Below the pieces are notes generated by a model. The model was not told where the DNA came from. It saw only the letters and a program-made list of their open reading frames with translations, and searched no databases. Of a DNA stretch of 64,000 nt, positions 1 to 64,000 are shown piece after piece. Made by a program: the position numbers and the translations under genes. Location of the stretch: positions 1,152,001 to 1,216,000 of the forward strand of contig OZ251518.1 in the NCBI GenBank assembly GCA_965242965.1. Direction: 5' to 3'. Origin of the DNA: Candidatus Poribacteria bacterium. Lineage in GTDB: Bacteria; Poribacteria; WGA-4E; WGA-3G. How positions within the stretch are numbered: position 1 is the first letter of the stretch; each line of letters starts with the position of its first letter.

Positions 1-538
1 CGCGAAACTCCATGGTTGGGCTGGCATCTATGGTTCGCGCGCCGCCAGCGATGAGGAGGTGCTTACGGAGATTATCAAGGGGCATATCCAAGGCGGTTTC
101 CGTATCGGCACGTTCGGCATTGAGGCGTTTTCCGATTTAGAGCGGAACATTGCGGAGGGGAGCGCGCTCACATCGCAAATCGGGACGTATATTCGTCCGA
201 AGATTTATGAACGCGAGCGGCTCCGTATCTCCGGCGGTATCGGCGGTTTCATTGAGAATATCCAACCGCGCCGTGGATTGATTTTAAGAAAATTCGATCC
301 GACTTCGTTTCGGTGGTTGGCATTTTCTTCTGTCGGGTGGCGTAAACTCAATACACAGTTGAAGTTCACGCCGGAAGTAGGGTTTAAAAATTTCAAGGTG
401 TCGGCTGAGCCGGCTATCACGTTTGACCTGTCGACTCGGTTAGGTTTGCGGATAAGCGGCGCGATAAATTACAACAGCGAACCGCTCACGGATAGGTGGC
501 ACTACAAGTATCTCACCATTTTGCGGTTGAAGTTGTAG
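1..538 (+). CDS. 5'-truncated outer-membrane beta-barrel protein, DUF481-like
   Basis: Frame open from the window start. Alternating beta-strand pattern and a C-terminal YNSEP...LRLKL resembling the paralogue at 21101-21889. Confidence 0.55.
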   Translation, partial: AKLHGWAGIYGSRAASDEEVLTEIIKGHIQGGFRIGTFGIEAFSDLERNIAEGSALTSQIGTYIRPKIYERERLRISGGIGGFIENIQPRRGLILRKFDPTSFRWLAFSSVGWRKLNTQLKFTPEVGFKNFKVSAEPAITFDLSTRLGLRISGAINYNSEPLTDRWHYKYLTILRLKL

Positions 539-545
539 GTTCATT

Positions 546-1131
546 TCGGTAGGAGGGACATCCTTGTCCCGATGCATTCGGTAAGAGAGACCTCCTGGTC
601 TCGATTTCTGCCGCCCGGTTTCCCTCGCCATCGTCCGCGCACGCCAACGATCGCGGGGGAAACCCTCTCGGATGCGCGGATGGCATCCGAGGGGCCCCGC
701 GCTACGAAAAAAAACGCCGCCCCTTCACCGTAGGGCGAGGGCCTGTCCCTCGCCATGTGTTTGGCTGTCAGACCGCCTCCCCTCTGTAGGTCAGGATCGC
801 CTGATCCTGACCTGTTTGTGATCAGGCGATCACAAACTACAGTGGGGGAAACACACATCGTGACGATAGCGATCGCGGGGGACAGGCCCCCGCGCTACGG
901 AAAAAAACGCCGCCCCTTCACGTAGGGCGAGGGCCTGTCCCTCGCCATGCTGCGATCGCGGGGGAAACCCGTTCGGATGCGCGGATGGCATCCGAGGGCC
1001 CCCGCGCTACGGGAACATCGAGACCAGGAGGTCTCTCCTACCGGCGCATCGAGACCAGAGGTCTCTCCTACCGGGAACATCGCGCGCATCGAGACCGGGA
1101 GGGCGCGCCATAGAATTTATGAAACACCCTC
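546..1131. repeat. Intergenic cluster of GTAG-REP-like hairpins with one terminal repeat
   Basis: Copies of GTAGGGCGAGGGCCTGTCCCTCGCC, CGCGGGGGACAGGCCCCCGCGCTAC and GTAGGAGAGACCTCC(T/C)GGTCTCG; ends with ATTTATGAAACACCCTC at 1115-1131. Confidence 0.9.
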
Positions 1132-1156
1132 GAATTGAGTTGGAGCATAAGGCAAG

Positions 1157-2293
1157 ATGAATGGACTGATTCAGCGCATCCAAGAATTTCTAAACAGGCC
1201 TGCTTTACCCCTAAGCGGCAGAGAAGTCAGTTTTTTTGAACTTATCACGTTAATCGGGACGTTAGCGGTGTTCGTCGCAGTCGCGGGCTTTTTGCGTCGG
1301 TGGCTCAGTCGTCTCTTTAGCAAGTTGCGGATGCCGGAGAGCACGCAGAACCGTCTGCTCGCGCTTTCGTTCCTCATCGTTATGATTGTCGGTTTCGTGG
1401 TAGGGTTAGAGGTTGCGAACATTAGCATTGGGCAGCTGGAAGCACTCCTAGCCTACGAAATTCCGATTGGAAAAGATAGCAGCTTAGCGGTGGCGAAACT
1501 TTTTTACGGTTGCGTCATCGTCTTTGTCGTGTTTATCCTCTCGAAATACGCGCAGTGGGTTATCCGCGAACAGGTTTTACAAGCGTTCACTATTGATGAG
1601 CACACGCAGTTTATCCTGCTCCGTTTCTTCCACATCGGTGTTGTCGCTATCGGCGTGCTGGTCAGCCTGAATGCCATCGGGTTAGGTTTGACGAACCTCA
1701 CCGTTATCCTGGGTGGCTTGAGTATCGGTATCGGGTTCGGGTTACAGAATATTGCGGCAAACATCTTGTCGGGCATTATCCTGATTTTTGAACGTCCGAT
1801 TAAAATCGGGGATTTGGTGGAAATCATGGATGCGAATATCTTCGGCAGAGTGAATGCAATCAATCTCCGTTCCACCGTTATCGTCGCGCTCGATGAGAAG
1901 GAGATTATCGTGCCGAATTCGCAGCTCGTTACGGAGCCGGTGCATAACCTAACGCACTATAACAGACGTTTTCGGGTGCGGGTTCCGGTGGGTGTCGCCT
2001 ATAGTTCGGACGTGCAGCTTGTGAAAAAGGCGTTATTGGAGGTGGCGCATGCGCATCCGGATGTGATTAAGGCACCTATCCGGGGACAGAAGAACGTCAC
2101 TGCGCCTTTCGTTCGCTTTATTCATTTCGGGGAGTCGTCGTTAGACTTCGAGTTGCTGGCGTGGATACCTGACTCTTTTCAGCGGTTCGATATTGCGAGT
2201 GACTTGCATTTCATGATTTGGGAGAAGTTTAAGGAATGCGAGATTACTATCCCGTTTCCGCAGCGGGATGTGCATCATTTTTATTCGGAGTAA
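1157..2293 (+). CDS. mscS: Small-conductance mechanosensitive channel (MscS family)
   Basis: GIGFGLQNIAANILSGIILIFERPIKIGDLV and IPFPQRDVH motifs; several N-terminal TM helices. Confidence 0.9.
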   Translation: MNGLIQRIQEFLNRPALPLSGREVSFFELITLIGTLAVFVAVAGFLRRWLSRLFSKLRMPESTQNRLLALSFLIVMIVGFVVGLEVANISIGQLEALLAYEIPIGKDSSLAVAKLFYGCVIVFVVFILSKYAQWVIREQVLQAFTIDEHTQFILLRFFHIGVVAIGVLVSLNAIGLGLTNLTVILGGLSIGIGFGLQNIAANILSGIILIFERPIKIGDLVEIMDANIFGRVNAINLRSTVIVALDEKEIIVPNSQLVTEPVHNLTHYNRRFRVRVPVGVAYSSDVQLVKKALLEVAHAHPDVIKAPIRGQKNVTAPFVRFIHFGESSLDFELLAWIPDSFQRFDIASDLHFMIWEKFKECEITIPFPQRDVHHFYSE

Positions 2294-2350
2294 CGAAAAA
2301 GCAGGCAGAATTTGGTATTCTGCCTGCTTCGCCGTTATACCCAATTAACC

Positions 2351-2719
2351 TGACGGTGTTTCATAAATCGCTCAACGTTGCGGTGAAACCCCTCGCCATG
2401 CGTTTTGCTATCAGACCTCCTCACCTCTGTAGGTCAGGCTCGCCCGATCTTGACCCGTTTGTGATCAGGCGAGCACAAACTACAGAAGGGGTGGCGCGCG
2501 CGGAGAAAAACGCCTCCCTCTACCGTAGGGCGAGGGCCTGTCCCTCGCCATCGTCCGCGCACGCCAACGCTCGCGGGGGAAACCCGCTCGGATGCGCGGA
2601 TGGCATCCGAGGGCCCCGCGCTACGGGAAAAATCGAGACCAGGAGGTCGCTCCTCCCCGAAGAATCGAGACCGGGAGGTCGCTCCTACCGGGAAACCATT
2701 GAGATATGAAATACCCTCA
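2351..2719. mobile_element. MITE/REPIN-like composite element with inverted ends
   Basis: TGACGGTGTTTCATAAAT ... ATATGAAATACCCTCA, flanked on both sides by AATTAACC; internal GTAG hairpins. Confidence 0.75.
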
Positions 2720-2783
2720 ATTAACCTGAGTCGTTCCAGATTGCCAGAGCCCGAAAATCATGGGCAATGTGAGGCGGCGCGCT

Positions 2784-3005
2784 TCATTTCCGGACTGCGT
2801 CTAATACGCGTTGAAAGTCTTCCACGGAATCTGCCAGGACCGCGGCACGCAGCAATTCGTCAAGTCCTTGTGCGTCATCAACGGTGTCCAACGTTGACTG
2901 AAAATCGCGCGTGGCATCCGGATGCAATCGGAGCTCCAACACCCTAAGGATGGATTCACGGCGAGCTGCGGCACCAAAGTATTGGATGATAGGTGCTTCG
3001 TGCAT
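2784..3005 (-). CDS. Stand-alone copy of the Rpn C-terminal module (putative small antitoxin), 73 aa
   Basis: GGAGGCTAACC-ATG start; tail nearly identical to the C-terminus of 3346-4236. Confidence 0.75.
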   Translation of the reverse strand: MHEAPIIQYFGAAARRESILRVLELRLHPDATRDFQSTLDTVDDAQGLDELLRAAVLADSVEDFQRVLDAVRK

Positions 3006-3063
3006 GGTTAGCCTCCAAAGGTAAAGACGAGGCAGCGCGGTTGAGAACCGCGCCCTCGGTGAA

Positions 3064-3309
3064 TCAGCTGTCGTTCGCCGCCAAAGCGCGCCGGAAGTCT
3101 TCGACAGAATCCGCTAGAACCGCTGCATGATGCAACTGCTTGAGGCGTTGCAAGTCGTCAATAGCCTCCAGCGTTGGTTGAAAATCGCGTGCTATGTCCG
3201 GATGCAACCGAAGTTCCAATACTTCCAGGATATGTTCACGCGAATTCTGTCGCCGTGCTTCCGCAGTGGCTTGCTCTGTCCAATATTGGACAATCGGAAT
3301 TTCGTGCAT
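3064..3309 (-). CDS. Stand-alone copy of the Rpn C-terminal module (putative small antitoxin), 81 aa
   Basis: GGAGGCTAACC-ATG at 3309; starts MHEIPIVQYWTEQATAEARR exactly as the internal module of Rpn. Confidence 0.75.
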   Translation of the reverse strand: MHEIPIVQYWTEQATAEARRQNSREHILEVLELRLHPDIARDFQPTLEAIDDLQRLKQLHHAAVLADSVEDFRRALAANDS

Positions 3310-3345
3310 GGTTAGCCTCCAGTGGGACACGCGAGGCGGCGCGCT

Positions 3346-4236
3346 TCATTTCCGGACTGCGTCTAATACGCGTTGAAAGTCTTCCACGGAATCTGCGAGG
3401 GCCGCGGCACGCAGCAATTCGTCAAGTCCTTGTGCGTCATCAACGGTATCCAACGTTGGCTGAAAATCGCGCGTTGCATCCGTATGCAACCGGCACTCTA
3501 ACACCCTAAGGATGTCTTCACGCGATTTTTCCCGCCGTGCTTCCGCAGTGGCTTGCTCTGTCCAGTATTGGACGATAGGGATTTCGTGCATGGTCAGCCT
3601 CCTTACGATATCCAAAATGTGTTCCTTCTCAAAAATTACATTGCCCAACACAGCCATCACCCCGAGGGTATCCAGCTTATTCGGCATGTCGATGTTATCC
3701 GCGGTTTGAATGCACCGCTGCAACCATTCGTCCGCATCCACGCCTACAGGCGGCTTCATCAGCGGTGTGAACGGTAGCAAACCGGTAGGCTGCGCGTCAA
3801 GGACCGCCTGTCCATCCATCTCCGCGAGACGGATGACTTGGTATTCCACCAAAATCTCGTTCCCAGGGATCTGCTGTTGAAACTTCCCCGGGTCATTTCG
3901 GCCGGCATCCGGCCGCAGATAAATCACGTTGGCGTAGACATCCATCCGGTATGTTCTCACCAACCAGATGATATAACTCGCCATCCGGAGTGCCATCGAC
4001 GGGTCAAAACTATCGGTAGTTTGAAACTCAAAATGCACCAAGACATATTTGCCGCGGAGTTTCACCTTGATCAGGACATCCGCCTGACGCATTTCAACGG
4101 TAGGTTGCTCCGGCGTGATGAGCTCCACGTCGGTAAATTCTACCCCGGTCATACGCCGTAGGTTGAAGCAGAACGCCACGAAATCTCTGGGGTTCTGCTG
4201 CACTAATCTTTTCGATGCGCTGTCAAAAGATGCCAT
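3346..4236 (-). CDS. Rpn/YhgA-like PD-(D/E)XK nuclease
   Basis: FDSASKRL, RQADVLI, VHFEFQT and MALRMASY motifs; internal TAAGGAGG-6nt-ATG at 3591. Confidence 0.85.
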   Translation of the reverse strand: MASFDSASKRLVQQNPRDFVAFCFNLRRMTGVEFTDVELITPEQPTVEMRQADVLIKVKLRGKYVLVHFEFQTTDSFDPSMALRMASYIIWLVRTYRMDVYANVIYLRPDAGRNDPGKFQQQIPGNEILVEYQVIRLAEMDGQAVLDAQPTGLLPFTPLMKPPVGVDADEWLQRCIQTADNIDMPNKLDTLGVMAVLGNVIFEKEHILDIVRRLTMHEIPIVQYWTEQATAEARREKSREDILRVLECRLHTDATRDFQPTLDTVDDAQGLDELLRAAALADSVEDFQRVLDAVRK

Positions 4237-4305
4237 TCAATCTCCTTTTTCATTATTTGATTTGATAAACGCCTGACTCTGAAATGAGAGCGGCTTCTGA
4301 TAGAT

Positions 4306-4335
4306 ATTATACCTCATTCAAAACAAATTTGTCAA
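4306..4335 (-). promoter_or_regulatory. sigma70-type promoter of the rpn gene
   Basis: TTGACA-18 nt-TATAAT on the minus strand. Confidence 0.75.
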
Positions 4336-4350
4336 GGCAAAATGTTTTTT

Positions 4351-5001
4351 CTACGTGGCATTGTGATGCCGAATGACATCGCCTTTTACGAGATAATACA
4401 CTTCTTCCCCGATATTCGCTGATAGATCGCCCACCCGCTCTAAATGCCGGAAGAGAAGCAGAATGCTGATGCCCGGCGGGATCAACTCCGGACGTTCGTT
4501 GAGGACAGCGTAGATTTCGGGGAGGAGGCGCGCATAGATGGCATCAACTTTCTCGTCGCGTCCCCGGATTTCTCGCGCTAATTCCGCATTCCGATTGACA
4601 AACGCGTCCAGCGCATCTTTTACCATCTCCTGAATAAAGCACGCGATATCCGGCAGATCGACGAACCGCGGGAAAGGTGGGTATTCTAACAATTCAAGGC
4701 TCCGTTTGGCAATGGAGACGCTTTTATCCGCCAACCGTTCAATATGCCGACAGATTTTCATCGCCGCTGTCAGGAAGCGGAGCTCAAACGCCACCGGTTG
4801 ATGGAGCGCGATGCGCTGAATACACGTAGCCTCGATCTGGTTTTCAAACGAGTCGACTGTATCATCGGTTGCGATGACGGCACGCGCGAGAACCTCATCC
4901 CGCGTCAAGACTGACTCAACGGCTTGGTGTAGCATCCGTTCGGCAATCCCAGCCATTTCTAAAAGTTGGTGCTGTAGCACCTTGAGTTCCATTTCTAACA
5001 T
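4351..5001 (-). CDS. phoU: Phosphate signalling protein PhoU
   Basis: Two PhoU repeats (DDTVDSFE...QPVAFELR; LERVGDLSANIGE); last gene of the pst cluster. Start chosen at ATG 5001. Confidence 0.9.
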   Translation of the reverse strand: MLEMELKVLQHQLLEMAGIAERMLHQAVESVLTRDEVLARAVIATDDTVDSFENQIEATCIQRIALHQPVAFELRFLTAAMKICRHIERLADKSVSIAKRSLELLEYPPFPRFVDLPDIACFIQEMVKDALDAFVNRNAELAREIRGRDEKVDAIYARLLPEIYAVLNERPELIPPGISILLLFRHLERVGDLSANIGEEVYYLVKGDVIRHHNAT

Positions 5002-5094
5002 TTTTGTTGTTTGCAAGGCGTTCGGCGGGCATCTCTTGTGCAAAGACAGGTGTCACGCCAGTGCCGCTATTGACATCCTTCGCGCACTCCAACG

Positions 5095-5376
5095 CTCGCG
5101 GGGGACAGGCCCCCGCACTACGAAAAAAAACGCCACTCCCTCACCGTAGGGCGAGGGCCTGTCCCTCGCCATCGTCCGCGCACTCTAACGCTCGCGGGGG
5201 ACAGGCCCCCGCACTACGATGAAAAATACGCCACTCCCTCACCGTAGGGCGAGGGCCTGTCCCTCGCCATCCCTCGCGTAATCCAACGCTCGCGGGGGAC
5301 AGGCCCCCGCGCTACGGGCACATCGAGACCAGGAGGTCTCTCCTACCCGAAGAAATCGAGATATGAAACACGCTCA
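5095..5376. repeat. Tandem REP-like hairpin cluster with one terminal repeat
   Basis: Alternating REP families repeated three times; TATGAAACACGCTCA next to the pstB stop. Confidence 0.85.
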
Positions 5377-5377
5377 A

Positions 5378-6154
5378 TTAACCGAGTCTGCCTGTCACAT
5401 ACTGCTCTGTCCTGATATCTTGTGGGTTCGTGAATATCTTTTCTGTCGTGCCAAACTCGATGAGTTCGCCGCAATAGAGAAACCCCGCGTAATCGGAGAC
5501 GCGCGCCGCTTGCCGCCGCTTGTTAGTCACAAAGATAAGCGTGTGATGCTGCTTGAGATTCCGAACGAGTGCCTCAATCTTAGGCGTTTCCATCGGATCG
5601 AGCGCGCCACACGGTTCATCGAAAATAAGCACCTCGGGGCCTATCGCTAAAGCACGGGCGATGCAGAGCCGCTGCTGCTGCCCAATAGAGAGCTGCTCAG
5701 GCGTTTCGTTCAGGATGTTCGCCACTTCGTCCCACAAGTTTACGCTGCGGAGGCTTTTCTCCACGATGGCATCAAGTTGCGCGGACTGGGTTACGCCTGA
5801 AATCCGCGCGCCATAGGCGACGTTCTCATAAACGGATTTGTGGAACAGCACCGGTTCCCCAAAAACCATCCCGATCCGCTTCCGAATTGCGGTGGCATCC
5901 ACCCGCGACGCGTAAAGGTCTTGTCCATTAAAAAGAATTTCGCCGGTGAGTCTGAAACCCGGCGTGAAGTCGTTTAAACGGTTGAGACACCGCACGAGAG
6001 TGCTTTTGCCGCAGTTCGAGGGCCCGATGAGCGCCGTGACCTGCCGCCGTTTCACTTCAAAGGAGAGCGCGCGCAAAATCGGCCCTTGTTCGCCGTACCA
6101 TACACTGAGGTTACGGACAGTTAAAATAGGCGCGTCTAACGCGTTTTTGTCCAT
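5378..6154 (-). CDS. pstB: PstB-like ABC ATPase, degenerate (LSIGQ signature, H-loop His to Asn)
   Basis: GPSNCGKS, RCLNRLND, DEPCGALDP and FTNPQDIRTEQYVTGRLG. Confidence 0.85.
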   Translation of the reverse strand: MDKNALDAPILTVRNLSVWYGEQGPILRALSFEVKRRQVTALIGPSNCGKSTLVRCLNRLNDFTPGFRLTGEILFNGQDLYASRVDATAIRKRIGMVFGEPVLFHKSVYENVAYGARISGVTQSAQLDAIVEKSLRSVNLWDEVANILNETPEQLSIGQQQRLCIARALAIGPEVLIFDEPCGALDPMETPKIEALVRNLKQHHTLIFVTNKRRQAARVSDYAGFLYCGELIEFGTTEKIFTNPQDIRTEQYVTGRLG

Positions 6155-6231
6155 TTTTGTCCTCTCTGTCCTCTCTAGCCTCTCTAGCCTCGCGGCCGTT
6201 TAGCGCTGCTGACTGAGCAGGCTCGTTACGG

Positions 6232-6876
6232 CTAGAGCCGTGAACGCCGCTCCAGAATATTGGCAAGCACACTGAAGCCCACCGCGCACGCTAAAATCAC
6301 GCCGATTTGACTCATCGGGACACTCTCCATGCGCGCAATCGGAACCGCATAGACGACAATCAGCAAGCCTGCAACAGCGAACGCTCGCGACAGGGCCCGA
6401 CAACTGCCTGCGAGAATATCGGGTAAAGCGAGGGGCAAGACGTGGTCTGACAGAACACGCCATCGGTTTGTGCCGAGGGCATACGCCGCCTCTCTGAGCG
6501 GTAAGTCAACGCGCTGCACCGCCCGCTGCGTAGACTGAATTGCGAGCGGCATAACAAGCAACACGAACGCTAACGCTTGCACACTAAATCCGACATCCCG
6601 AAACACGAAAACCTCAAGTGCCAACAGCCCGTATAAAAGCGATGGAATCCCGGCGAAGATGGCAACTTTACCCTCAACCACACGCCGAATCCAATGCGTT
6701 TTCGGCAGCCATTCCGCTATATAAATGCCCCCTATCACCCCGAGAAAAAGCGAGAGCAGGACGACAGGTAGCATCAGCGTGAGATTTCCTTGCAGGCCGG
6801 AAAGCGTGTTTGATGCTTGCATGTTTCTTCTGAGGCTGAGAGAAATCTGATGCGCTCTTTGTTGAACGTTACCCAT
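6232..6876 (-). CDS. Short PstA-like ABC permease
   Basis: AGIPSLLYGL and EAAYALG (EAA loop); the ATG overlaps the upstream pstB stop. Start uncertain. Confidence 0.75.
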   Translation of the reverse strand: MGNVQQRAHQISLSLRRNMQASNTLSGLQGNLTLMLPVVLLSLFLGVIGGIYIAEWLPKTHWIRRVVEGKVAIFAGIPSLLYGLLALEVFVFRDVGFSVQALAFVLLVMPLAIQSTQRAVQRVDLPLREAAYALGTNRWRVLSDHVLPLALPDILAGSCRALSRAFAVAGLLIVVYAVPIARMESVPMSQIGVILACAVGFSVLANILERRSRL

Positions 6877-7657
6877 AACGCATTTGCACATAGTCGGCGG
6901 TTTTCGGATGCGCCGGCGTTTGAAATAGGGCCTGCGTCTCTCGGTGTTCGATCAGTTCGCCGAGGAACATGAAAATGCACTCATCGCTGACGCGGCGCGC
7001 TTGCGCCATGTTATGCGTCACGACAAGGAAGGTATACGCGCCGGACAGCACCGACATCAATTCTTCGACAGCCAGCGTGCCTTTTGCATCCAGCGCAGAG
7101 CACGGTTCGTCCATCAAAATAATCTTCGGTTTGAGCGGCAACAACCGCGCGATGCACAACTTCTGCTGCTGCTCCAATTGCAGCGACGTTGCGCGCGACT
7201 TCAACTTATCCTTCAAATCTTCCCATAGAAAGACAGCTCTAAGTGCTTCTTCGACAATCTCGTCCGCCTCGCTGCGCGACAAACTCCGCAGCGGCGAGTG
7301 AATACGCAACCCGAACAAGATGTTCTCGTAAACCGAAATCGGCAACGGGTTCGGACGCTGGAATACCATGCCGACTGTTTTGCGAAGTTCCGGCAACGAG
7401 ACATCCGCATCGTAGATGTTTTTCCCTAACACCTTAATCTCACCTGTGGTGGTGACATTACCGTAACGTTCGTTCACACGATTGAAGCAGCGCAGCAGCG
7501 TCGATTTCCCACATCCAGAAGGACCGATTAGCGAGGTAATTTGTCCATCTGGAATCTTTACGTTGACATCAATGAGTGCCTGAAAATCGCCATACCAAAG
7601 GTTGAGGTCCGCTGCCTCAATACTATTTTTTTTACTCGCAAGGCGTTCGCTTGTCAT
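6869..7657 (-). CDS. pstB: Phosphate ABC ATPase with degenerate signature (LQLEQ)
   Basis: GPSGCGKS, GMVFQRPNP, MDEPCSALD and VTHN. Confidence 0.9.
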   Translation of the reverse strand: MTSERLASKKNSIEAADLNLWYGDFQALIDVNVKIPDGQITSLIGPSGCGKSTLLRCFNRVNERYGNVTTTGEIKVLGKNIYDADVSLPELRKTVGMVFQRPNPLPISVYENILFGLRIHSPLRSLSRSEADEIVEEALRAVFLWEDLKDKLKSRATSLQLEQQQKLCIARLLPLKPKIILMDEPCSALDAKGTLAVEELMSVLSGAYTFLVVTHNMAQARRVSDECIFMFLGELIEHRETQALFQTPAHPKTADYVQMRYG

Positions 7658-7701
7658 GTTAGTTCAATGCCTTTTTCTACGTTCTCACGGCAGGACAGAA
7701 G

Positions 7702-8460
7702 TTATCCAAAGTTACCCTTGACATAATCGTAGGTGGACTGATTCGCCGGGTTATCGGAGAAAATCGCATCCGTTGCGTCAATTTCAACCAGCTCGCCGTT
7801 GAGAAAAAACGCAGTGCGATTTGCCAACCGTTTTGCCTGCTGCACGAGATTCGTGACGAGCAGAATTGTCATTTCGGCGCGGAGTGTTTTCAGCACATCC
7901 TCAATGCGCATCGTCGTAACCGGATCTACGGCGATAGAGAATTCGTCAAGACATAAAATCTCTGGCTGATGCGACAGCGCGCGGGCTATGGTTAACCGCT
8001 GCTGTTGTCCACCGGAAAGTTTTGTGCCGAGGCTATTGAGCCGGTCCTTCACTTCGTCCCATAAGGCGGCTTGCTGCAGGCATCTCTCAACAATCTCGTC
8101 CAACGCCGATTTCTTGCGAAGTCCAGCGGTGCGCGGTGCGAAGGCGACGTTGTCGTAGATAGACAACGGTAAACCCACCGGCAACGGCAACACCATGCCG
8201 ATGCGTCGACGTAAACTGTAGACATCGCCGATAGTATGGATATCCTCGCTATCAAGTTTCACCGTGCCTTCGACGGTTGTCCCAGGCGTGAACTCCAGCG
8301 TTCTGTTGATAACCTTCAACAGCGTCGTTTTCCCAGATTGCGCCGGTCCGATGATACTGAGGATTTCGTTTTCGTAGACATCAAACGAAACGCCGTTCAA
8401 GGCGAGTTTATTGCCGTAGCGCACGCTGAGTTCAGATACCTCAATCTTCTTCTTTTCCAT
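7702..8460 (-). CDS. pstB: Phosphate ABC ATPase with degenerate D/H loops
   Basis: GPAQSGKT, LSGGQQQ, LDEFSIAVD and VTNL. Confidence 0.85.
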   Translation of the reverse strand: MEKKKIEVSELSVRYGNKLALNGVSFDVYENEILSIIGPAQSGKTTLLKVINRTLEFTPGTTVEGTVKLDSEDIHTIGDVYSLRRRIGMVLPLPVGLPLSIYDNVAFAPRTAGLRKKSALDEIVERCLQQAALWDEVKDRLNSLGTKLSGGQQQRLTIARALSHQPEILCLDEFSIAVDPVTTMRIEDVLKTLRAEMTILLVTNLVQQAKRLANRTAFFLNGELVEIDATDAIFSDNPANQSTYDYVKGNFG

Positions 8461-9166
8461 GCGTCTCCGTCTTTTCTGATTTTCGGCGTTCCGTGCGGGC
8501 TTCTGTCAAAACCGAGGCGAGCAGTCCCGATGGAATAGCGATAATCCCCACGCCGACGAGGGCAACTAGTGCGGCAAAGATTTTGCCGCCCACGGTAGTC
8601 GGATAAACATCTCCGTAGCCAATGGTGGTAAGCGTCACGATAGCCCACCACATGGAACTGAAAATCGAACCGAATGCCTCCGGCTGCGTCTCTTTTTCAA
8701 AATAGTAAATGCCGCACGCCGCCAAATAGACAAACATCAGCGACAAAATCACGAGGGCGAAGAGTTCTTTTTTCACGTCATTCAACGCCGTTGTCAACCT
8801 GTCCACCGCGAGAATAAACCGCGTCGCCTTGAGGATTCTGAAGATGCGGAGGAATCTCAAGATGCGGAGCATTCGGAAGTGGGGAAGTAGAAACAGCATG
8901 TCAGGCAAAATAGCCAGCAGATCGATGATGCCGAAGAAGCTGAAAATGAACTTCCGTTTTTCCGGCGCACCCCAAATCCGCAGCAGGTATTCAACCGTAA
9001 ATAGCGCAAGAAACCCGTCGTCGAGAACTTTAAAGTATCGGCCGTACGGGTCCGGCGTAGGCCGCCCAGATTCAAAAGCAAAGACGAAAGCGGATGCGAG
9101 AATCAGCAGCTGAATGAAGAGGCTGAAGCCGTGGCTCTCTATGATGGTTCTGATTTTCTCTTGCAT
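8441..9166 (-). CDS. 6-TM voltage-gated-type K+ channel
   Basis: S4 RMLRILRFLRIFRILK and filter TTIGYGD. True start ATG 9166; the longer ORF runs into REP DNA. Confidence 0.9.
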   Translation of the reverse strand: MQEKIRTIIESHGFSLFIQLLILASAFVFAFESGRPTPDPYGRYFKVLDDGFLALFTVEYLLRIWGAPEKRKFIFSFFGIIDLLAILPDMLFLLPHFRMLRILRFLRIFRILKATRFILAVDRLTTALNDVKKELFALVILSLMFVYLAACGIYYFEKETQPEAFGSIFSSMWWAIVTLTTIGYGDVYPTTVGGKIFAALVALVGVGIIAIPSGLLASVLTEARTERRKSEKTETHGKEED

Positions 9167-9224
9167 AGTTTTGTCTGCATACACTATCGGGTGCTTTTGC
9201 GGGTGGCTGTCAGATTGCGTCACC

Positions 9225-9508
9225 CCTATAGGGCAGGAGCACCTGCTCCTGACCCGTTCGGGATCAGGCACTCCCGAACTACAGAGGTGGACCCGATACC
9301 TTCCGGTAGGAGAGACCGGGAGGGCTCTCCTACCACAGCGCATCGAGACCAGGAGGTCTCTCCTACCGGCAATTCCCCATTTTTCACCGTAGCGCGGGGG
9401 CCTGTCCCCCGCGATCTCCATTGGCAAGTTATGTTTTTAGGTCCTACGGACCTGAAGAGACGTTTTTCCGTAGCGCGAGGCATGGCGAGGGACAGGCCCT
9501 CGCCCTAC
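9225..9508. repeat. REP-like cluster between the two K+ channel genes
   Basis: Several GTAG-hairpin families; one GTAG provides the TAG stop of 9505-9837. Confidence 0.85.
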
Positions 9509-9837
9509 TTCATGCTCTCTAGTGTGCGGCGAAAATAGGCATCCAGCGCAATTCCCACCACGCCAATAGTTAATCCAAAGCCAATGAGCGAAACGAGTGC
9601 GGCAAAGATTTTGCCGCCCGGGGTAAGCGGATAAACGTCTTGATAGCCAATGGTGGTGAGCGTCACGATAGCCCACCACATGGAACTGAAAATTGAACCG
9701 AATGCATCCGGCTGCGCCGCCCTTTCAAAATAGTAAATACCACCTGCCAACAGGGAAACACCTATCACCGAGGCGATGACAAGGGCCGCGAGTTTCCTTT
9801 TCATGCTGTATTCTGCGATTCGGGATTTTCTCTTCAT
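9505..9837 (-). CDS. 2-TM pore-only K+ channel (KcsA-like) with GYQD filter
   Basis: FSSMWWAIVTLTTIGYQDVYP; DNA near-identical to the pore region of 8441-9166. Confidence 0.75.
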   Translation of the reverse strand: MKRKSRIAEYSMKRKLAALVIASVIGVSLLAGGIYYFERAAQPDAFGSIFSSMWWAIVTLTTIGYQDVYPLTPGGKIFAALVSLIGFGLTIGVVGIALDAYFRRTLESMK

Positions 9838-9838
9838 A

Positions 9839-10777
9839 TTACCACTTTTTCCGCGTTCTAAGATAGACTCTTAAGACAATTGCCGCCGCATTGACGAGGA
9901 GCACACTGCCCACCAGCACAATCGCCGTCCCGTCCGGGATACCCTCTGTTACATCCGGCACCTGCGTTGAAATGGTGAAAAGATGGAGCGACAACGCCAT
10001 ACACTGCTCGGTGATATTATACGCGAAAACGTCTCCTTCTGCAATAGCTTTATAGAAAACGGCACCGGTGAACATAATCGGCGCGGTTTCCCCTGCGGCG
10101 CGCGACACCTGTAAGATCACCCCGGTCAAAATGCCGCTGATAGAATTCGGGATGACGATGCGGCGGATGGTCTGCCATCGCGTCGCCCCGAGGTTCCAAC
10201 ACGCTTCCCGAAATGCCATCGGCACGGCGTTGAGTGCCTCCTTCGTACTGGCGATGATAACCGGCAGTGTCATAATTGCCAGCGTCAGTGATGCAGCCAG
10301 AATGGATTCGCCTAAGCCGGCGAACAGCACAAACGCGCCGACACCAAACAGCGCGTGCACGATGCTCGGCACACCAGCGAGGTTTACCACGGCGAGGTTC
10401 ACGATGCGCGTAAACCAATTGTCGCGCGCGTATTCGTTGAGGTAAACCGCGGCGAATACGCCGATCGGCGCGGAAACCAGCAGCGATACCACGACGAGAT
10501 AGAGGGTGCCGAGGAAGGGGGCCCAGAGCCCACCGGCGCGCATGTTGTCCTTCGGATTCGTAAACAGAAATTCAAAGGAGAGCACCGGCAGTGCCTTATA
10601 TAGCAGATACCCAATGATTAGGAGCAGCGGCAGAATCATAAAACAGCACATCAGGCAGAAGAAAACCCTCACGCCGTTTTCTGTCCACCGCTTCCGTCTG
10701 CCGATGGCGGTTTCCGTAAATAGGGAGCCGCCATCGGCAGACGCGCCACCCGGTTCCGTGTGTGTATCGGTGTTCAT
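9839..10777 (-). CDS. pstA: Phosphate ABC permease PstA
   Basis: AVYLNEYA, LAGVPSIV and SRAAGETAP. Confidence 0.93.
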   Translation of the reverse strand: MNTDTHTEPGGASADGGSLFTETAIGRRKRWTENGVRVFFCLMCCFMILPLLLIIGYLLYKALPVLSFEFLFTNPKDNMRAGGLWAPFLGTLYLVVVSLLVSAPIGVFAAVYLNEYARDNWFTRIVNLAVVNLAGVPSIVHALFGVGAFVLFAGLGESILAASLTLAIMTLPVIIASTKEALNAVPMAFREACWNLGATRWQTIRRIVIPNSISGILTGVILQVSRAAGETAPIMFTGAVFYKAIAEGDVFAYNITEQCMALSLHLFTISTQVPDVTEGIPDGTAIVLVGSVLLVNAAAIVLRVYLRTRKKW

Positions 10778-10798
10778 ATTTCCTCAGTAATAGAGAAT

Positions 10799-11704
10799 TT
10801 ACGCCTTGCGAATTCCTTTGATAACTAAATCCGCGATGAGGTTCACCACGAACGTAATCGTAAACAACAGGATGCCAATGATGAAAAGCACCTGATAATG
10901 CTCACTGCCTCTAGCGACTTCGCCTAATTCCGCCGCAATTGTCGCCGTGAGGGTGCGGATCCAAGATAGCGGCCCGTCCGGAATGTTCACGGAATGCCCT
11001 GTCGCCATCAGCACTGCCATTGTTTCACCGATGGAACGCGCCGCGCCGAGCAGCACTGCCGCTAACAACCCGTTTTTCGCCGCCGGTAACAGCACGCGGT
11101 AAATCACCTGCCATCGCGTTGCCCCGAGTGCTTCCGCCGCTTCGCGATAGGAGTCCGGCACCGCTTTCAGCGCATCCTCTGCAATAGAAACGATGATGGG
11201 GACACTCATCAACGCCAGCATGATGCTGCCGTTCAACATCGTCAACCCGATCGGCGCGTTAAACAGTTTGATAATCAACTGATTCATCAACGTCAAACCG
11301 ATAAACCCCCAGACGACAGAAGGGATAGCGGCGAGCAGTTCGATGATAATTTTAAACGTCTCGCGCAGTTTTGGACTACAGAATTCTGAAACGAAGATGG
11401 CCGCGCCAAGTCCAAACGGCACCGCGAGCAGCATCGCCAAGGCGGTAACGCTGAAAGTGCCGAGAATCAGCGCGAACGTGCCATACCGCTTCTGGCTCAG
11501 CGAGGTAGGATACCACTCGGGACTCGTCAAAAACTGCCCCAAATCCAAGCCGCCGAAGAGGAACCCGGCTCCCTCTCGAAACACGAAGAAGAAAATGCCG
11601 AACACGAAAATGATTGCGCTGATGCCGCACAAGCGGATGAACAACTCAATAATAGTCTCAGAAAACGGGACGTTCGCCCCCCTCTTTTTTCCTAGCAGCT
11701 TCAC
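10799..11704 (-). CDS. pstC: Phosphate ABC permease PstC
   Basis: ELLAAIPSVVWG, RSIGETMAVLM and TLTATIAAELGE. Confidence 0.93.
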   Translation of the reverse strand: MKLLGKKRGANVPFSETIIELFIRLCGISAIIFVFGIFFFVFREGAGFLFGGLDLGQFLTSPEWYPTSLSQKRYGTFALILGTFSVTALAMLLAVPFGLGAAIFVSEFCSPKLRETFKIIIELLAAIPSVVWGFIGLTLMNQLIIKLFNAPIGLTMLNGSIMLALMSVPIIVSIAEDALKAVPDSYREAAEALGATRWQVIYRVLLPAAKNGLLAAVLLGAARSIGETMAVLMATGHSVNIPDGPLSWIRTLTATIAAELGEVARGSEHYQVLFIIGILLFTITFVVNLIADLVIKGIRKA

Positions 11705-12600
11705 GGACTACCCTCGCTTTTGAGCGGCACGAAGCCGAGCCTCTCCACAATGTTTTGGCCCGCCGGGGACAAGAGCCAATCGAGATAGATTTTCACCTCA
11801 CCCACCGGTTCACCGAGGGAATACATATACAACGGCCGCGCGATAGGATACGTTTTGTCCAAGACGTTTTGGAGGTTCGGCGCGTAATAACGGGCACCGG
11901 GTTTGACAGCGACATCCAACATTTTGACGTGTTCTGTGGCGTAGCCCATCCCACTATAGCCGATAGCGCACGGCGTGCGTTCCACCACTTCAACGACATC
12001 CTTGGAACCGTGTAAATCCAGTGAACCGAGGGCGAAATCGCGCGCCTTGCCGAGCAACGCCTCCCGGAAATAGAAATAGGTGCCTGAGTTTGACTGCCGG
12101 CTGATGCGGATAATCTTGTCGCTGGGACAAGCCGCATGCACTATGCCGAGGTGGCTCCATTGCATTATCGTGCCGCGCTCACCGTAAATTTCGGCGAGCT
12201 GGGGGATACTAATCCGCTCCAACGGGTTATCAGGATGCACGTAAACCGCAAGCGCATCATACCCAACGATAAATTCCCGCGGGCTCTTGCCGGTATTTTC
12301 GGTAGCCTGCTCCAACTCCTTCGGCTTAATTTGCCGACTACAATTGGCAATATCGACAGTCCCGTTGATGAGTGCGGCAACACCGGTACCGGAACCGCCA
12401 CCTGATACCTCCACAGACGCGGTAGTGCTGACACCGATGTAAGCCTCCGCCCACGCCTGCGCCAGATTCACCATAGTGTCGGAGCCTTTATTTTTGATGA
12501 CTGTCGGCTTGTCTACTCGCGCGGTGCCGGTGGCATCGTCGCGCGGCGCGCATCCAAACGCTGACAAGAGGATAATGAAAATTAAAAACGTTCTTATCAC
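11701..12600 (-). CDS. pstS: Phosphate-binding lipoprotein PstS
   Basis: Lipobox AFGC; KGSDTMVNL, GGGSGTG and SRQSNSGT. Confidence 0.93.
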   Translation of the reverse strand: MIRTFLIFIILLSAFGCAPRDDATGTARVDKPTVIKNKGSDTMVNLAQAWAEAYIGVSTTASVEVSGGGSGTGVAALINGTVDIANCSRQIKPKELEQATENTGKSPREFIVGYDALAVYVHPDNPLERISIPQLAEIYGERGTIMQWSHLGIVHAACPSDKIIRISRQSNSGTYFYFREALLGKARDFALGSLDLHGSKDVVEVVERTPCAIGYSGMGYATEHVKMLDVAVKPGARYYAPNLQNVLDKTYPIARPLYMYSLGEPVGEVKIYLDWLLSPAGQNIVERLGFVPLKSEGSP

Positions 12601-12639
12601 GAAGTTTGCCTTCCTGGCTGGATTCTGGGGTAATTATAG

Positions 12640-12750
12640 CATAAATTTGTTACAAAGATGAGACAAATGTATGGATTTTTCTCGCTGTTTTCGTAAGTCA
12701 ATATAGTATAACATCTTTTCGACTTTTCTGTCGCATAAATGTGACAAATT
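12640..12750 (-). promoter_or_regulatory. pstS promoter with Pho-box-like direct repeats
   Basis: Extended -10 TGTTATACT (12705-12713). 11-bp-period repeats TTGTCACATTT/ATGCGACAGAA over the -35 position and TTGTCTCATCT/TTGTAACAAAT downstream. Confidence 0.55.
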
Positions 12751-12768
12751 TGCGTCTTTCCGAAGAAC

Positions 12769-13222
12769 GTAGCGCGGGGGTTTGTCCTCGCGATGCCTCC
12801 CCGGTAGGAGAGACCTCCCGGTCTCGATTGCTCCCGCGCTACGGTTGGTGAGGCCGTCTCCGTTTACCGTAGGGCGAGGGCCTGTCCCTCGCCATGCCTC
12901 GACCGGAACGAGAAATGGCCTTAGTCTGCGTGCGTTTTTCGCGTAGGTCGAACGATCGCGGGGGACAGGCCCCCGCGCTACGGTATGCAAGGCCGCCTCC
13001 CTTTACCGTAGGGCGAGGGCCTGTCCCTCGCCGTGCCTTGATCGAGAGGAAAACGGCTTTGGTTGGCGTGCGTTTTTCGCGCGGGTCGAACGATCGCGGG
13101 GGCCTGTCCCCCGCGCTACGGTATGCAAGGCCGTCTCCCTTCACCGTAGGGCGAGGGCCTGTCCCTCGCCGTGCCCTGGGGCCCGCGAACGTTCGCGGGG
13201 GATAGGCCCCCGCGCTACGGGC
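12769..13222. repeat. REP-like cluster with about 120-bp tandem units
   Basis: Three repeats of the two main hairpin families with similar linkers. Confidence 0.85.
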
Positions 13223-13345
13223 CAGGAAGGGTTCTCCGCAAGGTCCTTCATCGAGATTGTCTGAATCAAGATGGACAAGATTATAGGATTTACAAGATTT
13301 GTTTCGCGCCCATCCAAAAAAATATCATTTTTTCCAGAAAAAAAT

Positions 13346-13374
13346 TTGACAAACGGGTGAAAATGTGGTATACT
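13346..13374 (+). promoter_or_regulatory. sigma70-type promoter
   Basis: TTGACA-17 nt-TATACT with extended TG. Confidence 0.8.
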
Positions 13375-13433
13375 ATCATATATCACAATTTTAGTGCGAG
13401 AGTCACCACAACACAATGAAAAGGAGGACGAAC

Positions 13434-13598
13434 GTGAAAACTCAATCGGATCGCATCTCTGCGGATACCTATTTCCGCCTGCGTCATGCGCAACGGCCGC
13501 CCTGGCTGCGCGCCCGAGCCCCGTTCGTCCCCTCCGTTGATGAGGCTCGCCGAACTGTGATAGATACGATTTGCCCCCCCTTGCTATACAGCCGTTAA
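13434..13598 (+). CDS. Possible 54-aa leader peptide or small protein
   Basis: AGGAGG 6 nt before GTG, just downstream of the promoter; no recognisable family. Confidence 0.35.
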   Translation: MKTQSDRISADTYFRLRHAQRPPWLRARAPFVPSVDEARRTVIDTICPPLLYSR

Positions 13599-14003
13599 CC
13601 TTTGATAGACTCGGTTGGAATGCCCTTCGGGGGAATAGCCTTACCCTGAATCCTGATACCAAAACCCGCGCGCGTTTCACACGCGTATGTCATTTCGCCT
13701 CGTGCCTGCCACGGGGCTTTTCGCGTTGCATCAACCGATACAACGCCTACCAGTGTTGTTCCGGGGAAAATTCACTCCCCACTAGGGGTATTAAGGGGCA
13801 GGATAACCGTGGGCACCTGCCCACGGTTCCCTGTTTTCTCCGAGAACTCTACCGCCTTCCTTGCTTCTCTCGGAAAGGGAAAAATCAAGACCGGGAGGGC
13901 TCGCCTACCAAGGCTCTATCGCCTTTCTCGCTTCACTGGCGGAAGGACCATGTCAACGAAACAGAAGACAGCGGCGGCACTGCCTCTGTCTAAACTGAAA
14001 TCG

Positions 14004-14065
14004 ATGGGTGCGGTTTCTGCTGCAACCGTTGCAGCGGCACCCATGTTCACTTTATTTTTTTATTT
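14004..14065 (+). terminator. Terminator/attenuator-like hairpin before the large gene
   Basis: ATGGGTGC..GCTGCAA-CCG-TTGCAGC..GCACCCAT followed by a T-rich tract, just upstream of the GGAGG RBS. Confidence 0.45.
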
Positions 14066-14080
14066 AATGGAGGAAACTTT

Positions 14081-17000
14081 ATGAAAAGGCAATCGTTTTT
14101 ACACTGTCTCTTGGTTTTGATGCTCCTTGCCGGAGCCGTTTCCGTGCCGCGGACAGCAGCACCGGCACCACAGTTCGCCCCCGCTACAGATCCGGAGCGG
14201 TTCCGGTTTCTTGCCCAAGATGGAATAACACCCGTGGACAGCGCACCGCATGCCGGGACTTCCTACTATACGACTGTCCGTAATACCGACGAGTGTGAAG
14301 CGGTGCACAGTCAGCGCGGCATCCCTTACATCGAAGGTTGTCCACACGTGATTGCACCCGGCTACTCCTTCGGGAGCGATATCCGTGACGACGAAAAATT
14401 TCCGGTCGCTTATTGGATAACCGGTGAGAAGATTTATTTCCGCATAAAGTTCACAGAACCTGTGCAAGTGGATCAAACCAATCTTCCAACGGTGCACCTT
14501 GACTTTGACTGGGTGAGACGGGAGAACGAAAACGATCCGACTGCAGATCCGATTACGGCCAGGCTTGTTCCCGGTGAGGGCACCGACAGCGATGCCACGC
14601 GGGACATGCTCACCTTTGTATATACCGTGAAGGAACGCGACGACTGCCTGGGCGATGGGGTCAACGTACCGGCGGATGATAATAACTTCGGGTTCCGGCA
14701 TAATACAGCTGGGGCAATCCAAGACCTTAGCGGCAATGACTTCGATTTTTCTACCACGAACCTGCGCCAGGTGTTTGATATCTACTACAGCGGTAATTAC
14801 ACGTTAGGTGAAGCAGCTTTTAGAGGGATTCGGTTCGGCATTGATACCTATCGCTCAAGCGTAAGAATTACCGGACTGATAATAAGGGCCCCAGCTCTGG
14901 ATGCAACTCACGACGAGAGGGGCGCGCGCAATGACCCCGTCAATTTTGAGGATATCACTCCAAATCTCCTTGGCAAAAAAGGGGTGAGCCCGCACCCGGA
15001 CGATCCGTCCTCTCGTGTAGAAGAATCGACTGTGCAGACAGCTGCGTTTGACATAGAAATCCGCTTTTTCAATTACGGCACTGGCGATGGAGACGGTGTC
15101 TCATCAGACGAGCCGCAGGGGTTTGAAGCCCAGGATATCAAAATTGCTGATGCCAATAGTGGCACGGTGCTGAGTGACTGGGCGGTCTCTCACCCGAAGT
15201 TCATCGGGCAAGACCACCGAGACCCCGGGGATTGGCAGGACTCAAGCGCGGATGGTGCCCTCGGTGATGCCAAGAATTCAGCTGCATTCCTTGTCTACGA
15301 GGCGAGGATTACACCGCCCAACGGGTTTGATGGGACTGTGAACATTTTCCTTGAAGAGGGTGCGACGTTGGACATCGCGGGGAATCTGAGTCTGAAATCG
15401 AATGTCTTCACCGTTCCGGTGCGGACTCCACCGACGGTGCAGGTAGCGCGCCCGGCAGAGGAAACAGGCGTGGTGATTGAGGATTTTGCGGTTGAATTTA
15501 CTTTTGGCCGCGATGTCGTATCGCCGTTTGACACGGAGAAAATCAGCATCACGCAGGCGGATGGAACGGCGTTGAATTGGGAGGTGGCTGTCTCTCAACC
15601 GACATCGCCGAGTGCTACCGTCAGTGCCGTTGTCACGCCTGCCTTCAATTTTGATGGCAAGGTGCACATCACGCTTGAAGCAGGGGCAGTCAAGGAGGCA
15701 GCAGCCGTTGATGATGGGGTAGCAGTCCCAGAATACCTCTCAAACGCCGCCGCCACGGCGGCATTAGTTGTGACAGTTGATACGGTGCCGCCGCGTGTCA
15801 CTGAAACGCCGAAGATTGCCGCGCCGGAGGAAGAGGTTTACACCGCAGGCAATGAACTGACTGTAGAGGTGTCGTTTGACGAGAAGGGTGTCACCTACAC
15901 TGGGGAGAATCCGCCGTATGTGGTGATTTATTTAGGCGAGCGCGTTTTGGCGAATGCGCGGCATGCGACGTGGCAAAGAGGTTCGGAGAGCGATGGTTCA
16001 ACGATTGTTCCGTTTGCGTATCCTATCCAAGCGGGTGATTTTGCGACATCGGTGTCCCTGGATACCAGCGGGATATTGATTCCGCAGGGGACACGGGTGG
16101 TTGATGGCGATGGCAACGAGCTGTTAGGTCAGGCCACGCCGGCGATAGAGCCGGGAGCACCGGTGGACAGGCTGCCGCCAAAGACAGCGCGAGAAGACAC
16201 GCTGACGTTTCCAACAACGCGGCAGGAACCTCCGACGTTCGATCTCTCGGATACACCGGTGTTGTCGGTGATTTACCTTCCGGAAACGTCAGATCCGAAG
16301 TCGCCAGCCTCTGATGTGCCTCGCGAGCCTATCGTTTTCAACGAGCTCGGCAACGGTAGCGGGGATGCAAACGACTGGATAGAGCTCCGCAATGTCGACG
16401 TTTCGGATGTCTCTCTCAAAGACTGGGAGCTCTCTGTCGTCGCCGATGGCAAGAAAGAGGATACATCGCTCATTATGTTTCCCGATGTGCGTGTGCCGGC
16501 GAACGGCTTGTTGCTGATTACCAACATGCCTTCGGACAAAACACCGCTGGCAGGCGGGGAAAATAAGGGGTTATCGCATGCATCGTTGGATAACGCCGGT
16601 CTCTCGCTGCCCGATGATGGCAAGTTCCTTCTCATTCTCCGCAATGCGAAAGACAAACTCGGTTTGGACGAAGCGTTCGTGGATGTCGCCGGGGGCGGCG
16701 GCAGTGACACCGATGCGTTCATCCGCGAACAGACAGGGCTGTATGATACGCATGTCTGGCCCTTGCAAGTGTTGCAAGCACCCGGTGGCGATACCGAGGA
16801 TGCGCTCAGTTCAGGCAAGGTCTGGCAGCGCGCCAAAGCGGATATCGTCGGGTATCATAAAGATGCCTGGGCGGAAGCCGCCTTCACCGGTATCGGCTAT
16901 GACAGGAAAGTGACAGTGTCTCCGGCGACATCTGGCACGCCGGGGTATCCGAATGGCGCGGTGAAAACGGAAGCGGCTACGCCGAAAGGTGCAGTCACCA

Positions 17001-17980
17001 TTAGCGAACTCATGTTGGATTCGGGTGGTGGCACGCTGCCGCAGTGGATAGAGCTCTACAATGCGTCTAAAACGGAAGCACTGAATCTGAATCGGTGGCA
17101 GTTGGAGATTCAGAATGAAAAATCCGAAGACCTCGTCGGCCGCCCGATTGTGACGTTGACATTGCAGGAGAAGGTGATTCAACCGAATCAGACGCTGTTG
17201 ATAGTGGCAGGCGATGCGCGCGCTTCGTCGGCGGGTGTTTTCCCGGCAGATAGGGTTTACAACCTGCTTGACTTGCACGAGAAGAATCTGCGCATTAAAA
17301 CCGCGCGGGATACGTTCTTGAGTACCGATGCATTCTATCTGAAACTCACCGATAGAAATGGGAATTTGGTAGACGAAGTCGGTAACACCGATGGCAATCG
17401 TCGCACCGATGATGCGCCGTCGTGGGCGGTGCCGGTGCGCGGTTTGGAAGATGCGCGGAGTTCGCTCGTCCGTCGCTATGTGAAAGGCGTAGCGGAGAAG
17501 GGGACAAGACGTTCCGGGTGGGCTTTTGCGGCATATTTCAAGCAATTTAAAGTGGAATCGTTGCATTATGGCCATGCCGATGACATCGGCACGCCGGGAT
17601 ATCGGCAAGGCGGTGCCTTGCCCGTCGAATTGTCAAGTTTCTCCGTGACGCGCACCGATGCAGGTCCGGTTGTCGTGACTTGGATAACCGAATCTGAGGT
17701 AGACAACGCCGGTTTCAACCTCCGTCGCAGCGAGAGACGCGATAGTGGATTTACGTTGTTGAATCCAGTGCTCATCGCCGGTGCCGGCACTACCGGTGAG
17801 CGTCAAACTTACACGTTCACCGATACGTCCGCGAAGCCTGGGGTCGAATACTATTATCAAATCGAAGAGGTTTCGTTAGGTGGGCGGCCGGAGGTGTTGC
17901 GGACACGTTACTTACCGGGTCCCGTTTCGCCGGCGAATCGTTCGTTGACAACGTTTGGTGAAGTGAAGCAGCGGGAGTAA
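14081..17980 (+). CDS. Large secreted protein with Ig-like and two lamin-tail (LTD) domains
   Basis: Signal peptide; IVFNEL..DWIELRN and VTISELM..QWIELYN LTD motifs; GTPGY; LPVELSSF domain; ends SLTTFGEVKQRE. Confidence 0.8.
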   Translation: MKRQSFLHCLLVLMLLAGAVSVPRTAAPAPQFAPATDPERFRFLAQDGITPVDSAPHAGTSYYTTVRNTDECEAVHSQRGIPYIEGCPHVIAPGYSFGSDIRDDEKFPVAYWITGEKIYFRIKFTEPVQVDQTNLPTVHLDFDWVRRENENDPTADPITARLVPGEGTDSDATRDMLTFVYTVKERDDCLGDGVNVPADDNNFGFRHNTAGAIQDLSGNDFDFSTTNLRQVFDIYYSGNYTLGEAAFRGIRFGIDTYRSSVRITGLIIRAPALDATHDERGARNDPVNFEDITPNLLGKKGVSPHPDDPSSRVEESTVQTAAFDIEIRFFNYGTGDGDGVSSDEPQGFEAQDIKIADANSGTVLSDWAVSHPKFIGQDHRDPGDWQDSSADGALGDAKNSAAFLVYEARITPPNGFDGTVNIFLEEGATLDIAGNLSLKSNVFTVPVRTPPTVQVARPAEETGVVIEDFAVEFTFGRDVVSPFDTEKISITQADGTALNWEVAVSQPTSPSATVSAVVTPAFNFDGKVHITLEAGAVKEAAAVDDGVAVPEYLSNAAATAALVVTVDTVPPRVTETPKIAAPEEEVYTAGNELTVEVSFDEKGVTYTGENPPYVVIYLGERVLANARHATWQRGSESDGSTIVPFAYPIQAGDFATSVSLDTSGILIPQGTRVVDGDGNELLGQATPAIEPGAPVDRLPPKTAREDTLTFPTTRQEPPTFDLSDTPVLSVIYLPETSDPKSPASDVPREPIVFNELGNGSGDANDWIELRNVDVSDVSLKDWELSVVADGKKEDTSLIMFPDVRVPANGLLLITNMPSDKTPLAGGENKGLSHASLDNAGLSLPDDGKFLLILRNAKDKLGLDEAFVDVAGGGGSDTDAFIREQTGLYDTHVWPLQVLQAPGGDTEDALSSGKVWQRAKADIVGYHKDAWAEAAFTGIGYDRKVTVSPATSGTPGYPNGAVKTEAATPKGAVTISELMLDSGGGTLPQWIELYNASKTEALNLNRWQLEIQNEKSEDLVGRPIVTLTLQEKVIQPNQTLLIVAGDARASSAGVFPADRVYNLLDLHEKNLRIKTARDTFLSTDAFYLKLTDRNGNLVDEVGNTDGNRRTDDAPSWAVPVRGLEDARSSLVRRYVKGVAEKGTRRSGWAFAAYFKQFKVESLHYGHADDIGTPGYRQGGALPVELSSFSVTRTDAGPVVVTWITESEVDNAGFNLRRSERRDSGFTLLNPVLIAGAGTTGERQTYTFTDTSAKPGVEYYYQIEEVSLGGRPEVLRTRYLPGPVSPANRSLTTFGEVKQRE

Positions 17981-17996
17981 TTCTCGCGCTGTTATC

Positions 17997-18343
17997 GTAG
18001 CGCGGGGGCCTGTCCCCCGCGTTTTTTTCGTCATGGCCCGTAGCGCGGGGGCCTGTCCCCCGCGCTACGATAAAAAAAGCGTGCCGTTTACCGTAGGGCG
18101 AGGGCCTGTCCCTCGCCATGCATCGATCGGGGAAACGGTTTTGGTTGGCGTGCGTTTTTCGCGCGGGTCGGGCGATCGCGGGGGACAGGCCCCCGCGCTA
18201 CGGTAGATGAGGCTGCCTCGCGCTTGCCCCGTTCGGGAGCAGGTGCTCCCGAACTACAGTCACCCCTAATCGTGATAATCGTGATAATCGTGATAATCCT
18301 GCTCCTGCTTGGCTTGGCGAGGGACAGGCCCTCGCCCTACGGT
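17997..18343. repeat. REP-like cluster including a (AATCGTGAT)x3 microrepeat
   Basis: GTAG hairpins; 9-mer tandem repeat at about 18268-18298. Confidence 0.85.
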
Positions 18344-18448
18344 GAAAGGCACCGTTCTTATGGATACCGTCTCACCATCCCGAAAAACTTGATTTGAAAA
18401 ATGAATTATGGTAAAATTATAGAAACCAATGAGAGAAAGGAGACAACT

Positions 18449-19960
18449 ATGGAAGAAAAATTTCAAACTCTCAAAACCCGTTTGATGGAAGTTGATGACT
18501 TGTCGTCAGCGGCAGGGCTGCTCTACTGGGATCAATCCACCTATATGCCGCCCGGCGGTGCCGCTGCACGGGCACGTCAAACCGCGACGCTCACCCGCTT
18601 AGCACACGAAAAATTTACCGACCCGGGCATCGGGAAGTTGTTAGACGCACTGGTGCCTTACGAAGAAAGCCTCCCTTACGATTCCGATGAGGCAAGCCTG
18701 CTGCGCGTTACACGGCGCAAATATGAACGTGCCATTAAAATCCCATCCGAATTCACGGCGGAGGTAGCGAACCACACCGCCATCTCCTATCAGGTTTGGA
18801 CGGAGGCGCGTCCGGCGAACGACTTTGAGCGGGTGCGTCCCTATTTGGAGAAAACGCTGACATATAGTCGCCAAGCCGCCGATTTCTTTCCGGACTATGA
18901 ACACATCGCCGACCCGCTGATTGAATTGAGCGATTACGGCATGAAGGCCACCGATATCAGCCGCATCTTTGCCAACTTGCGCGAAGAGCTCGTCCCTATT
19001 GCGCAAGCGATTACGGCGCAGCCGCCTGCCGATGATGCCTGCCTGCGCAAGAATTTTCCGGAGGCGCAGCAGTTCGAGTTCAGCATGGATGTCGCTCAGC
19101 GGTTCGGCTATGAACTTCAGCGAGGTAGGCGGGACCAGACGCACCACCCCTTTATGACAAAATTCTCCCTCGGCGATGTCCGTATCACAACCCGTTCCAG
19201 GGAGAACAAGATTAGCGACGCATTGTTTACCACGTTCCACGAAACTGGGCACGCGCTTTATGAACAAGGCATCCGCATGGAATTGGAAGCCACGCCGCTC
19301 GCCAGAGGCACGTCGTCCGGTGTGCATGAAAGTCAATCGCGGTTGTGGGAGAACATCGTCGGACGGAGCCGCGGGTTTTGGCACTGTTTTTATCCAAAGT
19401 TGCAAAGTATTTTTCCAACGCAGCTCGGCGATGTCTCGCTAGACGAGTTCTACCGTGCGATTAACAAGGTGGAACGTTCGCTCATCCGCACGGACGCAGA
19501 CGAGGTTACCTACAACCTACACGTCATGTTGCGTTTCGATTTCGAGTTAGCGATGCTTGAGGGGAACCTTGAAATTCGCGATCTGCCGGATGCATGGCGC
19601 GAACGCTTTGAGGCAGATTTCGGTATCGTGCCACCAGATGACAAGGACGGTGTCTTGCAAGACGTGCATTGGTATTTCGGGCTTATCGGCGGTGCGTTCC
19701 AAGGTTACACGTTGGGCAATATCTTGGGCTCGCAATTTTTCGCATCCGCGCTGGCAGCCCATCCGGGAATCCTCGCCGAGATAGAGCGCGGTGAGTTCGG
19801 CACCTTGCACACGTGGTTGAAGGAGAACCTCTACCAACACGGCTCAAAGTATACCGCGCCGGAAATCATCGAACGCGCGACGGGCACGTCTCTGTCAATT
19901 GAACCCTATATCGCCTATCTCCGAACGAAATACGGGGAACTGTATGAGTTGGGGGATTAA
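18449..19960 (+). CDS. Carboxypeptidase Taq family (M32)
   Basis: HPF, DVRITT, HETGH, HESQ, IRTDADE and LQDVHW. Confidence 0.95.
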   Translation: MEEKFQTLKTRLMEVDDLSSAAGLLYWDQSTYMPPGGAAARARQTATLTRLAHEKFTDPGIGKLLDALVPYEESLPYDSDEASLLRVTRRKYERAIKIPSEFTAEVANHTAISYQVWTEARPANDFERVRPYLEKTLTYSRQAADFFPDYEHIADPLIELSDYGMKATDISRIFANLREELVPIAQAITAQPPADDACLRKNFPEAQQFEFSMDVAQRFGYELQRGRRDQTHHPFMTKFSLGDVRITTRSRENKISDALFTTFHETGHALYEQGIRMELEATPLARGTSSGVHESQSRLWENIVGRSRGFWHCFYPKLQSIFPTQLGDVSLDEFYRAINKVERSLIRTDADEVTYNLHVMLRFDFELAMLEGNLEIRDLPDAWRERFEADFGIVPPDDKDGVLQDVHWYFGLIGGAFQGYTLGNILGSQFFASALAAHPGILAEIERGEFGTLHTWLKENLYQHGSKYTAPEIIERATGTSLSIEPYIAYLRTKYGELYELGD

Positions 19961-19964
19961 AAAG

Positions 19965-20485
19965 TGAGGGTGTTTCATAAATCGCTCAACGCCGCGGGGA
20001 CAGGCCTCCGCGATGCGGTAAAAAACGCCTCCCTTCACGTAGGGCGAGGGACAGGCCCTCGCCATGCCTCGATCGGCACGGAAAACGGCCTGGGTCGGCG
20101 TGCGTTTTTCGCGCGGGTCGGGCACTCGCGGGGGACAGGCCCCCGCGCTCCGGGAAAAACAACGTGCCGCATACCGTAGGGCGAGGGCCTGTCCCTCGCC
20201 ATGCCTCGATCGGAACGGGGAATGGCGTTGGTCTGCGTTCGTTTTTCGCGCAGGTCGGGCGAGCCCGAACTACAGGCTCCTCAAGGTCCTTTAGGACCTG
20301 AAGAGATTTTTTACGGATGCGATCGCGGGGGACAGGCCCCCGCGCTACGGGCCAGGAAGGGGTCCTCCTCGTCATGCGCCGTTCGGGAGCAGGCGCTCCC
20401 GAACTACAAAGGTGATGCGGTCTGGCAGCCAAAAGCATGGCGAGCGGGTTTCCCTCGCCATTGAGCGATTTATGAAACACCCTCA
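19965..20485. mobile_element. MITE/REPIN-like composite element
   Basis: Perfect inverted ends TGAGGGTGTTTCATAAATCGCTCAA / TTGAGCGATTTATGAAACACCCTCA enclosing REP hairpins. Confidence 0.85.
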
Positions 20486-20561
20486 GATTATCCTGCCATC
20501 CGATTTTGAGGGCGGATTGGGACAAGACTTGACACAATCGCGTGAATAAGGAGAACCGCTC

Positions 20562-21083
20562 ATGAACAACAGATTGATGTTCATCATCCTTGCGCTCTGC
20601 GGTTTCTTGCAGGCGTGCGGCGGACTCAAACTGACTGACATCCCCAAAAGCACCGCCGCTCTGCAACTCACCGAAAGCCAAAAGCAGGCGATTCAACCGA
20701 AATTGCAGCTCATCAGCGACATCGTTGAGGACTACAATTTCGAGAAGAAGCAGCTGGAGACAGACTATCAGCTGTTGCGTTCCGGCACCAGACAACGGCA
20801 GTTCGACCGGTATTCTGAAGGCTACTTCGACCCGGGCAGACGACGTGAATTAACTGCTTTCCGAGAAGAAGCGCGGAAATTTATGCGGCAGCGCGAACTA
20901 TTTCTCAAGGAAATCGAGAAATTGTTAAAGGAAATAGCGGCGGAGCTAACAGCGACGCAGCAGGACAAACTTGCGGAACTAAAAATGCCAGAACTCATCA
21001 TCCCGATGATGCTCCGGCCAGATGATTACAACGCGCTTCGCTATATTCCGAATCACCCACTCGGTGGGACAAACCTCTTTTGA
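20562..21083 (+). CDS. Hypothetical helical lipoprotein
   Basis: AGGAG RBS, lipobox LQAC and LT(E/A)xQ repeats (Spy/CpxP-like). Confidence 0.7.
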   Translation: MNNRLMFIILALCGFLQACGGLKLTDIPKSTAALQLTESQKQAIQPKLQLISDIVEDYNFEKKQLETDYQLLRSGTRQRQFDRYSEGYFDPGRRRELTAFREEARKFMRQRELFLKEIEKLLKEIAAELTATQQDKLAELKMPELIIPMMLRPDDYNALRYIPNHPLGGTNLF

Positions 21084-21100
21084 CTTGCAGGTTGTGTTCA

Positions 21101-21889
21101 ATGCACTATTTCCGATGGAAGTGGCACTCACTTCTCCTGATTTCCCTCTGCTTCGCTTTATTGGGCTCTGCCGCTGCACAGGTGAACATTTTCACAGGTG
21201 AAACACTGAAGCAGATGCAGTTGGAGTCGGGATGGTATAACAGCGTCTCGCTTGATGCAACCTATCTCGCTGGCAATACGGAATTGTTGACGCTGATAAC
21301 GCGATGCCGTTCGGATTACCTCGCGAAAACGTATCACGGGTTCGTTTTTGGCAGTCTGCAACTTGGCAGAAAAAGTGGCACGTTTTTCACGAACAAAGGC
21401 ATCGCACATGGACGTATTATCCGAAGAGTGACGCGGCACTTCGCCGTGGAGGGATTTGTTCAGAAGCAATTCAATACCTCCATTCTGCTGAGCGACCGGA
21501 ATTTAGCGGGTGGCGGTGCTCGCTTCGCCGTGATGCCTGCAAGTCAACGAATGAACGTTTACCTCGGCATCGGTGCAATGTGGGAGCATGAACGGCTGAA
21601 CGCCGCGAAGGCTGACGAAATGAACACTCGCATCATCCGCGCAACCAACTATATCAATTGGAGCGGACAGCTCAGCGAACGCATCACTACCAGTGCGACC
21701 GGCTATTATCAGGTGCATGTCAATCGCCTCGCAGATTACCGCATCCTTTTTGAGGGAAACGTCACCTTCCAGTTGACACCGCGGCTCGCATTCCCACTGC
21801 GCGTCAACTTCCGATATGATAGCGAACCGCCAACCAGCATAGAAAAATATGATGTGGAAATTTTTAACGGATTGCGGTATACTTTCTAG
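21101..21889 (+). CDS. DUF481-like outer-membrane beta-barrel
   Basis: Signal peptide, beta-strand pattern, YDSEPP and C-terminal YTF. Start uncertain. Confidence 0.7.
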   Translation: MHYFRWKWHSLLLISLCFALLGSAAAQVNIFTGETLKQMQLESGWYNSVSLDATYLAGNTELLTLITRCRSDYLAKTYHGFVFGSLQLGRKSGTFFTNKGIAHGRIIRRVTRHFAVEGFVQKQFNTSILLSDRNLAGGGARFAVMPASQRMNVYLGIGAMWEHERLNAAKADEMNTRIIRATNYINWSGQLSERITTSATGYYQVHVNRLADYRILFEGNVTFQLTPRLAFPLRVNFRYDSEPPTSIEKYDVEIFNGLRYTF

Positions 21890-21910
21890 AAACACAACAG
21901 GAGTGAACCG

Positions 21911-22858
21911 ATGAAATCAATAGCGAAAATTGTCTGTATCGGGCTCTGTCTCATCGCGATGCAGAACGTCGGGTGGACAGACGGCCATCTACAGATTAAG
22001 GAGACAGAGAAACAGCTCGTCTTAACCGGTGAAATTTCCAAAGCACTCGGCGAATACGATGCGCATTTACAAGGCGCAGTCGAATATCTCCTCTGTGCGC
22101 GCGGCGGCAAGGAATACGAAAGCATTGTTGTCGTGAACGCAACAGCGAAGGAACTTCACGCTGCACTCAACACCCTCGGCGTTGAACCCGGCACGCCGCC
22201 CGGCTACGACATGGAAACCGATGAACCCACTCCGCCGAAAGGGCAAACGGTTGTCATTTCGGTGGCGTGGACAGCAGCAGGGGAAACCCAGAAAGTGCGC
22301 GCGGAGGAACTGCTATTCAACGTCAAAACGCAGAAACCGATGCAACACGTCGCCTGGATTTACACCGGTTCGCGCATCGTGCCAGACTTGGAGAGCGACG
22401 ATGAAGACGCAATGCTGCCGCAAGCGTTCATGAGCAACGATATTGTCGCCTTGAATCATCTCGATGGAAGCGCGCTCTTCCAGAACCCCTTAACCGAAGC
22501 GGCAGAGGAAAATCTCTATCAGAAAAACGACGCGCTGTTACCACCCCTCGGCACACCCGTTCAGGTGACGATTGAGGTGAATCAAAAGATGCAATTTTAC
22601 GTTCTTATCAGCGGCAAGGTGCAAGGTGTCGGCTTCCGCAATTTTACCCAACGCAACGCGAAGGAACTCGGCGTGAACGGCTATGCCAAGAATTTGGCGA
22701 ACGGTAAGGTGGAAGTTGTCGCCGAGGGGGATAAGGCACAGTTAGACGCGTTGGTAGCGTTGCTAAGGCGCGGACCGCGCTACGCAAGGGTTGATTCGCT
22801 TGAAATTGACGAACGTCCCTTCACCGGAGAGTATCAGTCTTTTGGAATCCGCTATTGA
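21911..22858 (+). CDS. Secreted YdjY-like domain fused to acylphosphatase
   Basis: Signal peptide, GGKEYES and WIYTGS; C-terminal SGKVQGVGFR..GYAKNLANGKVEV acylphosphatase. Confidence 0.75.
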   Translation: MKSIAKIVCIGLCLIAMQNVGWTDGHLQIKETEKQLVLTGEISKALGEYDAHLQGAVEYLLCARGGKEYESIVVVNATAKELHAALNTLGVEPGTPPGYDMETDEPTPPKGQTVVISVAWTAAGETQKVRAEELLFNVKTQKPMQHVAWIYTGSRIVPDLESDDEDAMLPQAFMSNDIVALNHLDGSALFQNPLTEAAEENLYQKNDALLPPLGTPVQVTIEVNQKMQFYVLISGKVQGVGFRNFTQRNAKELGVNGYAKNLANGKVEVVAEGDKAQLDALVALLRRGPRYARVDSLEIDERPFTGEYQSFGIRY

Positions 22859-22859
22859 G

Positions 22860-23474
22860 ATGCATCCGAAACCCATGTCTTTGAAGATAGGGGGCATCCT
22901 CCTCGCCGCCGGACTCTCTACCCGCATGGGTGAACCGAAGCAGCTGCTCCCGTTTGGCGAAAGCACCATCGTTGAGACGGTTGTCGACAGCATGCTGATG
23001 TCCAAACTTGACAGCGTTATCGTTGTCGTCGGGCATTGCGCAGCACTGGTTCGGGAAAAATTGGGGACGAGACCGGTTGAAATCGTTTGTAACCCCCTCT
23101 ATCGCGATGGAATGTTGTCTTCCGCGCAGTGCGGCGTGCGCGCGCTGGATAAAACGACAGAAGCCTTCGCGCTCATGCTCGTAGATCAGCCGTTCATTAC
23201 GCCCGCGCTCATTGATACGGTGGTAGACGCTTACGCGCAAACCGAGAAAGGCATTGCCGTGCCGAGTTACAACTATCGCCGCGGCCATCCCGCCATTTTC
23301 CATCGGCGGTATGCCGACGATATCCTCGCGTTAGCCGCAGACAGCGGCGGCGTGCGAACGCTTTTCAAAACGTCCGATGATGACATTCACTACGTTACTG
23401 TGGATACAGAACGGGTGTTGCGGGACATCGATTACCGCGAAGATTACGAACGCGCACTTCAGGGAGCGCGATAA
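22860..23474 (+). CDS. MobA/MocA-like nucleotidyltransferase
   Basis: LAAGLSTRMGEPKQLL, LVDQP, GHP and DID. Confidence 0.85.
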   Translation: MHPKPMSLKIGGILLAAGLSTRMGEPKQLLPFGESTIVETVVDSMLMSKLDSVIVVVGHCAALVREKLGTRPVEIVCNPLYRDGMLSSAQCGVRALDKTTEAFALMLVDQPFITPALIDTVVDAYAQTEKGIAVPSYNYRRGHPAIFHRRYADDILALAADSGGVRTLFKTSDDDIHYVTVDTERVLRDIDYREDYERALQGAR

Positions 23475-23479
23475 ACTGA

Positions 23480-23866
23480 ATGGAGGTTCATATCATCATT
23501 TCACCACAAGAATGCTCGGCGATTATCGCCTACCTCAATGTTATGACAACGCTGAACGGTAAACCGGAACAGCAAGATACGGCAGAGACAGATGTCCCTC
23601 TCATACCGCATCGAGAGGAGAAAGTGGGGAGGCCGCCTGGGCTACCCCGCTTAAAACTGTCGGAGTTGTTAGCGCAAGACCCGGGCTATGCAGAGCACAT
23701 TGCGGCTGTGAAAGCCGCGGGACTCAAGCCGCATCGCGAGGAAAAGAAGGGGCGGCCCCCGGGGCTACCCCGTTTGAAACTGGCAGACCTGCTTGCCACA
23801 GCGCGGGATAAGGAACCTGATGGGGAATGGGACACCGGACCGGATGTGGGTTACGAAATATGGTGA
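23480..23866 (+). CDS. Atypical MazE-like antitoxin with an internal repeat
   Basis: C-terminal EWDTGPDVGYEIW resembles the MazE tail; overlaps the toxin start. Confidence 0.6.
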   Translation: MEVHIIISPQECSAIIAYLNVMTTLNGKPEQQDTAETDVPLIPHREEKVGRPPGLPRLKLSELLAQDPGYAEHIAAVKAAGLKPHREEKKGRPPGLPRLKLADLLATARDKEPDGEWDTGPDVGYEIW

Positions 23867-24222
23867 GCCAGACGCTATATGACACTGCCTATGTCCCCGC
23901 GCGAGGCGATGTGGTGCAGATTAACTTAGAGCCCCAAGTAGGAACTGAGATTCGGAAACGTCGTCCGGCTCTTGTTCTTTCCTCATGGGATTTTAACATC
24001 CAACAAAAGGCAGCGGTTATTTGCCCTATCACTCGCACCGTCAGGGGCACTGATTTTGAAGTTACCGTCCCGGAAGGGCTCGCTGTGGAAGGTGTCATCC
24101 GCGCCGATCAGGTTAAGTGCCTTGATTGGCGGGAGAGAAATGCAAGGTTCTTGACATATCTGCCTGAGGAGACAGTCACTGCGGTTTCCAACCGAATTGA
24201 AGCAATTATCTGGGGAGAGTAA
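23860..24222 (+). CDS. mazF: MazF/PemK toxin
   Basis: YVPARGDVV..PQVGTEIRKRRPALVLS..CPIT..DQVKCLDWRER. Confidence 0.9.
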   Translation: MVSQTLYDTAYVPARGDVVQINLEPQVGTEIRKRRPALVLSSWDFNIQQKAAVICPITRTVRGTDFEVTVPEGLAVEGVIRADQVKCLDWRERNARFLTYLPEETVTAVSNRIEAIIWGE

Positions 24223-24247
24223 CTCCGTTGCATCGTTTGCAACAGAA

Positions 24248-25147
24248 ATGCCGTATCAGATTATGTTTAAATCCATCGAAAACGTCCAAGCCGTATGCCA
24301 AAAGCATGCGTATATCGCCGATAAGGGGTTAGCGACAACCCTTTACCTCGCGCACCATCTCAAAAAGCCGATTTTTTTGGAAGGTGAACCCGGTGTCGGC
24401 AAGACAGAAGTCGCCAAAGTCCTCGCCGAGGCGACCGGGGCGAAACTCATCCGCCTGCAGTGCTACGAAGGGTTAGACGCAAACAGCGCATTGTATGAGT
24501 GGAACTACACACGGCAAATCTTGCAACTTCGCATTGACGAAGCGCGCGGCCGCGACAAAGCCGAAATCGGCACAGACCTTTTCAGCGAGGCGTTTTTGTT
24601 GAAGCGGCCCCTGCTTGAAGCCATTCAAAGCGACAGCGATGTGCAACCCGTCTTGCTCATCGACGAAGTAGACAGGAGTGACAGCGAATTTGAGGCGTTT
24701 CTGCTGGAAATTCTGTCCGATTTCCAGATTACCATCCCGGAAATCGGCACTATCCGCGCCAAACATATCCCCTATGTCGTCCTCACCTCTAATCGGACAC
24801 GGGAGGTGCATGAGGCTCTCAAACGCCGTTGTCTCTATCAGTGGCTCGATTATCCCTCCGTAGCGAAGGAGTTGGCCATCGTTCAGGCAAAATTGCCCCA
24901 AATCAACGAGCAACTCGCCGCGCAGCTGTGCCAAATGATGCAGTTCTGGCGCGAAGGGGACTACTACAAGAAACCGGGTGTCGCGGAGACGCTGGATTGG
25001 GGATTGGCACTCATCGCGCTCGGCAAGGCGCAACTGGACACCGAAGTCATCGAGGAAACGCTAGGGTGCGTTTTCAAATATCAGGACGATATCCAACGCG
25101 CACGCAGCGCGGAACTGAACGTTCTATCTGAAGGGAATGGAAACTGA
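24248..25147 (+). CDS. MoxR-family AAA+ ATPase (CoxD-like)
   Basis: GEPGVGKT, LQCYEGLD, LIDEVDR and TSNRTREVHEALKRRC. Confidence 0.9.
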   Translation: MPYQIMFKSIENVQAVCQKHAYIADKGLATTLYLAHHLKKPIFLEGEPGVGKTEVAKVLAEATGAKLIRLQCYEGLDANSALYEWNYTRQILQLRIDEARGRDKAEIGTDLFSEAFLLKRPLLEAIQSDSDVQPVLLIDEVDRSDSEFEAFLLEILSDFQITIPEIGTIRAKHIPYVVLTSNRTREVHEALKRRCLYQWLDYPSVAKELAIVQAKLPQINEQLAAQLCQMMQFWREGDYYKKPGVAETLDWGLALIALGKAQLDTEVIEETLGCVFKYQDDIQRARSAELNVLSEGNGN

Positions 25148-26859
25148 TGAACCCAGAGAATAAAAACCAACGTGTCGAACGGAAAGAAGGCCGCAATTCG
25201 CGCGCCACTATACCAGTATTCCGGGGCATCGGCTACCTACTCTTGGTGGCAGCCGCCTTTTGCACCATGATTCCGCTCCTATGGCTGTTGGCTTCCTCTT
25301 TTAAAACCGCCAACGAGATCTTCGCCGTTCCGATTCAGTGGCTTCCGAAATTACCTCCGCGCGTTGAAACTTCACCTTACATCGTCACGGATGCCTATCC
25401 AGTGATGAAGAAACCGAAAGCGATGGACGCGGCGACTTGGGAAATGCTCCAGCCGCAACTTGAAGAGGCGATTTGGGAAGAAGTGCAGGCACACCTCTCA
25501 ACGAATGCACGCCTCGCTAATCACATCCCGTCTCCAGAGTTGCGCACCGAGGTAACCGAAGGAATTTGGCACGGACTCCCCGGTAGAGATAGCCTCCCGA
25601 TTGCAGAACCCGTATCCCTCATCACCGAAGTGCAACGCGCGATTATCCCCGAAGCGATTGACACCATCTGGGATGCAGTCTACCGCGAAGTGGCAGTCGG
25701 CACGCTGCAGATAGAAGATGTCCAATTCAACCGCACGTCGGTTACAAACATAGCATGGCAGCCAGCATCGGATGCGCTGAAAAACATTCGGAAATCTGAT
25801 GACGCACAAACGCAAGCCAGCCTCTCATACAATTTTCAGAACGCCGATAGCGCGCGGTTGACAGCGAACGTTACCTCTCCCTTCCCGATACAACAGCTTC
25901 GACTCATCACGCTGCCCGTGCGTGGCGATGCGTCATATCATCGTCTCTCGCTCACAGTTACCGTTGATGGCACGACTTATGAACCGACGCGGCCCTTTGT
26001 GTTAGAGAGCGCGTTGTGGGAGAATGTCGCGTGGCGGTTACAAGGCATTCCCGGTGAACTAGAGTCCTCGCATATCCCGATGCAGCAAACTGATGCCCGC
26101 GCGCAAGGCATCCATACTTCCAAAACGCAAACCTTGAAATTGGAATTGACGCTCAACCAGCCACCTTATCTCGCCATTGCGTGGGACAAGTTCACCGCCA
26201 ACTATCGGAATTTGTGGAAAACCGTGCCGTTCAATCGGTATTTTATCAACAGCGTTTTCATCGCGACCGCGTCAACGCTGCTCACGCTATTTTTCTGTTC
26301 ACTCGGCGGTTATGCATTTGCCAAATACCGTTTCCGCGGACAGAAAATCCTATTCGGCATCCTCCTCGCTTCAATGATGGTGCCTTTTCAGGTGCTGCTC
26401 GTCCCGCTGTTCGGGCTCATGTATGACATCGGCTGGCTGAACAGCTACAAAGCGATTATTATCCCGTTTTCGGTGGGCGCGTTCGGTGTCTTTTTGATGC
26501 GCCAGTTTATCGTCACTATCCCAACCGAACTCCTCGATGCCGCGCGCATTGACGGCTGTTCCGAGTTCGGCATCTATTACCGCATCGTGCTGCCGATTAT
26601 TAAACCTGCACTCGGCGCACTGACTATCTATTCATTTTTGGGCTCATGGAACGGCTATCTCTGGCCGCTCATCATCCTGCGCGATGAATCAAAGTATACG
26701 CTGCCGATCGGTTTGGCGAACCTCGTTGGCATCTATCGCCAAGATTACGGGATGTTGATGGCTGGCACACTGCTGTCATTAATGCCCATCGTTATCCTCT
26801 TTCTAGCGATGCAACGGGAATTTGTGCAGGGAATTACCCTCGGCAGCGTCAAGGAGTAA
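25147..26859 (+). CDS. Carbohydrate ABC permease with a large extracytoplasmic insertion
   Basis: SFKT N-terminal motif and ELLDAARIDG EAA loop, with about 280 extra residues in between. Confidence 0.85.
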   Translation: MNPENKNQRVERKEGRNSRATIPVFRGIGYLLLVAAAFCTMIPLLWLLASSFKTANEIFAVPIQWLPKLPPRVETSPYIVTDAYPVMKKPKAMDAATWEMLQPQLEEAIWEEVQAHLSTNARLANHIPSPELRTEVTEGIWHGLPGRDSLPIAEPVSLITEVQRAIIPEAIDTIWDAVYREVAVGTLQIEDVQFNRTSVTNIAWQPASDALKNIRKSDDAQTQASLSYNFQNADSARLTANVTSPFPIQQLRLITLPVRGDASYHRLSLTVTVDGTTYEPTRPFVLESALWENVAWRLQGIPGELESSHIPMQQTDARAQGIHTSKTQTLKLELTLNQPPYLAIAWDKFTANYRNLWKTVPFNRYFINSVFIATASTLLTLFFCSLGGYAFAKYRFRGQKILFGILLASMMVPFQVLLVPLFGLMYDIGWLNSYKAIIIPFSVGAFGVFLMRQFIVTIPTELLDAARIDGCSEFGIYYRIVLPIIKPALGALTIYSFLGSWNGYLWPLIILRDESKYTLPIGLANLVGIYRQDYGMLMAGTLLSLMPIVILFLAMQREFVQGITLGSVKE

Positions 26860-26863
26860 CATT

Positions 26864-27175
26864 ATGTCAGACTATATCACCGTCACAAAAACATCAGCGA
26901 TTCGCGAAGGGCGCGGCAAAGCGTTTACTGTCAACGGCAGGCGCGTCGCCATCTTCAACGAAAACGGCGAATTCTGCGCCGTTGACAACACCTGTCCACA
27001 TGCCTTGGGCTCCCTCGGCAAAGGCAGAATTCGGAACGGCATTGCGGTGTGTCCGGTTCACGGCTACGCCTACGATACGAAAACGGGTGAGTGCCCCACC
27101 GACCCGAGGCTCCGCATCAGGACATATCCGCTCATCGTCGAAGATGAGGAGATTAAGGTTCTGGTAGAACGTTAA
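26864..27175 (+). CDS. Rieske [2Fe-2S] ferredoxin (NirD-like)
   Basis: CPH..CPVHG. Confidence 0.9.
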   Translation: MSDYITVTKTSAIREGRGKAFTVNGRRVAIFNENGEFCAVDNTCPHALGSLGKGRIRNGIAVCPVHGYAYDTKTGECPTDPRLRIRTYPLIVEDEEIKVLVER

Positions 27176-27309
27176 AAAGGGGGCAACTGCACAAATTCGT
27201 GCAGTGTTCCTCTACTATTTGCCCCTAACGGTGCAAATTACCCCCTTTACCGCGCCGCACGCCCATCTTTTTCTGGCACAGAAATTGCTTGATACCAAAT
27301 AACGTTAAC

Positions 27310-27388
27310 TGAGGGTGTTTCATATCTCGATTTTCCCGTAGCGCGGGGAACAGGCCCCCGCGACGTTAGGCGATTTATGAAACACCCT
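27310..27388. mobile_element. Minimal TIR element with a single REP hairpin
   Basis: TGAGGGTGTTTCATA ... TATGAAACACCCT around GTAGCGCGGGGAACAGGCCCCCGCG. Confidence 0.75.
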
Positions 27389-27433
27389 GAGATAAATTGG
27401 TAAAAGCAAACCTGTAAAAAGGAAACGACACCC

Positions 27434-28228
27434 GTGCAGTGCATACCCACAACTTCCATCGCATCACATCGCGTGACGCGTCTCATCATCGGCGGCAATC
27501 CGTATAGCGGCATCTCGCATCACTCCCCGGCGAAATCGCAGGAGATGGAGGATTACTACACCACCCGCCAAATCATTTCTGACTTGCGGCAAGCGGAGGC
27601 GTGCGGCATTAACACGCTCCTCGCCCGCGCCGATAGGCACATCATGCGAACCTTCAACGAATATCGCAACGAAGGCGGGACACTCCAGTGGATAGCGCAA
27701 ACCCCAAAGGATACCGAATACGCAGACCTCGGTGCCTATCTTGAGATTATAGCGCGCTACAAGCCGATTGCCATCTACCATCACGGCGGGACAACCGATA
27801 AACTCTACGCGCAAGGGAAACTTGCCTCACTACGCGAAGACCTCAAACGCATCCGAGAGCTCGGCTGTGCCGTCGGCATCGGCACGCACGAACCGAACGT
27901 TCTCAACCACTGTTACGCTGAAGGATATGACGTTGACTTTTATGTCTGCGCGTTGTATAATCATACACGTCACCGAGAGTTATATTTACCGAATGACCGG
28001 GGGCAGGCCCTCGCCGCCATCCAAGCGATTCCCGTGCCTGTCATCGCCATCAAGGTGCTAGCCGCTGGCAGAAACGAGCCGCGCGCGGCATTTCAATGCG
28101 CCCTAGAAAACCTGAAACGCACCGACGCAATGGCAGTCGGCATGTATACCCAATTTCAGTCAGACCAGGTGCACCAAAACGCGCGGATTGTCAAGGAACT
28201 GATGAGGACTGAAATTTTTTCAGCGTAG
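27434..28228 (+). CDS. Aldo/keto-reductase-like hypothetical protein
   Basis: RLIIGGNP, GIGTH and IKVLAAGR; the stop is the TAG of a REP GTAG. Confidence 0.65.
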   Translation: MQCIPTTSIASHRVTRLIIGGNPYSGISHHSPAKSQEMEDYYTTRQIISDLRQAEACGINTLLARADRHIMRTFNEYRNEGGTLQWIAQTPKDTEYADLGAYLEIIARYKPIAIYHHGGTTDKLYAQGKLASLREDLKRIRELGCAVGIGTHEPNVLNHCYAEGYDVDFYVCALYNHTRHRELYLPNDRGQALAAIQAIPVPVIAIKVLAAGRNEPRAAFQCALENLKRTDAMAVGMYTQFQSDQVHQNARIVKELMRTEIFSA

Positions 28229-28328
28229 TGCGGGGGCCTGTCCCCCGCATTCTCAAGGCACTGATATTTTTCAGCGTAGTGCGGGGGCCTGTCCCCCGCA
28301 TTGCCAAGGCTGATAAGGAACTCAAATC

Positions 28329-28982
28329 ATGGAACGAATTGTTGAACAAGAAGTCATGGACACAGCGGAAGCCGCCGAAGCATACGACGCAATGGAACAC
28401 GGCGAGGTGGATAACGCCTTCGTTGAACGTGTTCTCGCACTCGGCGCGAAGAGCGGACACTTCCTTGATGTCGGCACGGGCCCGGCGCAGATACCCATCC
28501 TCCTCGCGCAGCGGTGCCCAGAGATTCACATCACCGCGCTCGATCTTTCCAAAGAGATGCTCAAAATCGCGAAACGCCACGTCGCAGCCGCCGCACTCAC
28601 CTCTCGGATAACGCTTGAGCATGTCGACGCGAAAGCACTCCCTTATCTCGATAACACATTTGACGGCATCATTTCCAACAGCATTGTGCATCATATCCAC
28701 GATTCGCTGCGCGCGATGCAAGAAATGAGCCGCGTCGTCAAGCCGGGAGGACTGGTTTTAATCCGCGACCTGGTTCGTCCCGAAACGCCGGAAGCCGCGC
28801 AGGCATTCGTTGATACATACGCCGCCGAGGATACGCCTTACCAACAGAAACTCTATTATGATTCCTTCCTCGCCGCTTTCACCATCGCTGAAGTGAATGA
28901 GATGCTGGTGCAGATGGACTTGCCGGGGGCTGTTGTCGTTCAGAGTAGTGATAGACACTGGTCTGTTGAACGCGCGGTTTAA
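28329..28982 (+). CDS. Class I SAM-dependent methyltransferase
   Basis: LDVGTGP, FDGIISN and VKPGG. Confidence 0.9.
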   Translation: MERIVEQEVMDTAEAAEAYDAMEHGEVDNAFVERVLALGAKSGHFLDVGTGPAQIPILLAQRCPEIHITALDLSKEMLKIAKRHVAAAALTSRITLEHVDAKALPYLDNTFDGIISNSIVHHIHDSLRAMQEMSRVVKPGGLVLIRDLVRPETPEAAQAFVDTYAAEDTPYQQKLYYDSFLAAFTIAEVNEMLVQMDLPGAVVVQSSDRHWSVERAV

Positions 28983-28983
28983 T

Positions 28984-29405
28984 TGCGGGTGTTTCATAAA
29001 TCGTTTTCCCCCGTAGGAGAGACCTCCCGGTCTCGATGGATCGCGCATGCGAGAGACCGTAGTTCGGGAGCACCTGCTCCCGAACAGGTCAAGATCAGGC
29101 GATCTTGACCTACAGAGGAGGGCGGCTCGGTCACCATAGGGCGAGGGCCTGTCCCTCGTCATCGTTCGCACACCCCAACGCTCGCGGGGGACAGGCCCCC
29201 GCGCTACGGTTAAAAAAACGGGTCCCTTCACCGTAGGGCGAGGGCCTGTCCCTCGCCATGCCACGATCGCGGGGGACAGGCCCCCGCGCTACGGGCGGAG
29301 AAAAGCCCTATGGGATAATCGAGACCAGGAGGTCTCTCCTACCGGAAGCCATCGAGACCGGGAGGTCTCTCCTACGGGTGTGCATCGAAATATGAAACCC
29401 CCTCA
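28984..29405. mobile_element. MITE/REPIN-like composite element
   Basis: TGCGGGTGTTTCATAAAT ... ATATGAAACCCCCTCA; flanks GTTTAATT / ATTTAATT. Confidence 0.8.
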
Positions 29406-29488
29406 TTTAATTAATAGCCGCCAGATTTGGAAATATGGTATCATGTTACAATATCACAACTGAAACCGAATTTCAAGGAGAAATGACA

Positions 29489-30235
29489 ATGCGCATAACG
29501 CTTTTTGTTTTATCACTTTTTTCGCTTTTCATCATCACAAGCCTCGGCGTTGCCAACGTTGCCGAAGAGGGGCTCGTCGCTTACTGGCCCTTTGACGAAG
29601 GCACCGGCAAAACAGCGGCGGATGTTACTGGCAACGGCCATGATGGCAAATTCGCCGGCGCGCCCAAGTGGGTGGACGGCAAATTCGGCACCGCACTCGA
29701 ATTTGATGGCGAGGAGGATCACGTCGTCGTTGCAGACGATGCCGAACTCGCTATTGAGGAGAATATCACCCTCATGGCCTGGTTCAGTCCCAGCGATGTG
29801 CTGACGAGCCGCCGCTTGATGGTGAAGAACAACTCCATCTTCGTCATCTTCGATTTCGGCGACAAGAACAGCATAGATTTCCTTGTCAAGCCAGACAATA
29901 CGTTCGCGGAATCTACGACAACCGATTGGAAGATCGGCGAATGGTATCACTTTGCCGGCACTTTCGACGGAAAAACGATGAAGGTTTATGTGAACGGCAA
30001 GTTAGAAGGTGACGCGGCGAACAACGTCCCAATCGCGCCTTCCAACCTTGAACTCTGGATCGGCGGCGATGACTTCGGCCGTCCTACCGACTTTTTCCCC
30101 GGCACCATTGACGAAGTGCGGCTGTATGAAAAAACGTTAACCGAAGCGGAGATTCAGAAGGTGATGGAGACACCTCAGGACGTTGAAGCGCGTGGGAAAT
30201 TGACGACAGCTTGGGGGAAGATTAAGGCACGCTAG
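29489..30235 (+). CDS. Secreted LamG/concanavalin-like domain protein
   Basis: LVAYWPFDEG, GKFGTALEFDG, WYHFAGTFDG and IDEVRLY; ends KLTTAWGKIKAR. Confidence 0.9.
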   Translation: MRITLFVLSLFSLFIITSLGVANVAEEGLVAYWPFDEGTGKTAADVTGNGHDGKFAGAPKWVDGKFGTALEFDGEEDHVVVADDAELAIEENITLMAWFSPSDVLTSRRLMVKNNSIFVIFDFGDKNSIDFLVKPDNTFAESTTTDWKIGEWYHFAGTFDGKTMKVYVNGKLEGDAANNVPIAPSNLELWIGGDDFGRPTDFFPGTIDEVRLYEKTLTEAEIQKVMETPQDVEARGKLTTAWGKIKAR

Positions 30236-30314
30236 CGAATAGATAAATCGGCCGATAGGCGCGCTTTCACAGCGCGCCTCTTGATACCAAATGCCATTCG
30301 TCAACATGCACTGG

Positions 30315-30508
30315 GTAGGAGGGACATCCTTGTCCCGATAACGATTTTCTTCTGTAGTTTGTGATCGCCTGATCACAAACGGGTAGGAGGGACATCCTTG
30401 TCCCGATAAGCGAGTCGAGACCAGGAAGTCTCTCCTACCGAAGAATCGAGACCAGGAGGTCTCTCCTACGGTACTAACATGCATCGAGACCGGGAGGTCT
30501 CTCCTACC
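30315..30508. repeat. REP-like cluster
   Basis: GTAGGAGGGACATCCTTGTCCCGAT x2 and GAGACC..GGTCTCTCCTAC x3. Confidence 0.85.
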
Positions 30509-30650
30509 GGGGAAAACTGATTTGCACTGAAAAACTTGAACGCTACCTTGATTTCTGGTGAAAAATGTGATAAAATTTTATTGCGTGCTGACAAACCGTT
30601 AGCACCTAACCAATAGGTTAACAAATCTCAAACGACAGAAAGGAAATTGC

Positions 30651-32270
30651 GTGATAAACTTACAAAAACGTCCTGTGGTCCTCATCATCCGAGATGGATG
30701 GGGACATAATCCGTATCCAGAGTGTAACAACGTGAACGCTGTCCACCTCGCCAAAACGCCGGTAGATGACTGGCTGCGGGAGACGTATCCGCACGTGCTT
30801 ATCCATACCTCCGGCGAAGAAGTCGGCTTGCCGGCGGGAGTCATCGGCAACAGCGAGGTGGGGCATCAGAACATCGGCGCGGGACGCATCGTCAATCAAG
30901 AACTTCTGCGCATCAGCACGATGATTCACACAGGAGAATTCAACCGGAATAAGGTGCTTTTGGACGCGATCGCGCACGTCAAAAGCAACCGAACGCATCT
31001 ACACCTGATGGGATTGGCAAGCGATGCCGGCGTTCACAGTTCGCTGGAGCATCTCTACGGACTCCTCTCCCTCGCCAAGGCGAACGGCCTGAAACCAGAA
31101 CAGGTACTTATTCATAACTTCAGCGATGGACGCGACTGTCAGCCATACCTCGGGGCGCAGTTTTGTGAACAGATCGAAGCAAAATTGCAAGAAATCGGCA
31201 TCGGACGAATCGCCTCTGTCGTCGGACGTTACTACGCGATGGATAGGGATGACAGGTGGGCCCGGGTTGAAATCGCGTATCGCCTCCTAACCGAAGGCAC
31301 CGGCGAGCGCGCGACTGCAGCAACCGATGCCTATCGCCGGTATTACGAAAATCCCGACGACGCAAACCGAAAAGGCGACGAATTCATCCGGCCCACGGCG
31401 ATTGTTGATGAAAACGGCGAACTCCTCCCACGAATCTCTGATGGCGACGCTGTCGTCTTCTACAATTTCCGTGGAGACAGACCGCGTGAACTCGCTAAAG
31501 CGTTCTGCCTCGACACCTTCCCGTTTGAAGCGGAAGGGAAGGACGGCGTGACACGGCAGATGGGTTTTAAACGGAATTGCAAAATCAACGTTAAGTTTGT
31601 TACAATGACAGAATACGAACAGGGACTGCCTGTCGAAACCGCGGTCAAAAAGCCGCCAAAGATGGTGAATACCCTCGGGGCTTATGTGAGTGCGGCGGGC
31701 TTAACGCAATTCCGATGCGCCGAAACAGAGAAATTTCCGCACGTGACATTCTTTTTTAACGATTATCGCGATGAGCCTTATCCGGGAGAAGAACGACAAA
31801 TCATCGCCTCGCCGCGCGATGTTACCACCTATGACCAGGTGCCGGAGATGTCGGCTCCCGGTGTGACAGAGGAGATGTTGCGACGAATCGCCTCTGACAA
31901 ATATGCGCTAATCGTGCTGAACTACGCAAACGGCGACATGGTGGGACATACCGGCTCGCTGAATGCCGCCATCAAAGCGGTTGAGGCGGTGGATAGCGGC
32001 GTTGGCAAAATCGTTGACGCGGTCCTGAAAAAGGGCGGCGCGCTCATCGTCACGGCAGACCACGGCAATTGCGAGCAGATGATTGATGCAGAAACGGGCG
32101 GCATCCACACCGCGCATACCACTTACGACGTGGATTTAATCCTCGTTGATGATAGGTTCAAAGGACGGAAACTCCGCACTGATGGCAGACTTGCCGACAT
32201 TGCCCCCACGGCTCTCCGATTGCTCGGACTGGAGCAGCCCGCGGAAATGACTGGGGTGTCACTCTTATAA
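30651..32270 (+). CDS. gpmI: 2,3-BPG-independent phosphoglycerate mutase
   Basis: DGWG, GNSEVGH, GRYYAMDRD, AETEK, DMVGH and TADHGN. Confidence 0.95.
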   Translation: MINLQKRPVVLIIRDGWGHNPYPECNNVNAVHLAKTPVDDWLRETYPHVLIHTSGEEVGLPAGVIGNSEVGHQNIGAGRIVNQELLRISTMIHTGEFNRNKVLLDAIAHVKSNRTHLHLMGLASDAGVHSSLEHLYGLLSLAKANGLKPEQVLIHNFSDGRDCQPYLGAQFCEQIEAKLQEIGIGRIASVVGRYYAMDRDDRWARVEIAYRLLTEGTGERATAATDAYRRYYENPDDANRKGDEFIRPTAIVDENGELLPRISDGDAVVFYNFRGDRPRELAKAFCLDTFPFEAEGKDGVTRQMGFKRNCKINVKFVTMTEYEQGLPVETAVKKPPKMVNTLGAYVSAAGLTQFRCAETEKFPHVTFFFNDYRDEPYPGEERQIIASPRDVTTYDQVPEMSAPGVTEEMLRRIASDKYALIVLNYANGDMVGHTGSLNAAIKAVEAVDSGVGKIVDAVLKKGGALIVTADHGNCEQMIDAETGGIHTAHTTYDVDLILVDDRFKGRKLRTDGRLADIAPTALRLLGLEQPAEMTGVSLL

Positions 32271-32414
32271 ACGCGCAGGCACGATACCCCGGTAGGCGAG
32301 ACCTCCTGGTCTCGATGCTCGGCAGGCGAACACCCCGGTAGGCGAGACCTCCTGGTCTCGATGCCCGGCAGGCGCGACCGCCTAGTCGCGATACGTGAAA
32401 AAGGAGATATCGCA

Positions 32415-33401
32415 ATGATTAACCAGAAAGTTCGCGAAGATTTCAGGCTCTTCGCAGGGCGTGCGAACCCAGCGTTGGCGCAGGAAATCGCCGCAATTCT
32501 CAGCGTGGAACTCGGAAAAGTCTCAATCGGCCCCTTTCCGAATACCGAAACGCGCGTCCAGATTGAGGAAAGCATTCGCGGGACAGACATCTATCTCGTC
32601 CAACCGACGTGCGAACCGGCTAACGAAAATCTGATGGAGCTGCTCATCACTATTGACGCGATGAAGCGGGCATCGGCGCGGCAAATTACCGCAATCGTCC
32701 CTTACTTTGGATACGCACGGCAGGACCACAAGACGACAGGCCGTGAACCGATTAGCGCGAAACTTGTCGCGAATCTCTTGACAACTGCCGGTGCGAACCG
32801 CGTCGTCGCCATCGATCTCCACGTTCCGCAGATTCAGGCGTTCTTTGATATCCCCATGGATCACCTGACCGCCGTGACGACGCTGGCGAACTACTTCAAA
32901 GAGAAACAGGTCGAAAACGGTGTCGTTGTCGCACCGGATGCTGGCCGCGCGAAACTCGCCGAGAAATACGCCGATATCCTCGGACTGCCGTTAGCTATCA
33001 TGCACAAGCGGCGCAGCGGAGTTGATGGCCAACAGGTAGAATTCGTTGAATTGGTAGGAGAGATTTCTGGCAAAACTCCGATTGTTATTGACGACGAGAT
33101 TGCCACGGGCGGGAGCATTCATCAGCAGACAAAGGCACTCGCCGACGCGGGCGCGAATCCTGCCTACGTGAGCATCGCGCACGCAGTGCTCGTCGGACCC
33201 GCCTTGGAGCGGCTGAAGGACCCGGTTATGCGCGAAATCGTCACAACCAATACGATTCCTATTCCACAGGAGAAAGAACTGAACGGGAAAGTCAAGGTGC
33301 TTTCCATCGCGCCGCTACTTGCCGAAGCGATTCTGCGCATCCACCACCACCGTTCTGTCAGCCAAGTCTTCTTGGAGCAGAAGTTGATTTTCCCGGTTTA
33401 A
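32415..33401 (+). CDS. prs: Ribose-phosphate pyrophosphokinase
   Basis: PYFGYARQD, DLHVPQIQ, VAPDAG and DDEIATGG; AGGAG RBS. Confidence 0.95.
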   Translation: MINQKVREDFRLFAGRANPALAQEIAAILSVELGKVSIGPFPNTETRVQIEESIRGTDIYLVQPTCEPANENLMELLITIDAMKRASARQITAIVPYFGYARQDHKTTGREPISAKLVANLLTTAGANRVVAIDLHVPQIQAFFDIPMDHLTAVTTLANYFKEKQVENGVVVAPDAGRAKLAEKYADILGLPLAIMHKRRSGVDGQQVEFVELVGEISGKTPIVIDDEIATGGSIHQQTKALADAGANPAYVSIAHAVLVGPALERLKDPVMREIVTTNTIPIPQEKELNGKVKVLSIAPLLAEAILRIHHHRSVSQVFLEQKLIFPV

Positions 33402-33548
33402 CCGAGGGTATTTCATATCTCCGTTTCGGTAGTTATCCCGCCTTAGAGAGCGGGCGAATACCGGAAGGCATTGGGCCACCTCTGTAGTTCGAGATCGCCC
33501 GATCTCGAACGGGTCAGGATCAGGCGATCCTGACCTACAGAGGGGATG

Positions 33549-33616
33549 CTGCGCATCCACCACCGTTCTGTCAGCCAAGTCTTCTTGGAGCAGAAGTTGA
33601 TTTTCCCGGTTTAACC
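33549..33616 (+). repeat. Duplicated prs 3' end
   Basis: Identical to 33333-33403 except for one missing CAC; a TIR end plus REP hairpins lie between the copies. Confidence 0.9.
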
Positions 33617-33693
33617 CCAAAATTTTACCGATGTGTCAGGGCGGATGTCTCTCCGCCCGACACATTAGGGAACCTGTCCCTCGTCAAGTCAAG

Positions 33694-34860
33694 ATGACAA
33701 AAAAACTCGCCGTAACCCCCATTCTTTACCTCAGCCACTGCGGCTCCAGCATCGGCGGCGGCGAAAGGCAGCTCTATTATCTCGTCACAAACCTAGATAG
33801 GAAACGCTATCACCCGCTTGTTGTCTGTCCGGATGACGGCATTTTTGCCGAGCAGTTAAGAAGTGCCGCTATCCCCACAACAATTCTTGATTTGCCGCCG
33901 TGGCGGAAGGCAAAATCGCGCCTCACACGTCACAGTGCCGCCGCAAAACTTGCCGATTTCGCGAAAAAGCACAACGTGCAACTCGTGCATACTTCGGATT
34001 CATGGCTGAACCCCTATCTTTGGCAGCTCAATAAGCAGTTGAACATTCCGGTCATTTCACACGTGCGTAACCTCCTCACCCCTGCGCAGGTGCGGAAATA
34101 CAACTTTGACCGGATAGATGGGATAGTTGCTATTTCCGAACAGAGCAGGGCCCCGCTCATCCAAGCAGGGATTCCGCCTGAAAACATTGAGGTTATTCTG
34201 AATTGCGTTGATTTGTCTGTTTTTCGTCCGCCAAGTGAAGACGTTGAGACAGGGAGGGCTCGCCTACAAGAGATTCGTCCTTTTGTCGTCGGCATAGTCG
34301 GGAGAATTGAACCCTTCAAACGCCAAAAGACATTCGTTGAAATAGCGGCGCAGGTTGCCGCGCGGTGCGAAAACGTTCGTTTTCATATCATCGGGGAGGC
34401 TTTGGATACACCGGAACACCGTGCCTACCAACGCGAGGTTCGTCAATTGGTGGCTGAACTTCACTTAAACGAGCGGCTCGTTTTCACAGGCCATCGCACC
34501 GATATGCCGAAGGCGATGCAGGAGTTGCATCTACTCGTTACGCTTTCGGCAGGAAGTGTTATCGCCGAAGCGATGGCGGCAGGGAAACCTGTCATCGGCA
34601 CGCCTATCGGCAGCACTGCAGAAATGATTGTCAACGGCGTGACAGGATGGGTGATGCCGTTAGAAATGCGAGAGACAACAGGTGTTGAGGGGATTGCGGA
34701 CAGAATTGTCCACCTCGCTGAAGACAGTTTTCTCTGTGAAAAAATGGGGAGTGCTGCCCGGAAGCGCGCGGAAGAAGTGTTCGGTATTGGGACGCATGTC
34801 AGAAAGGTGCAGGGAATTTATGCGGACTTGCTAAGGCGCAGACAGGACGGCCGACTATAG
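33694..34860 (+). CDS. GT4-family glycosyltransferase
   Basis: GGGER, VGRIEPFKRQ and EAMAAGKPVI. Confidence 0.9.
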   Translation: MTKKLAVTPILYLSHCGSSIGGGERQLYYLVTNLDRKRYHPLVVCPDDGIFAEQLRSAAIPTTILDLPPWRKAKSRLTRHSAAAKLADFAKKHNVQLVHTSDSWLNPYLWQLNKQLNIPVISHVRNLLTPAQVRKYNFDRIDGIVAISEQSRAPLIQAGIPPENIEVILNCVDLSVFRPPSEDVETGRARLQEIRPFVVGIVGRIEPFKRQKTFVEIAAQVAARCENVRFHIIGEALDTPEHRAYQREVRQLVAELHLNERLVFTGHRTDMPKAMQELHLLVTLSAGSVIAEAMAAGKPVIGTPIGSTAEMIVNGVTGWVMPLEMRETTGVEGIADRIVHLAEDSFLCEKMGSAARKRAEEVFGIGTHVRKVQGIYADLLRRRQDGRL

Positions 34861-35019
34861 ACATCTACGCTTACATGAAAGTCCTTCAATTCAATAAAAC
34901 TGAAATAACGTATAAGCATTATACCCTATCTCATGCCAAATGTCACGTGCAATTTTGTTTCTCTATTCCGGTGGGCGCGGTTTGAAACCGCGCCCACCGC
35001 GGTTGGTTTTGCGGGTGTG

Positions 35020-35589
35020 CTACTCCGCTGCATCGTCGGATGACTGCGAACGTGCGCGCGATCCGTTTAATTCGCTGCGCAGTTGCGTGACTTCGGTTTC
35101 CAACAGGCTAATCCGTTCTTGGAGTTGCGCGTTGATAACTTCTGCCTGCGCGCGGGCACGTTGAGCTTCCTCGCGCTCGTGCAGAGCTTCCTCACGCTCG
35201 TGCCGAACTTTCTCGCGCTCGCGTTCCAGCTCCGCGCTGACAGCGGCGGCAAGAGCCTCTGCCTTTTCACGGCGGCGCTTTTCTCGTAAATACATGATAC
35301 CCTCCCACGCCAAACACGGCGCAGCAATCCCGAACGTTAAACCGACACCATAGTGGTAGAGGAAACTCCCAATTTGCCCAAGCACTTCCAAGACGATGGA
35401 TAACCACGTCACCGGAAAAATCCGGGCAGCGATCACACACGGAATAGCGATGAGCATCACCGCACAAAACGTATAGCCAAAGGCGGCGCGCGCACGGCGT
35501 TGCCACGCCTCCGGAATCTCACCTAGGAAATTGGGGGACTTGCCACTGCGGTGTTCAGCGTTTTCTTCAGATTCTCGTTCTTCTTTCAA
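35020..35589 (-). CDS. Hypothetical membrane protein with a coiled-coil tail
   Basis: Hydrophobic segments followed by an E/R-rich heptad region; own TTGACA-17-TATAAT promoter at 35633-35661. Confidence 0.7.
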   Translation of the reverse strand: MKEERESEENAEHRSGKSPNFLGEIPEAWQRRARAAFGYTFCAVMLIAIPCVIAARIFPVTWLSIVLEVLGQIGSFLYHYGVGLTFGIAAPCLAWEGIMYLREKRRREKAEALAAAVSAELEREREKVRHEREEALHEREEAQRARAQAEVINAQLQERISLLETEVTQLRSELNGSRARSQSSDDAAE

Positions 35590-35794
35590 ATGAATAGATT
35601 CCTTAACAATGAATATGAGCTAGCATACGAGAATTATACCCTATCTCACGCGAAATGTCAATTTGATTTTCGTTTTGATTTGAGCCCAGTAGGTCTCGCC
35701 TACCGGGGTGCATCGAGACCGGGAGGGCTCTCCTACCGGCATGCATCGAGACCGGGAGGTCTCTCCTACTGGGGGAAACGAAATCGGCCTGTCG

Positions 35795-38700
35795 CTACGG
35801 CGCGAGCTCTAGCACCGACTGCTCCTGCGCGATGATTAATGCCGATTGCGATTCCGCTGTCATCCCCGGCAACACGATGCCTTTTGCTGTCGCCACTTTC
35901 AATTCCTTCAGGAGATTGCACCGCGACTGCTTCCCACCGTCAATGCTCGGCTCCGCGCTAAGCAACTCACGCAACGTCTGCATCGCCGTAAGGATAGACG
36001 CATCAGTAATGCCTAACACCTCTGTCAGCAACATCTCGTCGAGACGCTTGCGCACCGCATCATCCCAACACTCGTTGAACGGTAGCATCCGCTCAAACTT
36101 CAATTCCTCAAAAACTGCTTCCGATGCCGTTAACTGCGCGTCGGTTAACTGACGCACATCTAGCGTTGGTAGTGTGCGCAACGTCATCAACGATAGACGG
36201 CCGCGCCCAACCTGCTGTTTGCTACTATGAAGCCAGTGGCAGAGCAAACCTAACGTGGAATTGCACCAGAGCGTCCACGGAATCTCATAACGCGGATTCT
36301 GAAATGCGACATTCTTGATGGAACTCACGCCGAGTGCTGGTTTCTCCGTGAAAAGAGCCGCTACGGAATTCGCATTAAACTGCAAATCCAGATTGTAATG
36401 GGCGCGGCTATTTCGCGCCAAGAGTTTTTGCAATTTGGCGGTAGAATTCGGCCGTAGGATTCCGTGTGCATCCGGTGCGACAATCATGGCTCGCTGCAAA
36501 GGGGTGTTCAACTTCCACAAAAATGGATAGAGGTTATTGCCGGTGCACCCAATTTCCAGGTCAAACGCCCCACGGCCCCCATCTCCAAAAACATCCAAAG
36601 ATGACATCCCAAGGGTTGCAATGTCCTCAACACGGCAAATCGGAATCTCCTGTCCGGTGGCGAGAGTTGGCAACCAGAGTGTGCCTTCGGCGAGTAATTG
36701 GCCGCACTGAAGCAATTCCATTGCCTTAACACGGGATGCCACCCATTCGGATTTTTCAGACAGTGGACAGTTAAGCATCCATCCTACCGTGTCCTCACCG
36801 AGACGAAGGATGTCCCCGCCGCTTAGCAAGTCTTCAAGTCGTCTTGTGCCTTCATTGTTGTGGATGATGTCCGCGATAACTGTCGCCTCCAGCGAACTGC
36901 CGGGGCGGTGGTTCAAAGAGACAAACTTTCCGCGGCCTGTGGATCCGCCTTTGCCCTTGGTGGCCACTATCATGCACTCTGCCATGTTTGTATCCGCAGA
37001 GAAAGCTCTACCGGTGCCTTTCGCTTGCGCGATAGTCACCACTATCACATCGCGATATTCAGTTGCGAACATGTCGCGCATTTTCTGGCAGTGCGGCGAT
37101 GCCAATACCGTCACTGGCAGAATAAAACCGAGTGTTCCATCGGGTGCCAACATTTTATCGGCGAGATCTACGAAATAGCAGCCGAGTCCTGCCATTCCGT
37201 GCGTGACGCGCGTGTTTTTCTCGCGCAGTGCTTGACGCATCTCCTTGGCATCTTCTTCCGGTCGTTCGCTTCCCTCAAACACCCCTTTCGGCACTTCGTT
37301 GTTGCTGTCGGCGTTCGGCTTCGTAAACGGCGGATTCTGAATGACGATATCAAATTCGCCGTGCTTGAACGCGCGATTTATCGCGACGGTGGTATGCTCT
37401 TCGCCGCCGAGTTGCACCGCTTCGTTATCCATAGTCGGTAGGAGCAGTTCATTATCGATTAATTCTAGCGAACCGACAGCGTAACTTCCATTCGGCTGTT
37501 TTCCGTAGGCGGCGGTGACGACGCGGGTGCTTCCGATTTTGATGTCGGGCTGCGCGCTGGCGAGGACAGCGGTGGTGATATGCGTCGCGTTCGGCATCAC
37601 ATCGCTGCCGCCGATGTTCTCTTCCAACATCTGCCGGTGGATATCGGCACTGTTCTTGTCTCCTTGATGTTCGTATAACTGCTGGAGGCGTTGGTATACG
37701 CCGTTGAGCAATGCCCCGGTGCCGCAGGCGAAATCGGCGATTTTCGGGAGATGCGCAAACTGCCCGGAGGCACTGTTTGAAACCGCGCCTACCGGTGGAG
37801 ATGGCAGAACTAACGCCGAGAGGAGAGTCGCCGATGTGGGCAGCGTGTAGTTCGCCTTGATGTATTTCCTGTCAACGATGAGTTTTTGGAATACCGTGCC
37901 GGCGAGTTCGTGAATCTGCGCGAGCCCTGTCTGCACCAAATCGTTCGCCGCATCACACAAAATGCGGAGAACTTGGTGAACGAGCCTGTCATCCACAGAC
38001 AGTGCCTCAACGAGCCGTAGTGCATCCTCGAAGATAGGACGGTAGTTCACTTTCAGAATTTTCTCCCAGTCTCGGACAACGGCGACATAGTCCATGTCCC
38101 GGAGGTGATTGCTCAGCGAGTGGACAGTTTCCAGTTCCGGTTTACCGGCGAGTGACGATTGGAAGACGAAGGCATCGGTAATAATGAGCATCGCCATGCG
38201 GTAGGTTTGCTCGCCGGCTCCTTGGTGCAGGATACCCTCAATAGCGTTTGCAATCCCGGGTCTTCCTTCACTTGCCTTGTCAAGCAGTTGCGCGGCGATG
38301 TTAATGTTGCGTTCCATCTCTCTGGCGGCTGCGTCAATGCGTTCGCTTGGGACTGCGCCGACGTGGAGCGCGTTGGCAATATCGGCGACGGTGCCTTTCG
38401 CCCACCCCTTCCTCGGGAATTGATAACGTTCGCCGCTGCTCCTGCCGATGAGCAGATAGAGGAGTTCATCAGTTTCGCGGAGTTTCCGTTCAATATTGGC
38501 ACCGGCAGTATCCTTGAACCAGTTGGGATAGCGGATGGCCATCACGGTGTGCTGATGCTTTTTAGTTTCAATGTAGTCGGCTTCCAATTCGCGGCCGATG
38601 TGTCCCGCGGTCTGCTCGCGCACGATTTTTTCGTGGATGGAGGCGTATTTTGCTTCAATGGCGACAGGTTCGTGTCCCTTTTTCGTCATGAAGATGTCCG

Positions 38701-38818
38701 GTTCGGTCTGGCTATCTAGGAAGGGCCGCTGTTGGGCTTCAATTTTCCAACTATAGCACATCCCTCTTAAAATGCGGACGAGTTCACCGGTAATGACGTT
38801 TTCGTTTTGGTGGCTCAT
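35795..38818 (-). CDS. Single-chain (Type IIG-like) restriction-modification enzyme with amino-methyltransferase
   Basis: N-terminal PD..EAK nuclease motif, motif I DFACGTG and motif IV QNPPF. Confidence 0.85.
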   Translation of the reverse strand: MSHQNENVITGELVRILRGMCYSWKIEAQQRPFLDSQTEPDIFMTKKGHEPVAIEAKYASIHEKIVREQTAGHIGRELEADYIETKKHQHTVMAIRYPNWFKDTAGANIERKLRETDELLYLLIGRSSGERYQFPRKGWAKGTVADIANALHVGAVPSERIDAAAREMERNINIAAQLLDKASEGRPGIANAIEGILHQGAGEQTYRMAMLIITDAFVFQSSLAGKPELETVHSLSNHLRDMDYVAVVRDWEKILKVNYRPIFEDALRLVEALSVDDRLVHQVLRILCDAANDLVQTGLAQIHELAGTVFQKLIVDRKYIKANYTLPTSATLLSALVLPSPPVGAVSNSASGQFAHLPKIADFACGTGALLNGVYQRLQQLYEHQGDKNSADIHRQMLEENIGGSDVMPNATHITTAVLASAQPDIKIGSTRVVTAAYGKQPNGSYAVGSLELIDNELLLPTMDNEAVQLGGEEHTTVAINRAFKHGEFDIVIQNPPFTKPNADSNNEVPKGVFEGSERPEEDAKEMRQALREKNTRVTHGMAGLGCYFVDLADKMLAPDGTLGFILPVTVLASPHCQKMRDMFATEYRDVIVVTIAQAKGTGRAFSADTNMAECMIVATKGKGGSTGRGKFVSLNHRPGSSLEATVIADIIHNNEGTRRLEDLLSGGDILRLGEDTVGWMLNCPLSEKSEWVASRVKAMELLQCGQLLAEGTLWLPTLATGQEIPICRVEDIATLGMSSLDVFGDGGRGAFDLEIGCTGNNLYPFLWKLNTPLQRAMIVAPDAHGILRPNSTAKLQKLLARNSRAHYNLDLQFNANSVAALFTEKPALGVSSIKNVAFQNPRYEIPWTLWCNSTLGLLCHWLHSSKQQVGRGRLSLMTLRTLPTLDVRQLTDAQLTASEAVFEELKFERMLPFNECWDDAVRKRLDEMLLTEVLGITDASILTAMQTLRELLSAEPSIDGGKQSRCNLLKELKVATAKGIVLPGMTAESQSALIIAQEQSVLELAP

Positions 38819-38964
38819 GAGATGCCTTTTTTAGCGTTAATCGGCGAGGCGCGGTTTCAAACCGCGCTTACCATTGATTTTTTTTACGGATTTCAGGTAT
38901 AATAAAAATATCATCCATAGGCGCGACCCAGTCGCGATTTAACAACTCTAGGAGGAGCGATACC

Positions 38965-39825
38965 ATGCTCACTCAGGAACAATTCGATTTTTACAACGAA
39001 AACGGCTACATCGGCGTTGAAGCAGTGCTAACCGACGAAGAAGTCCACGCGCTGCGCCGGGTTACCGACGAATTTGTGGAGAAATCCAGGGAAGTTACAG
39101 CACATACCGACATCTTCGATCTGGAGCCGGGGCACACCGCCGCGAACCCGCGCGTGCGCCGCATCAAAAGCCCAGGACTCTACCATACCGTTTATGACAG
39201 CACCCTGCGTCATCCTAAAATTCTGGACATCGTCGCCCAACTCATCGGGCCCGGGATTCGGTATAACGGGCATAAACTGAACATGAAGTATCCCGAATTC
39301 GGCAGTCCGGTGGAGTGGCATCAGGATTGGGCGTTCTACCCGCACACGAACGATGATCTACTCGCTGTCGGGGTAGTCATTGACGATATGACGGTGGAAA
39401 ACGGCGCGCTGATGATTCTTCCCGGTTCGCATAAGGGCCCCACCTTGAATCATCACCAGAACGGCGCGTTTATCGGCGCGGTAACCGAGCCCAACTTCAC
39501 ACCGGAAGGAGCGGTACCCGTTGAATTGAAGGCGGGTGGGATTACCCTCCACCACGTCCGAGCGTTGCACGGTTCTGCACCGAATACCTCCGATAAGCCG
39601 CGGCGTTTGTTGCTTTTCCAATACTGCGCTGTGGATGCGTGGCCCTTGAAGGGGATTCCAGACTGGGATAGTTTCAACGAATTCATCATCCGCGGCGAAC
39701 CGACGAACCAGCCGCGCATGGTTGCAGCACCCGTGCGGATGCCGGAACCCTATTCGGAGAAGAAGGGCTCAATTTATGAAGTGCAATCGCTGCTTGAAAA
39801 TCCGCTCTACGCGCAGCAGCAGTGA
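38965..39825 (+). CDS. Phytanoyl-CoA dioxygenase family (Fe/2OG)
   Basis: WHQD, ENGAL..PGSHK and LHGSAPN..R. Confidence 0.92.
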   Translation: MLTQEQFDFYNENGYIGVEAVLTDEEVHALRRVTDEFVEKSREVTAHTDIFDLEPGHTAANPRVRRIKSPGLYHTVYDSTLRHPKILDIVAQLIGPGIRYNGHKLNMKYPEFGSPVEWHQDWAFYPHTNDDLLAVGVVIDDMTVENGALMILPGSHKGPTLNHHQNGAFIGAVTEPNFTPEGAVPVELKAGGITLHHVRALHGSAPNTSDKPRRLLLFQYCAVDAWPLKGIPDWDSFNEFIIRGEPTNQPRMVAAPVRMPEPYSEKKGSIYEVQSLLENPLYAQQQ

Positions 39826-39840
39826 CAGAAGAAACCGCGC

Positions 39841-40149
39841 CTACGGGTGTCTATTTTGTGGAAATACCGCCGGTACCTCAGCGAAAGCTTTCTGATTCAC
39901 AAATTTCGGCGGAGCGGCCACGTCGCAGACTTCAGCTATTTTCCACTGGTGATGGACACCGCGCACGCTTTGAAACTTATAGATGCAACGCTCTTCCGGT
40001 GAAAAGAACCATACCCACTCAACTTCCGGCGGCACTTCGTCGTTTTGGAGATGAAAAACCGCGCGCTCAAGAGTGACAGCCCAGGCTTGTACCTGCGGGT
40101 GAACCTTTCTCACAGGGAACATGAGTGGCAAAATATCTATAAATTTCAT
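39841..40149 (-). CDS. Hypothetical protein
   Basis: 102-aa ORF in non-repeat DNA; its stop comes from a REP GTAG. Confidence 0.45.
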   Translation of the reverse strand: MKFIDILPLMFPVRKVHPQVQAWAVTLERAVFHLQNDEVPPEVEWVWFFSPEERCIYKFQSVRGVHHQWKIAEVCDVAAPPKFVNQKAFAEVPAVFPQNRHP

Positions 40150-40424
40150 ATTTTTGTTGTTCGCAAGGCGTTCGGTTTTTCGTTATTCGCGAGGCGTTCG
40201 GTTAGGTTTATTGGTATAATGCCGTTTGTTGACGTAGAACGGAAATCGAGACCGGGAGGTCTCTCCTACCAAGAGGGCAGGCGGTGTAATGCCGTTTGTC
40301 GACGTAAAGCCGTCTCCGCCGTTGGCGATGACTACATTTTTAAAGATTCAGGTAGGCGCGCCTTGGAAGCGCGCCTACCTGAAAATCAAGAAAAGACAGG
40401 CAAAGCCTATCCTTCCGTGCCGCG

Positions 40425-41645
40425 CTACTTCGCGACTTCCGCTTTGAATCCCGGGTGCGCGCCAGACACTGCCTTAATCAAGGCATCTGCTGTCACTTTA
40501 CCCTTCACAACTTTTACTACAGCCGTCTGGTCTGCGTAAGAGATGCTGACAACCTCGATGACACCAGGCACCTCGCAGAGGGCGGCTTCCACCTTCGCGG
40601 GACATGCTTCGCATGTCATACCGCTCACCTTCAGCGTCACCTTCTTGACTTCCGGCATCACCACTTCCGCAGTGAAACCTGCAGCTTTAACAGCGTTCGT
40701 CAAATCGGCAGCGGTGACTTTGCCTTTCTCAACCTTTACCACCGCGGTATTATCCGCAGTCGAAACGCTGATAACATCCGTGACACCGGCAACCTTACCG
40801 AGAGCGGCTTCCACCTTCGCGGGACATGCCTCGCACGTCATACCGGTTACTTTCAGCGTCACCTGCTTAATTTCCGGCATCACCACTTCCGCGGTGAAAC
40901 CTGCGGCTTTGACAGCGTTCGTCAGATCGGCAGCAGTGACTTTGCCTTTCTCAACCTTCACCACCGCGGTATTATCCGCAGTCGAAACGCTGATAACATC
41001 CGTGACACCAGCAACCTTACCGAGAGCAGCCTCCACCTTCGCGGGACATGCCTCGCACGTCATACCGGTTACCTTCAGCGTCATCTTGTCCATCTGCATA
41101 ACTTTAGCGGGAAACCCTGCGGCTTTGACAGCGTTCGTCAAATCCTCGGCGGTGACTTTGCCTTTCTCAACCTTCACCACCGCGGTATTGCTGTCTGTAG
41201 AGACGCTAATGACTTCCGTGACACCAGTGACTTTACTGAGTGCATCCTGCACTTTACTTGTGCAAGCCCCTCACGTCATCCCCTTCACGGCAAGCGTCAC
41301 CTTTTCGGTAGCCGGCGCGGGCATATCCACCGTCGCTTTGAAACGCGGGTCTGCTTCAACGGCCGCGATAAGCGCAGCGGTATCGACTTTCCCTGTTTCT
41401 ACCTTCACAACAGCCTTGTTATCGGCTGATGATACACTGACAACTTCCGTGACACCGGCGACTTTACTGAGTGCACCCTGCACTGCAGAAGTACATCCAC
41501 CTCACGTCATCCCTGTCACGGTAAGCGTCACTTTTTCAACGGCTGCTTCCGAGGTGGCATCCGCGGAATCGGTTGCCATCACCTGAGCACCCATTGATAA
41601 TGCAAAAGCGATGATGCAAATCAACGCTAACTTTGCAATATACAT
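40425..41645 (-). CDS. Exported five-HMA-domain selenoprotein (2x MTUxxC, 3x MTCxxC), 406 aa
   Basis: AAGGAGG-ATG, signal peptide, in-frame TGA at 41502-41504 and 41271-41273 at the first Cys position of the HMA motif, each followed by a SECIS-like hairpin. Confidence 0.88.
41239..41253 (-). promoter_or_regulatory. Bacterial SECIS-like hairpin 2
   Basis: AGTGCA-GGA-TGCACT; loop starts 23 nt after the UGA. Confidence 0.75.
41470..41484 (-). promoter_or_regulatory. Bacterial SECIS-like hairpin 1
   Basis: AGTGCA-GGG-TGCACT; loop starts 23 nt after the UGA. Confidence 0.75.
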
Positions 41646-41681
41646 GAGGAATTCCTCCTTAGAATAATTTGATTGTTAATT

Positions 41682-41710
41682 AGTTTAACAAATGTGCAAC
41701 TATTTGTCAA
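41682..41710 (-). promoter_or_regulatory. sigma70 promoter of the HMA gene
   Basis: TTGACA-17 nt-TAAACT with extended TG. Confidence 0.7.
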
Positions 41711-41728
41711 GTTTTTCGGAGAAAAAAA

Positions 41729-42034
41729 TTATCTCCGCCGATATCCCGCTTGCTCCGACAGCGCGTATACCTGCGGATTCTTCATAAAACGGATGTCTTG
41801 CCCGCGCAACTGCGAGCCATATCGCTTCTCTAAAAATCGGATGCGTTCCTGCCGGTCTGGGAGCGGCACCCGCTTCGGAGCCTGCATCTTCAACAACTCC
41901 TCGCGCGACAATTTTCTGGGTTGCTGCTTGTCTCCATAATAGCATTTCGGACAGAGCGGATAGCGCGGATAACGGAGTCGTCCGCATTTGCATCGCGCTT
42001 TTCCATCGCTGCCGCCGAGAACCTCTTTATTCAT
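41729..42034 (-). CDS. Small basic CxC..CxxC zinc-finger-like protein
   Basis: CKC..CPKC; ATGA overlap with the upstream nuclease gene. Confidence 0.6.
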   Translation of the reverse strand: MNKEVLGGSDGKARCKCGRLRYPRYPLCPKCYYGDKQQPRKLSREELLKMQAPKRVPLPDRQERIRFLEKRYGSQLRGQDIRFMKNPQVYALSEQAGYRRR

Positions 42035-42789
42035 GCGTTTCCCCTCCGCTTCCGATGCACATCTAAAAAGGTAAACACGTTTTGGATGCGCTGAATCTGT
42101 TTTTGAAAGACGGACGCCCGTTCAAATTGCAGTTTTGCGGCGGCACTATCCCGTTTCGCGACGAGGGATGCGAACACTTCGTCGTAATGTCCCTCCAGCA
42201 AGCCGAGGATATCGGCTATCATGTCGTGATACGCTTCGCGTGTGACATACCCCGCGCACGGCGCGTCGCACCGTTTGATCTGGTAACTGAAGCAGGGACG
42301 GAACGTCGGGCATGGGGTAATCGCGCCTTCGCACGTCCGAATCGGGAAGATGCGGTGGAAAACGTCAACCGCCTCCGCTGTCCATCGCCGGCTGGAAAAC
42401 GGACCGAAATACCTCGCGCCATCAACTTCTTCTTTCTCGGAAACTTGCTCTACAAGCGGAAAATCTTCTCCCACATCTATCCGAATATACCACGATTTCC
42501 GTCCATATTTCAGGGCAGAATTGTAGGTAGGCTGATGCGCTTGAATCAACCGCGATTCCAGGAAGAGTGCCTCCTGTTCCGAGCGGCAGACCTGGTATCG
42601 CACGTCGGTTATCCAACGGACGAGCCGTTTGATTTTGGCGGGGCGGCTTTTGTTTTTGTGAAGATACGAACGCACCCGTTTCCGCAGGCATTTCGCCTTG
42701 CCGATGTAGAGGATTTGGCCGGAAGCACCCCGAAAAAAGTAGACACCGGGTTCCGTTGGCACATCTTGGATCATTTCTTGCGTCAACAT
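42031..42789 (-). CDS. UvrC N-terminal-like (Cho-like) GIY-YIG nuclease with UVR domain
   Basis: PGVY..YIGKAKCLRKRVRSY, YFGPF, Cys cluster and UVR LQFERA; lacks the UvrC C-terminal half. Confidence 0.88.
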   Translation of the reverse strand: MLTQEMIQDVPTEPGVYFFRGASGQILYIGKAKCLRKRVRSYLHKNKSRPAKIKRLVRWITDVRYQVCRSEQEALFLESRLIQAHQPTYNSALKYGRKSWYIRIDVGEDFPLVEQVSEKEEVDGARYFGPFSSRRWTAEAVDVFHRIFPIRTCEGAITPCPTFRPCFSYQIKRCDAPCAGYVTREAYHDMIADILGLLEGHYDEVFASLVAKRDSAAAKLQFERASVFQKQIQRIQNVFTFLDVHRKRRGNA

Positions 42790-42855
42790 CGTCTATTCTC
42801 AACAGCGTAATTTCTTTTAATTTAGCACAAATCTGCAGAAAATGCAAACAATTTT

Positions 42856-42884
42856 TTGACAACATTTACGATTTCTGCTATAAT
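42856..42884 (+). promoter_or_regulatory. Consensus sigma70 promoter
   Basis: TTGACA-17 nt-TATAAT with extended TG. Confidence 0.85.
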
Positions 42885-42907
42885 CTTCGCCAAGGAGGAC
42901 ATAAATC

Positions 42908-43654
42908 ATGAAATGGATATTTTGTCTGTTCATTGGATGTCTCTGCATCGGGAGCGACGCGCTCGCCGCGAATCTGTTGGACGATGCAGTCGGCATCTGG
43001 CTTTTTGACGCAGGAAAAGGGAATGTCGCCGCCGATACCTCCGGCAACGGAAACGATGGAGCGATTGCCGGGGCGAAATGGGCGGAAGGTAAATTCGGCG
43101 GCGCATTGGAATTTGAACCGCCTCACGTCGTCACCGTTGAACATTCGGATAGCATGGCCTTTGCAGACCAGATGACTGTCGCAACGTGGGTTTATATGAA
43201 CGACGGCGTTTCAGACACCGCGATTCGGCGGAACGGAGCCTATCTTTTGGAGGTTCAGTCTCCGAATGAGCAAGTTCCGGGCGGCTACGTGTTTGGCATC
43301 TGGTCTGGGGGCGGCTTCACAGGCGGCGTGTGGGGAAAAACGGTGCTTGAATTTGAGCAGTGGTACCACATCGTTGGACTCTATGATGGGAAAGAGATGC
43401 GTATCTACGTTGATGGCACGCTTGAAGCAGCCAAGCCGCAGAAAGGCGATATAGACGGTGCCGGTGAACTGCTTTTCGGCACCTTCGGCGGCGAAAAATT
43501 CCTCGGCAGATTAGACGAAGTTGTCTTTTTTCGCAGAGCGATAACGGAAAATGAGATTGCGGAATTGATGGAAGGTGTTGAAGCAGTCCTCCCCGTTTCA
43601 CCGAAAGGGATGCTCACCACCGCGTGGGGACAACTCAAAGGAAGTCTGTTATGA
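42908..43654 (+). CDS. Secreted LamG-like domain protein
   Basis: WLFDAG, GKFGGALEF and WYHIVGLYDG; ends MLTTAWGQLK. Confidence 0.9.
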   Translation: MKWIFCLFIGCLCIGSDALAANLLDDAVGIWLFDAGKGNVAADTSGNGNDGAIAGAKWAEGKFGGALEFEPPHVVTVEHSDSMAFADQMTVATWVYMNDGVSDTAIRRNGAYLLEVQSPNEQVPGGYVFGIWSGGGFTGGVWGKTVLEFEQWYHIVGLYDGKEMRIYVDGTLEAAKPQKGDIDGAGELLFGTFGGEKFLGRLDEVVFFRRAITENEIAELMEGVEAVLPVSPKGMLTTAWGQLKGSLL

Positions 43655-44505
43655 TAGATTGGCAACCCACTCTGGAACAAAAAACGCAATACGAAAACGA
43701 CGGTTATTTTATCCAACGGAACGTGATTTCCAGCGATTTGGCAGCAGAACTCCGCGGGGTTATCCGCAATGTCATTATGCTGCCCGAACCTGGGAACTTC
43801 GTTGACATTGATGCGACGGATCCGATGGAAGACTCGCCGCAGGGAAGAATTGCGCGCTATCGGAAGTTGAGCAACTTCTGTGTGCAATCGCCGCTGATTT
43901 GGCATAACGTCCACGCGGGCGCGGCACTGCTCAACATCGCGCGTCATTTCCTCGGTGACGATATTATCGTCAAGTTTAATAGCTGCTTCCTCAAACCTGC
44001 GCGCACCGGCAGCGCAACACCGTGGCATCAAGATAACGGCCTCTGGCGCGATGGCGAGACAGAGCCCTTCAACTTTTGGATGCCTCTTGAACCCGCAACG
44101 CGAGAAAACGGCTGCATGCAGTTTATTCCGGGCAGCCACAAGACAGACATCATTCAGCACGTCCTTTATGCCGATAGCATCCACGGGGAGCTTCCACGCG
44201 AAGAGGTGCAGAAGATGCTTGACAAACAAGGTGTGCATCACATTGAATTGGGAACCGGGGATGTCGTCTTTTGGCACAGCAATATGTGGCACTACAGCCC
44301 GCCAAATCGGAGTGAGCAGAGCCGCATCGCTGTCGCCGGCGTTTGGACAAACCCCCAAATTGTCAAGACGAGCAAACGCTTCTGGCACAACTTCCGGTGG
44401 GCCCTGAAAAATGGCGAAGTCTGCACGCAATTCCCGCCAGAACCTGTCGAAATGGAAAACATGAGTGGGGAAAAGCCGAAGCCGTTTCCAAGTGCCGAGG
44501 CATAA
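43651..44505 (+). CDS. Phytanoyl-CoA dioxygenase family
   Basis: PWHQD, ENGCM..PGSHK and WHYSPPN. Confidence 0.92.
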   Translation: MIDWQPTLEQKTQYENDGYFIQRNVISSDLAAELRGVIRNVIMLPEPGNFVDIDATDPMEDSPQGRIARYRKLSNFCVQSPLIWHNVHAGAALLNIARHFLGDDIIVKFNSCFLKPARTGSATPWHQDNGLWRDGETEPFNFWMPLEPATRENGCMQFIPGSHKTDIIQHVLYADSIHGELPREEVQKMLDKQGVHHIELGTGDVVFWHSNMWHYSPPNRSEQSRIAVAGVWTNPQIVKTSKRFWHNFRWALKNGEVCTQFPPEPVEMENMSGEKPKPFPSAEA

Positions 44506-44549
44506 ACTATATTGATGGAGTCACAAGGCGACACAAAAGGAGAAAAAAC

Positions 44550-45122
44550 ATGAAACCCAAATTAACCCTCTACATTTTCATCGCCTTCATCGCGCTAACT
44601 GGCTTTACTTGCGAAGAAACAGAACCGCTCGTGCAAGTCCCAGTCACCGAAGAACTTGCCGCGGGCGAAGGGTTGAAAATCGGCATTCAAGCCCCCGAGT
44701 TCTCGCTACTTGATGCCGATGGGAATCCCTACACCCTGGCAGACTATCTCGGCCAAAAAGTAGTGTTGGTATTCTATCGCTTCGGCACGTGAGGCTTCTG
44801 TCAAGCGCAGCTCGGTGAGTTGCAAACCGGCTATGAAGCCATCCAAGCAGCAGGTGCCGAAATTATCGCTGTCAGCGCGGATACCCCAACGACAACGGCT
44901 CTCACGCGAAAGACTGTCCAGATAACCTATCCGTTGCTCTCCGACAAGGCGACAGTGGCGATTACTGCCTATAATGTTCTTGACCCGGGCAATCCGCAAA
45001 TCGCGAAACCTGCGACGTATCTGATTGATGAAAACGGGATAATCCGGTGGAAGTTTCTTGATGTGCAGTTCGGAAAACGGCTAACCTCGGCGGAAATTGT
45101 TGCGGAATTGCAAAAGTTGTAG
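44550..45122 (+). CDS. AhpC/TSA peroxiredoxin-like selenoprotein (UxxC), 190 aa
   Basis: AGGAG-ATG; APEFSL..LVFYRFGT-TGA-GFCQAQLGEL..PATYLIDENGIIRW in a single frame; SECIS-like hairpin at 44807-44823. Confidence 0.88.
44807..44823 (+). promoter_or_regulatory. Bacterial SECIS-like hairpin
   Basis: GCAGCTC-GGT-GAGTTGC; loop starts 21 nt after the UGA at 44790-44792. Confidence 0.75.
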
Positions 45123-45179
45123 CGGCACGCGGGCAGGTTTGCGGAGGAAACGCCCCCCGCGATACGGTAAGCGTCGCGG

Positions 45180-46345
45180 CCCGTAGGGCGAGGGCCTGTC
45201 CCTCGCCATGCCTCGGTAACCCGAACGATCGCGGGGAACAGGCCCCCGCGCTACGGTAACGAGCCATCTTCTTCACAAAACGCCTCCCCCCTCACCGTAG
45301 GGCGAGGGTCTGTCCCTCGCCATGTCTCGGGTTACCGAATAATCGCGGGGGACAGGCCCCCGCGCTACGGTGTAAGAAACCTTTTTATTATCGTAGGGCG
45401 AGGGTCTGTCCCTCGCCATGCTGCGTTAATCGGACGCTCGCGGAGGACAGGCCCCCGCGCTACGGTAATGCATCATTTTCCAACGGTAGGCGCGCTTACA
45501 AAGTGCACCTACCGGGGTGTATCCTGCACGATCCTATACCCAATTAACCTGAGGGTGTTTCATAAATCGATGCACACCCGTAGGAGAGACCTCCTGGTCT
45601 CGATTTCTTCGGGTAGGAGAGACCTCCCGGTCTCGATGTTCCCGTAGCGCGGGGGACAGGCCACCGCGATGGCTCAAGAACCGTTTTTTCACCGTAGCGC
45701 GGGGGCCTGTCCCCCGCGATCGCCATCGTCAAGAGGTGGCATTTTAGGTCCTTTAGCACCTACATGTCTATAGAAAAACGTGTCAGCCCGTTTTCAAGGT
45801 CCGTTAGGTCCTTAATAAAACACGCGCCGCATGGTAAAACACATTAAGGACCTAAAGGACCTTAAATCTCTTCAGGTCGCCGAGGGCTATAGACATTCAG
45901 GTCCTACGGACCTGAAGAGAACAAGAGACGTTTTTTCCATAGCGCGAGCGATGGCGAGGGACAGGCCCTCGCCCTACGGTGAAGGGGGGGGCGTTTTTTC
46001 ACCGTAGCGCGGGAGCCTGTCCCCCGCGATCGTTGGAGTGCGCGAGCGATGGCGCGGGGGTGGCGTTTTTTTTCGTAGTGCGGGGGCCTTTCCCCCGCGA
46101 GCGCCATCGTCCCGATGTATGTTTCCCCCACTGTAGTTTGTGATCGCCTGATCACAAACGGGTCAAGATCGCTTGGCAAATGCCAGAGCTTCAGACGATC
46201 TTGACCTACGGGGGTGAGGCGGTCTGCCACCAAAACGCATGGCGAGGGAAACCCGCTCGCATGCGCGTGTGGCATGCGAGGGCCCTCGCCCTACGATGAA
46301 GGGTGCCGTTTTTTCACCGTAGCGCGGGGGCCTGTCCCCCGCGAC
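45180..46345. repeat. Large REP/MITE mosaic
   Basis: Many GTAG hairpins, a TIR end at 45550 and an AGGTCCT-palindrome module at about 45733-45935. Confidence 0.9.
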
Positions 46346-46378
46346 GTTGAATGCCTACGCCCTCTAGCATTCCAATTC

Positions 46379-46407
46379 TTGACAACAATCCGATTTTGGT
46401 GTATCAT
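46379..46407 (+). promoter_or_regulatory. sigma70 promoter
   Basis: TTGACA-17 nt-TATCAT. Confidence 0.7.
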
Positions 46408-46441
46408 TTCCCCAAAATCAACTTGAAAAAGGATATAACGA

Positions 46442-47200
46442 ATGCCACCTATCCCTGTCCTTGTCTCCTGGTCTTCGGGAAAAGACTCAGCTTGGGCCCT
46501 ACACACGCTGCGTCAGCAGCCGGAACAATACGACGTGCGCGGCATCTTTACCACCGTCACGCAGCCTTTCAACCGCGTTTCTATCCACGCCACACCGGAC
46601 TGGATGCTGAAACTGCAGGCAGAAAAACTCGGCCTGCCGCTCTATGAAATACCGATACCGTATCCCTGTTCCAACGCGGATTACGAAGCGGCGATGCAGC
46701 GTTTCCTGACACAAGTGCAAGCCTTGCCCAAAGCGTTAACAGCGGCACACCTCGCCTTCGGAGATCTGTTTCTAGAAGACATTCGCCGTTACCGCGAGGA
46801 TAAACTGAAGGGAACCGGCTTCACACCGCTCTTTCCTGTATGGGGACAAGATACCGCCGAACTCGCCGAAGAAATGCTGGCATCGGGATTGCGCGCCATC
46901 GTCACAACTGCCAGCCCAGCGAAGTTATCCGCCGAATTTGTTGGCAGATGGTTTGACCGCGGTTTTCTTGCGGATTTGCCGCCGGACATCGATGCACTCG
47001 GCGAAAACGGCGAATTTCATACCTGTGTTGTTGACGGCCCGATGTTCCTTTCGCCGATACCGGCGCGCCCCGGCAAAAAGATCCAGCGGCATATCGCAAC
47101 CGCTGACGACAACGAAGAAGACGATGGCATTCATACCCGAAAGCCGCATCTGATTTATACCTACGCTGACGTGGAATTGGATGAACCTAGCGCGAAATAG
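46442..47200 (+). CDS. PP-loop ATPase (diphthine-ammonia ligase/MJ0570-like)
   Basis: SWSSGKDS, FGDLFL and GENGEFHT. Confidence 0.9.
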   Translation: MPPIPVLVSWSSGKDSAWALHTLRQQPEQYDVRGIFTTVTQPFNRVSIHATPDWMLKLQAEKLGLPLYEIPIPYPCSNADYEAAMQRFLTQVQALPKALTAAHLAFGDLFLEDIRRYREDKLKGTGFTPLFPVWGQDTAELAEEMLASGLRAIVTTASPAKLSAEFVGRWFDRGFLADLPPDIDALGENGEFHTCVVDGPMFLSPIPARPGKKIQRHIATADDNEEDDGIHTRKPHLIYTYADVELDEPSAK

Positions 47201-47237
47201 CAGGCACCAAACCACACCTACGGAGTCAAAGCGAAAA

Positions 47238-48383
47238 ATGAAAATCGCAACCATTGAACAATTTTTTCCGCGCCCGCGGACGCGACTCGTCAAAATTACC
47301 ACGGACACCGGCATCGTCGGCTGGGGAGAGACGACGCTTGAAGGGAAACCGAAAAGCACCTGCGCCGCTGTTGACGAACTCGCCGACTATTTTATTGGCA
47401 AGGACCCGTTGCGTATTGAGCATCACTGGCAGCACGTCTATCGCTCCGCTTTTTTCAGGGGAGGCAATATCTTGATGTCTGCCTTGTCCGGCATTGATCA
47501 GGCATTGTGGGATATCGCAGGCAAACACTACGATGTGCCGACGTATCAACTGCTCGGCGGTCCCGTCCGTGACAGAATTCGTGTATACGCGCACTGGGGT
47601 ATCGGCAGTTTGACTGACGAGGGGAAAGCCGCCGCGAAGGAACGACTGGAGTTCCTGCAGAAAAAGGGCGGCTACAAGGCGTTTAAAAGCGGGCCCGGCG
47701 GCAAATGGCGCGGGCATGAACCACCCGCGGTTATTGATGCGTTTGTGGAACGCGCCTATCTCATGCGCGAGTGGGTAGGACCGGATGTTGAACTCGCCTT
47801 TGATTTTCACGGCAAGATGACACCTGCACTCGCCATTGAAATCTGTCACGAACTGAAAGGCATGCGCCCGATGTTCGTTGAAGAGCCGATTCCGCAGGAG
47901 AATGTGGACGCGCTCAAACAGGTTTCTCAGCAGGTGCCCTTTCCTATTGCAACCGGCGAACGGCTGCTCACCCGATGGGAATTCCGCGAGATTTTTGAGA
48001 AACAGGCGGTTGCGTATTTACAACCGGATACCTCGCACACCGGCGGCATCACCGAACTCAAAAAGATTGCTAACATGGCGGAGGTCTACTACATGCACAT
48101 CGCACCGCACTGCGCAATCGGTCCCGTTGCGTTTTCCGCCTCCCTGCATGTCGATGCCGTTATCCCGAATTTTCTCATTCAAGAGCAGATCGATAACGGC
48201 TTAGGTGCCGGCTTGCTCAAGGAAGAGTGGCAAGTTACAGATGGGCACATTGAGCTGCCTACCAAACCGGGCCTCGGCTTTGAGATTAACGAGAAAGAGG
48301 CAGAACGAAATCTGGACACGTATCCTGAAGAACTCGGCGGCGAGTTCTATTATGATACGGATGGAAGTGTCGCGGATTGGTAA
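47238..48383 (+). CDS. dgoD: Galactonate dehydratase-like (enolase superfamily)
   Basis: GIDQALWDI, DFHG, FVEEP, ATGERL, QPD and APHC. Confidence 0.8.
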   Translation: MKIATIEQFFPRPRTRLVKITTDTGIVGWGETTLEGKPKSTCAAVDELADYFIGKDPLRIEHHWQHVYRSAFFRGGNILMSALSGIDQALWDIAGKHYDVPTYQLLGGPVRDRIRVYAHWGIGSLTDEGKAAAKERLEFLQKKGGYKAFKSGPGGKWRGHEPPAVIDAFVERAYLMREWVGPDVELAFDFHGKMTPALAIEICHELKGMRPMFVEEPIPQENVDALKQVSQQVPFPIATGERLLTRWEFREIFEKQAVAYLQPDTSHTGGITELKKIANMAEVYYMHIAPHCAIGPVAFSASLHVDAVIPNFLIQEQIDNGLGAGLLKEEWQVTDGHIELPTKPGLGFEINEKEAERNLDTYPEELGGEFYYDTDGSVADW

Positions 48384-48517
48384 CGCCATCAAATCGATTT
48401 CTACAAAAGCGTCATTTTCCACCGCGTAGGCGCGGTTTTCCACCGTGCCTACGCGGTTTGTTCTGCGTCCAGCCTAATCAAGAGCACCCGAAGGATTCAG
48501 GTTAATTCGCAATAAAC

Positions 48518-49070
48518 TGAGGGTGTTTCATAAATCTATCCCCCCTTGGGAGCGGGAGAATACCGCGTCCTCTTGGTAGGAGAGACCTCCCGGTCTCGAT
48601 GCAATAGGGCGGCGTGCCTACCGGGCCCGCGGCGGCAGAAGGTCCCCCTTCATCGTAGGGCGAGGGCCCTCGCATGCCACACGCGCATGCGAGCGGGTTC
48701 CCCTCGCCATCGTCCGCGCTACGGAAAAAACGTCTCTTGTTCTCTTCAGGTCTGTAAGACCTGAATGTCTATAGCACGCTCGTCCGCGAAGAACCCTAAG
48801 GTCCTTTAGGTCCTTAATAGATTTTGCCAGGGCCGCGTGGTTTTTATTAAGGACCTAAAGGACCTTGAAAAAAGTCGACACGTGGTGCTATAGACATGTA
48901 GGACCTAAAGGACCTAAGATGGCATCTTGCCGATGGACAACGCGGGGGACAGGCCCCCGCGCTACGGGAAAATTGAGACTAGAGGGCTCTCCTACCGAGG
49001 AGCCATCGAGACCAGGAGGTCTCTTCTACGGGGACATCGCTTGCATCGAGACCAGGAGGTCTCTCCTACC
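48518..49070. repeat. REP/MITE mosaic
   Basis: TIR end at 48518, inverted AGGTCCT module and three GAGACC hairpins. Confidence 0.85.
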
Positions 49071-49102
49071 AACAGAAATTGCTTAACCGTTCGTTTGGAC
49101 AT
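49070..49102 (-). pseudogene. Stub of a HEPN/DUF86 toxin gene truncated by REP DNA
   Basis: ATG overlapping the MNT 3' end reads MSKRTVKQFL and then enters GTAGGAGAGACC. Confidence 0.5.
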
Positions 49103-49400
49103 AGACGATACTCTCCCGGATTGACTCCGCAACGTCAGGAAGTCGGATACCCATCAGACCTCCCTCGGTGAGAAGATCGACCGGCTGCCCCAGCCGCTCT
49201 TCAAGATATTCAGCGAGTTCCATGAACTTAAAGCCGATGGGACTTTCAAATTGGACGATAATATCAACATCGCTGGACTCAGTTGAAGTGCCTTTGGCGT
49301 AAGAACCGAACAGACCGATTTTGCTCACGCCGTATTCCATCAGAAGATACGGAAATTCTTCAACGAGAATCGTTGTGACTTGCTCTTTGGTTAATGCCAT
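49083..49400 (-). CDS. Minimal nucleotidyltransferase (MNT antitoxin)
   Basis: YGVSKIGLFGSYAKG..SDVD..VDL. Confidence 0.9.
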   Translation of the reverse strand: MALTKEQVTTILVEEFPYLLMEYGVSKIGLFGSYAKGTSTESSDVDIIVQFESPIGFKFMELAEYLEERLGQPVDLLTEGGLMGIRLPDVAESIRESIVYVQTNG

Positions 49401-49508
49401 CGGTTTTCCCTCACATCAGCGGCAGAAGCATCGCACCTCCTGTTTTCCAAGCGTTTCCGAACAAGACAAATCAAATGAATTTCGGAAGCTGAATCGTCTT
49501 ATCCTACT

Positions 49509-49938
49509 TGAGGGTGTTTCATAAATCGATGGCTTCCCGTTAGGAGAGACCTCCCGGTCTCAATTTTCACCGTAGCAAGAGGTGGCGTTTTAGGTCCTTT
49601 AGGACCTACATGTCTATAGAATACGTCCCGGCACCTTTTCAAGGTCCATTAGGACCTTAATCGTGGAAAACACGCAACGCAGCAAAAACTATTAAGGACC
49701 TAAAGGACCTTAAAGCACTTTGCAGCCTCACGTGCTATAGACATTCAGGACCTAAAGGACCTGAAGAGAAAGGGAGACGTTTTTTCACCGCAGCGCGGGG
49801 GCCTGTCCCCGCGATCATTGGATTGCGCGTGTGGCATGGCGAGGGACAGGCCCTCGCCCTACGTGAAGAGGCGGCGTTTTTCACCGTAGCGCGGAGACCT
49901 GTCCCCCGCGCCGTTGAGCCATTTATGAAACACCCTCA
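49509..49938. mobile_element. MITE/REPIN-like composite element
   Basis: Paired TGAGGGTGTTTCATAAAT ends; contains an AGGTCCT module and REP hairpins. Confidence 0.8.
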
Positions 49939-49940
49939 TC

Positions 49941-51311
49941 TTATTTCTTCGGTGTTTGGACAGGCTCCGCTTTTTCAAGGATTGCCCACTTTGTGAAATT
50001 CGTGATAACGCTGTCGGCGTTGACAGCATACCACTTGCCATCTTCAATTGTCATGATGGCGGCGGTGCGCTTGCCCGGGGCAATTGATTCGGAAAAGAAA
50101 TCCGCTGGCAGCCAATTTTCATACGTGCCAGGTTCGCCATCGCTCCACTGCCATCCGGTTGCGGTGCGGCTGAGTCCTATCCAATAGAAGTCGCCGCGGA
50201 AAACCGCGGATACCCACCGCTGCTCTGCCTCGTCATTAATGGAGACGAGTTGTGCATCTTCAGCGGCGGCGAAGGCGAGTGCCTCGTCGCGCGTCGCGCA
50301 GCGGATACGTTTGTAAACGTGCCCGTTTGCAGGATTGCCTATCCATACCTCGTCAGAACCCAGTCTCGGCGTAGGCGCGGGCGCGTCTGCCACAGCGGGA
50401 GCAGTTTTCAACTGCACTGCTTCTTCAGCGGGGAGCGGTTCGCTATTGAACGTCAGCACCAAACTGTCGTGGCGTTCCCCCGGTTCAAGAAGCACCGGCT
50501 CCGATTCGACTTCCAGTGCCTTGTAGATAACTACCACAGTATAGAACGCATCGTCATCTTTTTCGTCCAAATAGTGGACAAAGTAGCCTTCGGCATCTGT
50601 CCATGGCGTGCTAACTGAATTACCCGAACCTTTCCCATCCGCGTCCCGGGAACGCACGTTCAGACGAATCCGTGCATTGGCAAGGGGTATTCCATCTTTG
50701 AATAGGATTTTTCCCCGAATGCGCATCCGAGGCTGCACCGTGACGAGAGCGTCTTCAAGGTGCATCCCCGGCCTAATTGCAAACACGATTTCCTCACCAT
50801 CGGCGTGAGGATAGCAGGATATCCCGCGTATACGAATGGACAGCACTTCTACATCAGGTTCAAAATCGGTGTTCTCCATGCCAAAACTGCTGGAGACGAG
50901 TGCTTCCAAACTATCCGTTTCAAACGCCGACATGAAGAGCGCGTCTACCTCGGCTGCGCTCATTTCCTGCAGGTGCTGAGGGAGGCGTGCCGCGATATTG
51001 TGAGGGAGCGCGCCAAAGTAAACGGCTCCGGATGGAATGCCCGTGATGGAAAACCGTCCCGCTGCATCAGTGCGCGTACGGCGCAGTCGTGGGTAGTCCC
51101 CTGGGAAAAAGGCTGCCGAAGGCCAAGCCAGCGCGTGCTCCATCCCGGCGGGGCCGACGAATATCGGTAAATCGGCGACAGGGTTGCCCTCAGAATCGAC
51201 AACGCGTCCCGAAAAAGTGCCTGTCTCTCCTTGGGCAAGGCTTCCGTCTACAATAATGCCCAAGAAAAGCGCGAAAATTACGAGCGTCACGGTGAAGTTT
51301 GCGCGGTTCAT
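49941..51311 (-). CDS. Secreted protein with carboxypeptidase-regulatory-like repeats and a C-type lectin domain
   Basis: Signal peptide, SGRVVD..TDAAGRF, NGHVY, LVSINDEAEQ and YWIGL. Confidence 0.8.
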   Translation of the reverse strand: MNRANFTVTLVIFALFLGIIVDGSLAQGETGTFSGRVVDSEGNPVADLPIFVGPAGMEHALAWPSAAFFPGDYPRLRRTRTDAAGRFSITGIPSGAVYFGALPHNIAARLPQHLQEMSAAEVDALFMSAFETDSLEALVSSSFGMENTDFEPDVEVLSIRIRGISCYPHADGEEIVFAIRPGMHLEDALVTVQPRMRIRGKILFKDGIPLANARIRLNVRSRDADGKGSGNSVSTPWTDAEGYFVHYLDEKDDDAFYTVVVIYKALEVESEPVLLEPGERHDSLVLTFNSEPLPAEEAVQLKTAPAVADAPAPTPRLGSDEVWIGNPANGHVYKRIRCATRDEALAFAAAEDAQLVSINDEAEQRWVSAVFRGDFYWIGLSRTATGWQWSDGEPGTYENWLPADFFSESIAPGKRTAAIMTIEDGKWYAVNADSVITNFTKWAILEKAEPVQTPKK

Positions 51312-52537
51312 CGTTCTCCCTCCTTTTCAATCAGCGCGGTGCGGAGAAACCGCCAATAAACCTGTTCAGGCCCGGTGTCTGCCCAACCGCCTTGCCAGAT
51401 AACGTAATCCTCTTCGCCGCCATCCGTATCGTGGGGTTCGTGCGGTGCCCAGTTGGTATAGGTGACCGGTTCGCCGCTGTGCCAACGCCACTCTCCCTCT
51501 TTTGCGATGTCATTGAGGCCAATGAGCGTCAGGTGCGGTGCGAAAACACGTTCCAACCACTGCTGCTCTGCCGCGTCGTTAATGGAAACGAGATACGCTC
51601 CCTCTTCGCTGGCTTGGACGATGGCATCCTCCGGACCGCGGTACAGGCTCTTTTTGTAGGCATGCCCGTTGCCGGGATTGATAAGCCACACACCGTGCGG
51701 GTCCAGCACTGAAGAGACAGACGCGCTCGCGCTGTGATGACGGGAAGCGGCATCGGGCACCTGCGGCAACGGCGCAGTAAACCTCAAAACCGGGGCGAAC
51801 GATAACGTCCCAGGTTTCAGCAAAAATGGCTTTGCCTGAGCCCGGTGCCCCTGATATGTCGCCGAAACTATGTAATAAACAGGCGCGTTTGTTGGATACC
51901 GAGACACCCACTGCACAAATTCGCCATCGGCATCTGTTTGGACAGACATGCCCACGCTACTTTTGCCTCCATCTTCTAAACTCAAGAGTTGCACATGAAG
52001 GCTGATATTGGCGTTGACAAGCGGCTTCTCGTCCATGCCGCGGACCTGCCCCTGTATCTGTAGTGCCCGCCGCACCGTAACCTTAACGTTTTCGATCTGT
52101 TCTCCCGGTTCCGGCACAAAGACGATGCCGCCGTCACGCGCAAATCTGCTTGCATAGAAGATGAATCCGTTCAGGTCAGCGTGCAGCACATCGGCTGGCG
52201 GCTGATAGAACGGTAGGAGCCCGAAGAGGACGGGGCCCGGACTGAAATCGGTGATGGAGAAATTCCCATCGGCATCGGTAACCACTGCGAACGCCCTCGG
52301 GTCATCCAACCCTGGGCTATCTTCGTGGAGTGGCACGGTGAACCATGCGCCGTGGCCATCTTCCACCGGCATGAGTGCCACGGTAACGCCGCCCATCGGC
52401 TCACCTGCCTCATCAATAACGCGACCGGCGAAGAGAGACGTAGCATCTTGCGCAATGCCAGAGTGCGATGCGATGAGGAGACATGCCAACATGCCTGCGA
52501 GAAAGGGCAGTGAGGTTCTAAAGGTTAAATGGTTCAT
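51308..52537 (-). CDS. Paralogous secreted C-type lectin domain protein
   Basis: AGRVID..TDADGNF, NGHAY, LIGLND..EGEWRW and YTNWAPHEP. Confidence 0.8.
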   Translation of the reverse strand: MNHLTFRTSLPFLAGMLACLLIASHSGIAQDATSLFAGRVIDEAGEPMGGVTVALMPVEDGHGAWFTVPLHEDSPGLDDPRAFAVVTDADGNFSITDFSPGPVLFGLLPFYQPPADVLHADLNGFIFYASRFARDGGIVFVPEPGEQIENVKVTVRRALQIQGQVRGMDEKPLVNANISLHVQLLSLEDGGKSSVGMSVQTDADGEFVQWVSRYPTNAPVYYIVSATYQGHRAQAKPFLLKPGTLSFAPVLRFTAPLPQVPDAASRHHSASASVSSVLDPHGVWLINPGNGHAYKKSLYRGPEDAIVQASEEGAYLVSINDAAEQQWLERVFAPHLTLIGLNDIAKEGEWRWHSGEPVTYTNWAPHEPHDTDGGEEDYVIWQGGWADTGPEQVYWRFLRTALIEKEGER

Positions 52538-52658
52538 TATTAACTCCTCCTTTCAAATGCTATTTTTTTTTCTTCCAAGCCCGGGAGGGCAGTCCTGCCT
52601 ACAACAATCGCTATTCTACTTTTAAACGTTACGTCTTCCGAAAGGGTTTACTTAAAAA

Positions 52659-53311
52659 TGAGGGTGTTTCATAAATCGCTCAACGTCGCGGGGACAGGCC
52701 CCGCGCTACGATAAAACGGCCCGGGTTACCGTAGGGCGAGGGCCTGTCCCTCGCCATGCTGCGGTCTATCAAAAACCTCTTTTAGGTCCTTGGGCGAGGG
52801 CCTGTCCCTCGCCATGCTGCGGTCCACCGAACCGCTCTGTAGTTCGGGTGCGCCTGCACCCGAACGAGTCTATTGCATCGCTACCGGGCGGTCTCTCCTA
52901 CGGGACGCTCGCGGGGGACAGGCCCCCGCGCTACGGTAACCGGACGGTTTCTTGAGTTATGAAACACCCTCACTTAAATGAGGGTGTTTCATAAATCCTA
53001 TGGCGCGCCGTCCCTGTCTCGCTGCGCGATGTTCCTGTAGGAGAGACCTCCCGGTCTCGATGGCTCCCGTAGCGCGGGGGCCTGTCCCCCGCGAGCGTTG
53101 GATTGCGCGAGCGATGGCGAGGGACAGGCCCTCGCCCTACGATGAAGGGGACTGTTTTTTTTCGCAGCGCGGGGGCCCTCGGATGCCACACGCGCATCCG
53201 AGCGGGTTTCCCCCGCGATCGCAGCATGGCGAGGGACAGGCCCTCGCCCTACGTGAAGGGGGCTTATCAAGACCAGGAGGGAGTGCAAACGGAATTTATG
53301 AAACACCCTCA
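52659..53311. mobile_element. Tandem pair of TIR-bounded composite elements
   Basis: Elements at 52659-52972 and 52979-53311, with ACTTAAA at all three junctions. Confidence 0.85.
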
Positions 53312-53340
53312 CTTAAATGCAGTCCTGCCTACAACAATCG

Positions 53341-55539
<2,199 letters not shown>

Positions 55540-55545
55540 TTACAA

Positions 55546-56007
55546 TGAGGGTGTTTCATAAATCGTCCAACGTCGCGGGGGAAACCCGCTCGGATGCGCG
55601 TATGGAAACCTCCGAGGGCCCCGCGCTACGGTGAAAAAACGCCTCCTCTTCACGTAGGGCGGGGGCCTGTCCCCCGCCATGCTGCGGTCCACCGAAACCT
55701 CGCGAGGAACAGGCCCTCGCGCTACGGAATAGGGAGGGCGATTGGGCCCTCGGACGTTCGCGAGGGACAGGCCCTCGCGCTACGGGGTAGAAGATTTTCC
55801 ATGCCACCGTAGGGCGGGGGCCTGTCCCCCGCCATGCTGCGGTCTACCGAAAACTCGCGAGGGACAGGCCCTCGCGCTACAGAATAGGGAGGGTGATTGG
55901 GCCCTCGGACGTTCGCGAGGGACAGGCCCTCGCGCTACGGGGTAGGGTGACGCATCGAGACCGGGAGGTCTCTCCTACCGAACACACCGAAATATGAAAC
56001 ACCCTCA
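55546..56007. mobile_element. MITE/REPIN-like composite element
   Basis: Paired ends with AATTTACA on both flanks. Confidence 0.85.
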
Positions 56008-56009
56008 AT

Positions 56010-57452
56010 TTACAGCGTATGCACCGACAAACCGTTTGCGATGGTTAACCGCCGCTGGCGCGTAAAGGTGCGCGGCCGTGTAAACCCTTCGCCTGTCGGC
56101 CCGGCGATAGTCATCGCCAAATAGCCCTCGCCTTCCAGTCCGCAAGATGCATAAGAAGGCGCGTTGATAACCACAACGTTGCAATCTGTCACCTTTGTGA
56201 ACTGGGTGATGCGCGCGGTGTTATGGGTGTGCAATACGGCAGTGTGCCGTCGCCCTCCCTCGGCCGCGACAGCCCCTTGGACAGCCTCGTTGAAATCGCG
56301 GCACCGCACCACCGGCAGAATCGGCATCAGATATTCGTTCATCACAAACCCGTGCTCTGCGGGGACTTCAACGACAATCGCCACCGTATCGGCAGGCGCA
56401 GTGATGCCCGCCGCGGCGAGAATGTGCTTGGCTTCCTTGCCGATGTAATCCTTGTTTGCCTCCCCGTTTTGGGTGACAACAGCCTCCAGCGCATCGCGTT
56501 GACTCGCGCCGAGGAGGTAGCCGCCGTTTCGCGTGAGTTCGCGAACTGTCTCATTGGCGACAGATTCCACGACAAAGAGTGCTTTCTCGCCGATGCAGAG
56601 CAGGTTATTGTCAAAACTAGTGCCAGCGATGACATGCTTCGCCGCTTGCGGAATGTCCGCCGTCTCGTCAATAATCGCAGGCGGGTTGCCCGGGCCGGCA
56701 GCGACAGCCTTTTTCCCACTGGAGAGTGCCGCTCTGACGACGCTCCCACCGCCGGTAGCCACCAGCATGGCGATATCCGGATGCTCCATAAGCTGTTTCG
56801 CCGTGCGGAGACTCGCATTGGCAACAGAAGTCAGGAGATTCGCGGGCCCACCCGCCTTCACGATGGCCTCATTGATGACGTGCATCGTCTCTTCGGTGCA
56901 TTCGCGCGCGTTGGGATGCGGACTAAACACGACAGCGTTGCCCGCCGAGAGCATGATAATCGCGTGGTTAATCACCGTCGAAGTCGGATTCGTGGTGGGC
57001 GTAATTGAATTGATAACGCCGAACGGGACATACTCCACCAGTAGCGTACCGGTGTCGCCTGTCATTGCCTCCGAGTGCAAATCCTCAACCCCCGGTGAGA
57101 GATGAACCGCGCCCTCGTTTTTCATCACCTTGTGTGCCGGATTGCCCATCTGTGTCTCTTGCGCGGCGAATTCGGCGAGCCGTTTCGCGTTTTCAAGCGA
57201 TGCTTGCTTAATCGCCTCAATCAGCTCGCGACGCTTCGCAAATCCGAGCGTGACGAGGGAAGCCTGCGCCGCTTTCGCCGCAGCAACCGCCTCGTCTACC
57301 GTCCCGAAAACGCCCGAGCGCGTTGAACCGCTGACGTTGTTCACGCCATTCACACTGACAGGGGATGCCGGTGCAACCGCGCCCTCCTGTTGCAGTGTCG
57401 TCAAGACCTGGGAAACAATCTCTTCAATCTGTTTCTCGTCAATTTGTGTCAT
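56010..57452 (-). CDS. CoA-acylating aldehyde dehydrogenase (EutE/PduP type) with encapsulation peptide
   Basis: PTTNPT, ATGG, AGPGNPP, FDNNLLCIGEK and TIAGPTGEG; N-terminal IEEIVSQVL helix. Confidence 0.92.
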   Translation of the reverse strand: MTQIDEKQIEEIVSQVLTTLQQEGAVAPASPVSVNGVNNVSGSTRSGVFGTVDEAVAAAKAAQASLVTLGFAKRRELIEAIKQASLENAKRLAEFAAQETQMGNPAHKVMKNEGAVHLSPGVEDLHSEAMTGDTGTLLVEYVPFGVINSITPTTNPTSTVINHAIIMLSAGNAVVFSPHPNARECTEETMHVINEAIVKAGGPANLLTSVANASLRTAKQLMEHPDIAMLVATGGGSVVRAALSSGKKAVAAGPGNPPAIIDETADIPQAAKHVIAGTSFDNNLLCIGEKALFVVESVANETVRELTRNGGYLLGASQRDALEAVVTQNGEANKDYIGKEAKHILAAAGITAPADTVAIVVEVPAEHGFVMNEYLMPILPVVRCRDFNEAVQGAVAAEGGRRHTAVLHTHNTARITQFTKVTDCNVVVINAPSYASCGLEGEGYLAMTIAGPTGEGFTRPRTFTRQRRLTIANGLSVHTL

Positions 57453-57571
57453 TCAGCCCTCCCATCTTTCGGTTGTGACGCTTCCAGGCAGCGCATGTTC
57501 GCGCGGGCTGTGCGCCGCTCGCACCGATGGCGCGATGCTGCATCGCGCCAGGTCCGTCGCGAACAACGGAT

Positions 57572-57856
57572 TTATTCGTCCGATGCCCCGCCGAGAATGG
57601 TTTCCACGTCTGAATGCGGACGCGGGATAACGTGCACCGAAACCAACTCGCCTACCGATTTCGCGGCCTCCGCGCCGGCTTCTGTCGCAGCTTGCACCGC
57701 GCCTACATCACCGCGCACCATGACGGTGACGAAACCGCCGCCTACCTGTTCCTTGCCGACTAATTTCACGTTAGCGGCTTTTACCATCGTATCAGCAGCC
57801 TCTACCGCACCGATTAGCCCGCGGGTTTCAACCATGCCTAAAGCTTCATTGCGCAT
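57572..57856 (-). CDS. Bacterial microcompartment hexamer shell protein (BMC-H)
   Basis: [34 protein letters not shown]. Confidence 0.96.
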
Positions 57857-58063
57857 AGCGTTAAACTCCTTATCTGTTATCTGTTAAAAAATTCAATACT
57901 AGGCACCGCGCGCAGCAAAAGCCGCGCGCAAATGCCTTAAATCATATCACTCATTAAAATGATACTACAATTTCTCAATTTGTGCAAATTATTTTTTTAT
58001 TCGCGGCAAAATTACCGTGCAACTCAGTTTTCGGCGGTTTTTCTGCCGCTGATAGAAACTAAC

Positions 58064-58665
58064 TGAGGGTGTTTCATAAATCCGTTTCGGTATTTATTCC
58101 CCTTTGGGGGCGGGCGACTACCGAGCCCTCTTGGTAGGAGAGACCTCCTGGTCTCGATGCATCCCGGTAGGAGAGACCTCCCGGTCTCGATGCATTAAGT
58201 CCTACGGACCTAAAAGAGGTTTTTGATAGACCGCAGCATGGCGAGGGACAGGCCCTCGCCCTACGGTGAAAGGGGCCGTTTTGTGAAGAAAATGTCCGAT
58301 TACCGTAGCGCGGGGGCCTGTCCCCTGCGAGTAAAGAAACCGTCCCGTTATCGTAGCGCGGGGGCCTGTCCCCCGCGATCGTTCGGTAGATCGCAGCATG
58401 GCGAGGGACAGGCCCTCGCCCTACGGGGAAGGGGGCCGTTTTGTGAAGAAAATGTCCGGTTATCGTAGCGCGGGGGCCTGTCCCCCGCGATCGTTCGGTA
58501 GATCGAAGCATGGCGAGGGACAGGCCCTCGCCCTACGATGAAGGGGGCCGTTTTGTGAAGAAGATGTCCGGTTACCGGAGCGCGGGGGCCTGTCCCCCGC
58601 GATCGTTGCATGGCGAGGGAAACCCGCTCGCATGCGCGTGTGGCATGCGAGGGCCCAAGCCCTAC
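58064..58665. repeat. REP tandem array with one TIR end
   Basis: Three units of alternating hairpins with GGGGCCGTTTTGTGAAGAA linkers. Confidence 0.9.
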
Positions 58666-58687
58666 GATGAGGGGGATGTTTTTCGGT

Positions 58688-61600
58688 CTACGCGAGGAGA
58701 GGCGGCAACTCCCCAACCAACCGCACCGTCTCTTCACTAACATGCATCACCTGCCCAATTAACCGAACGATATATTGCCCATCTTCACCATTCGGATCTG
58801 AGATAATACCACTCCCATTCGGATCGGGTTTCACGCGATACCGATCGATGAGCCACTCTAATGCCGAACGCCTCCCCAAACGATAGTCAAACACTTCGGG
58901 AGGGATATCCACCACCGTCAAGGAGTCATTGTAGCGGAGTTGCGTCTTATCTTTGGATAACTCCATCTTCTCGACGCGCCAATTGAGCGGCGGGGTTTCG
59001 ATGAGGTTTGGCATCACGTCAAGGGTTTCATAGTTGACATGCAAGTCTGCCAAAGCGCGCCCGATCTCAACGAATCCCCAGAAATCCGGTGCGAAAGGAA
59101 TATGTGGCAAGTCGTGCTTGAGGTTCACCTGATATGTCTCGCGGTATTCGGGATGATGCAAAATCGCGTAATTGTAGTGGAAAATGTCCCACTTGGAGAT
59201 GGTATTGTCACCGTAATGCGTTCGGAAATGGGACAATGCCCAGTCGGTGATGTTCTCTCGACGGTTTGTGCCATCCTCATCGTAGATGTAGAAGGGAAAG
59301 CACTGGTTTCCGTCGGAGCCCGTGAGCGTCAAATTGGGGATGAGGTTGGACAAAAAACACCAAAAGTCCGTGCGCGCACCGATGCTTGGCACACAGATGA
59401 CGCGATTTTCCTGTTCCGCTGCAACTGTGGGAAAAATGGCGGGCATCCCGGCAACCCTGTGGTTCATCAACCTGTCAAAATAGAGATGCATTTTTGTGAA
59501 CGGACGATACAGGGACGTGCGGGTCTTTTCGGGAGAAAACTCGACCCGCGTTCCCTTTCCCAATGCGGCTTTCAGCCGGTTTGTCCACTTAATTTGGGCG
59601 CGATCAGGATTCACAAAATCGTTGACAGATATCTGCAGGTCGGTGCGCCGTTCCCACCGAGATGTCTCGGCGTTGTAGAACTCTATCATCCGCGCCATGT
59701 TTGCTGCCAATGTTTCCGGATTAAAATGGTAAGCCCACGCATCGCGGTTGGTTGAAACACCGAGACTATAGGTTTTAAAAATCGTGCCTTCCACGTCACT
59801 CCTCGCCGCTTTCGCTGACTTGGTGCCCATCGGCAGGAAGGTATCAAACTCGGCGCGCAGGCCTTCGGTGAGCCACATCTGGCGCGCGTTCGGTTGAATC
59901 TCTCGCCACTTGACATTGCCGAGGTGTGCGTTTTCTGTGAGAAATTGGAACGTGCTTTCTTTCGGGAGTGCCGCCGCTGCATCGCTATAGAGAATACTTG
60001 CGCTGCCCTCGCGCGGCTGCCCCGTTTTCACGAGGAAACTAATGCTCACCCCGACAGTAATTCCGAACACGTTGGAATTGCCCGGCTGTCCCTTCCGAAT
60101 GTTGCCACCGAGGTCTAGCACGTAAAGCCAGTCAAATTCCTCGGCGAGACACTGCCGCATGCCATCGAACATTTCGCTGTGGATAAAACTATTGTTGGTG
60201 ATGAGGGCGATGATGCCTTCTGGCCCGATTTTATCCGATGCCCACCGGAGAGATTTGACATAAGGATCGTAGAGTTTGTTTTTCGTTTGCGCGTGAGAAG
60301 CGGCGACGTAAGTGGCGCGGACGCGGTTATCCACAGCCTTGTGTTGCCGGTTCTGATTGTTATCGTTCTCGTTCTGCTGCCCGGCGTTGTAAGGCGGATT
60401 GCCGATGACGACGAACATCGGTGTCTCCTTCTGCTCTCGAACGCGCATAGTGTTTTCCGGCGTGAAATAGGCGAATTCGCCGGTCTGGTTCGGCGCGTCC
60501 ATCAACCCGAAGGTATCAAACGTGTCGACAAAACAGATGTGCTTGAACGGCTCATATCTCCCCATTTTTTCATAATAGGCGTGTTCAATGTTCATCGTCG
60601 CGATGTAGTAAGGGAGAAGCATCACCTCGTTGCAATGCAGCTCGCCTTTATACTTTTTGTCGAGCGCGATGCCGGGGATGTCCTGCATCAAGCGCACGAT
60701 GAAATTGCCGGTGCCGACGAAGGGATCGATGATGTGGACACCGGTATCGGCCAGGGATTTGCCGAAGTGGGTTTTCAGGAGATGCTGGACGCTGTTCACC
60801 ATGAAATCGACGATGGGCTGCGGGGTATAGACGACCCCGTGCCTATCGGCATCCTTGACAGAGAAATCTTGGAAGAAGCGTTGATAGAGGGTGTTGAGGA
60901 AATCCTGCTTCTGCGAGAAATCGGACAAGGTGCTGGCGGTTTTCTCGATCGCCGCGTAAAAAGGGTTGAGTTCTTTGAAGAACTGAGCCCGGTCAAAGGC
61001 GTATCGCGTGAGGACATCGATGACGTTCTCAATTTCGCGGGCGATGATATTGCGTCGGGTGAAATCGGGATTATTGAAGACGGTGCGGAAGATGCGTTCC
61101 GTCATCAGGTGCTGCGCGAGCATGCGTTCCACCTCTGTCTCGGCGAGGTTGGGGTTGATTGCATCTTGACACTGCTGATGGAAGTTCGTGAACGCCTCGC
61201 GGAACTCTGGCGTGTTTTGGCGTTCGGTTTGGATGAGCGTCTCCAATTTCGCGCCGAGTTCGGGGATGGTATCTTGGAACGTATTGACGGCATCATCCCA
61301 CTCGGCGAGATTCTCCTCCGTGTAAGTGAAGAAGGTTTCAAGGAGTTGGATGAGATTATGCGGCTCGGTGATGTCCAGGTCGAGGACAAGCGCGCCGTTT
61401 TGGTAGAGGATGGCGCGGTGCGGCGTTTGGAAGATGATGTTTTTGGCGGGGTAGCCCGTGGCAAATTTCTGTTGCGCTTCGGTGGGGAGATCATCGAGGA
61501 GATCTTTCGCTTCCCAATGTCCGAAGATGAGTCCGAAGTCGGTGACGATTTCGCCATCGATGCGGATGTGGTTTCCGTGGGGAGTGGTGCGCGTCTTCTC

Positions 61601-61759
61601 GCATATCAGCGTGAGGTTGCGCTGTCCGCAGTAGTATTGCAGGAGCGTTTGGAAGGCGACGCGGACGGCACCTTCATGTTGCGCGCCGAGTTTCGTGAAC
61701 TGCTTGAGTTCGGCGTAGTAGTTTTTTATGGGTTTGTGTGTGGTTTTGATGTTGAGCAT
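58688..61759 (-). CDS. Single-chain restriction-modification enzyme with N6-methylase and Type ISP-like C-terminal TRD, no helicase
   Basis: IDG..WEAK, GVVYTP, DPFVGTG, GNPPY, LYRPF and SALEWLIDRY. Confidence 0.85.
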   Translation of the reverse strand: MLNIKTTHKPIKNYYAELKQFTKLGAQHEGAVRVAFQTLLQYYCGQRNLTLICEKTRTTPHGNHIRIDGEIVTDFGLIFGHWEAKDLLDDLPTEAQQKFATGYPAKNIIFQTPHRAILYQNGALVLDLDITEPHNLIQLLETFFTYTEENLAEWDDAVNTFQDTIPELGAKLETLIQTERQNTPEFREAFTNFHQQCQDAINPNLAETEVERMLAQHLMTERIFRTVFNNPDFTRRNIIAREIENVIDVLTRYAFDRAQFFKELNPFYAAIEKTASTLSDFSQKQDFLNTLYQRFFQDFSVKDADRHGVVYTPQPIVDFMVNSVQHLLKTHFGKSLADTGVHIIDPFVGTGNFIVRLMQDIPGIALDKKYKGELHCNEVMLLPYYIATMNIEHAYYEKMGRYEPFKHICFVDTFDTFGLMDAPNQTGEFAYFTPENTMRVREQKETPMFVVIGNPPYNAGQQNENDNNQNRQHKAVDNRVRATYVAASHAQTKNKLYDPYVKSLRWASDKIGPEGIIALITNNSFIHSEMFDGMRQCLAEEFDWLYVLDLGGNIRKGQPGNSNVFGITVGVSISFLVKTGQPREGSASILYSDAAAALPKESTFQFLTENAHLGNVKWREIQPNARQMWLTEGLRAEFDTFLPMGTKSAKAARSDVEGTIFKTYSLGVSTNRDAWAYHFNPETLAANMARMIEFYNAETSRWERRTDLQISVNDFVNPDRAQIKWTNRLKAALGKGTRVEFSPEKTRTSLYRPFTKMHLYFDRLMNHRVAGMPAIFPTVAAEQENRVICVPSIGARTDFWCFLSNLIPNLTLTGSDGNQCFPFYIYDEDGTNRRENITDWALSHFRTHYGDNTISKWDIFHYNYAILHHPEYRETYQVNLKHDLPHIPFAPDFWGFVEIGRALADLHVNYETLDVMPNLIETPPLNWRVEKMELSKDKTQLRYNDSLTVVDIPPEVFDYRLGRRSALEWLIDRYRVKPDPNGSGIISDPNGEDGQYIVRLIGQVMHVSEETVRLVGELPPLLA

Positions 61760-61847
61760 TGTTTTTTCTCCGTGTTTTGATTGGGTTATGAGTATTTTAA
61801 CGTAAATCAAGATAAATTGCAAGGAATTAAAAAACGGGGCATGAAAC

Positions 61848-62136
61848 GATCGCGGGGGACAGGCCCCCGCGCTACGGTAGATGAGGCGGCCGCGCGTTTG
61901 ATCCGTTCGGGATCAGGCGATCCCGAACTACAGTCTCTGGAGCACGCCGACGATCGCGGGGGACAGGCCCCCGCGCTACGGTATTCAAAACGGCTCCCTT
62001 TACCGTAGGGCGAGGGCCTGTCCCTCGCCATGCAACGATCGCGGAGAAAACCTCTTGAATGCGCGTATGGAAACCTCCGAGGCCCACGCGCTATGGAGCC
62101 TGAAACGATCGCGGGGGACAGGCCCCCGCGCTACGG
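61848..62136. repeat. REP-like cluster
   Basis: GATCGCGGGGGACAGGCCCCCGCGCTAC x3 plus other families. Confidence 0.85.
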
Positions 62137-62352
62137 TAAAAGATAGATAGAGAAATCCTCCGTTACCGTTCAAAATTGAATCGTTTTGTGCAAAAATTAT
62201 TTTTCTCTTGATTTTTAATGCACGTTTTGGTAAAATAATTAAAAGTGATAACCGAGTCAATCAAAACAGCGAGAGAAATGTCCGAAAAAGCGCGAACGCG
62301 CGCATCCGCCTGCACGCGGTAGGCGAAAATCACGATTAACGAAGGAGATTTT

Positions 62353-63924
62353 ATGTTGAACAAGAATTTGGAGGCGAAGAAAGTAGCCGCGGTCCGGAAA
62401 ACTCTGTCCTACGTCCCCGATGCATCGGCGTACGCACCGGTGACAGATTCCCTAGCCCGCGCGGCGGCACTCGGCGAAGATGATATTGTCGCAGTGCTTA
62501 ATAGTTTCAGCTCAATGCCTCAATCCACGACTGTCTTTGCGAATCCGGCGTTGCACAAAACTGCAGTGAAATGCGGGGAGACGGAGATAACGCTCAATGT
62601 CCGCAGTTTCGCCATCCGCGGCATCGTGCTGGAAAGCGAGATTGTCGCGGAGAACCTCAGCCCCGCTTTTGTTATCTTCGCCGGACTCTTCGGTAGGAAA
62701 CCGGAAAAGGATGCCGACGGTATTGATGAAGAGGCTGTGCTGGCAGCATTAATAGATAAGAAATTTTATCGCTTCACGGACATCCGCCGGCTGCATGTGA
62801 ACGGCACACAGCGTCTCATCAACCAAGTCGCGGAATTCGTCAAAGCCTTCCCCGAAGCCGGCCCTGAGACTGTCATTCAACACTTCTCAACGCTCCGAAA
62901 ACTCAATCAGCCACAACAGCGCGGGATGAACGGCACACGAAACCCCGGTTCCCTGCTATTTGAGCTCATCGGAACGCACATGGAAAACGTCGCCCTGGGG
63001 GCAGTCTCTGTCTATATGCGGCACCAACTTCGCGATAACACCGCTTTGCATCCGCAGGTGCTGGCGATGCGCGCGAATGACCTCATCGCGGAACATCTGA
63101 AAAACGGGAAGACGGCTTTCCAAACCTGTTATAGCCTAATCCTTGGCAAACAGGCGAGCACTGTAGAAGCAAATATTTTGGAACGGATGGGCATCATCCA
63201 GACGCACCACGGCTCCGCTGGCTCCAACGTCGTCGCGCGATACCTCGCTACCTTACACACCAGCGCAGTCTCCGACTTCTTCGTCGCCTCGCAGATGACG
63301 TTAGATGGAGACCGGCATTTCGGCGCAATCCACGACATGACAGCGTTTATGAACCAGATTGAACCGCTCGATGCCAACGCGCGAGAAGAAGCAATACGTG
63401 CCAGGATGCTCGTCGCACTGCCGACTTTCGGACACCCAGAAATCGCCGCCGCAGGACGCGCCGAAGAAATCCAGCAAGACCCGAGGCCCGCCATCTACCT
63501 CAACCCGTTCCTTGAAGCTGTTGACAACGCGGAAATCGAACTCAGCGAACGGCAGAAGAAACGGCTAGGTATTATGCAGCGCATTTATCAAATCGCTTTC
63601 ATTGATGGAATCATTCGCCCAGGCCGCGAAAATGACCCGCCGCTTCGGGTTACACCTAACACCGACTTCGGCGGATGGACAGTCCAAGAAGGCCTGGACA
63701 TCTACGAAAACGACCGGACGTTCCTGACATACATCTTCCGCGGATTCGGATGGATGATGGACGCACGCGAACAACTTCAGATGAAGATTATCCGGCCCGT
63801 CATACCCCCGCATCCCGATGTTATTCCCGCACCCACCGACGATACCACTATCGCGAATGAGGTAGTCGCATTGCACAACCGGCTGGCAGGCGCAAATGCT
63901 TTTGACCCGGAGGAACACGCGTAA
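62353..63924 (+). CDS. Divergent citrate-synthase-fold protein
   Basis: HHGSAGS, GDRHFGA, TFGHP, DPR and PNTDF match the spacing of citrate synthase catalytic motifs. Confidence 0.65.
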   Translation: MLNKNLEAKKVAAVRKTLSYVPDASAYAPVTDSLARAAALGEDDIVAVLNSFSSMPQSTTVFANPALHKTAVKCGETEITLNVRSFAIRGIVLESEIVAENLSPAFVIFAGLFGRKPEKDADGIDEEAVLAALIDKKFYRFTDIRRLHVNGTQRLINQVAEFVKAFPEAGPETVIQHFSTLRKLNQPQQRGMNGTRNPGSLLFELIGTHMENVALGAVSVYMRHQLRDNTALHPQVLAMRANDLIAEHLKNGKTAFQTCYSLILGKQASTVEANILERMGIIQTHHGSAGSNVVARYLATLHTSAVSDFFVASQMTLDGDRHFGAIHDMTAFMNQIEPLDANAREEAIRARMLVALPTFGHPEIAAAGRAEEIQQDPRPAIYLNPFLEAVDNAEIELSERQKKRLGIMQRIYQIAFIDGIIRPGRENDPPLRVTPNTDFGGWTVQEGLDIYENDRTFLTYIFRGFGWMMDAREQLQMKIIRPVIPPHPDVIPAPTDDTTIANEVVALHNRLAGANAFDPEEHA

Positions 63925-64000
63925 TGGAATTTGAGAAATTAACTGTCCCAACCGAAGGCGACAGAATTCAGAGCGGCGGCGGACACAGGACTGTCCCGAA
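63924..64000 (+). CDS. icd: Probable NADP-isocitrate dehydrogenase, 5' fragment
   Basis: TAATG coupling; MEFEKLTVPTEGDRI..VP resembles the N-terminus of dimeric IDH. Only 25 codons are visible. Confidence 0.5.
   Translation, partial: MEFEKLTVPTEGDRIQSGGGHRTVP

Follow-up and report, generated by a model that had tools for sequence, protein, structure and literature searches.

A probable divergent Rpn-type toxin/antitoxin locus with duplicated and recombining candidate antitoxin cassettes in a Candidatus Poribacteria genome

Organisation of the locus

The window, the whole 64-kb stretch of DNA that was analysed, comes from the genome of a Candidatus Poribacteria sponge symbiont, which is called G000 in the array comparisons. 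One long and two small open reading frames follow each other on its minus strand in a segment inserted between mscS and phoU; the neighbours are phosphate-transport and channel genes and do not form a defence island. The C-terminal module of the long frame is referred to as the resident module (copy 1), and the two small frames as cassette 1 (copy 2, 3309..3064) and cassette 2 (copy 3, 3005..2784). The features are:

2294..4350, no strand: whole inserted segment, between mscS (1157-2293, plus strand) and phoU (5043-4351, minus strand)
4306..4335, minus strand: sigma-70-type promoter-like site TTGACA-18-TATAAT upstream of the long ORF, identified from its consensus match alone (12/12 matches)
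4236..3346, minus strand: RpnL-like ORF of 296 aa; a PD-(D/E)XK-type nuclease domain at the N-terminus is followed by a helical middle part and, at the C-terminus, by a further helical module
4021..4080, minus strand: catalytic core with D53 ... E70-x-Q72, residues that vary little or not at all in the family
3598..3604, minus strand: internal Shine-Dalgarno AAGGAGG, 6 nt upstream of the in-frame ATG at 3591
3346..3591, minus strand: resident RpnS-like module of 81 aa inside the long ORF, with a type-A head and a type-B tail
3310..3345, minus strand: short spacer of 36 nt, with GGAGG at 3316-3320
3064..3309, minus strand: free cassette 1 of 81 aa, with a head near-identical to the resident head and a type-A tail
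3006..3063, minus strand: hairpin spacer of 58 nt, with a GC-rich hairpin at about 3029-3057 and GGAGG at 3012-3016
2784..3005, minus strand: free cassette 2 of 73 aa, with a type-B tail and a divergent head, shorter by 8 aa (two 4-aa steps)
2758..2783, minus strand: short-spacer remnant 3' of cassette 2, the homology ending at the expected position of the next ribosome-binding site

Inside the long ORF the minus strand reads TAAGGAGG at 3605..3598, then 6 nt, and then the ATG at 3591. The first-pass annotation had taken this as an internal start that defines an 81-aa C-terminal module, followed by two free copies whose homology begins at the ribosome-binding site, and both the coordinates and the features were found as it described them. 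The DNA homology of all three modules begins at GGAGGCT, and the sequences 5' of this point are unrelated. In the AF2 model of the long protein (pLDDT 88) a long helix, residues 218-249, begins directly after M216, and the model of cassette 1 (pLDDT 87.8) consists of four helices, of which that at 6-34 is long and the others are short.

The three modules are mosaics of one another, as had been noticed from the sequence: cassette 1 has the same head as the resident module and another tail, and cassette 2 another head with the same tail and 3' flank. At the informative sites in alignment columns 20-100 the resident module goes together with cassette 1 at 11 and with cassette 2 at 3, and in columns 101-305 the corresponding numbers are 6 and 66 (Fisher p=1.5e-7). 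The proteins of cassettes 1 and 2 are 70% and 84% identical to the resident module, the head of cassette 2 having an 8-aa gap. At the DNA level the tails of cassette 2 and the resident module share 94% identity, and of the three modules only these two have the flank TGAAGCGCGCCGCCTC behind their stop codon. An independent repeat finder also reported three 200-nt copies, at 2761, 3041 and 3323, with 92% and 62% identity and a spacing of 280/282. The array is no assembly artefact, a danger that had been pointed out, since two genomes of the same genus, G001 and G002, carry arrays at the same place. Contigs from other public runs span the spacer between the two cassettes (X6 record 28 corresponds to 2889-3219, X10 record 13 to 2922-3177).

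The hairpin of the 58-nt spacer has a folding energy of -23.5 kcal/mol, and homologous spacers are found 3' of the type-A tails in G001 and G002 and after every unit of the paralogous R02 array. The 36-nt spacer looks like a truncated version of it, and in G001 the same short type is also found 3' of the type-B tail. The arrays of G001 and G002 end in an intrinsic terminator, instead of which the window has a REP-like repeat cluster. Between 2784 and 3346 the minus strand had no reported promoter-like sites, and there are no terminator-like sites between the modules. Transcription of the cassettes, for which no separate promoter-like site was found, would probably start at the rpn promoter, and it is from this pattern that we infer co-transcription of the array. 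Another promoter-like site, 3632..3605 (9/12 matches), overlaps the internal ribosome-binding site; five sites were found in the region and 1.5 expected, and this one was rejected as promoter evidence because it is no better than chance.

Family membership and the internal start

The long protein had been called an Rpn nuclease. This stands as a remote homology, and it does not reach the Pfam cut-off. A family profile of 56 sequences (A5) was aligned to E. coli K-12 RpnA by hhalign with E=6e-4 over 85 columns and a probability of 28.7%, and the N-terminal D..K motif, D53, E70-x-Q72 and R-M-x-x-Y are in register in this alignment; with a profile of 18 sequences E was 0.018. D53, E70 and Q72 are invariant across 59 sequences, and in 56 more divergent ones D53 still does not vary and E70/Q72 are conserved to at least 90%. 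This gives modest support for a nuclease core homologous to bona fide Rpn in which the catalytic D ... E-x-Q would be kept.

In the same region there is a sub-threshold match to PF04754 (Transposase_31), the Pfam model for the YhgA-like PD-(D/E)XK domain, which the window protein matches at residues 49-96 with 13.3 bits (E=0.062) as compared to a cut-off of 21 bits. Neither Pfam, NCBIfam nor PADLOC gave any family at threshold on the window's three proteins. There are 18 paralogues in the 5.7-Mb genome, and 0/18 match PF04754 or PF14261 at E<=0.01; when the whole genome was scanned the best PF04754 score was 14.1 bits, against the 21-bit cut-off, and PF14261 gave no match. The sole Pfam match among the paralogues, Yae1_N, is spurious and caused by G-x-x-x repeats. 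More distant relatives form a bridge to the named families: of ten distant full-length homologues of the family profile, five match DUF4351 at E<=0.01 (one above the cut-off) over their last ~55 residues, and three match PF04754 (one above the cut-off). The nearest named Atlas clusters by language-model features, which are a lead and not an alignment, carry DUF4351, or DUF2887 together with DUF4351 under the name 'Rpn family', and one DUF4351-bearing named cluster is commonest in Poribacteria. The family profile matches 6541 representative proteins at E<=1e-3, and relatives have between 0 and 88 matches per genome. This lineage also shows that a large Rpn-like family escapes the present models of Pfam, NCBIfam and PADLOC. 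Rpn systems are otherwise widespread.

Neither the single protein nor the profile gave anything relevant in searches of PDB sequences, and no Rpn chain was among the matches of the profile. A Foldseek search with the whole model of the long protein gave no Rpn structure; the best match, a type IIS restriction enzyme, had E=0.011, and none had E<=0.001. Several of the weak matches of the whole model are to nucleases of the PD-(D/E)XK type: PaqCI, Cap4, XisH, an archaeal Holliday-junction resolvase and McrBC. RpnAS is, in its crystal structure, a small bundle of helices of the DUF4351 type, the first one long; for the cassette 1 model all PDB matches had E>1 and were mostly MLLE domains, with no Rpn entry among the matches listed. 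The structural claim for the cassette is therefore limited to a helical protein with a long first helix.

The internal start is better conserved than the residues that it runs through. GGAG/GAGG is present at -14..-4 of the aligned internal start in 18/18 paralogues, as compared to a background per-position frequency of 0.075, a count of sequence signals among paralogues that are not independent of each other. The starts are ATG in 17 and GTG in one, and the residues encoded at the ribosome-binding site vary (RR, SE, EE, PE, KE). An internal translation start thus appears to be a conserved feature of the family. The paralogues also have runs of 4-aa repeat units (EGRE, QGIE, AQEQ), which start 11-14 residues past the internal Met, and the resulting length variation falls inside the long first helix, 218-249 in the model of the long protein. 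Free cassettes in the databases vary by QGLE units in the same way, and 44/51 have a length of 73, 77, 81, 85, 89, 93 or 97 aa. The three modules in the window have no obvious repeat run, yet their 8-aa difference lies at the repeat spot. The many paralogues, the conserved internal start signals and the length variation by 4-aa repeats are all hallmarks of Rpn systems.

Cassettes in this genome and its relatives

Free cassettes are found 3' of 9/18 paralogues, one to three at each, and these 13 are joined by a lone cassette at C1:21590-21847, distant from any Rpn gene. Among Poribacteria loci, 13/68 have 1-3 cassettes. All 14 free cassettes of the genome are open and have a start codon, and in 13 of them it is preceded by GGAG/GAGG. 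Evolution with dN/dS near 1, which the first-pass annotation had held to speak against a function, was not what we found: the values are 0.15-0.20, and the cassettes are under purifying selection. Between the resident module and cassette 1 dN/dS is 0.15 (Fisher p=4.9e-10), between cassette 1 and cassette 1 of G002 0.20 (p=8e-7), and between the tails of cassette 2 and of cassette 1 in G001 0.15 (p=7e-6), and as modules shift between the fused and the free position these low values could partly reflect time spent as a fused tail. For the first of these pairs dS is 1.36, which is near saturation, and still the proteins have kept their 70% identity.

In 5/9 arrays the helix length of the resident module is not shared by any of the cassettes, and by the rule known from E. 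coli such cassettes would not neutralise their own toxin. A general rule that cassette 1 matches the resident helix length is true at this locus in 3/3 species, and was rejected as it fails in the other arrays of the genome.

The gene pair phoU-mscS is adjacent, with a gap of about 15-110 bp, in 9 of the 12 loci (L033-L044) that represent other genera of the same family. An Rpn-like gene with cassettes is found between the two only in the window and in the same-genus loci L031 (G001) and L032 (G002). The arrays of the three species are out of phase; the order in G001 is R(A)-58-B-36-A-terminator, and in G000 R(B)-36-A-58-B. The tail lineages are common to the species, with 81-94% DNA identity, and the heads are alike inside each genome (100%, 100% and 90%), a pattern from which the two tail lineages seem to predate the split of the three species. 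Each of the three module types occurs as a fused tail in some orthologue. In P0004 the N-terminal domain is 91% identical to that of the window protein and the fused tail is 95% identical to cassette 1, and in P0006 the N-terminal domain is 92% identical and the fused tail 85% identical to cassette 2. Together with the out-of-phase arrays this means that tail exchange by recombination has happened, and the comparison gives good support to the earlier suggestion that the array can serve as a donor for swapping the Rpn tail. Short mixed-strain metagenome contigs contain the joints 2954->3235, 3177->3551, 2960->3548, 3156->3743 and 3592->3013, which are not proof of array polymorphism because the resident tail of a relative would map alike. 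Partial 3' copies of varied extent, starting at profile positions 129-173, are also found in relatives. Remnants that are frameshifted or internally deleted exist as well (P0170; P0231, P0249, P0270).

Possible function and comparison with known systems

We consider it fairly probable that the locus is a divergent Rpn-type toxin/intragenic-antitoxin locus with duplicated, recombining antitoxin cassettes. Its insertion between phoU and mscS would date from the ancestor of the genus. The long, RpnL-like protein would be a PD-(D/E)XK nuclease, and from the internal ribosome-binding site and ATG its last 81 residues would be made separately as an RpnS-like helical protein, which, by inference from the E. 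coli system, would pair with the corresponding domain of the long protein, which would thereby be kept inactive. A unit of ribosome-binding site, ATG, 73 to 81 codons, stop and hairpin spacer would then have been duplicated in tandem, the outcome being two free rpnS-type genes under control of the rpn promoter. Together with the resident 3' end the cassettes would behave as one array that homologous exchange expands, contracts and recombines, and such an exchange would change the module that the nuclease carries as its tail. Most likely cassette 1 serves as a second functional antitoxin, because it has the resident helix length and a near-identical head. Cassette 2 is most likely a stored alternative specificity, because it is two 4-aa steps shorter and by analogy with E. 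coli should not pair with the present toxin. When the complex between the long protein and cassette 1 was predicted, the result lent weak support to their binding: the score was 0.36 as compared to 0.00 for the best of three controls, on a scale where the mark is reached by 58/80 solved complexes and 2/110 mismatched pairs, and where, among those that reach it, only 7 of the 80 solved complexes but both mismatches lie at 0.60 or under. The runs agree in at least 60% of the contacts, and the pLDDT of the partner is at least 76. A role of the pair in defence is conceivable from the same analogy.

Other explanations of the cassettes have to be considered. The first-pass annotation proposed a library of orphan antitoxins against paralogous or incoming Rpn toxins. 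The cassettes would in this view mainly neutralise other Rpn toxins, those of the 17 paralogues or incoming ones on mobile elements or phages (anti-addiction). This is poorly supported, and we think it unlikely. When the tails of the paralogues were matched to the cassettes, 10/13 were closest to their own upstream gene, and no foreign tail was above 85% identity. The remaining 3/13 adjacent cassettes do resemble the tail of another paralogue at least as much as that of their own gene, R14.c1 being 85% identical to R13 at equal length (78 aa) and R10.c1 and R10.c2 68% and 64% identical to R12, but R13 and R14 with their cassettes look like a whole-locus duplication and not like matching in trans. 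The lone cassette far from Rpn genes, and the many cassettes that differ in repeat number from their own gene, would fit a non-self target; the heads, which are kept like that of the resident gene in each of the three genomes, point to self. It is even less likely that the cassettes are neutral by-products, functionless 3' partial duplications that arise through the nuclease or through replication slippage and are tolerated temporarily. The discussion of Zhong 2023 (PMC10400941) suggests that RpnL may start duplications of this kind itself, and the varying partial copies in relatives and the four remnants, as well as the pseudogene mark on E. coli ypaA in RefSeq, agree with such an origin. Against it are the 14/14 open cassettes, the ribosome-binding site kept in 13/14, the proteins that remain 70% identical when dS is near saturation, the dN/dS of 0.15-0.20 across species, and the two tail lineages that were maintained since before the three species split.

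Least probable of these is a programmed cassette switching, with the array as a dedicated variation system after the manner of the silent pilin or vls cassettes. Selection would then act on directed gene conversion into the expressed gene, and the cassettes would be expressed only incidentally. The A and B tails alternate with conserved hairpin spacers in arrays that are out of phase between species, and all three module types are found fused in orthologues, as such a system would have it. Alternative module junctions were also seen in metagenome contigs from 2 runs of 2 studies (2954->3235, 3177->3551), but these are short mixed-strain contigs, which can be read as the resident tails of relatives as well. 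The cassettes, each with its own ribosome-binding site and ATG, do not appear to be silent, neither a recombinase nor a guide element was seen next to the array, and the observed exchanges lie between species or strains. A related view, which we hold to be unlikely, is that the array is dedicated to switching the specificity of a defence toxin. In that case the alternating A and B tails would be ancient alleles, the hairpin spacers would be sites of recombination or processing, possibly cut by the Rpn nuclease, and unequal exchange would re-fuse the nuclease to another oligomerisation/antitoxin module. If true, a lineage could change the controlling partner or the phage trigger of its toxin and always keep a matching free antitoxin, which would answer how an overlapping toxin-antitoxin pair diversifies without killing the cell.

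A duplicated, recombining antitoxin array, the reading that we prefer, is close to what is known from E. coli. The biology on which the first-pass annotation built, toxic anti-phage nucleases that are blocked by a small C-terminal protein from an internal start, is correct according to Zhong 2023 (PMC10400941). The same paper describes free downstream RpnS copies in E. coli (ypaA after rpnE, rpnCSs after rpnC), their loss by deletion or by fusion to the N-terminal domain, and the annotation of separate RpnS genes as DUF4351. We re-examined rpnE-ypaA, and also there the homology begins at the ribosome-binding site, with 75% identity and a 4-aa indel. Judged from the sequences, the window and rpnE-ypaA have in common a long PD-(D/E)XK protein, an internal ribosome-binding site and ATG with a putative small C-terminal product, and a same-strand free copy of the module directly downstream, derived from its own upstream gene and differing by 4-aa steps. 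Unlike rpnE-ypaA and rpnC-rpnCSs, with one copy each, there are 2-3 cassettes per gene here, with conserved hairpin spacers, and cassettes at 9/18 paralogues. Two old tail lineages alternate, with heads alike within a genome, which is also different from the E. coli Rpn, and the Poribacteria proteins are too divergent for the thresholds of PF04754 or PF14261. Our literature search found no paper on multi-cassette RpnS arrays and, among the papers listed, none that mentions Poribacteria, although the supplement of PMC10400941 (Fig. S1B, S3, Dataset S1) may show multi-copy cases. Proteins named 'Rpn family' from cyanobacteria and elsewhere that combine DUF2887 (PF11103) and DUF4351 (PF14261), together with free-standing DUF4351 proteins, are similar in length, 283-325 aa, and in having DUF4351 at the C-terminal end, and differ in that the window's proteins reach neither model; the search gave no array structure on record for them.

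The E. coli work leaves two questions, how the hypervariable C-terminal region diversifies when toxin and antitoxin share codons, and what purpose the extra downstream copies have. These genomes offer a natural experiment: they hold the gene in dozens of copies each, the arrays reach three cassettes, the two tail types are of long standing, the heads remain like that of the resident gene, and among the orthologues each module is found in the fused position. The pairing rule (head and repeat number, or tail), the role as spare antitoxin and the swapping of tails are all directly testable in E. coli.

Partial copies that recombine into an expressed gene are known from elsewhere. The cdiA and rhs loci have downstream arrays of promoter-less 3' modules with a short homologous junction, which can replace the C-terminal domain by recombination. 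There it is the toxin domain that is exchanged, and every cassette comes with an immunity gene, whereas here it is the regulatory/antitoxin domain and the cassette itself is the candidate antitoxin, and the two kinds of systems are not homologous. In Neisseria pilE/pilS and Borrelia vlsE one expressed gene receives segments from nearby partial copies by gene conversion, and mosaic genes are formed. Unlike the silent pilS and vls donors, the cassettes here have translation start signals and are under purifying selection over the whole small ORFs, and no sign of high-frequency switching was found. What seems to be new, as far as can be told from the sequences, are arrays of 2-3 cassettes with two old alternating tail lineages and heads alike within each genome, which would extend the known E. 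coli design.

The Rpn-like gene and its modules

The cassette array is real, and the first-pass annotation was correct in its coordinates and description of the ORF, the internal start and the two copies. The features concerned are:

4335..4306: sigma-70-type promoter-like site, TTGACA-18-TATAAT, upstream of the 296-aa ORF, a perfect consensus match
4236..3346, minus strand: Rpn-like ORF, 296 aa
3605..3598, inside the 296-aa ORF: TAAGGAGG, then 6 nt and an in-frame ATG at 3591 (the internal start)
3309..3064, minus strand: cassette 1, free ORF, 81 aa
3005..2784, minus strand: cassette 2, free ORF, 73 aa
5378-6154, 6869-7657 and 7702-8460, minus strand: three separate PstB-like ATPase ORFs, named from reading the translations

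The ATG at 3591 marks off the 81-aa C-terminal module of the ORF, here called the resident module. At the protein level cassette 1 is 70% and cassette 2 84% identical to it, and the head (the 5' part) of cassette 2 has an 8-aa gap. The DNA homology of all three begins at GGAGGCT, with unrelated sequence 5' of this motif, and a repeat finder returned the same three copies independently. The Rpn-like insertion lies at the end of a phosphate-transport cluster (window 4351-8460, minus strand) of phoU, a permease-like ORF and the three PstB-like ORFs, all named from their translations. It is unusual for one pst cluster to have three ATPase genes.

The modules form a mosaic. Among the informative sites of a three-way DNA alignment, 11 in the head (columns 20-100) unite the resident module with cassette 1 and 3 unite it with cassette 2; in the tail and 3' flank (columns 101-305), 66 place it with cassette 2 and 6 with cassette 1 (Fisher p=1.5e-7). 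The resident module thus combines head A with tail B, while both parts are of type A in cassette 1 (A/A) and of type B in cassette 2 (B/B).

Kinship to the Rpn family

Direct family tests failed. PF04754 scored 13.3 bits on the window protein, below the 21-bit cut-off, NCBIfam and PADLOC gave no match on the window proteins, and none of the 18 paralogues of the genome matched PF04754 or PF14261 at E<=0.01. Whole-genome scans with these two models were below threshold or gave no match.

Indirect tests succeeded modestly. A profile built from the 18 paralogues found 6541 representative proteins at E<=1e-3, and ten of the most distant full-length matches among those listed were scanned with family models. 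DUF4351 was matched by five over the last ~55 residues and PF04754 by three, one over the cut-off in each case; two had no match at all and one a repeat artefact only. A 56-sequence profile aligned with E. coli K-12 RpnA at E=6e-4 over 85 columns, with the N-terminal D..K motif, D53, E70-x-Q72 and R-M-x-x-Y in register; a narrower profile gave E=0.018. The ESM Atlas neighbours of the window protein are clusters with DUF4351 or DUF2887 + DUF4351, one of them named 'Rpn family'. In the AF2 model (pLDDT 88) the N-terminal domain is alpha/beta, and the C-terminal module has a long helix beginning directly after M216. For the whole protein, fold search returned no more than weak nuclease-type matches, and for the cassette alone no meaningful match. 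Since the direct tests fail and the indirect ones succeed to this modest degree, we call the gene a member of a divergent Rpn-like family, which escapes current models.

Zhong et al. 2023 (PMC10400941) define Rpn by an internal translation start giving the small antitoxin RpnS, by four-amino-acid repeat variation from 8-20 residues past the internal Met, within the long first helix, and by specific neutralisation of the long toxin RpnL by RpnS. GGAG or GAGG stands at -14..-4 of the aligned internal start in 18/18 paralogues, where the encoded residues vary, against a background of 0.075 per position; as the paralogues are not independent, a binomial figure overstates the significance. The main difference among the paralogues is in runs of 4-aa units, starting 11-14 residues past the Met. 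Free cassettes in the protein database differ by whole QGLE units, their length being 73, 77, 81, 85, 89, 93 or 97 aa in 44 of 51 matches.

Recurrence and history of the cassettes

A six-frame HMM survey of the genome found 18 complete genes, 13 cassettes directly downstream of nine of them (three at one gene, two at two, one at six) and one lone cassette. All 14 free cassettes are open, and 13 have a ribosome-binding site; the fourteenth overlaps the stop codon of its gene by ATGA. In the paralogous three-cassette array a 292-nt unit repeats regularly, closing each time with a 12-bp GC hairpin inside a 58-nt spacer. The spacer between cassettes 1 and 2 is of the same kind, and the one of 36 nt that follows the resident gene resembles a truncated form of it. 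In a set of 68 Poribacteria loci, biased since it was picked with peptides of the window protein, cassettes lie directly downstream at 13 (one at nine, two at three, three at one) and are absent at 55. Two database proteins, P0232 (271 aa) and P0233 (275 aa), carry three RpnS-like modules head to tail in one frame, so that arrays elsewhere also occur as single polypeptides or read-through gene calls.

Expansion of Rpn-like genes within this one bacterial family is extreme and patchy: the number of profile matches in a genome ranges from 0 to 88, and among them are clustered whole genes as well as longer partial 3' copies. The relative with 88 matches (G004) has about ten whole Rpn-like genes in 21 kb (C1:5264713-5285356); others have 0, 3 or 10. 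The lone cassette (G000:C1:21590-21847; L021:1558-1815, plus strand) encodes 85 aa with GGAGG before its ATG and shares no more than 52% identity with any of the genome's resident tails; it is flanked by sugar-kinase-like and lipoprotein-like genes, with no Rpn-like nuclease gene nearby. Downstream of the complete paralogue R17 (G000:C1:5497278-5497802) is a fragment matching only positions 169-209 of the nuclease-domain profile, which looks like a partial copy of the gene middle rather than the tail.

The 2.06-kb segment 2294-4350 is an insertion, since phoU and mscS are direct neighbours, ~15-110 bp apart, at 9 of 12 same-family loci examined from other genera (L033-L044), and an Rpn-like gene with cassettes lies between them, as in the window, only at the loci of two same-genus genomes (L031 of G001, L032 of G002). 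The three arrays read:

Window: resident(B) - 36-nt spacer - A - 58-nt spacer - B - spacer remnant - REP-like repeat cluster
G001: resident(A) - 58-nt spacer - B - 36-nt spacer - A - terminator
G002: resident(A) - 58-nt spacer - A' - terminator

The window array thus ends in a REP-like repeat cluster in place of the terminator. Such palindromic repeats (families D2-D7) cluster intergenically at window 540-1100, 2390-2760, 5074-5347 and 9189-9367, with copies in G001, G002 and a same-order genome (G028). Summed contig depth at 2600-2721 was 100 to 1000 times that of neighbouring genes in four sponge metagenome runs.

The same tail lineages recur in different species (B tails 81-94%, A tails 81-90% DNA identity), whereas heads resemble one another inside a genome (identity over the first 42 nt of 100%, 100% and 90% in the three). 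Each module type occurs as the fused tail of close database orthologues. P0001 has an N-terminal domain 96% identical and a tail 91% identical to the resident module; P0004, with an N-terminal domain 91% identical, has a tail closer to cassette 1 (95%) than to the resident module (70%); in P0006 the N-terminal domain is 92% identical and the tail is closer to cassette 2 (85%) than to the resident module (68%). The simplest reading is an array of alternating A and B units, the first being the gene's own 3' end, that changes by unequal homologous exchange or gene conversion; the data fit either mechanism.

Constraint, role and likeness to E. coli

By Nei-Gojobori estimates, dN/dS is 0.15 between the resident module and cassette 1 (dS 1.36, Fisher p=4.9e-10), 0.20 between cassette 1 and the G002 cassette (p=8e-7), and 0.15 between the tails of cassette 2 and the same-type G001 cassette (p=7e-6), although part of this constraint may date from a fused time, as modules shift between fused and free position. 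The first-pass annotation had held that values near 1 would speak against its reading; those found were 0.15-0.20. With this constraint and the retained start signals, the cassettes are probably translated.

In E. coli, one repeat added to RpnS or RpnL abolishes neutralisation, and added to both restores it (PMC10400941, section 12). By this rule cassette 1, of the same length as the resident module and with a near-identical head, should pair with the present toxin, and cassette 2, 8 aa shorter, should not. Complex prediction gave 0.36 for the long protein with cassette 1 and 0.00 for the best of 3 controls, with runs agreeing in at least 60% of contacts and partner pLDDT of at least 76. Of 80 solved complexes 58 attain the pass mark, as do 2 of 110 mismatched pairs, and passes at 0.60 or under come from just 7 of the 80 but from both of those mismatched pairs; the prediction hints that the long protein might bind cassette 1. 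Of the two roles first proposed for the array, tail exchange is supported by the orthologue tails of each type. A library guarding against other Rpn toxins is doubtful, since 10 of 13 cassettes resemble their own gene most; the other three show 64-85% identity to the tail of another paralogue, and one of these also equals it in length.

The literature searched gave no report of alternating, long-lived tail lineages, of within-genome head matching or of expansion of Rpn-like cassette loci in Poribacteria, nor of two- or three-cassette arrays whose hairpin spacers are conserved, though the supplement of PMC10400941, outside the search, may contain multi-copy examples. According to section 7 and the discussion of that paper, downstream RpnS copies derive from their own upstream gene and can disappear through deletion or through fusion to the N-terminal domain, and RpnL may itself set off such events. 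This kind of system, and tail fusion as well, have therefore already been published. The closest known case is E. coli rpnE-ypaA, where the homology junction also lies at the ribosome-binding site, with 75% identity and a 4-aa indel. RefSeq labels K-12 ypaA (L046:7817-8002) a pseudogene, and section 7 of the same paper reports detection of its tagged protein; such labelling would hide cassettes like those of the window. Specialist expectations are not overturned, and the locus is a compact natural system to test how an overlapping toxin-antitoxin pair diversifies.

Follow-up and report, generated by a model that had tools for sequence, protein, structure and literature searches.

A predicted exported five-domain HMA protein of Candidatus Poribacteria with two UGA-encoded selenocysteines, each followed by its own SECIS-like hairpin

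The window analysed here, a 64,000-nucleotide stretch of a Candidatus Poribacteria contig (OZ251518.1), carries on its reverse strand a gene for a protein with five HMA domains (Table 1). Translation through two in-frame TGA codons gives a product of 406 residues. Under translation table 11 the frame is interrupted at both codons, so that the ORF list holds only pieces of it (e.g., 40425..41252). A preliminary description of this DNA had proposed one frame running from a good Shine-Dalgarno sequence and an ATG at 41645 through a signal peptide and five HMA repeats, with TGA at the first metal-binding Cys of repeats 1 and 2 and GMTCEAC in repeats 3-5. It proved right in each detail checked: the Shine-Dalgarno sequence, ATG, frame and domains were all found, the metal-site codons were read directly and the signal peptide was recognized by eye.

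Table 1. Features of the five-HMA gene, in window positions.
Feature	Position	Strand	Details
Promoter-like site	41682..41710	(-)	TTGACA, 17-nt spacer, TAAACT, TG before second hexamer; 10/12 matches
Shine-Dalgarno AAGGAGG	41654..41660	(-)	8 nt upstream of ATG; kept in relatives
Coding sequence	40425..41645	(-)	single frame, 406 codons + TAG; domain string U-U-C-C-C; direct reading
Start codon ATG	41645-41643	(-)	read directly
Predicted signal peptide, residues 1 to ~24	41574..41645	(-)	MYIAK / LALICIIAFAL / SMGAQVMA; sequence reading and homologue comparison
HMA domain 1, residues 36-107	41325..41540	(-)	metal site U48-G-G-C51; Pfam, model
UGA 1 (predicted Sec 48)	41502..41504	(-)	context GMT-U-GGC
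SECIS-like hairpin 1, AGUGCA-GGG-UGCACU	41470..41484	(-)	arms 41484-41479 and 41475-41470, loop 41478-41476
HMA domain 2, residues 113-182	41100..41309	(-)	metal site U125-G-A-C128; Pfam, model
UGA 2 (predicted Sec 125)	41271..41273	(-)	context GMT-U-GAC
SECIS-like hairpin 2, AGUGCA-GGA-UGCACU	41239..41253	(-)	arms 41253-41248 and 41244-41239, loop 41247-41245
HMA domain 3, residues 185-255	40881..41093	(-)	CEAC site, no hairpin; sequence, model
HMA domain 4, residues 259-329	40659..40871	(-)	CEAC site, no hairpin; sequence
HMA domain 5, residues 333-404	40434..40649	(-)	CEAC site, no hairpin; sequence, tree
Stop codon TAG	40427-40425	(-)	read directly
Two terminator-like hairpins 3' of stop	40347..40416	(-)	first 40416-40390, T-rich tail; second 40383-40347, perfect 15-bp stem; read directly

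The promoter-like site, the Shine-Dalgarno sequence and the terminator-like hairpins enclose the five-HMA gene alone. An alignment of 25 loci shows the same arrangement upstream of the homologous gene in most of them (TTGACA or TTGCCA, about 17 nt, TGnTAAAAT, then AAGGAGG), and a conserved palindrome or MerR-type operator was not identified in these aligned promoter regions. We predict that the gene is transcribed from a strong, apparently constitutive promoter. That it is intact and monocistronic is very probable, a judgement that we make jointly for the whole of the explanation developed below.

The predicted protein has a hydrophobic N-terminus that is connected to the HMA domains by a short acidic linker. 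The lipobox position is occupied by Ala, where homologues (...AFAFMVGC/G) have Cys at the same place. From the N-terminus, read by eye and compared with that of the lipoprotein homologues, we predict that the product is exported and that the signal peptide is probably cut by signal peptidase I after the AQVMA region. The Pfam model for HMA (PF00403) matches in five stretches with 161.3 bits (cut-off 24.8), thus passing the gathering score. The post-motif segments of domains 3 and 4 are identical, and domain 5 falls in a separate clade of array-terminal Cys domains (support 100/99).

A single-sequence AlphaFold model (mean pLDDT 82.1, pTM 0.41) contains five beta-alpha-beta-beta-alpha-beta units whose mutual arrangement is not fixed; residues 1-34 are disordered in it (pLDDT <50). 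The pairs U48/C51 and U125/C128 stand before the helices at 51-60 and 126-137, so that each predicted selenocysteine (Sec) lies in the loop preceding helix 1 of its domain. The HMA fold is supported by matches to domains of MerP, CopZ and ATP7B, with TM scores up to 0.92. The nearest solved single domains are those of MerP (1osd and 1afi, TM 0.91 and 0.87, 45-48 % identity) and the nearest solved arrays are the tandem domains of ATP7B and CopA; the CxxC columns of the window protein align with those of the ATP7B domains.

By membership the gene is a generic HMA protein, resembling MerP and NF041115 without belonging to either, because its single domains fall below every curated NCBIfam cut-off. 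The best match among selenoprotein-specific models is NF041115 (UxxU_metal_bind), at 203 bits for the whole protein, a figure that sums five repeats; taken one by one, domains reach 48.8, 57.5 and 49.0 bits, well short of the cut-off of 95, and the motif is UxxC rather than UxxU. Like the window protein, members of NF041115 are HMA-type domains with Sec at the metal site. They carry two Sec in one UxxU motif, whereas the window protein would have one Sec in each of two domains and a separate hairpin for either. The models for CopZ metallochaperones (NF047957, NF033794, NF033795) give 36-58 bits per domain against cut-offs of 85-95, and the signal peptide and five domains set the protein apart from small cytosolic single-domain chaperones. 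The MerT/CopZ fusion selenoprotein, for which an NCBIfam model exists (NF045683), is matched at 127 bits against 375 and in its HMA part only, and MerT was not found in the genome. Arrays of HMA domains also occur in copper ATPases (ATP7B, CopA, and as a Sec form the UxxC cation ATPase), which share the beads-on-a-string repeats and UxxC at the same site; in contrast to these, the window protein lacks an ATPase body, is predicted to leave the cytosol, and would combine Sec with Cys sites along one array.

Each of the two TGA codons is followed by a hairpin. The core GUGCA-GGN-UGCAC begins 18 nt after each TGA and is flanked by an A...T pair, giving a stem of 5-6 bp and a 3-nt loop (GGG or GGA) whose first base lies 23 nt from the TGA in both cases. 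Cys domains 3-5 read GTGGAG or GTGGAA...GC(T/C)GC(T/C)C at the same position, and there the stem cannot form. The coordinates thus confirm an earlier reading in which the hairpin was confined to the TGA repeats, with the loop 23 nt past the TGA both times. Bacterial SECIS elements are hairpins that lie shortly 3' of a UGA, with a G opening a small apical loop; both hairpins agree with these features in position, loop size and first loop base. An Rfam scan of positions 39500-42500 (E<=10) returned only chance hits below gathering scores, and no SECIS family.

The contrast between the two kinds of domain extends to relatives. Across 34 loci (relatives and window), the full 5-bp core is present in 77 of 81 U domains, with a 4-bp version and a 5-nt loop in the other four and a broken stem in none; among 13 C domains the full core is absent, one has the 4-bp version with a 5-nt loop and 12 are broken. 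These counts do not represent independent events, because the genomes behind them are kin. The first loop base is G in all 81 U domains. Seven of the 13 C domains retain the peptide VQxAL and have lost the hairpin through a silent change (GTG>GTT, GTG>GTA or GAT>GAC). Alignment places a Cys opposite U in 13 domains, paralogous or orthologous, and in relatives from the PDB; the comparison of related genomes suggested at the outset finds TGA aligned with TGA or TGY at the same codon. Where Sec and Cys domains of one gene differ in this way in their hairpins, another explanation is hard to find.

Silent sites provide a further measure of constraint. In 58 distinct Sec-domain sequences the hairpin codons at +7 to +10 are GTG (58/58), CAG (58/58), GAT (38 of 38 Asp codons) and GCA (58/58), and in the same sequences other Val codons that are invariant in the protein (-5, +23, +32 and +39) have a third-position entropy of 1.0-1.8 bits. 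The RNAalifold consensus structure for 54 distinct 57-nt stretches is the GUGCA-GGN-UGCAC hairpin. No compensatory covariation is present in this alignment; as the stem is invariant, covariation could not appear, and silent-site entropy was used as the test instead. An alternative helix, UGUACC/GGUGCA, is compatible with 48-54 of the 54 sequences at five of its six pairs and is often favoured by single-sequence RNAfold, but it gives no reason for silent sites in the 3' arm to be frozen. Judged from silent-site invariance and from loss in the Cys domains, selection acts strongly on the hairpin as RNA where a domain has Sec, and the hairpin decays where a domain has Cys.

The genome encodes the machinery for Sec insertion. 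A search for selA, selB, selC and selD, proposed in the preliminary description, identified all four: selA at 518 bits, selB as a wing-3 domain inside a 653-aa frame, a tRNA-Sec (anticodon tca) that directly adjoins selB, and selD at 358 bits with a single in-frame TGA of its own. Just 10 sites (20 strand hits) in the whole 5.7 Mb genome carry the 13-nt hairpin core GTGCANNNTGCAC, and four of them lie 14-18 nt after an in-frame TGA within a selenoprotein-type motif, namely in the two UxxC HMA domains of the five-HMA gene, in a UxxC HMA at the C-terminus of a WD40-like protein and in a UGSC protein. Since the core is rare genome-wide and each of the 81 UxxC domains found in 34 loci has the pair, the pairing of TGA and hairpin in the window gene exceeds chance.

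Hairpins of the same kind follow the UGA of other predicted selenoprotein genes in this organism. GCUCC-GGG-GGAGC lies 3' of the UGA in selD, and a Prx-like UxxC gene in the window (TGA at 44790) has GCAGCUC-GGU-GAGUUGC. Taken over the selD, Prx-like, UGSC and WD40-HMA genes, stems are 5-8 bp, loops are GGG, GGU, GUA or GGA, and the loop starts 17-23 nt past the UGA. The hairpins of the five-HMA gene thus fit the organism's own SECIS style. We infer that Sec is inserted at both UGAs.

Genes for related proteins are widespread in the lineage. Of 61 related genomes searched with tolerance for stops, 58 gave HMA matches at E<=1e-10, and almost all of these carry a single in-frame TGA. Thirty fetched loci contain 59 domains with TGA at the first Cys of GMTxxxC and a frame open on both sides, and six domains with Cys. 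The usual form is a pair of adjacent single-domain Sec genes with lipoprotein-type signal peptides (...MVGC/G and ...VVAC/A). This two-gene cassette lies between PhyH and GIY-YIG genes, in a housekeeping neighbourhood that is kept across genera. The neighbours encode PRPP synthase, a glycosyltransferase, the PhyH, GIY-YIG and LamG proteins and an unknown 101-aa Cys-rich protein; the Sec-containing Prx-like gene also belongs to this conserved neighbourhood, in which we identified neither a metal transporter nor a metal sensor.

Fused arrays are present in 10 of 176 genomes of a phylum sample, called by matches at E<=1e-32, a threshold that only multi-domain matches reach. Besides UUCCC in the window, the domain strings are UUUC (G002, G010, G127 and G165), UUUCC (G004) and UUUUC (G150 and G152); G081 has a cytochrome-type protein with two U domains and G001 an array fragment at a contig end. 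The final domain of every array is Cys, and all arrays have non-lipoprotein signal peptides. In G002, which is of the window's genus, and in G010 the array sits in the chromosomal slot of the two-gene cassette. The window gene resembles the single-domain lipoprotein pair in domain family, UGA position, hairpin and PhyH/GIY-YIG slot, and its N-terminus is homologous to that of the MYIA-type lipoprotein of the pair. Unlike the pair, it is fused and amplified to five domains, of which three are Cys, and it has Ala instead of the lipobox Cys.

A tree of 84 post-motif domain segments (midpoint root, 56 columns) needs at least four switches between Sec and Cys, with Cys clades nested in Sec clades; for the window's genus, e.g., a clade supported at 98/93 falls within one supported at 100/97. 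With such a root and so few columns, a change from Sec to Cys is the likely, though unproven, direction. Domain trees of 56 columns give no resolution of the order in which ancestral paralogues were fused. The ancestral state was probably a pair of single-domain Sec lipoprotein genes, which gave rise to the array, without change of chromosomal site, as genes fused and domains were duplicated; subsequently, some domains would have been converted from Sec to Cys, with decay of their hairpins.

Our preferred explanation, which we hold to be very probable as a whole, is thus an exported five-HMA-domain protein in which two UGAs are decoded as Sec, formed by fusion and duplication and acting in the binding or buffering of soft metals. 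Each hairpin would recruit SelB with GTP and Sec-tRNA(Sec) to a ribosome paused at the UGA, in competition with release factor 2. In an unfolded state the protein would pass through the Sec translocon, and it would then be cut. Because the lipobox Cys of the relatives is lost, the mature protein is predicted to be soluble in the periplasm rather than lipid-anchored. There its beta1-alpha1 loops would offer five two-coordinate sites, two of them Se/S and three S/S, for the binding or buffering of soft metal ions, most likely Cu(I), with Hg(II), Ag(I) and Cd(II) as possible alternatives. Copper is favoured over mercury as the genome encodes a Cu-type P1B ATPase (520.9 bits), MerT has no match in this genome (94.7 % complete), and the best MerA-like match in it, at 372 bits, stays below the cut-off of 454. 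This choice of metal is tentative, given that the conserved neighbourhood holds no metal transporter or sensor gene.

Read-through at UGA may have a cost in yield. Recoding of UGA in E. coli is given as 30-40 % (PMC4513850); at this rate per codon, two UGAs would leave about a tenth of the product at full length, and four about one or two per cent. The low yield from two UGAs is a plausible reason for conversion of Sec to Cys in arrays. More tentatively, the arrays may be a running experiment in which a Sec codon and its own SECIS are kept or lost together, domain by domain. Sec would be ancestral, and C-terminal duplicates would have moved to Cys because each extra UGA multiplies the loss of full-length product. 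In these sponge symbionts the product would act outside the cytoplasm as a metal sponge of high capacity, made up of selenolate and thiolate sites. We regard this extended reading as possible, with the odds somewhat against it.

The protein could be a real exported protein with two Sec in which UxxC and CxxC serve as a redox couple rather than as metal ligands, exchanging selenenylsulfide and disulfide, e.g., to reduce a periplasmic substrate. Review tables place most catalogued prokaryotic selenoproteins among redox proteins with UxxC or CxxU, the neighbourhood has a Sec-containing Prx-like gene and no metal gene, and MerP has been crystallised in an oxidised form (title of 1osd). Yet all relatives in sequence and fold are metal-binding HMA domains (MerP, CopZ, Cu-ATPase), the complete GM(T)xxxC metal-loop signature is retained, and the reviews place Sec-containing HMA, MerT and ATPase proteins under metal handling. 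Thus, we consider a redox role unlikely and favour metal binding.

A MerP-like part in mercury detoxification, in which Hg(II) would be passed to a MerT-type importer, we consider improbable. MerP (1afi, 1osd; periplasmic Hg(II) binding) shares with the window protein an exported HMA fold and the GMTCxxC loop, it is the nearest single-domain solved structure by identity, and a 'MerP' selenoprotein is listed for ocean metagenomes (PMC2398784). MerP, however, has one domain, whereas the window protein has five, two of them with Sec, and single domains of the latter score 36.5-53.6 bits against the MerP cut-off of 92.55 (TIGR02052). A mer operon context is absent, the genome having no MerT match and only the MerA-like protein below cut-off. 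The gene's surroundings are the housekeeping neighbourhood conserved across genera, and its promoter has no conserved MerR-type operator.

That the gene is decaying, its TGAs acting as genuine stops and its products being fragments only (e.g., the 275-aa ORF with a GTG start given by gene callers), is highly improbable. Gene callers do split the gene, and database entries for the protein and its relatives start at MQxALSKV, just past the last TGA. Against this, 81 domains from 34 loci share the position of the TGA and show neither further stops nor frameshifts, signal peptides, Shine-Dalgarno sites and promoters are intact, and only where a TGA precedes the hairpin are its silent sites frozen. 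A product of 275 aa would begin inside helix 1 of domain 2 and have no signal peptide. The preliminary description had named the gathering of other stops and frameshifts in homologues as a sign of a pseudogene; the reconstructed genes of relatives are clean in this respect, with ATG starts, Shine-Dalgarno sites and signal peptides.

Sequencing or assembly error, or genome-wide reassignment of TGA, can be practically dismissed: we found no points in support, contigs of four independent studies and the relatives agree on the codons, and TGA ends 384 of 1497 stop-to-stop frames of >=400 codons in the genome as well as three Pfam-supported genes of the window (PhyH, GIY-YIG and LamG). Assembled contigs from four runs of these four studies cover the gene, and among the differences listed none falls at either TGA or hairpin. 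The contig of run X9, which spans 41147-41800, has all six of its differences elsewhere, one being a silent change in the codon after UGA 2. In run X10 one joint skips 420 nt between repeats, which probably reflects the repeats, and over some of the repeated Cys-domain sequence the contigs are short or map to more than one place. The stretch occurs in public runs of which several bear the label sponge metagenome; there are no RNA runs among those listed as containing it.

Proteins of this general kind have been catalogued before. The statement, in the preliminary description, that single-Sec MerP- or HMA-like proteins had been predicted earlier was right: a table of selenoproteins from the GOS metagenome includes 'MerP' (PMC2398784), and NF041115 and the UxxC cation ATPase are listed in PMC13188914. 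Tables of PMC13188914 and PMC9312934 give the NF041115 metal-binding (seleno)protein as 'putative mercuric reductase', UxxU, with two Sec. We found no description of a stand-alone exported UxxC HMA array, of a mixed Sec/Cys array or of a Poribacteria selenoprotein of such a kind in the literature searched, including passages of PMC13188914, PMC9312934, PMC2398784, PMC12013277, PMC13326102 and bioRxiv 10.1101/2022.07.06.499078; supplementary tables, which lay outside the search, may list such genes. Thus, Sec-HMA proteins are already catalogued as predictions, and what is new is the fused, amplified and partly reverted form.

In public gene calls the protein is represented only by a fragment beginning past the last UGA, as are all its close relatives, and no such entry bears a name. 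A conserved family of predicted exported selenoproteins from a major phylum of sponge symbionts is therefore invisible in databases, and its annotation calls for correction. Sec sites with hairpins beside Cys sites without them, in one polypeptide, form a natural matched control for what a bacterial SECIS needs, down to the single silent changes that accompany loss of Sec. Sec and Cys versions of one metal site in the same protein also allow a direct comparison of affinity and redox behaviour, and several independent Sec/Cys switches in one array family are relevant to the reasons for which Sec is retained at some sites and replaced at others. The window gene points, moreover, to relatives with four Sec codons in one gene. 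A 2026 review counts 119 prokaryotic selenoprotein families, with one Sec each and two to three in a small subset; the arrays of G150 and G152, with four Sec codons and four hairpins in one ORF, exceed this number.

The arrays of fused HMA domains in two related genomes carry more selenocysteine (Sec) codons than the window's own gene, with four in-frame TGAs within a single 406-codon gene (domain string UUUUC, where U and C denote domains with UxxC and CxxC metal sites), and the full hairpin core is present at every one of the four. For prokaryotic families a 2026 review gives 2-3 Sec per protein, fewer than in these arrays.

Other genes of the window's genome also combine an in-frame TGA with a hairpin. 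In a gene for a WD40-like protein with a C-terminal UxxC HMA domain, the hairpin and its spacing from the UGA are identical to those of the main HMA gene, and a second TGA, 3' of the HMA domain, looks like a true stop. A stop-tolerant search of related genomes recovered counterparts in frames of ~530-590 aa, each with one TGA. Two U domains of the same HMA type also occur in a cytochrome-c-motif protein of another relative (G081, locus L065). The gene for a UGSC-motif protein, from an already known family of predicted selenoproteins, has an 8-bp hairpin (AUCGUGCA-GUA-UGCACGAU) that begins 11 nt past the TGA, with the core at 14 nt and the loop at 19 nt; the core is that of the main HMA gene. 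In the same genome selD, too, encodes a selenoprotein, and has its own hairpin with a GGG loop.

Features discussed, in window coordinates unless a contig (G000:C1, window's own genome) or locus is named
Feature	Position	Strand	Remarks
Alternative helix, two copies in main HMA gene	41493-41479; 41262-41246	-	same place in relatives
Prx-like (AhpC/TSA) protein, 190 aa	44550-45122	+	unannotated; in-frame TGA 44790-44792
Eco57I-type restriction-modification methylase, 1007 aa	35795-38818	-	between glycosyltransferase and PhyH genes
Basic Cys-rich protein (CKC…CPKC), 101 aa	41729-42034	-	overlaps GIY-YIG gene end by 4 nt
UUUUC array, L062 (G150)	1471-2691		
UUUUC array, L063 (G152)	1177-2397		
WD40-like protein with UxxC HMA domain	G000:C1:4286802-4288010 (outside window)	+	GMT-U-GAC
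UGSC-motif protein	G000:C1 about 1927131 (outside window)	+	…GLAD-U-GSC…; TGA and hairpin
selD	G000:C1:58854-59813	+	in-frame Sec codon, …KCAG-U-ASK…

Base pairing is possible between the Cys and Thr codons 3' of the UGA (mostly TGT ACC) and the SECIS hairpin's 5' arm (GGUGCA), giving an alternative helix; the two structures are mutually exclusive. Five of the six pairs are sequence-compatible in 48-54 of 54 sequences, and the codons involved are biased at silent sites (TGT 54/58, ACC 39/44).

The Prx-like protein probably acts as a thiol peroxidase or oxidoreductase that contains Sec. Its sequence reads FGT-U-GFC at the in-frame UGA, 3' of which stands the hairpin GCAGCUC-GGU-GAGUUGC, and the N-terminus (…ALTGFTC) resembles a lipoprotein-type signal peptide. 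In relatives the gene is split between two ORFs, which fall into clusters cl9 and cl6.

The methylase gene appears to have been inserted into a region whose synteny is otherwise conserved, because none of the ten relatives' loci compared has any gene in the glycosyltransferase-PhyH gap. The Cys-rich protein had no matches in Pfam or NCBIfam. Its gene is kept in 5 of 11 compared loci, there directly upstream of the Sec-HMA gene(s) on the same strand.
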